The translations under genes and the position numbers were made by a program. DNA of 25,123 nt, taken from positions 1 to 25,123 of the forward strand of contig CAZMEG010000001.1 in the NCBI GenBank assembly GCA_964565205.1, in the 5' to 3' direction. Every line of letters begins with the position of its first letter. The stretch's first letter is position 1. The DNA comes from an uncultured Cytophagia bacterium (GTDB taxonomy: Bacteria > Zhuqueibacterota > Zhuqueibacteria > Oceanimicrobiales > CAZMEG01). Positions 1-25,123 of the stretch are shown in pieces. A model generated the notes under the pieces. The model was not told where the DNA came from and ran no database searches. It saw only the letters and a list, made by a program, of their open reading frames with translations.

Positions 1-22
1 CTCAAAATAATTTCCGGTCAAA

Positions 23-349
23 CTACTTTTTCGCCGAGGCCTGGGTTAGCTTCTCAATTTCGCGGGTTAATTTATCGATTTTTTGATTTAATTTTTTGAA
101 TTCATTCTCATACGATGGAATTACTTTAGATAACGCTTGATCCACCTGCTTATCCACAAGTTTTTTTAAGTAGTTAATTTCTTCATCGGCTTTTTCCATT
201 ACAGCCTTTACGAATTTGGGGCCTTCATCTTTAGACAATTCGCCACGTTTAATCAAGTCATCCACAATTTCCTGGGCTTTTTCTTTGGTTAAAGAATAAA
301 TTCCCAAACCAGCCAGGACTGTTTTTCTTAAAAGACTTGGGTTGTTCAT
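23..349 (-). CDS. Phasin-like / PHA-granule regulator family protein (COG3937-like)
   Basis: 108-aa helical protein with the family pattern 'LRKTVLAGLGIYSLTKEKAQEIVDDLIKRGELSKDEG' and a C-terminal coiled coil (LNQKIDKLTREIEKL). SD GGAGGT overlaps the upstream TAG stop. Confidence 0.75.
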   Translation of the reverse strand: MNNPSLLRKTVLAGLGIYSLTKEKAQEIVDDLIKRGELSKDEGPKFVKAVMEKADEEINYLKKLVDKQVDQALSKVIPSYENEFKKLNQKIDKLTREIEKLTQASAKK

Positions 350-360
350 AACAACACCTC

Positions 361-2196
361 CTATTCTTCCAGCTTTATAATTCTATCGTTGATAAATTGT
401 AAAAAATTTACTTCTCGATTTACTCGATTGGAGCCTTTCAAAGTAATCTTACCTTTCAAACCATGAAAATTTTCCAGAGAATTTAATTTTTTAGCAATTT
501 CTTCTGGCGTGGTGGCGCCTTCAGAGATTACCTTATGAAGCACCTGGAAGGCATCATAACCAAAAACTTCCCAGCGTTCCGGAGTTTTGCCCATTTTAAT
601 ACGAAATTCTGTACGGAAATTTCGAAAAGTACGATTATTTTCATCTGGAAAATAGTCGCTCACAAAAATCACCCCGTTGACATATCGAGCGATTTGTGGT
701 CGCTTCAAGACCTCCAGATTATCCCAGTATTCACCGCCCAGAATTTGTGCCCGGATATTATAGAGCGCCAATTGCGGAGCCACATACTTAATGTCCTCCG
801 TATAAATGGGTAAAAAGATAGCATCGATGGATTCCACCGGTATGTCCAGTTCATCCATATCTTTGCCCTGTTCTTCGGCTATTTTTAATATGTGTTCTAC
901 ATCTGTGGAATCATAGTGAAAGGCGGCTTCGCGTATAGCTTTAAATTGTGCAGCAAAATCCTGTGTTTCTCCATAGTACCAGCTCTGGGCAATAATTCGA
1001 CCGCCAAGTTCATCGATTTTACTGGTGAAACTGGCAGTGATCTCCAGTCCGTAATCATCGGCCGGGGCAAGAGTAGCAAAGGTACGCAGACCAAGTTGAT
1101 TAATGGCGTATTCCGCAATGGCAGCTCCCTTTCGTTCAAGATCGCTGTTCAATTGAAACACCAGATCGCCCACGGAGGTGAGTTCATTCTCAGTAGCGGC
1201 AGGAGCTAATAACGGAATATTAAATATCGAAGCCAGGGCACCCACGCCGGCGGTTATTTGACTTTCCAGTTCTCCAATGATGGCACTCACGCCCCCCTCG
1301 GAAGCAAAATATTTAACGGCTTTTACCGCCTTGATCATATTACTCTGTGAATCCTGAAATTTTAGTAAAATGGGGGCGCTTGAATTATTTTTACTGGCCA
1401 TTTGTGCGAATTTTATGCCCCGTAAAATACCTTTACCTTCCTCTGCGTAAAGTCCTGTCACCGGTAATAAAACGCCGATACGTACCGGCCGTTTTTTATA
1501 TTTTTTTAAATCATTTTCCAGTTGATCTATTTGGGATATCCAGGAGCTGTTTGGGTATTTATTTTTAAACTCGTTTAAAAGCGAAACTGCCCTTGACGGT
1601 GATCCCTGCAGATATTCTTTTCTCACCAATTCTATGGTAATTAAAGCCAGAGAGTTTTCACCTTTAGCCAGTGAGGGTATTTTGCGTAATTGAGAAAGGG
1701 AAAATTCTTTGCGCATTAAAAATCTGGCAAAATGTATGCTTTTATCCACAAGAGGCTTATTTGGACTATTTTCCAGAATCCAGAGGAGATTTTTTAATGC
1801 CTGCAAATTTTGCTTGAGTCGATACTCGCACTGAGCCCGGGCATAATAGGCATCATCTACATACTGACTCATGGGAAAAGTTTGAATCAAGCGATCCAGA
1901 AAACTTAAGGCTTCGGAGTATTGACCCAGGTGATATAAAGACTTTCCAGCCATCAAAAGTGAAGCTGTCATTCTCTGATGGATCAGATTGGCTTGGCTTA
2001 ATTCTCTGAAGCGCGTAAAAGCCTGTTGATAATCCCCGGCGCGATAGCTCTGTAAAGCCTGCCGAAACTTTGGTTCGATCTCTTTCACAACATGAACCTT
2101 TCCCCCCGGGTACAATTGGGCTGAATCACTCAAAGTTGCCAGTGCCAGAAGTAATACGACCGATAAGAATTGCAGAAGGAGTTTATTTCTGTACAT
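361..2196 (-). CDS. Secreted TPR-repeat + type-I periplasmic-binding-fold protein (LpoA/LppC-like PBP activator or ABC substrate-binding-like)
   Basis: Signal peptide with no lipobox Cys. BamD-like TPR segments (FQQAFTRF..., YPMSQYVDDAYY, YPNSSW), then 'RIGVLLPVTG...EGKGILRGIKFA', 'AIIGELES', 'VFGYDA' typical of PBP1-fold LppC domains. Confidence 0.7.
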   Translation of the reverse strand: MYRNKLLLQFLSVVLLLALATLSDSAQLYPGGKVHVVKEIEPKFRQALQSYRAGDYQQAFTRFRELSQANLIHQRMTASLLMAGKSLYHLGQYSEALSFLDRLIQTFPMSQYVDDAYYARAQCEYRLKQNLQALKNLLWILENSPNKPLVDKSIHFARFLMRKEFSLSQLRKIPSLAKGENSLALITIELVRKEYLQGSPSRAVSLLNEFKNKYPNSSWISQIDQLENDLKKYKKRPVRIGVLLPVTGLYAEEGKGILRGIKFAQMASKNNSSAPILLKFQDSQSNMIKAVKAVKYFASEGGVSAIIGELESQITAGVGALASIFNIPLLAPAATENELTSVGDLVFQLNSDLERKGAAIAEYAINQLGLRTFATLAPADDYGLEITASFTSKIDELGGRIIAQSWYYGETQDFAAQFKAIREAAFHYDSTDVEHILKIAEEQGKDMDELDIPVESIDAIFLPIYTEDIKYVAPQLALYNIRAQILGGEYWDNLEVLKRPQIARYVNGVIFVSDYFPDENNRTFRNFRTEFRIKMGKTPERWEVFGYDAFQVLHKVISEGATTPEEIAKKLNSLENFHGLKGKITLKGSNRVNREVNFLQFINDRIIKLEE

Positions 2197-2210
2197 GGCG
2201 ACAACCTTAG

Positions 2211-4043
2211 TTATTCTACTGTGACACTTTTTGCCAGATTTCTGGGTTGATCTACATCACAACCTCTCAAAATAGCGATGTAATAAGCCAGCAACTGCAG
2301 GGGTATGATGGTCAGGATCGGGGTCAAAAATTCCAGAGTAGGAGGTACATAGATGACATGGTCAGCGCGCTTTTTAATATCTTCATCGCCTTCTGTGGCA
2401 ATAACAATGATACGACCCTTGCGTGCACGTACTTCTTCAATGTTGCTAATGATTTTTTCATAGGTGGAATCGCGGGTAGCAATAAAAACCACCGGCATAT
2501 TTTCATCAATCAGGGCGATGGGACCGTGCTTCATTTCTGCTGCCGGGTAACCTTCCGCATGAATGTAGGAAATTTCTTTCAATTTAAGGGCGCCTTCCAG
2601 TGCCACCGGGAAATTATACCCACGCCCCAGATAGAGGAAATTCTGGCTTTTATGATATTCTTCGGCAATTTCTTTTATGATTTGGTGGTTTTCGAGAATT
2701 TTGGCCACCTTGTCAGGCAAAGCCTGCATTTCACGAACTATTTCGGCACCTTTGGAAGCTCCCATGCTGCGCATACGGGCAAGCAGCAAGGTTAACAGTG
2801 AGAGAACGGTGATCTGTGAGGTAAAGGCTTTGGTGGAAGCTACTCCGATTTCCGGTCCAGCATGAAGGTAAATTCCGGCATCACTTTCTCTGGCAATGGT
2901 CGAACCTACCACATTGACAATGCCCAGCACTTTGGCGCCCTTGCGTTTGGCTTCTCGTAAAGCAGCCAGGGTATCCGCCGTCTCCCCGGATTGACTGATC
3001 ACAAACATCACATAGCCCCGCTCAATGACCGGGTCCCGGTAACGAAATTCTGAGGCATATTCCACTTCCACCGGTGTGCGTACAAATTCTTCGATCATGT
3101 ATTCACCAATCAGAGCCGCGTGCCAACTGGTTCCACAGGCGGTGAATAAAATCTGGGGGGCATAAAGCAGCGACTCCAATTCGTGGCGAATTCCACCCAG
3201 ACGTGCCGTACCTTCCTCCGACAGGAGTCGACCACGCATGGCATCTTCAATGGTCTGGGGTTGTTCCATGATTTCTTTGAGCATGAAATGATCGTAGCCA
3301 CCCTTCTCAATCTTATCCGGATCAAAAGAAATTTTTTCGATCTTTTTATTAACTTCCAGATTATCCACCGTTTTGATAAGATATTTGTTGCGGTTAACTA
3401 CAACAATCTCGTTGTCATCCAGGTAGGTGACTTTTTTGGTATGACGAATGATGGCCGCCACATCTGAGGCCACTACAAATTCCCCATCACCGACACCCAG
3501 TACAAGCGGACTGCCTTTACGAGCCGCAATGATTATATCCGGTTCATCCAGACAGATTACTGCAATGCCATAGGTGCCTTCCACCTTGGATAAGGCTATA
3601 CGAACGGCCTCCTCCAGGTTCTGGTGTGTTTTGTAATATTCTTCAATCAGGTGCACCAGGGCTTCCGTATCGGTTTCAGTTTTGAAATGATGACCATTGG
3701 CTTCCAGTTCTTTTTTGAGAGCCGAGTAATTTTCAATGATTCCATTATGAATCATGGCAATACGTCCGGTGCAATCCGTATGGGGATGGGCGTTCTCTCG
3801 GCTCGGGTGACCATGAGTCGCCCAGCGGGTATGGGCTATTCCGATGTTCCCATGAATGGTTTTATTGGTAAGCGACTGTTCCAGACCCAGAATTTTCCCG
3901 GGTTGTTTTTCAACCACCAGAGAACCATTGGAAATCACAGCGATCCCGGCTGAATCGTAGCCACGATATTCCAGACGCTTCAACCCCTCAAGTAAAATAG
4001 GGACCGCTTCCTTGCTACCAATATAACCAACAATCCCACACAT
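2211..4043 (-). CDS. glmS: Glutamine--fructose-6-phosphate aminotransferase (isomerizing)
   Basis: N-terminal MCGIVGYIG (catalytic Cys), LEYRGYDSAG, HTRWATHG, SQSGETADT, GPEIGVASTK, C-terminal PRNLAKSVTVE. Start corrected to ATG 4043 (the ORF track uses GTG 4049) because SD AAGGAGG lies at 4049-4055 and Cys must be residue 2. Confidence 0.98.
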   Translation of the reverse strand: MCGIVGYIGSKEAVPILLEGLKRLEYRGYDSAGIAVISNGSLVVEKQPGKILGLEQSLTNKTIHGNIGIAHTRWATHGHPSRENAHPHTDCTGRIAMIHNGIIENYSALKKELEANGHHFKTETDTEALVHLIEEYYKTHQNLEEAVRIALSKVEGTYGIAVICLDEPDIIIAARKGSPLVLGVGDGEFVVASDVAAIIRHTKKVTYLDDNEIVVVNRNKYLIKTVDNLEVNKKIEKISFDPDKIEKGGYDHFMLKEIMEQPQTIEDAMRGRLLSEEGTARLGGIRHELESLLYAPQILFTACGTSWHAALIGEYMIEEFVRTPVEVEYASEFRYRDPVIERGYVMFVISQSGETADTLAALREAKRKGAKVLGIVNVVGSTIARESDAGIYLHAGPEIGVASTKAFTSQITVLSLLTLLLARMRSMGASKGAEIVREMQALPDKVAKILENHQIIKEIAEEYHKSQNFLYLGRGYNFPVALEGALKLKEISYIHAEGYPAAEMKHGPIALIDENMPVVFIATRDSTYEKIISNIEEVRARKGRIIVIATEGDEDIKKRADHVIYVPPTLEFLTPILTIIPLQLLAYYIAILRGCDVDQPRNLAKSVTVE

Positions 4044-4061
4044 AGACACCTCCTTATGTTA

Positions 4062-4085
4062 TTCAAAGTTGCCTTTCAAAGTTGC
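4062..4085. repeat. Perfect 11-bp direct repeat in the glmS leader
   Basis: TTCAAAGTTGC at 4062-4072 and 4075-4085 (13-bp period), just upstream of the SD. Confidence 0.85.
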
Positions 4086-4159
4086 TTTGCCTGACCTGAG
4101 CTCCATGAAGATGGGGCGTTTTTATTTCTAACCGGGAAGACACCATAAAAATCGGCTAC

Positions 4160-4188
4160 ATAATATGAATAAAGAGAATAAAAATCAA
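4160..4188 (-). promoter_or_regulatory. Putative sigma70 promoter of the glmS operon
   Basis: Minus strand: TTGATT (4188-4183), 17-nt spacer, TATTAT (4165-4160). Implies a leader of about 110 nt. Confidence 0.6.
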
Positions 4189-4224
4189 GCAAATTCCCTG
4201 TAACATCACGTGCACCCGTTCTGT

Positions 4225-4337
4225 GGCTGTCCAAAAAGAGATTCGGTTTTATTTAAAGCTACAATATTCAGCGGTCACGGATCGTTTCTATCCTACATGG
4301 CTAAACGCTGTTTCTGACAATGTGTTTTTGAACAGCC
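4225..4337. mobile_element. Palindromic MITE/REP-like element, copy 1
   Basis: Terminal inverted repeats GGCTGTCCAAAAA (4225-4237) / TTTTTGAACAGCC (4325-4337), 12/13 match. Interior is clearly homologous to 17163-17255. No coding capacity. Confidence 0.7.
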
Positions 4338-4381
4338 TGTTTATTTCCCATGCTGATCTATTGGGCGACCCTCAAGTCTGA

Positions 4382-5938
4382 TTACTCCCATTCTATAGTG
4401 CTGGGTGGTTTGGAGCTCACATCATAAACGACCCGGTTCACCCCGGTCACCTCGTTGATGATGCGATTGGAAATCCGTGCCAGCAGATCATAAGGAATTC
4501 GTGCCCAGTCGGCCGTCATGCCATCTTTGCTGGTCACCGCTCTTAATGCCACCACATTTTCATAGGTGCGCTGATCTCCCATGACTCCGACAGTTTTAAT
4601 TGGTAAAAGCACCGCAAAGGCCTGCCAGATTTTATCATACCATCCAGATTGTTTTAATTCTTCCATGAAAATAGCGTCAACTTCCTGCAAAATCTTAACT
4701 CGCTGGCGGGTGACTTCACCGATGATACGCACTGCTAAGCCAGGACCCGGAAAAGGATGGCGGTTTAAAATCTCTTCGGATAACCCCAGTTGCTTACCCA
4801 CCAACCGTACTTCATCTTTAAAAAGCTCTCGAAGAGGTTCAACTAATTTGAGATTCATCACCTCTGGCAGTCCACCTACATTATGATGGGTTTTTATGGT
4901 GTCCGACGGGCCTCGTACGGAAGTACTTTCGATTACATCGGGATAAAGGGTTCCCTGAACAAGGTATTCCACACCGGCAAGTTTTTTGGCTTCTGCTTCA
5001 AAGACTTCGATAAATGTGTTGCCGATGATTCTCCGCTTTTCTTCTGGATGTATCACACCTTTTAACCTTTGCAGAAATAAATCCGAAGCCTCTACGAAAA
5101 TAAGGTTCGATTTAAAAATGGGGCGAAAATTTTTTTCTACCTCCTGAGCTTCGTTTTTACGCATGAGCCCTGTATCCACAAAGATACAGGTCAGGTTTCC
5201 ATTAATTGCTTTATACACCAAAGTAGCGGCAACTGCGGAATCCACCCCTCCGCTTAAAGCACAGAGAGCACGCCCCTTACCAACCTGTTGGCGAATGCTG
5301 GCAATACTGCTTTTTACAAACGAGGCCGGAGTCCATCGACCTTCGCAATGGCAGATTTCAAACAAGAAGTTTCTTAAAATGGCGGTACCTTCAACCGTGT
5401 GAGCCACTTCAGGATGAAATTGCAACCCGTATATTTTTCGCGCTTGATCCCCTATGGCTGCATAAGGTGAATTATCGGTATGGGCCAAACTTTTAAAACC
5501 AGGTGGTAAAGTTTTCACCATATCGGCATGACTCATCCAAACCTGGGTTTTAGCCGGTAATCCTTTAAAAAGATCGCTAAAATCATCGATAATTAGCCGG
5601 GCGTAACCATATTCACGTTTTTGCGTTGGTACCACTTTTCCACCCAGTAAATGAACAATAGCCTGCAAACCATAACAGATACCCAGTACAGGTACATGCA
5701 ACTCAAAAATTCTCCTATCAGGCAAAGGGGCCGAGGCATCGTAAACGGAAGAGGGACCCCCGGAAAGAATGATTCCCCGGGGTTTTAAAGATTTCATTTC
5801 TTCCACAGGCAGGTCAAATGGCCTGATTTCGGAATATACACCCAGTTCACGAATTCGACGGGTTATGAGTTGAGTATACTGAGAGCCGAAATCTAAAATA
5901 AGAACCAGTTCTTCTTGCTTCATTTGCATTTGATTCAT
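4382..5938 (-). CDS. guaA: GMP synthase (glutamine-hydrolyzing)
   Basis: [56 protein letters not shown]. The exact start among three nearby ATGs is uncertain. Confidence 0.98.
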
Positions 5939-5994
5939 TGTTGGATGAATGGAAAAATATTTTCAAGCCTCCATCACTCCAATACCCATAAAAT

Positions 5995-6768
5995 TTAAGG
6001 AGTTATTTCCCAGGTTTTAAGTTCGTCTAAAAAGGCATAATTGGTTAAATCGTAGTGAATCGGAGTAATGGAAACTTTATTTTGCAGGATTGCTCGATCA
6101 TCCACATCACTGTCTTCTTCGATTTCCACTTTCGTTCCAGTAAGCCAGTAATAAACTCTATTCTGGGGGTCAACTCTTCGATCAAATTTTTCTTTATAGA
6201 CAGCTTTGCCCTGTCGGGTGATAGCCACGCCACGAATTTCACTTTCTTTCACAGGAGGTACATTGACATTTAAAAATGTACCTTTGGGTAAATCATTTTT
6301 TAGAATAATCCTTGCCAGCTTTCTGGCAAATTTAGCAGCATAAGAAAAATCGGGATTCTGGAAAGTGGTTAGTGAAATGGCAAAAGAGGGAATTCCCAGA
6401 ATGGTTCCCTCGGTTGCGGCTGAGACGGTTCCTGAATAAATGACATTAATTCCGGTGTTGGACCCCAGATTGATTCCTGAAACGATCAGATCAGGTTTTT
6501 CTTTCAGTAGCGCCCAGTAGGCAATTTTTACACAATCCGCCGGAGTACCATTTACAGCGTAGCCAAAAAACTCGCCATTTTTTTCAAATTCCCACACGCG
6601 AAGTGGATCAGCCAGGGTAATAGCATGTCCCACGGCGCTTCTTTCACTATCGGGGGCTACTACAATGACTTCGCCAAGTTCTTTTAAACTGTGTCTTAAG
6701 GCGGCTAAACCGGGAGCGTTGATTCCGTCATCATTGGTTATGAGGATGCGAATCTGTTCTTTTCCCAT
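5995..6768 (-). CDS. surE: 5'/3'-nucleotidase SurE
   Basis: ILITNDDGINAPGL, GTPADCV, SGINLGSNTG, YSGTVSAA. Confidence 0.97.
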   Translation of the reverse strand: MGKEQIRILITNDDGINAPGLAALRHSLKELGEVIVVAPDSERSAVGHAITLADPLRVWEFEKNGEFFGYAVNGTPADCVKIAYWALLKEKPDLIVSGINLGSNTGINVIYSGTVSAATEGTILGIPSFAISLTTFQNPDFSYAAKFARKLARIILKNDLPKGTFLNVNVPPVKESEIRGVAITRQGKAVYKEKFDRRVDPQNRVYYWLTGTKVEIEEDSDVDDRAILQNKVSITPIHYDLTNYAFLDELKTWEITP

Positions 6769-6786
6769 TGATACTATATGATTCCC

Positions 6787-7722
6787 TCAATTTTGTGGAT
6801 TTTCGGGTTGCAAATTATCTATCACGTTAATGGGCTGTTCAACGATTTTGTCTTTATCGATGGCGCCATTGGAGCTTATCTCGCTCATATCGGTCGCAAA
6901 TTCGATGATTTCTTTGATTTTTTCTTTTAACTTATGCCGCGGTACCACCACATCCACAAAGCCATGTTTTAGCAAAAACTCTGCACGCTGGAAACCATCG
7001 GGCAGGTCCTGACCGATGGTTTGTTTGATTACCCGGGGACCGGCAAAACCTATGAGAGCACCGGGTTCTGCCAGGATAACATCGCCAAGCATGGCATAGC
7101 TTGCCGTGACTCCCCCGGTCGTGGGGTCGGTTAGAACCGAGATGTACAGAATGCCAGCATCCGATAGTTGGGCTAAACGAGATGAAGTTTTTGCCATTTG
7201 CATCAATGACATGGCGCCCTCCATCATGCGAGCCCCACCCGAGGAGGAGACAATTATTAATGGATTATGCAATTCAAGGGATTTATCGATGGCCCGGGCG
7301 ATTTTTTCGCCCACCACAGATCCCATGCTTCCTCCAATAAAACTAAAATCCATAATACACATAACCACCGGATATCCAAAAATTTTCCCCAGCCCGGTGC
7401 GGACTGCTTCGTTCATTCCTGTTTTTTTCATAGCGTCTTTGATTTGATCGCTATATTTTTTATGGGCTTTAAATTTAAGAAAATCTACTGATTTCAAGTT
7501 CGCATTGAATTCATCAAATTTACCCTCGTCGAGCAGAATTTTTATGTATTCTTGACTGTTGATACGAAAATGATATTGACATTTCGTGCAAACATGAAAG
7601 TTGCGTTCCAGTTCTCTTTTGTAAATTATTTCACCACAATTATCACATTTTACCCATAAGTTGGGCATTTCTTTACGCTTTTGTGGTTTTAGACCCTCTT
7701 TAGCACGTTTAAACCAGTCCAT
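6787..7722 (-). CDS. accD: Acetyl-CoA carboxylase carboxyltransferase beta subunit
   Basis: Zn ribbon CDNC-x15-CTKC, GGSMGSVVGEK, SGGARMMEG, PTTGGVTASYA, GFAGPRVI. SD AAGGAGG lies in the rimI 3' end. Confidence 0.97.
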   Translation of the reverse strand: MDWFKRAKEGLKPQKRKEMPNLWVKCDNCGEIIYKRELERNFHVCTKCQYHFRINSQEYIKILLDEGKFDEFNANLKSVDFLKFKAHKKYSDQIKDAMKKTGMNEAVRTGLGKIFGYPVVMCIMDFSFIGGSMGSVVGEKIARAIDKSLELHNPLIIVSSSGGARMMEGAMSLMQMAKTSSRLAQLSDAGILYISVLTDPTTGGVTASYAMLGDVILAEPGALIGFAGPRVIKQTIGQDLPDGFQRAEFLLKHGFVDVVVPRHKLKEKIKEIIEFATDMSEISSNGAIDKDKIVEQPINVIDNLQPENPQN

Positions 7723-7723
7723 C

Positions 7724-8227
7724 TTAACCCTCCTTCAAGGACAAACTCATGAGTAAAGCATCTTCTCGGTCCTTGGTGTAATAATTTTTTCTGATTCCGG
7801 TGATTTTAAAACCAAATTTAAAATATAAATTTTGCGCTACAACATTTGATTTGCGCACCTCCAGATGAATATTTTTGACTTTACGCAATTTTAATTCTTG
7901 CAGAATAAATCGTAAAAGCGTCTCTCCCAACCCCATTCCGCGGTAATCAGCGTCAATGGCAATATTGGCCAGATGGGCTTCGCCATCAATTAACCAGTAT
8001 ACAGCATAGCCAACCACTCTTCCTTGAAATTCCAGAACCAGCGATCTTGAATACGAATTCTCCAGCTCCAGAGCAAAACTACGGCGGGGCCAGGGCGCGC
8101 GAAAAATCCGCTTCTCCAGCTCGCTCACCCTATCCAGATCCCTAAATTCCATGGGTCTTATCTTAACTTTTTCTGACCTGGCCGAATCAGAAGCCGGTTT
8201 TATCTGAGAAACCTCATTCAATCCCAT
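7724..8227 (-). CDS. rimI: Ribosomal-protein-alanine N-acetyltransferase (GNAT)
   Basis: EAHLANIAIDADYRGMGLG, HLEVRKSNVVAQNLY, GIRKNYY...EDALLM. The ORF-track start (8422) overlaps tsaB by about 200 nt; the real start is probably ATG 8227 (14-nt overlap with tsaB) or 8152. Confidence 0.9.
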   Translation of the reverse strand: MGLNEVSQIKPASDSARSEKVKIRPMEFRDLDRVSELEKRIFRAPWPRRSFALELENSYSRSLVLEFQGRVVGYAVYWLIDGEAHLANIAIDADYRGMGLGETLLRFILQELKLRKVKNIHLEVRKSNVVAQNLYFKFGFKITGIRKNYYTKDREDALLMSLSLKEG

Positions 8228-8891
8228 AATAAGCTTTTTTCTTTGGTTGAAATTCAAGTAAATAAAATGGTTCAAAAGAATCCAGATTTTCAAATTCCTC
8301 TTTTTGATATTTATCGTAAACCAATTTTGCCAGAACCAGAGGTTGTGGAAGACTGTACTCATGGGAAGCCGGCACCATCTTTTCCACATCCACTGGAAAC
8401 CAGTTAGCGGGATTACCCACAACCAGGGTTTTTTCTTTTAATAAATCGGGCAATTCTGTTACATCCAGCAATTGAAAGTCCGAATTTCGCCTAACCCGTC
8501 CTGATTCACAATGGTAAAAACCTGCGTAAGCCTTATGTTCACGCGCTTTGATAAGTACACATACGGGACCACTCCACAGGCTTACCTGTTGTGCCAGCAC
8601 ATCCAGAGTATAGACGCTCAATAATGGGATATTCAGGGAGAAGGCAAGCCCCTTTGCTGCAGACACGCCAATGCGTAATCCGGTAAATGAACCGGGACCT
8701 CGTGTAATTCCAATGGCCGAAATTTCCTGGATCGGCCAGTGCACCTCACGCGTAAGCTGTTCAATTAAGCCAACCAGCTTTTCATTGTGGACATTTTTCA
8801 GGTTCAGCCGACAATCTGCTACCAGTTGATCGTCCTCACTCAAGGCAATTGCACAAATCTGTGTGGAAGTATCTAAAACCAGCAGTTTCAT
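8214..8891 (-). CDS. tsaB: tRNA threonylcarbamoyladenosine biosynthesis protein TsaB
   Basis: LLVLDTST, GPGSFTGLRIGVSAAKGLA, PFYL near the C-terminus. TAATG coupling with tsaE at 8891. Confidence 0.95.
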   Translation of the reverse strand: MKLLVLDTSTQICAIALSEDDQLVADCRLNLKNVHNEKLVGLIEQLTREVHWPIQEISAIGITRGPGSFTGLRIGVSAAKGLAFSLNIPLLSVYTLDVLAQQVSLWSGPVCVLIKAREHKAYAGFYHCESGRVRRNSDFQLLDVTELPDLLKEKTLVVGNPANWFPVDVEKMVPASHEYSLPQPLVLAKLVYDKYQKEEFENLDSFEPFYLLEFQPKKKAYYGIE

Positions 8892-9373
8892 TACAATCGA
8901 TAAATTTCAATTTCCCGATAATTTTCCAAACCTTTAAGAAACAAATTTTTTAAATAAACTTCAAATCTTTTCTCAGGTAACACCTCTAAAACTTTATCTG
9001 CCCACTCAATAAGACTCACCCCATCTCCATAAAAATATTCTTCACATCCCAATTCGGTCATTTCTTCGACTGAGTTAATCCGGTAAAAATCAAAATGGTA
9101 TACGGGCCATTTACCTTCATATTCATGAATTAGAGTGAAAGTTGGACTGGTTACAGGAACCTTAACACCCAGTCCCTGACAGACCCCCTGAATAAAAACT
9201 GTTTTGCCACTTCCCAGTTCTCCAATCAGTGCCACCACGTCTCCACGTTTCAATTGTGAGGCTAACCACATTCCCGCACCAATGGTTTCATCGGGACTGT
9301 GAGATTGAATTTTTTTGATGGATTTTAAATTCGGGTTTCTGAGCAAAAGACTGGCATGGTCAGACTTGGGCAT
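8891..9373 (-). CDS. tsaE: tRNA t6A biosynthesis ATPase TsaE
   Basis: Walker A GELGSGKT, VTSPTFTLIHEY, HFDFYRI, LIEWAD. Confidence 0.96.
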   Translation of the reverse strand: MPKSDHASLLLRNPNLKSIKKIQSHSPDETIGAGMWLASQLKRGDVVALIGELGSGKTVFIQGVCQGLGVKVPVTSPTFTLIHEYEGKWPVYHFDFYRINSVEEMTELGCEEYFYGDGVSLIEWADKVLEVLPEKRFEVYLKNLFLKGLENYREIEIYRL

Positions 9374-9384
9374 GGCATCCTCGT

Positions 9385-10950
9385 TTAACTTGATTTGGGC
9401 TCCAGAGTCACCACCGGTAGGATCATCTCCTCCATGGATACGCCGCCATGCTGGAAACTATCTTTATAATAATTTAAATAATGTCGGTAATTGGTTGGAT
9501 AAACAAAATAGTAATCTTCTTTAGCAATGAGATAATTAGAATTGATGCCTCTTGTAGGCAATTTAAATAATGAGGGATTTTTCAAGATAATGGCATGTTT
9601 GGCATCTACTTTTAAATTTTTCCCATATTTATATCGCAAATTAGTAGAGGTTTCACGATCACCAATGACCCGGGCACCGCGTGTACTCAGCACACTTCCA
9701 TGATCGGATGTGATGATCACCGTAACCTCCTGCTTGGCAAGCTCTTTTAAAATCTGAAATACATACGAATGCTGAAACCACGATTTGGTCAGGGCGCGAT
9801 AGGCGGTTTCATCCGGGGTCATTTCGCGTAATACTTCTGAATCGCTGCGCCGATGCGCCAGGATATCCACAAAATTCACCACAATGGCAAGCAAAGGAAT
9901 ATTCGAATAGGAGGAAATTTTTTTCAATACATTTCGAGCTTCCGAGGCATCCAGAATTTTGATATATTTGGAATTGGGTTTTAGATGAATCCCCAGTTCA
10001 GCCAACTGATATTCCAGCAACTGATGCTCGTACCGATTGCGACTGAAATCATCATCTTCCCCTTTTGCCCAGATTTCAGGATATTTTTTTTCGATTTCCC
10101 CGGGGAACAGTCCACTAAAAATGGCGTTGCGCGAATAAGGTGTGGCCGTGGGTAAAATGGAAAAGTAGGTGTCCTTCTGCACATTATAAAATACATAAAG
10201 CAACGGTTCAATTTCAATCCATTGATCCAGTCGAAGATTATCGATGACCAGAAACACCACCCGACGCCCTTCTTGCAGTAAAGGTGCCACATATTTTTTT
10301 ACCAGATGCACCGATAAAGTGGGACCTTCTTCAGTCTCATTTACCCAGTTTGCATAATGCTTTTCCACAAATTTGCCAAATTCCAGATTGCACTGGCGTC
10401 TTTGATCGCTTAACATTTGCTTTAGGCTGGATTCACTATGCTGATCGGTTTCCACTTCCCATTCACAGAGTCGCAGGTAAATCTTCATCCAGTCCTGCCA
10501 GGTCAAAGGTCCTAAGAGGGCACGGGAAATTTCATTGAATCCTGTTGTATAGTCCCGGGAAATTCGCTCACTCGTGATTTTCTTGCGTTCAAGAATTTTT
10601 TTGCAGGCTAAAAGAATTTGGCTGGGATTGACCGGTTTGGTCAGGTAATCATCAATCTTGCTCCCGATGGCCTCTTCCATCAAACTTTCTTCTTCATTTT
10701 TGGTGACCATCACTACAGGTAGCGAGGGATGGGCTTCTTTGATTTCAGTGAGGGCTGTGAGTCCATCTTTACCATGCAGCATTTCATCCAGCAAGACCAG
10801 ATCAAACGGTTGCTGGTTGATAAGCGTGATGGCATCCTCGGCATTGGTAACCGGTGTGACCTGATAGCCTTTATCCTCCAGAAAAATGATGTGTGAACGA
10901 AGTAGCTCTATTTCATCATCAACCCAGAGAATTCTCCCTTTTTTAGCCAT
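9385..10950 (-). CDS. porX: Response regulator with PglZ (alkaline-phosphatase superfamily) domain, PorX family
   Basis: Receiver domain (WVDDE, phospho-acceptor D55, VTK, YLTKP), helical linker, PglZ motifs IDNLRLDQW, LPTATPYSRNAIFSG, TSDHG, QHGGVSMEEM. Adjacent to tsaE, as in Bacteroidota. Confidence 0.85.
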   Translation of the reverse strand: MAKKGRILWVDDEIELLRSHIIFLEDKGYQVTPVTNAEDAITLINQQPFDLVLLDEMLHGKDGLTALTEIKEAHPSLPVVMVTKNEEESLMEEAIGSKIDDYLTKPVNPSQILLACKKILERKKITSERISRDYTTGFNEISRALLGPLTWQDWMKIYLRLCEWEVETDQHSESSLKQMLSDQRRQCNLEFGKFVEKHYANWVNETEEGPTLSVHLVKKYVAPLLQEGRRVVFLVIDNLRLDQWIEIEPLLYVFYNVQKDTYFSILPTATPYSRNAIFSGLFPGEIEKKYPEIWAKGEDDDFSRNRYEHQLLEYQLAELGIHLKPNSKYIKILDASEARNVLKKISSYSNIPLLAIVVNFVDILAHRRSDSEVLREMTPDETAYRALTKSWFQHSYVFQILKELAKQEVTVIITSDHGSVLSTRGARVIGDRETSTNLRYKYGKNLKVDAKHAIILKNPSLFKLPTRGINSNYLIAKEDYYFVYPTNYRHYLNYYKDSFQHGGVSMEEMILPVVTLEPKSS

Positions 10951-10994
10951 TTTGACCTTAACAATTTAAAATTATTACTTTTTTAACTCGATCT

Positions 10995-11023
10995 AAATTA
11001 GCAATTTTTCTAACGAGTGTCAA
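10995..11023 (-). promoter_or_regulatory. Putative sigma70 promoter of the porX...guaA operon
   Basis: Minus strand: perfect TTGACA (11023-11018), 17-nt spacer ending in TGn, TAATTT (11000-10995), about 45 nt upstream of the porX ATG. Confidence 0.7.
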
Positions 11024-11060
11024 TAATTATTTCTTTTAAATTTTTCTTAAAATGGTAGGA

Positions 11061-11395
11061 ACACGGATAAACGAGGATTGAACAGAAGTAATGGGTGTGG
11101 GAATTTCGGAAATCGGGATTCGGAATTCGAAAATTGCCTACAAGCAATTTCCCGACTAACATTCTAACACCTCTTACTGCTTTGCGCAGAGCGCCTGGCG
11201 CTTGGCGCTAACACCTTAATACACATGAACACCCGCACATTTAAGCACTCAGATAAAATCACAACTCCACAAATTCCAAAACCCGAGAAAATTCCAATGA
11301 ACAAAATCCTGAAACCCAAATTAAATCCCCAAAATCCCAATGGACTAAAACCCAATCCCAAAAAAGGTATGCAGATGAACACTGATTAGACGGAT
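11061..11395. repeat. Mosaic of degenerate short tandem repeats with a nested hairpin
   Basis: Heptamers CGGAAAT/CGGGATT/CGGAATT/CGAAAAT (11107-11134). Heptamers GCGCAGA/GCGCCTG/GCGCTTG/GCGCTAA (11184-11211). Octamers CTAACATT/CTAACACC (11156-11171). An AAATYCCAA-like tract (about 11257-11360). About 10-nt-period (G)GAT units at both ends. Confidence 0.75.
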
Positions 11396-11446
11396 TTAAT
11401 GGAGGTTGAGACTCTATGAAGATGTTTCCTGGGCCAGAAGATCAGG

Positions 11447-12196
11447 TTACTTGCCTGGTAACCAGAGGCTGCGACAGGTTAATTGCTGATGATCGAGGCC
11501 AGCGGCTTTATCCAGCAGTTTTAAAGTTTCGGGAAGCGGAACTGTGAATCGCCAATCGTCATCTCGGCCGCCCAGTTCCTGAAAAACACGCGACCATTGG
11601 GACCACCAGGGGGTAACTCGGCGGGATATGGGTTCCACGACCAGAATCGAGGCGCCTTTTTTTGCCGAGGTGATCAATTTTATGAATAAAATCTGTCTCT
11701 GACTTTCATCCAGTTCATTGGCAGTAAAAGCCAGGACAACGCCTGAATTTTTACCTGGTAAAATGACATTTTCCATATTGCCTCGCAGGGCTTTACCTTT
11801 TAAACCCAGAACCTGGTAAGTCCAGCGCGTCTCCTTTACCGCCCATGGATGACGATCGTAACCAATAATTTGAGGCTTTGAAGGAAGTTCCAGTGCCCAG
11901 GCTATACCAGCACTTCCTATACCACAACCTAAGTCTATGATTCTCTCAATGGAACCACGCGCCCCCAGTGCTCTCACCACATGTCGAACCTGAAGAAAAT
12001 GCATGGCACCATAATATAAAGCAAAAGCAGCCCTTTTACCCTTACCTTCCAGTGCTTTCTGAAAGGAGCGCTGCCCCCGCTTTTCCACATATAAAGCCGA
12101 GAGAGCCTGCAAAGCGCGACGTATCTCACTGAATTTTAATTCGTTGAGGTACTTTTTTTCTAAGGCCTCAAACCAGATTTGGAAAGGGTCTTTCAT
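11447..12196 (-). CDS. Class I SAM-dependent methyltransferase (possibly Rsm22-like)
   Basis: Motif I 'IIDLGCGIG', motif II acidic residue 'IIGYDR', later 'ILVVEP'. N-terminal 'LSALYVEKR...RAAFALYY' resembles Rsm22-family N-termini (from memory). Confidence 0.75.
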   Translation of the reverse strand: MKDPFQIWFEALEKKYLNELKFSEIRRALQALSALYVEKRGQRSFQKALEGKGKRAAFALYYGAMHFLQVRHVVRALGARGSIERIIDLGCGIGSAGIAWALELPSKPQIIGYDRHPWAVKETRWTYQVLGLKGKALRGNMENVILPGKNSGVVLAFTANELDESQRQILFIKLITSAKKGASILVVEPISRRVTPWWSQWSRVFQELGGRDDDWRFTVPLPETLKLLDKAAGLDHQQLTCRSLWLPGK

Positions 12197-12334
12197 AGTG
12201 GAACCAAATTAATAAAATGAGATGAACTTTTCAAAAAGATAAATAATAAACATTGGCTAATTCTTATATAAAACTATACTTGTGTTTTTACTGTTAATTA
12301 TTTATTTTTGTTTAAAAAATTCTTAAAATTTTTT

Positions 12335-12919
12335 ATGTCTGACCAATATGATCATAAAAAGAGTGATACTGAACTCTGGCATGAATTCATAAATGACAGC
12401 CAAAAAGCCTTAACCACTCTTTACATTCGTTACTATTCGCAACTTTACTCTTACGGATTAAAACTGGTGGGAGAAAAATTGATGGTGGAGGATACCATCC
12501 AGGAAATCTTTCTTTCTCTGTGGAAGAACAGAAAACAACGTTCTGTGGTTAGATCGGTGAAAGCTTATCTATTTAAGGCACTCCGATGGAAAATCATTCG
12601 TACAAGAATCAGCGAGCAAAACCGTGTGGCCAGAAATAACACATTTGCACAGGGACAGTCGGATTTTGTCCTTTCTCATGAAGAATTTCTCATCGATGGT
12701 GAGCTTAAAAATGAACAAAAAGCCCTGTTGCAAAAAGCTTTAAATAAACTTTCAAAACGTCAACAGGAAGCACTTTATTTGAAATTTTATCACGGTTTAA
12801 ACTATGAACAAATTGCTGAAGTTATGCAGATAACCAATCAGACCGTACGCAATTATGTGTTTGAAGCATTGCAAACATTGAGAAAACAATTACAAAATGT
12901 TCTGATTTCTTCCAGATAG
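12335..12919 (+). CDS. ECF sigma-70 factor (FecI-like / Bacteroidota PUL-type)
   Basis: Region 2 'LYIRYYSQLYSYG...VEDTIQEIFLSLWKNR', 'VKAYLFKALR'; region 4 'LNKLSKRQQEALYLKFYHGLNYEQIAEVMQITNQTVRNYV'. ATG 12335 preferred over TTG 12308. Confidence 0.93.
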   Translation: MSDQYDHKKSDTELWHEFINDSQKALTTLYIRYYSQLYSYGLKLVGEKLMVEDTIQEIFLSLWKNRKQRSVVRSVKAYLFKALRWKIIRTRISEQNRVARNNTFAQGQSDFVLSHEEFLIDGELKNEQKALLQKALNKLSKRQQEALYLKFYHGLNYEQIAEVMQITNQTVRNYVFEALQTLRKQLQNVLISSR

Positions 12920-13088
12920 TTTCCCCTTTAACCTCATAGAACCCCCCCAAAATTAATTAAATATATTGCAAAATGCTTCTTTTGCATAAATTTAGGGATA
13001 ATGTAAAAAAAATTAAGTACAAAACAGGATCGTCTGTAACTAAATATTAAAAACACTTAATATTCAACCAAAGTGCAGGATGATGTAA

Positions 13089-14114
13089 ATGAACGATTTT
13101 CAAAAATATTCTGTGGAAGACCTTTTGATGAATGAATCTTTCCAACTCTGGGTAATGGGGAAGGCGGAGAAAAAGGAAAGCCTTTTCTGGGAACATTGGA
13201 TTGAGGAGAGTGAGGAAAATAGAGCCAGGGCTGAGGAGGCGGCTAAAGTTATCCGACTGGTGCAATTCAAGCCTCAGGAAGTAGAGGTCAATTTAATCAA
13301 GAACGTAACTTTACTAAAAGAGAAACTCCGCAAATTCAACCACTCTTCACCACAACGCCGTCGCCTTATCCCATGGCCTATCTCCTCGTGGTATCTCAAA
13401 GTAGCTGCTGTTTTGGCTTTCATCATTTTACTTGGCTCGGGTTACTGGGGTCTTATGACCTATCTTCATTTCAAAACTGAACAAATTGTTAAGACCGATT
13501 ATGGTGAAAAAATCCGACTTACCCTGGCTGACGGTAGTACGGTCATTCTGAATGGTCATTCATCTTTGACCTACTTTAAGAGATGGTCTAAGGGTAAGGA
13601 GAGGAAGGTTACTTTAGAAGGAGAAGCGTATTTTTCCGTTACAAAGAAAGCCGAGCCTTTTCGTGTGTATACCTCCGACGGCATCATAACGGTCCTGGGT
13701 ACGGAATTTAATGTAACCAAATGGGGAAAACGAACACGCGTGGTTCTGAACCGTGGGAAGGTAGAAATTACTGTAAGAAAAGGAGGTGACACTAAAAAGC
13801 GAATTATTTTACATCCCAATCAAATGGCTCAATTTGGTTCGGAATTAGATTCCATCCGCGTAGAGCGTGTTAATTCAGAAGTTTACGCATCCTGGCGCAC
13901 AAACATGCTGATATTCGATAATACCCCTGTAAGGGAAATTCTCGAACGCATGGAGTATACTTACGGCATTGTATTTATAGTTGAGGAGATGAATATATTA
14001 AACAAGAGGGTTTCCGGTAAAATTGAAAATAACAAAGATGTCTTGCTTCGGGGCCTGGCCAATTTATTAAAACGTCCGGTATACGTGCAGGATGGAAAAG
14101 TTTTTATCAAATAG
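13089..14114 (+). CDS. FecR-family anti-sigma factor / transmembrane signal transducer
   Basis: N-terminal 'DLLMNESFQLWV', one TM helix (VAAVLAFIILLGSGYWGLM), FecR motifs 'TLADGSTVILNGHSSL', 'LEGEAYFSV', 'VLGTEFNV', 'WRTNMLIFDNTP'. Confidence 0.93.
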   Translation: MNDFQKYSVEDLLMNESFQLWVMGKAEKKESLFWEHWIEESEENRARAEEAAKVIRLVQFKPQEVEVNLIKNVTLLKEKLRKFNHSSPQRRRLIPWPISSWYLKVAAVLAFIILLGSGYWGLMTYLHFKTEQIVKTDYGEKIRLTLADGSTVILNGHSSLTYFKRWSKGKERKVTLEGEAYFSVTKKAEPFRVYTSDGIITVLGTEFNVTKWGKRTRVVLNRGKVEITVRKGGDTKKRIILHPNQMAQFGSELDSIRVERVNSEVYASWRTNMLIFDNTPVREILERMEYTYGIVFIVEEMNILNKRVSGKIENNKDVLLRGLANLLKRPVYVQDGKVFIK

Positions 14115-14158
14115 ATCCATTAAATATAATTTAATCATTAAGTATGGAGGGTAGAAAA

Positions 14159-17146
14159 ATGAAAAGGCATATCTTTAAATCCATAATCGTGGTTCTTTTA
14201 TATCTTTTAGTGGGGCATGTATTTGCTCAAAATACTCCCCCCATAGCTTCAATGGTTCATAATTCGGCTTTTACGAAAGAGAGCTCACCGAGGTTTATTT
14301 TACTTAAAGAAGCCTTAAAAAGTATCGAACAAAGGTTTAATGTAGGGTTCCTGTATTACAGTGGAGTGGGGGAGAAGATATTTTTAAAAAATAAGGTCAA
14401 ACTTTCGAATAACCTGGAGGAGACTTTGAAGAGTATTTTAAAGCCCCTCAAGTTAGTTTCCGTAAAAGTTGGCCCCAGTTCTTATGTAATAGCTTATCCT
14501 TCCCAGAAAAATGCCATCTTATCGATGTTCCAGGCGAACTCCATGCCGCAGGAAAAAGGAAAGGTTGTGGGAAGAGTCACTGACCAATCCGGTGCCCCTC
14601 TTTTTGGAACACAGGTTTTGCTGGTAGGAACTACCCTGGGAGATGTGACCGATGCAGATGGCAATTATGAAATTGCCAATGTGGAACCGGGGAATTATCA
14701 ATTACGGGCTTCTTTTATTGGCTATCGTACCCAAACCGTGGATATTACCGTGAGGGCAGGGGAAACGAGTACCCATGATTTTACCATGGTGATGGACATT
14801 CTAAACATGGAAGAGATTGTGACCACCGCCACCCGTGTGGGAAGAGAGCAAAAAGAAGCTACGACTTCTATGTCCATTGTAACAGCCAAACGAATTGAGA
14901 CTTTTCAACCTCAGAGTGTGGCTGAGATATTGCGAACCGTTCCTGGCATTCATGCCGAAGAAGGCGGTGGGGAGGTGGCTGTGAACTCCTTTGTTCGAGG
15001 GTTACCTTCTCCCGGACAATTTCGCTATCAGACACTTCAGGAAGATGGCATACCCATCCGCTCCATTCCTGGCGGATTTATCTCCGCCGAAGATGTTTTT
15101 TTCCGCCAGGATCTTAACGTACGTACCCTAGAAGTGGCCAAAGGAGGTGCATCAACCCTGTTTGGTATTAATGCTCCAGGGGGCATCATTAATTATATCA
15201 GTAAAACGGGCGGGGAGATTATGCACTCTACACTAAGGTTTACTGCAGGCGAAAAAAATTATTACCGGGCTGACTTTAATACCAATGGACCTCTTGGGAA
15301 GGATTATTATTTTAATATTGGCGGATTCTATCGTTTTGACGAAGGTCCTCGCGTCAGTGGTCTCCCGACCCAGGGTCTTCAAATTAAGGGTAATGTTACC
15401 CGGGTTATGAAATCAGGCCACCTGCGGTTTTATTTTAAGTATATGGATGATCGGGTACAATTTCTACTGCCCTTTGCTCACGATAGCCAGACTCTGAAGC
15501 CGGCTATTGATTCCGATGGTACCCATAATTCAGCCGAGGCGGCTGATTTTACAATTCCGACTCCTGGTGGCACTTTTGAATCTACCATGGATCGGGGTGT
15601 TATGACCAAAGGGGCTTCTGTTATGTTCGAATATTATAATGAGTGGGGAGAAGGCTGGTCCATTGAAAATAAAACGAAATGGATGGACTTTAAACACGAA
15701 TTTAATATTTTCATTCCGTTTGTCGCTTCTTTTGCCGATGCTTTTGCCGAGAAGTACAAACAGGATCCCAATGATCAGGCTGTTTATTCATTTACAAATC
15801 ATCCGGCCACGCCTTTTAATGCAAAAGCGGTCATGCCTCAGGGCCTTTGGGCACGCTTTCGACCCACCAAAGAACTGGTCAATCAGTTTGTTCTGCAAAA
15901 GCGCCTGGATACGGGAATTTCGACCCATGTTTTCTCTTTTGGAACATATCTCTCGCGTACCGAGGCCACCGACAAGCAAATTCGCACCACGGGTCTCTTT
16001 GAAATGGCCGATAAGCCTCGCCTGGTAGATTTGAAAATCGTACGAACCGATGGCAGTACGCTCCAGGTGACCCGTAATGGGATTCTGGAAGTTTCAAACA
16101 ACTTCTTCAATCGTGAATTTGCCAGCAATACGGTGGCCATTTTTGCTGGAGATGAAATGAAAATTAACGATCGATGGCGAGTGGATGTAGGCCTTCGTTA
16201 TGAACGTGAGACTGCCACCGTGCGGGTGGAAAAAACCTCCAATTTTGATTTTCGAACTCCCACCGACTCCTCGTTAGCTCTTACCAAGGCCGTGTTTGGT
16301 AACGGCTCCTTCATACGCCGAAACCTTACATTTGACGATTTTGGTGTGGCGGTAGGCATCAATTATGCACTCAATGAATGGGTTAATTTTTATGGTAATG
16401 GCAGCCGAGGATTCGTATTTCCGGAGTTGAGTACATTTGCCGGAAATGTTAGTATTGATTCAAGAGGCAACTTCGTGCAACCAGAGCCTAAGGATAATGA
16501 AGAGTTCTTGCAGGCCGAAGGGGGTGTGAAAGTCTCTACTACGCAATTCTCTTTGGCCCTGTCCGGATTCTGGGTAGAGATTAATAATCGTCTCCAGGGG
16601 GACATCAAGATTATCGATGGTAAGGCGGTACAGGTAACCGATGCGGTCGGAAAAAGTCGCACCTTTGGACTGGAGGCCACCGGGGCTTTCGCCCCTCAGG
16701 CCGTACCGGGTTTGCGTCTTGAATCTTCCTTGACCTTACAAGATCATGAGGCTACCGACTTTAAAATCGGTGATCTGGACCTCAGCGGCAAGGATATAAA
16801 ACGAATTCCCCAATTCATGCTCAACAGTTCTCTATTTTATGAGCGTTATGGAGTCGATTTTATGTTAAACTGGCTGGTTCTGGGAGATCGATTCGCCGAT
16901 GACGCTAATTTGTTCAAGCTGGATGAATTTGGCGTGGTCACCCTGGCTGCGGGCTATACGGTGCGATTTAGGGGTGGTCAGAGCGCCCGATTCGGTATCA
17001 ACGTTTACAATTTATTTGATTCAGAAGGATTAACCGAAGGCGATCCACGTCTGGCCACGGGGGTAGACCCAAAACAGTTCCCATTTCTTAATGCACGTCC
17101 TATCTTACCCCAGCGTGTGAAAGCCAGCTTAACTTATAATTTTTAA
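14159..17146 (+). CDS. TonB-dependent transducer (STN signalling domain + CarboxypepD_reg-like domain + plug + barrel)
   Basis: Signal peptide, STN-like segment (LKEALKSIEQRFNVGFLY), 'GRVTDQSGAPL...TDADGNYEI...ASFIGY', TonB box 'MEEIVTTA', plug 'LEVAKGGASTLFGINAPGGIINYISK', C-terminal 'LTYNF'. ATG 14159 preferred because SD GGAGG lies at 14146-14150. Confidence 0.93.
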   Translation: MKRHIFKSIIVVLLYLLVGHVFAQNTPPIASMVHNSAFTKESSPRFILLKEALKSIEQRFNVGFLYYSGVGEKIFLKNKVKLSNNLEETLKSILKPLKLVSVKVGPSSYVIAYPSQKNAILSMFQANSMPQEKGKVVGRVTDQSGAPLFGTQVLLVGTTLGDVTDADGNYEIANVEPGNYQLRASFIGYRTQTVDITVRAGETSTHDFTMVMDILNMEEIVTTATRVGREQKEATTSMSIVTAKRIETFQPQSVAEILRTVPGIHAEEGGGEVAVNSFVRGLPSPGQFRYQTLQEDGIPIRSIPGGFISAEDVFFRQDLNVRTLEVAKGGASTLFGINAPGGIINYISKTGGEIMHSTLRFTAGEKNYYRADFNTNGPLGKDYYFNIGGFYRFDEGPRVSGLPTQGLQIKGNVTRVMKSGHLRFYFKYMDDRVQFLLPFAHDSQTLKPAIDSDGTHNSAEAADFTIPTPGGTFESTMDRGVMTKGASVMFEYYNEWGEGWSIENKTKWMDFKHEFNIFIPFVASFADAFAEKYKQDPNDQAVYSFTNHPATPFNAKAVMPQGLWARFRPTKELVNQFVLQKRLDTGISTHVFSFGTYLSRTEATDKQIRTTGLFEMADKPRLVDLKIVRTDGSTLQVTRNGILEVSNNFFNREFASNTVAIFAGDEMKINDRWRVDVGLRYERETATVRVEKTSNFDFRTPTDSSLALTKAVFGNGSFIRRNLTFDDFGVAVGINYALNEWVNFYGNGSRGFVFPELSTFAGNVSIDSRGNFVQPEPKDNEEFLQAEGGVKVSTTQFSLALSGFWVEINNRLQGDIKIIDGKAVQVTDAVGKSRTFGLEATGAFAPQAVPGLRLESSLTLQDHEATDFKIGDLDLSGKDIKRIPQFMLNSSLFYERYGVDFMLNWLVLGDRFADDANLFKLDEFGVVTLAAGYTVRFRGGQSARFGINVYNLFDSEGLTEGDPRLATGVDPKQFPFLNARPILPQRVKASLTYNF

Positions 17147-17153
17147 TAAGATT

Positions 17154-17264
17154 GCGAAACGTGGCTGTCCAAAGATACAATATATAGCGGTCAGGGAGCG
17201 CTTCTATCTTATATACGGCTAAACGCTTTTCCTGACAGCGGGTTTTTGGACAGCCTCGTTTCGC
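17154..17264. mobile_element. Palindromic MITE/REP-like element, copy 2
   Basis: Inverted repeats GCGAAACGTGGCTGTCCAAA (17154-17173) / TTTGGACAGCCTCGTTTCGC (17245-17264), 19/20 match. Inner arms GTCAGGGAGCG / CGCTTTTCCTGAC. Homologous to 4225-4337. Confidence 0.72.
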
Positions 17265-17288
17265 CGCTAACATTTTTGTGACCATATT

Positions 17289-18926
17289 ATGAACTATTTA
17301 GATTGGTCTGTCATCCTGGTTTATATTGCCATGGTTATTGGCATGGCACTTTACCTGACTCGGAAGCAGCGTAACATGGATGATTATTATCTGGCTGGCA
17401 GAAAGATAAAATGGTGGCAGTCAGGTGCTTCGACCATGGCCACACAACTGGGTGCTATTAGTTTCATTTCAGCACCTGCTTTTGTGGCTCTCAAAGATGG
17501 TGGTGGACTGAAGTGGCTGTGTTACGAATTTGGCGTCCCACTGGCTCTCATTCTGGTTATGGCGTTGATCATTCCGGTTTTTCATAAACACAATTATATC
17601 AGTATTTATGAATACCTTGAAGATCGCTTTGATGGGAACACACGCACTCTGGTGAGTTTGTTATTTCAGCTTGGTCGAGGGTTGGCCACGGCCGTTTCAG
17701 TGCTTGCCGGCGGCCTCGTCCTTTCTACCGCCTTAAATATATCCACAGAAATTGCTATCATTTTAATAGGTCTGACTACCTTAGTTTATGATGTCCTGGG
17801 TGGCATTCGTGTGGTAATTTTAAGTGACGTTTTACAAATGGTGATTATAGCAGCAGGAATTGTGATTTGTGGAGGTGTAGCCCTGTATCTGGTGGGCTGG
17901 AATCACGCCTGGTCCCTGCTGGCGCCCGAACGATTTCACATCCTTGATTTTAAACACTGGGGCTTATCATCTGAAGGGAGCTATGCCTTCTGGCCTATGG
18001 CTATCGGGGGTATTTTCCTTTATGCCTCTTATTATGGATGTGATCAAAGTCAGGTACAGCGAGAACTCACCGTTGGAAGCGTGGATGATGTGCGAAAATC
18101 TTTAATGTTTAATGCCGTGGGGCGCTTTCCTTTAGTGCTGATGTATTGCCTCATGGGTGTTTTTGTGGGAGCCATTTTTATGTCACCAGATTCTTTCGGT
18201 CACGTGGCTTCGGCTATGAATATGGATGATGGCTCCCTTACCCAGTTGTTGAAAAAAGATCCCGATCGCATGGTTCCAATTTTTATTTTATCCTATCTTC
18301 CCAACGGGTTGATTGGCTTTATATTTGTAGCCATTATGGCGGCTCTCATGTCCAGTCTGGATTCTGCCTTAAACTCTTTGAGTGCGGTGACCATGCGCGA
18401 TTTTTATCAAAAGTATATTAACAAGGAGATTGACCAGCGCCGTTCTCTTATCATCTCCAAATTGATTACGTTGTTCTGGGGAATATTCTGTATCGTGGCC
18501 GCGCTAATATTTGGTGCCTTTGGTGAAGCCACCCGCCAAACTACCATTGTTTTGATTAATGCCGTAGGTAGTTTACTCTATGGACCCATTCTGGCCGCAT
18601 TTTTACTGGGTATGTTCACCAGAAAGGTGGGAGCCGGTGCAGTCAAAATGGGAGTGATTTCGGGCATATTTTTGAATATTTGTCTATGGCTGTTCACACA
18701 TATCTCCTGGTTGTGGTGGAATTTTACCGGGTTTGCCGCTTCGGTAGCTACGGCTCTTATTTTTTCCGCTTTTGTAGAGCAGACTTCCACGTCTAAAACC
18801 ACAGACGCCTTATTGTTTGAAACAGCCTCCCGGAAATGGCGCAATATTTATAAATTCGTGGTAGCTTATTTTTTCTTCATTATTCTGTTGTGTTACCTAA
18901 TTCAGCAGTCCGGATTGAGTAAATAA
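17289..18926 (+). CDS. Sodium:solute symporter (SSS/SLC5 family)
   Basis: About 13-14 hydrophobic segments; 'DYYLAGR', 'SIYEYLEDRF', 'GGIRVVILSDVLQ', 'DQSQVQR', 'AALMSSLDSALNS'. Confidence 0.93.
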   Translation: MNYLDWSVILVYIAMVIGMALYLTRKQRNMDDYYLAGRKIKWWQSGASTMATQLGAISFISAPAFVALKDGGGLKWLCYEFGVPLALILVMALIIPVFHKHNYISIYEYLEDRFDGNTRTLVSLLFQLGRGLATAVSVLAGGLVLSTALNISTEIAIILIGLTTLVYDVLGGIRVVILSDVLQMVIIAAGIVICGGVALYLVGWNHAWSLLAPERFHILDFKHWGLSSEGSYAFWPMAIGGIFLYASYYGCDQSQVQRELTVGSVDDVRKSLMFNAVGRFPLVLMYCLMGVFVGAIFMSPDSFGHVASAMNMDDGSLTQLLKKDPDRMVPIFILSYLPNGLIGFIFVAIMAALMSSLDSALNSLSAVTMRDFYQKYINKEIDQRRSLIISKLITLFWGIFCIVAALIFGAFGEATRQTTIVLINAVGSLLYGPILAAFLLGMFTRKVGAGAVKMGVISGIFLNICLWLFTHISWLWWNFTGFAASVATALIFSAFVEQTSTSKTTDALLFETASRKWRNIYKFVVAYFFFIILLCYLIQQSGLSK

Positions 18927-18934
18927 TCCCATAC

Positions 18935-21900
18935 ATGAACCCCATGACGGTAATTCACCTTATTTCGCACAATCACTGGGACCGGGAATGGATTTTTACT
19001 GCTCGCTATGTTAACACCTGGCTGGTGCCTTTTTTTGAAAATCTATTTAAAATGTTACAAAGCTATTCCGGTTATCGTTTTGTCCTGGATGGTCAGACGC
19101 TCATGATTGAAGATTATTTGAATCAGTTGCCTGAATCTGCACGAAAGGCACAGGAGGAGAAAATCCGAAAATATGTGAAATCGGGTAGACTTCTGATTGG
19201 GCCGGCTTACTTGCAGCCCGATTGGGGACTGGTGAGCGGCGAAGCTCTGGTGAGAAATTTCCTCATCGGTCACCGGATGGCGCGGCGCCTGGGTGGTGTC
19301 ATGCCGGTAGCGTGGATGCTGGACAATTTCGGTCAAATCGCTCAGGCTCCCCAAATTTGTCGGGGTTTTGAGATCGAAGGCGCTTTTGTCTGGCGAGGCC
19401 CGGAACTTCCCCCGCAAGAGATCAAGACCGAATTCTGGTGGGAATCTCCGGATGGTTCAAAGATTCTGGCCATTTACCTGATTAACAGCTACCGAAATGC
19501 CATGACCCTGGCTTTAACTCGGGAGATTGCCAGAGAAAGAATCCTCTCCCAGGTTCAAGCTCTGCTACCGCTGGCTACAACCCCCAATGTTTTACTGATG
19601 AACGGTTACGAGCAAGTGCCCTGGCCAGACGATATCCTGCCCATCCTGGAGACCCTCAATAGAGAACTGGAAGAAATGGAACCGCAGATGAAATGCATAC
19701 AAAGTACTCCAACCGAATACCTGGAGGCTATTCGACGTTGTAATCCGGATTTACCCACCCTGCAGGACTATTTTTACAGCGGTAAATATGCCCCTATCCT
19801 GAAGGGAGTTTTTTCCAGCCGAATGCACCTGAAATTACAAAATTATATCTGTCAGCAGGAACTGGAACGCTGGGCGGAACCTTTTGCCACCTGGGCCTGG
19901 CTCCTGGGTTCCCCTTACCCCCAAAATAAGCTGGAGGAAGCCTGGAAAACCCTGCTGTTAAATCATACCCACGATGACATCTGCGGCTGCTGTATCGATC
20001 CTATCGCCCGGGATATGCAAGACCGGTTTGTACAGGTTCATAACACGGTCACTCATTTAACGGAAGAAAGTTTGAGCACCATTACCCAATTCATCGATAC
20101 TCGTAAAGACAACTGCACCTTAGCTCTGGTAGTTTTCAATCCCTCATGCCATCCCCGTACCGAAGTGCTTGGATTAAACATCCATTTACCCCGGCAGATA
20201 AAATCATTTTCTATAATTAATGCGCAGGGTAAGCTCGTCCCTTATCAAATGATAAAAAGAGAAGAAGAATATGCACAATTGTACCTTTTAACCGAAGAGG
20301 TACCCTCCTTGGGCTATAAGACCTTTTACCTCAAGCCGGCAGGTTTTAACAACGAAGTGTCTGCAAAGGTACATGCGTCTGAAAAAGATGGAACCCTGGA
20401 GAACGAATGGTTAAAAGTCCAGATCCAGCCCAATGGAAGTTTGACCCTGACCAGCAAAAAGACCGGAAAGATTTATGAGAATCTTGGCTATTTTGAGGAT
20501 GGTGGGGATTGTGGCGATACGTATGACTATTCACCTCCGCCCAGGGATGTTCTCATAACCAGTTTGCAGGAAAAAGCAAAAATAACCTTAGAACTTTCGG
20601 GACCGTTGCTTGCTCGATTCCGCGTCCAACTTACTCTAAATCTGCCTGAAAGTTTAACGAAAGATAGAAAGAGGCGCAAACACAAAACCCGCGCCTTTCA
20701 TGTGATTAATTATGTGCAGCTCAGGGCACATTCCCCCTGGGTTGAAGTGACTACCGTGTTTAATAATGTGGTGAAAGATCACCGCCTGCGCATCCTCTTT
20801 CCCACCTCCATTCAGGCACAGTATTGTTGTGCCGGTGAACCATTTGACCTTGCGCATTTTTCATTATCCTCGGAAGAAATTCATGAAGAGATGCCGGAAA
20901 AACTAAAACAGCTCATGCTGGCTGGAAAGTACACGGTGCCAGTTAAGACCCGAGTCTTTCAACATTTCGTAAGCTTACAGGATGAAGAAAAAGGTCTGGC
21001 TATCTTAACTTCTGGGCTTACCGAACATGAAATTCTCCAGAAGAACACTATTGCCCTAACCTTGCTTCGCTCGGTGGGTTGGCTGGCGCGTGCGGATCTC
21101 CCCATCCGCCAGGGTGATGTGGGCCCGCAAATTTTCACCCCGGAAGCCCAGTGTCTGGGGGCGCATACTTTTTCCTATGCCATTTACCCTTACAGCGGTG
21201 CCCAGAAAGAAACTCAGATACCTAAAGAGGCGGAGAATCATAATCTTAAATTAAAAGCCGTACAAACCGTACCAAGAACTGGAGTACTGACCGGGGAGTC
21301 TTCTTTAATACGCTGGGAATCCCAGCGTCCGAATCATGCCTTTATAATGACGGCTTTAAAGCAAGCGGAAGACGGCGAGGGTGTTATTTTCCGATTTTTC
21401 AATGCATGTAATCAGAAAGCCAGTGGCGAACTCAAAATCTGGCCTGGGGCCGTGAAAGTTTTTAAGGTTAAATTAAACGAACAGATTCAGGAAGAGCTGG
21501 ATATAAAAAATGGGATGGTTCATGTAGATGCAAGAGCTAAAGAAATTGTCACCCTGAAAATTGTCAGTAAACAGAACCGAGACCTGAAAAAGCACCCAAC
21601 CAGAACAACCGCCTGGATACTCCATTCACCCATATTTGAAAAAAAACTCCCAAAGGTTCCTCAACCGCCGGTGATTACCCTGCAAGAATTACAGGCCGAA
21701 GAAAAAAGAGCTCGCACCCTCAAGGAAGAGCTGGAAAGGATCAAGCAGAAAGTTCAAGAACTGGAGGCCCGGGTGGCATCATCCACCGATAAGGCGATTC
21801 CCCTGCTGGCCAAACTTCAAAGAATGAAAGCCGGGATGGCAACGCTCAAAAGGCAATATTTTGAGGCCCATATCTCCGTACTTTTAAACAGGCAACTTTA

Positions 21901-22030
21901 CACCGAACAGGAGATAGATAGAGAATTGCGGGAGATAGGGGAAGAATATTGTATCGCTCGGACCATCAAACGGGTCAATGATTTTCTTTGTCATTATTAT
22001 GAACATTTAGTCGGCGAGTTGAATCCTTAA
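18935..22030 (+). CDS. GH38 alpha-mannosidase (MngB-like), cytoplasmic, with C-terminal coiled-coil extension
   Basis: Zn-binding 'HNHWDREW', 'FVLDGQT', 'GEALVRN', nucleophile motif 'DNFG' (D130), 'NHTHDDICGC', 'TLLRSVGWL'. No signal peptide. Confidence 0.93.
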   Translation: MNPMTVIHLISHNHWDREWIFTARYVNTWLVPFFENLFKMLQSYSGYRFVLDGQTLMIEDYLNQLPESARKAQEEKIRKYVKSGRLLIGPAYLQPDWGLVSGEALVRNFLIGHRMARRLGGVMPVAWMLDNFGQIAQAPQICRGFEIEGAFVWRGPELPPQEIKTEFWWESPDGSKILAIYLINSYRNAMTLALTREIARERILSQVQALLPLATTPNVLLMNGYEQVPWPDDILPILETLNRELEEMEPQMKCIQSTPTEYLEAIRRCNPDLPTLQDYFYSGKYAPILKGVFSSRMHLKLQNYICQQELERWAEPFATWAWLLGSPYPQNKLEEAWKTLLLNHTHDDICGCCIDPIARDMQDRFVQVHNTVTHLTEESLSTITQFIDTRKDNCTLALVVFNPSCHPRTEVLGLNIHLPRQIKSFSIINAQGKLVPYQMIKREEEYAQLYLLTEEVPSLGYKTFYLKPAGFNNEVSAKVHASEKDGTLENEWLKVQIQPNGSLTLTSKKTGKIYENLGYFEDGGDCGDTYDYSPPPRDVLITSLQEKAKITLELSGPLLARFRVQLTLNLPESLTKDRKRRKHKTRAFHVINYVQLRAHSPWVEVTTVFNNVVKDHRLRILFPTSIQAQYCCAGEPFDLAHFSLSSEEIHEEMPEKLKQLMLAGKYTVPVKTRVFQHFVSLQDEEKGLAILTSGLTEHEILQKNTIALTLLRSVGWLARADLPIRQGDVGPQIFTPEAQCLGAHTFSYAIYPYSGAQKETQIPKEAENHNLKLKAVQTVPRTGVLTGESSLIRWESQRPNHAFIMTALKQAEDGEGVIFRFFNACNQKASGELKIWPGAVKVFKVKLNEQIQEELDIKNGMVHVDARAKEIVTLKIVSKQNRDLKKHPTRTTAWILHSPIFEKKLPKVPQPPVITLQELQAEEKRARTLKEELERIKQKVQELEARVASSTDKAIPLLAKLQRMKAGMATLKRQYFEAHISVLLNRQLYTEQEIDRELREIGEEYCIARTIKRVNDFLCHYYEHLVGELNP

Positions 22031-22041
22031 AGGAAGTAAAT

Positions 22042-22830
22042 ATGGGGAAAAAACATCAAATTACAGTAGCCCTGGCTCAATTTGCTCCCCAATGGAAAGA
22101 ATTGGAAGAGAATATGGAATGGATGTTTAAAATGATAAAGGAAGCAGGTAAGGTTGGGGCTCATCTGGTGATTTTTCCAGAACTGTCATATACGGGTTAT
22201 CCTCATGAAACGACTCCAGAAGAACTTGCATCTCTGGCAGAAACGCTTCCTTCCTCTCACAGTCGAAATCTGGCCCGGGAAGCACGTAACTATAATCTGG
22301 CTGTGGTCTATGGGATGCTGGAGAAGGCGCCCCATGGAGCATACAATACGGTGGTCTGGCTGGAAAAAGACCTTCTGTTTCGTTACCGGAAGACTCATGT
22401 TCACTGGAATGAAAAGTTTACGCCTGGCGAGGAATTCCCACTTTTTCCAAGTCATCTGGGAACATGCGGGGCGTTAGTTTGCTTTGATCTGGCTTTCCCC
22501 GAGACAGCCAGAACTTTAGCGCTTAAAGGAGCCACCATGATTGTGGCTCCATCGGCAGTACCAGAAGAATTCAAAAAAATAAATCGTCAGCGGGTGATTG
22601 CCCGTGCGCTAGATAATCAAATCTTTGTATTCTACTGCAATTATACAGGTGACCATTATGGCGGTGGAAGTCTGATTGTAGGTCCTGGAGGTGACATTTT
22701 GTTGGAAGCGACAGAAGCCCCCGGTCTCTATTTTCAGACTATTGATTTAAGTCAGATCGACTACTGGCGCCATCACGAACGTATCTATGAGCATTTGCAG
22801 TTTGAATTAATATTTCACAAAAAAAATTAA
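22042..22830 (+). CDS. Carbon-nitrogen hydrolase (nitrilase superfamily, probable amidase)
   Basis: Catalytic triad E47 (FPEL), K117 (YRKTH), C147 (VCFDLAFPE); 'RALDNQIFV'. SD AAGGA at the GH38 stop. No signal peptide. Confidence 0.93.
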   Translation: MGKKHQITVALAQFAPQWKELEENMEWMFKMIKEAGKVGAHLVIFPELSYTGYPHETTPEELASLAETLPSSHSRNLAREARNYNLAVVYGMLEKAPHGAYNTVVWLEKDLLFRYRKTHVHWNEKFTPGEEFPLFPSHLGTCGALVCFDLAFPETARTLALKGATMIVAPSAVPEEFKKINRQRVIARALDNQIFVFYCNYTGDHYGGGSLIVGPGGDILLEATEAPGLYFQTIDLSQIDYWRHHERIYEHLQFELIFHKKN

Positions 22831-22854
22831 CCTAATCGTACAAATTTAAATGCG

Positions 22855-24174
22855 TTAAAGCTCTGCAATCTGGATCTGAGCACCCAGAGCCCGGAGGCGT
22901 TCATCTAAATTCACATAGCCGCGTTCAATGTGTTCGATACCGCTCATCTGGCTAACGCCGCTGGCGGTTAGTGCCGCCTGTACCAGGGTAGCACCGGCGC
23001 GGACATCGGTAACCTGCATCGGAATTCCATGGAGCTTACAGGGACCGGAAATTCTTACCGCATGATAATAGTGGGGTTGATTATCTTCCCAGTTAAAATT
23101 GTAAAACTGATGAGGATCAGACACCGGTGGGTTAAATAATTCGATCCGGGCGCCCATTTTTTTTAAAGCCTCTACATAAGCAAAACGATTTTCAAACACG
23201 GTTTCATGAATTTCGCTGATGCCATGAGCCTGAGTCATCAACGTGGTGAGTAACGGTTGCCAGTCGCTCATGATGCCCGGATGAGGAGAGGTTTGAACCT
23301 GAATTGTTTGAAGTTCTTGACTAAACCATATATGTAAATCCTCACTATTCAGGGAAAAACCTGCTTTGATTTTCGGAAGTAGAGCAAGAAAAGCCTGGAT
23401 GTGTGTCTTATTGATTCCTCTAATATGTACATCTCCTTTTGTGGCTAAAGCCATACAGGCAAAGGAAACCGCCTCATTCCGATCGTTCATAATGCGGTGA
23501 CGCACACCACGCAAAGATTGTCCACCCTGAATGATAATTGTCCGTGGAGCCATTCGCTGTACCCTGGCTCCCAATTTTTGCAGGAATGAAATCATATCAT
23601 CCACTTCCGGTTCCTGTGCCGCATTTTCCAGAATGGTTTCCCCCGAAGCATTGACAGCAGCCAGAATTAAAGTTTCGGTTCCTGTGTGGGTGTTTTTGGG
23701 AAAAATAAATCGTGTCCCACGCAATTTTCCCCGTACAAGAATTCCATGATCTTGTTGCACTACTTCGGCACCCAGGGCTTTCAGACCAGCAATATGTCGG
23801 TCCAGTGGTCGCCTACCAATGCGGTCGCCACCAGGCAGGGGTAAAAAGACCTCCTCACAACGGTTAAGTAGAGGCCCTACAAACATAAAAGAAGCTCTGG
23901 ATTGTCGAGCCAGTTCCACGGGTAAAGTACAACCATCGACTTTGTCAGGATAAATGACCAGGGTATCTTCGCCAAGCCAGACCACCTCCCCTCCCAGGTA
24001 CCGAATCATTTCAACAGCCAGATGGACATCTCCTACTCGTGGTACATTTTCCAGGATAGTTTCGCCCTGCCCCAGGAGTGCGGCAATCATCAATTTAAAA
24101 GCTACATTTTTCGCACCACTTACCGTAATTTCTCCTTTGAGAGGCACACCACCTTCAATGATCCAGCGCTTCAT
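22855..24174 (-). CDS. murA: UDP-N-acetylglucosamine 1-carboxyvinyltransferase (Asp-type active site)
   Basis: 'GAKN', 'LPGGDRIGRRPLDRH', 'NAAQEPEV', 'PHPG..DWQP', 'ETVFENRF', 'DVRAGA', 'IERGY'. Confidence 0.96.
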   Translation of the reverse strand: MKRWIIEGGVPLKGEITVSGAKNVAFKLMIAALLGQGETILENVPRVGDVHLAVEMIRYLGGEVVWLGEDTLVIYPDKVDGCTLPVELARQSRASFMFVGPLLNRCEEVFLPLPGGDRIGRRPLDRHIAGLKALGAEVVQQDHGILVRGKLRGTRFIFPKNTHTGTETLILAAVNASGETILENAAQEPEVDDMISFLQKLGARVQRMAPRTIIIQGGQSLRGVRHRIMNDRNEAVSFACMALATKGDVHIRGINKTHIQAFLALLPKIKAGFSLNSEDLHIWFSQELQTIQVQTSPHPGIMSDWQPLLTTLMTQAHGISEIHETVFENRFAYVEALKKMGARIELFNPPVSDPHQFYNFNWEDNQPHYYHAVRISGPCKLHGIPMQVTDVRAGATLVQAALTASGVSQMSGIEHIERGYVNLDERLRALGAQIQIAEL

Positions 24175-25081
24175 CCCATTCTCCCAGATAACGTATCTCT
24201 TCTTTTAGCTTTATACCAAATTTTTCCACAACACGCGATTTGGCAAGACGGATCAGGGCTCTAATGTCGCTGGCTGTGGCATGACCTCGATTTAAAATAA
24301 AATTAGCATGCATCTCAGAAATTTCCGCGCCCCCGATTCGGTAGCCCTTTAAACCACAGGCTTCGATTAAACGCCCGGCGAAATCGCCTGGCGGATTTTT
24401 GAAAACCGAACCGGTGCTGGGTCCACCAGGTTGATTTTGACGCAAATCTAAAAGTTCCTGCATCTTATTTTCAATGGTAGCCCTCTCACCGGGATAACCT
24501 TTCAGCCAGGCCGTAAGAACGATATCTCCTGACTGTTTGAGACTGCTGCTTCGATAATCGAATATTATTTGTCTGGCATCCAAAATTCTGTCCTGACCTT
24601 CGCGGGTTAAGACGCGGACTTTGTTTAAAATATGGCTCATCCATTGCTCACGCGTGCCGGCGTTACCAAATACAGCCGCTCCGACCGTGCCCGGAATACC
24701 AATGAGAATTTCCAGGCCTCCTACTCCCTGTTCTGCAGCCCGCCGGGCAAGCAGTGCCAGATTGGTGCCGGAATCTGCTTCTACCACATAATCTGGATGA
24801 AAAACGATGCGCTCGGCCCGATTCAATATGACCAGCCCCCGAATGCCTCGGTCAGAAACCAGCACATTGGCACCAAAACCCAGGATGGTCACCGGCTGCT
24901 TAAAAAGTCGAGCGGATCGCACAGCCTCAATCAATTCTGAAACATCTTTTGCTGTAAAAAAAATATCAGCCGGTCCACCGACTTTCCAGTTGCAGTGGCG
25001 ACTGAGCGGTTGATTGGTAAAAACCCGCTGTTCACCAAATTTAGAAATCAGATGCGTATATAACGCTATCTTAGCTTGCAT
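24155..25081 (-). CDS. murB: UDP-N-acetylmuramate dehydrogenase
   Basis: 'VGGPAD', 'GFGANVLVSD', 'IPGTVGAAVFGNAG', 'FDYRSS', 'QP..PSTGSVFKNP', 'HANFILN', 'LKEEIRYLG'. Overlaps the murA start by 20 nt. Confidence 0.96.
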   Translation of the reverse strand: MQAKIALYTHLISKFGEQRVFTNQPLSRHCNWKVGGPADIFFTAKDVSELIEAVRSARLFKQPVTILGFGANVLVSDRGIRGLVILNRAERIVFHPDYVVEADSGTNLALLARRAAEQGVGGLEILIGIPGTVGAAVFGNAGTREQWMSHILNKVRVLTREGQDRILDARQIIFDYRSSSLKQSGDIVLTAWLKGYPGERATIENKMQELLDLRQNQPGGPSTGSVFKNPPGDFAGRLIEACGLKGYRIGGAEISEMHANFILNRGHATASDIRALIRLAKSRVVEKFGIKLKEEIRYLGEWDEALDH

Positions 25082-25122
25082 TATTTATAAATTTTATCCA
25101 AAAGAAGATCAGTTGGCAACAT
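25081..25122 (-). CDS. Possible 3' end of an upstream gene (truncated by the window edge)
   Basis: Open frame ...MLPTDLLLDKIYK* whose TAA (25083-25081) overlaps the murB ATG as TAATG, the usual translational-coupling geometry. Too short to identify. Confidence 0.35.
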   Translation of the reverse strand: MLPTDLLLDKIYK

Positions 25123-25123
25123 A

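Follow-up and report, generated by a model that had tools for sequence, protein, structure and literature searches.

Introduction

Mannosylglycerate (MG) and its amide, mannosylglyceramide (MGA), count among the classic protectants against heat and osmotic stress and are of interest to biotechnology. In Escherichia coli, the mngRAB genes encode a PTS permease (MngA) and MngB, a GH38 enzyme that cleaves 2-O-(6-phosphomannosyl)-D-glycerate. To our knowledge, MGA has been reported from Rhodothermus only, and we know of no gene, in the literature searched or otherwise, that has been identified as making, transporting or degrading it. The GH63 hydrolases of MG and glucosylglycerate (MgH of Thermus thermophilus and Rubrobacter; mycobacterial GgH, PMC6608630) do the job proposed below for a GH38 enzyme, intracellular hydrolysis of MG, but they differ from it in fold and family, and none is encoded in the DNA described here.

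The closest described systems are the “digeneaside PULs”, GH63-based MG loci predicted in Zobellia, Maribacter and Cellulophaga (Kappelmann et al. 2019, PMC6298971 supplement). They combine a non-SusC TonB-dependent outer-membrane transporter (TBDT) lacking SusD, an SSS-family inner-membrane transporter and a cytoplasmic hydrolase for an intact, unphosphorylated glycoside, which is a small solute and not a polysaccharide. Here we analyzed a stretch of 25,123 nucleotides (the window) that carries a locus predicted to share all of these features and comes from a KSB1 bacterium of hot-spring and microbial-mat metagenomes. The preliminary description had called this system undescribed, which is too strong, because SusD-less loci with TBDT, SSS and cytoplasmic MG hydrolase were already predicted in marine Flavobacteriia. 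The locus differs from the digeneaside PULs in having GH38 instead of GH63, an ECF sigma/FecR pair instead of a LacI regulator, an unlinked glycerate kinase instead of one within the locus, and a hot-spring mat instead of a marine or algal habitat; both systems are predictions only. The digeneaside PULs also contain no amidase, and the predicted amide step is new relative to them.

Results

Gene order and synteny

As the preliminary description stated, the locus consists of six co-directional genes; all six open reading frames lie on the + strand, and Pfam and NCBIfam agree with the named families. They encode an ECF-type sigma-70 factor (12308..12919, 203 aa), a FecR-type anti-sigma factor (13089..14114, 341 aa), a TBDT (14144..17146, 1000 aa), an SSS-family Na+/solute symporter of the inner-membrane importer type (17289..18926, 545 aa; PF00474, TIGR00813), a GH38 alpha-mannosidase-family enzyme (18935..22030, 1031 aa) and a nitrilase-superfamily (CN hydrolase) amidase (22042..22830, 262 aa; PF00795), and the last two are predicted to be cytoplasmic. 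The spacers given earlier were exact: 8 nt from the SSS stop to the GH38 ATG, and 11 nt, with an AGGAAG Shine-Dalgarno sequence, from the GH38 stop to the amidase ATG. The locus is flanked by housekeeping genes (a methyltransferase, murA, murB), and no SusD, glycan-binding protein or secreted enzyme was found among the window's ORFs of at least 100 aa, again as first reported.

Another KSB1 assembly (L059) has the full order from sigma factor to CN hydrolase, and a third one (L050/L060) has the order TBDT-SSS-GH38-CN hydrolase; the proteins of these loci are 33-80% identical. Since the same order recurs in two other assemblies, it is not a chance arrangement.

The 142-nt spacer between TBDT and SSS contains a long imperfect hairpin of a palindromic repeat element (17154..17264, + strand), which has a predicted RNA fold of -52.7 kcal/mol (z -6.2 relative to shuffles) and is possibly an attenuator, a terminator or an mRNA-stability element. 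The preliminary description had also listed this hairpin as the second copy of an element at 4225-4337.

Signalling genes and outer-membrane transporter

The sigma factor contains regions 2 and 4 (PF04542, Sigma70_r2; PF08281, Sigma70_r4_2) and scores 85.6 bits against TIGR02937 (sigma70-ECF; cut-off 42.9), and the anti-sigma factor has FecR and FecR_C domains (PF04773, 68 bits; PF16344, 31 bits). Their counterparts at the same positions in L059 have 37% and 33% identity, respectively. The TBDT has a signal peptide, an N-terminal extension of ~110 aa (residues ~30-140) and, according to Pfam, CarboxypepD_reg, plug and barrel domains; its identity to the TBDTs of L059 and L060 is 72-80%. A SusC-like identity was ruled out (TIGR04056, 82.8 bits vs cut-off 368).

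The TBDT had been described as carrying an STN domain. This point is weaker than it was put: the extension gave no Pfam match to STN (PF07660) at E<=1 and no PDB match. Only a feature search in a language-model atlas led to STN clusters, with a score of 0.91, and all 10 top matches belonged to one family. The extension, which is located where such a domain is expected, is a probable STN-like signalling domain. ECF sigma factor, FecR anti-sigma factor and TBDT with N-terminal extension are encoded in the same order as in FecIRA-type cell-surface signalling. The differences are that the ligand there is an iron chelate and here would be a sugar-type solute, that the Pfam HMM recognizes no STN domain in this TBDT, and that the TBDT has an inserted CarboxypepD_reg domain, as in Bacteroidota-type TBDTs.

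GH38 enzyme

All four GH38 domains (PF01074, PF09261, PF07748 and PF17677; N-terminal, middle and two C-terminal) scored above their cut-offs. The translation contains HNHWDREW (residues 11-18), WMLDNFG and HTHDD, which we take to be the catalytic motifs (metal-binding His/Asp, nucleophile Asp). By inspection, neither GH38 nor the amidase has a signal peptide, as proposed, because HNHWDREW begins at residue 11 and the CN-hydrolase domain at residue 8, which leaves no room for one.

The only NCBIfam model matched was that of MngB (NF007331; 548 bits, cut-off 1138), so the enzyme is not a MngB orthologue. It resembles MngB in being a cytoplasmic GH38 for what would be a mannosylglycerate-type substrate, but it exceeds MngB by ~150 aa and has a coiled-coil extension of ~130 aa at its C terminus. 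In place of a PTS gene, of which the window has none, the locus has the SSS symporter, and therefore the substrate would be unphosphorylated. Among solved structures, SpGH38, 3LVT and 5KBP come closest.

Homologues of the same length class (~1030 aa, GH38a) have 50-59% identity over 99-100% of the protein, including the C-terminal extension. The 35 other loci of this clade span six phyla (Chloroflexota, Acidobacteriota, Calditrichota, KSB1, Desulfobacterales and Melioribacteraceae). A gene-neighbourhood check had been suggested earlier. The equivalog of mannosyl-3-phosphoglycerate synthase (MPGS) directly adjoins GH38 in 29 of the 35 loci, and 25 contain MPGP as well, but co-occurrence of GH38 and amidase was not seen outside a narrow KSB1 lineage, and the glycerate kinase is unlinked. 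The phylogeny also proposed there placed the window's GH38 inside the MPGS-operon clade, on a long branch. The gene has moved from an MPGS-operon context into an uptake locus, and the long branch could reflect changed specificity. MG is the best-supported substrate class, and we regard the enzyme as a candidate mannosylglycerate hydrolase of a new clade. In one genome (G022), the GH38 gene is split into three frames.

Symporter and AsnB-like–MPGS–SSS operons

The window's SSS has 70-71% full-length identity to the symporters of two AsnB-like–MPGS–SSS operons (L067 and L068), and in the tree it forms one clade with the SSS proteins of such operons (support 100/98). All six sampled AsnB-like homologues had MPGS as the next gene, followed by SSS in five, and the metagenome loci L087 and L089 showed the same order. 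These operons may also include a HAD phosphatase, and those with the phosphatase bear a pair of glycosidase (GH38b or GH63) and C69 Ntn amidohydrolase: the C69 enzyme (Cys2) stands beside GH38b in L049, L067, L087 and L116, and beside a GH63 “MGH1-like” enzyme in L114. This exchange of GH63 for GH38b argues for functional equivalence of the two. Glycerate 2-kinase is present in L116, L087, L090 and L094. By comparison, the MG-only GH38–MPGS–MPGP loci contained no SSS, no AsnB-like amidotransferase and no amidohydrolase.

Among 41 KSB1-class genomes, the AsnB-like gene was found only in the two with MPGS, and its product scored 114-139 bits against E. coli AsnB or human ASNS, so it is not a housekeeping enzyme. 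A probable Rhodothermus marinus genome encodes an AsnB-like protein that it matched with 369 bits and whose gene immediately precedes a homologous SSS; in that genome, the AsnB-like gene is not adjacent to MPGS, and neither GH38 nor C69 was found. MGA is an established solute of R. marinus (PMC1224877). The NAGGN osmolyte cluster (AsnO amidotransferase–Ngg–peptidase) of Sinorhizobium and Pseudomonas offers a precedent: there, an AsnB-family amidotransferase clustered with a hydrolase makes a neutral amide osmolyte. TIGR03104 was among the matches of the AsnB-like protein. However, the NAGGN solute is a dipeptide amide and not a glycoside, no Ngg homologue is present here, and the window covers uptake and catabolism only.

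SSS orthologues with 64-69% identity are in many cases solitary or stand in unrelated contexts, and a second SSS copy in the window's own genome adjoins another ECF/FecR/TBDT set without hydrolases. MPGS, AsnB-like and C69 genes were not detected in this genome (86% complete), and a MOFRL glycerate 2-kinase is encoded on another contig. With no detectable MPGS or AsnB-like gene, the organism would therefore feed on solute that its neighbours release in the hot-spring mat. The sequence was found in no RNA run.

CN-hydrolase amidase

The E-K-E-C tetrad of the amidase (E47, K117, E124, C147) is kept in all five full-length homologues. Only four close homologues were found among 5.8 billion proteins; they are restricted to KSB1, and all adjoin this SSS, GH38a, GH38b, GH15-like or GpgS-like GT genes. 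An orthologue is absent from 38 of 41 related genomes, and the window's own genome has other CN-hydrolase paralogues. No NCBIfam equivalog cut-off was reached (de_GSH_amidase, 89 vs 355; AguB, 89 vs 410; aliphatic amidase, 46 vs 427), and the nearest solved relatives are generic short-chain amidases and nitrilases, with Nit2/Nit3 among the PDB matches. In G016, the amidase is truncated and C69 is also present, which suggests redundancy. The enzyme is a candidate mannosylglyceramide or glyceramide amidase. Only a few KSB1 assemblies show its pairing with GH38, which is missing from the 35 other GH38 loci, so wider conservation of the pairing was not borne out.

Discussion

The proposal of an amide-bearing alpha-mannoside of the MG family, with MGA as the candidate, gained substantial comparative support from the GH38 clade, the SSS, the pairing of glycosidase and amidohydrolase and the rarity of the amidase. 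On these sequence comparisons, we give an even chance to the locus being an inducible scavenging system for an exogenous MG-family compatible solute, most likely the neutral amide MGA. The solute would bind the TBDT, whose N-terminal extension would act through the FecR anti-sigma factor to free the ECF sigma factor and switch on the locus. The TBDT would then move the solute over the outer membrane, and the SSS symporter would bring it unphosphorylated into the cytoplasm, where the CN hydrolase would strip the amide nitrogen (MGA to mannosylglycerate and NH3) and GH38 would cleave mannosylglycerate to mannose and glycerate. The glycerate could enter glycolysis via the unlinked MOFRL glycerate 2-kinase. 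An opposite sequence fits the data equally well: GH38 would act first, and the amidase would then convert glyceramide to glycerate and NH3. More tentatively, and at somewhat less than an even chance, the CN hydrolase would be an amidase dedicated to MGA (or glyceramide), and the SSS would be the first transporter of that neutral compound.

The same genes could also scavenge plain MG of the digeneaside type, imported by TBDT and SSS and hydrolyzed by GH38, with the CN hydrolase as a passenger or acting on an unrelated small amide or nitrile. In its favour are the link of the GH38 clade to MG-only MPGS–MPGP operons, the predicted flavobacterial loci with TBDT, SSS and hydrolase but without an amidase, and the generic nature of the amidase's closest solved relatives. 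But the 11-nt spacing and the GH38–CN hydrolase order kept in three assemblies speak against a passenger gene, as does an amidase subfamily restricted to sites beside these genes, and the SSS orthogroup is tied to AsnB-containing operons and not to MG-only ones; we consider plain MG rather unlikely. A further idea is that the amidase has only the transcript in common with its neighbours and serves generic metabolite repair, like Nit2 (omega-amidase) or Nit1 (deaminated-glutathione amidase). The weak de_GSH_amidase match (89 bits) and the Nit2/Nit3 structures point that way, but the scores are far under the equivalog cut-offs (89 vs 355), and housekeeping repair enzymes are widespread, whereas this one has its four close homologues, no orthologue in most related genomes and other CN-hydrolase paralogues elsewhere in its own genome, so we find the idea highly improbable.

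MPGS adjoining the GH38 clade in 29 of 35 loci, an SSS orthologous to MPGS-operon symporters, and the lack of SusD, surface glycan-binding protein or endo-enzyme in the window also bear on whether the substrate is another small alpha-mannoside (mannosylglucosylglycerate, mannobiose, an N-glycan core fragment or another amide-bearing mannoside), with nothing specific to MG. All three speak against it, and we consider it quite unlikely, even though alpha-1,3-mannosidases are known among bacterial GH38 enzymes, SpGH38, 3LVT and 5KBP are the closest solved structures, the MngB equivalog cut-off was missed, and the long branch after leaving the MPGS operon could mean altered specificity.

Under the preferred reading, MGA scavenging, the locus provides the first candidates for genes that take up and degrade MGA, namely an outer-membrane receptor, a Na+ symporter, a GH38 enzyme and an amidase, all of which can be cloned and tested. 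Its ties by orthology to candidate MGA biosynthetic operons also give a testable scheme of turnover and cross-feeding in microbial mats. If true, this would be the first catabolic route for mannosylglyceramide, and it would exemplify a TonB-dependent system under sigma/anti-sigma control that has a small neutral glycoside as its dedicated substrate. Together with the AsnB-like–MPGS–SSS operons in several phyla and the Rhodothermus gene pair, it would mean that organisms far outside Rhodothermus make MGA, take it back up and feed it to one another, and that its turnover reaches hot-spring mats.

Organization of the six-gene locus

The window is one entire contig (G000:C1) of a MAG that is 86% complete, and the locus was found in metagenomes from hot springs and microbial mats but in no RNA-seq run. 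Its six genes, all on the plus strand, encode an ECF sigma factor (12308-12919), a FecR anti-sigma factor (13089-14114), a TonB-dependent transporter (TBDT, 14144-17146), an SSS symporter (17289-18926), a GH38 glycosidase (18935-22030) and a CN hydrolase (22042-22830), which is the putative amidase. The preliminary description had proposed these six co-directional genes, and they were recovered as head-to-tail open reading frames, each family being backed by both Pfam and NCBIfam, with spacers of exactly 8 nt between SSS and GH38 and 11 nt between GH38 and the amidase. The lack of a SusD and of a secreted enzyme in the window was likewise borne out, and the genes flanking the locus are housekeeping genes. 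GH38 and the CN hydrolase have no signal peptide and were assigned to the cytoplasm, because their catalytic domains start within the first ~10 residues.

The TBDT consists of a signal peptide and an extension of ~110 aa, followed by CarboxypepD_reg, plug and barrel. No STN domain was found in the extension by Pfam (E ≤ 1) or by sequence match to the PDB, but a language-model search assigned it to STN with a score of 0.91. Because STN was seen by that search and not by Pfam or PDB, the transporter, which had been called signal-transducing, is likely rather than proven to be so. The spacer between TBDT and SSS is filled by a very stable hairpin (17154-17264; dG -52.7 kcal/mol, z -6.2), which could make the locus two transcription units or increase mRNA stability. 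This hairpin is a long palindromic repeat element with another copy at 4225-4337. Predicted sigma-70 promoters and terminators were no more numerous than in shuffled sequence.

GH38 belongs to a clade linked to mannosylglycerate synthesis

Full-length homologues of the window GH38, including its C-terminal coiled-coil extension, occur in many phyla at 50-59% identity. We fetched 36 GH38 loci, 35 of them not of the window type, and called mannosyl-3-phosphoglycerate synthase (MPGS) by the TIGR02460 equivalog cut-off and its partner phosphatase (MPGP) by the TIGR01486 family. MPGS, in each case above the cut-off, directly adjoins GH38 in 29 of the 35 loci and MPGP also adjoins it in 25; three of the six loci that lack an adjacent MPGS stop at a contig edge. 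In the tree, the window GH38 grouped with that of the KSB1 locus L059 (support 99, long branches) and was placed amid the MPGS-adjacent enzymes. These results argue strongly, through guilt by association, that mannosylglycerate is the substrate which the clade hydrolyses. The window enzyme reached 548 bits against the MngB cut-off of 1138 bits, which rules it out as an MngB orthologue, and PTS was absent.

An operon of three genes, with the order GH38 (~1030 aa)-MPGS-MPGP or MPGS-GH38-MPGP, is conserved in L001-L036 (for example L033:4853-10240 and L036:9725-15089), with hosts in Chloroflexota, Acidobacteriota, Calditrichota, KSB1, Desulfobacterales and Melioribacteraceae. It would join mannosylglycerate synthesis and its probable hydrolase in one unit. 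Our literature search found no published description of this operon or of a GH38-MPGS link, and no statement that this GH38 clade hydrolyses mannosylglycerate. The predicted coiled-coil extension of ~130 residues (window 21600-22030, GH38 residues ~900-1031), kept across the MPGS-linked clade and missing from the shorter GH38b proteins (~835 aa), perhaps serves oligomerisation or regulation.

Synteny of the locus and contexts of the amidase

All six genes have the identical order in a second KSB1 assembly (L059), and the order TBDT-SSS-GH38-CN hydrolase recurs in a third (L050/L060), with protein identity across the syntenic loci ranging from 33% (regulators) up to 80% (transporter). The GH38 orthologue of the third assembly (L050/L060:2590-5596, contig G022:C17) is spread over three frames and interrupted by a stop codon, through either misassembly or decay; the orthologue in L059 reads openly through 955 aa. 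General conservation of the GH38-amidase pair, on which the preliminary description had staked its reading, did not hold up: tblastn of the six window proteins against the 36 GH38 loci found the pair in just one KSB1 relative, and homologues of the window SSS, TBDT and CN hydrolase were found in 0 of the 35 loci of other types.

The window amidase has the catalytic set Glu47-Lys117-Glu124-Cys147, and its closest solved structures are small archaeal 'nitrilases' and short-chain aliphatic amidases. Just four close homologues were found among 5.8 billion proteins, and two orthologues in 41 related genomes. The homologues in L059 and L060 lie in the same locus as in the window. In L055/L056, an SSS orthologue (78%) is followed by a 45-residue GH38 remnant, the amidase (63%) and a GT2 weakly like glucosyl-3-phosphoglycerate synthase. 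The most distant homologue (43%, L061:374-2083) precedes a GH15-like hydrolase of the trehalase/glucoamylase type, one more amidase-glycosidase pairing. A generic repair enzyme was considered, and the amidase does not look like one, given this rarity, its contexts beside these genes and the fact that it reached none of the curated equivalog cut-offs.

A truncated amidase orthologue directly follows a GH38b of 833 aa on contig G016:C15 (L049:8220-8678). It has lost residues 1-118 and with them Glu47, Lys117 and Glu124, and it adjoins an intact pair of GH38b and a C69-family Ntn hydrolase (an amidohydrolase). Because the amidase is truncated beside this intact pair, the arrangement is consistent with CN hydrolase and C69 being redundant amidohydrolases. 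Fragments were also seen elsewhere: between SSS and amidase in L056 (1460-1890) lies, with the 45-residue remnant of the GH38 N-terminus, an 80-residue fragment like the SSS C-terminus, and a 39-residue piece resembling the SSS C-terminus lies after the amidase at L059:11009-11125 and L060:6593-6709. They look like rearrangement scars.

AsnB-like-MPGS operons and the symporter

The G016 contig carries, in order, an AsnB-like amidotransferase, MPGS (ATGA overlap), a histidine phosphatase, the C69 hydrolase, GH38b and the amidase remnant. Cys2, the glutaminase nucleophile, is present in the AsnB-like protein, and the C69-like sequence likewise begins Met-Cys. A housekeeping asparagine synthetase was suspected from thousands of homologues at 55-73% identity and a TIGR01536 match above cut-off, but it was ruled out by MPGS linkage, rarity and remoteness from the E. 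coli and human enzymes. MPGS directly follows the gene in all six homologues whose contigs were examined (57-71% identity; KSB1, a Verrucomicrobia MAG, a Krumholzibacteriia MAG and others); the subfamily occurs in 2 of 41 KSB1-class genomes, exactly the two with MPGS, and is missing from the other 39; and the scores to E. coli AsnB and human ASNS are 114-139 bits. Next in these operons there is usually an SSS symporter, then a HAD phosphatase; C69 and GH38b, or in L114 C69 and a GH63 'MGH1-like' hydrolase, lie alongside, and some clusters include a DUF4147/MOFRL glycerate 2-kinase. Such clusters, from multiple phyla, lie at L116:932-12438, L087:463-11792, L067:913-10624, L114:2061-11558, L115:7001-12361 and L068:183-7889.

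AsnB-type enzymes convert a carboxylate to a carboxamide, and therefore the product from mannosylglycerate would be mannosylglyceramide. The clusters are thus candidates for its synthesis, recapture and turnover. Mannosylglyceramide is a known solute of Rhodothermus marinus (PMC1224877). In the literature searched we found no biosynthetic genes for it and no link between AsnB and mannosylglycerate. A variant at L090:1571-12591, with a GpgS-like GT2 instead of MPGS, also contains pyruvate kinase, glycerate 2-kinase, an AsnB-like protein (42%), two GFO/IDH/MocA oxidoreductases, SSS (52%) and HAD, and may be devoted to an amide of the glucosylglycerate type or to an oxidised derivative.

Over its full length the window SSS shares 70-71% identity with the symporters of the AsnB-like-MPGS operons and falls with them in one strongly supported clade (100/98), and therefore three types of system can be distinguished. 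The mannosylglycerate-only type has GH38-MPGS-MPGP without amidotransferase, amidohydrolase or SSS, and in three genomes with such operons the AsnB-like gene is absent genome-wide. The amide type has AsnB-like-MPGS-SSS-phosphatase with a pair of amidohydrolase and glycosidase. The window type combines the amide-type SSS and the mannosylglycerate-type GH38 with another amidohydrolase and with a receptor in the outer membrane that a sigma/anti-sigma pair would control. The SSS orthogroup is not solely linked to mannosylglycerate; many orthologues are solitary or lie beside GH13, XdhC, EVE or other genes. A second SSS locus in the same genome (contig G000:C2, L120:3418-11940) contains an SSS paralogue (72%), ECF sigma, FecR, a TBDT (28%) and an SSS-family protein of 618 aa, without a hydrolase, and is flanked by RNase Y/DUF3179 and multihaem cytochrome/FG-GAP genes.

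Comparison with Rhodothermus

MPGS was found in 12 of 401 sampled Bacteroidota genomes, among them G052, a probable Rhodothermus marinus. An AsnB-like gene adjoining MPGS was looked for in Rhodothermus-like genomes and seen in 0 of 11 Bacteroidota MPGS loci, and in G052 only a phosphatase follows MPGS. Far from that pair lies an AsnB-like gene of G052 (L147:9154-10818; 42-43% identity, 369 bits; 42% to the AsnB-like protein P0150), directly followed by an SSS homologue (41% to that of the window). At L147:6830-12068 (G052:C1, minus strand) a porin-like gene, the amidotransferase and the SSS homologue stand in a row. GH38 and a C69-like gene are absent from G052, and a comparable AsnB-like gene is absent from three other MPGS-bearing Bacteroidota genomes. 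In the trees, the G052 AsnB-like protein together with that of the L090 variant is sister to the MPGS-linked clade, and the G052 SSS branches deepest within the window's SSS family. These findings speak for the amide assignment without proving it.

Proposed pathway

The simplest reading is that the amide would be imported and deamidated to mannosylglycerate, presumably the ancestral substrate of GH38, which GH38 would then hydrolyse. The genome of the window, at its present completeness, has no MPGS, AsnB-like or C69 gene but has a MOFRL glycerate kinase, and this fits a scavenger. An amide-bearing small alpha-mannoside, mannosylglyceramide, had been proposed as substrate; the MPGS-linked GH38 and the amide-type SSS speak for it, and the narrow amidase pairing speaks against it. 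A substrate of the mannosylglycerate family is quite probable, and the amide-specific pathway as formulated here has about an even chance of being right.

'Digeneaside PULs' predicted by Kappelmann et al. (PMC6298971, supplement) have the order LacI, non-SusC TBDT, GH63, SSS and glycerate kinase, with no SusD, so the general design of the window locus had already been predicted for mannosylglycerate. The window locus differs from them in hydrolase family, in regulators and above all in the amidase. What is added here is the uptake and catabolic side of mannosylglyceramide, as candidate genes, the symporter orthology that links producer and scavenger loci, and the logic of an amidohydrolase paired with an amidotransferase; the amide hydrolysis step would be new biochemistry.
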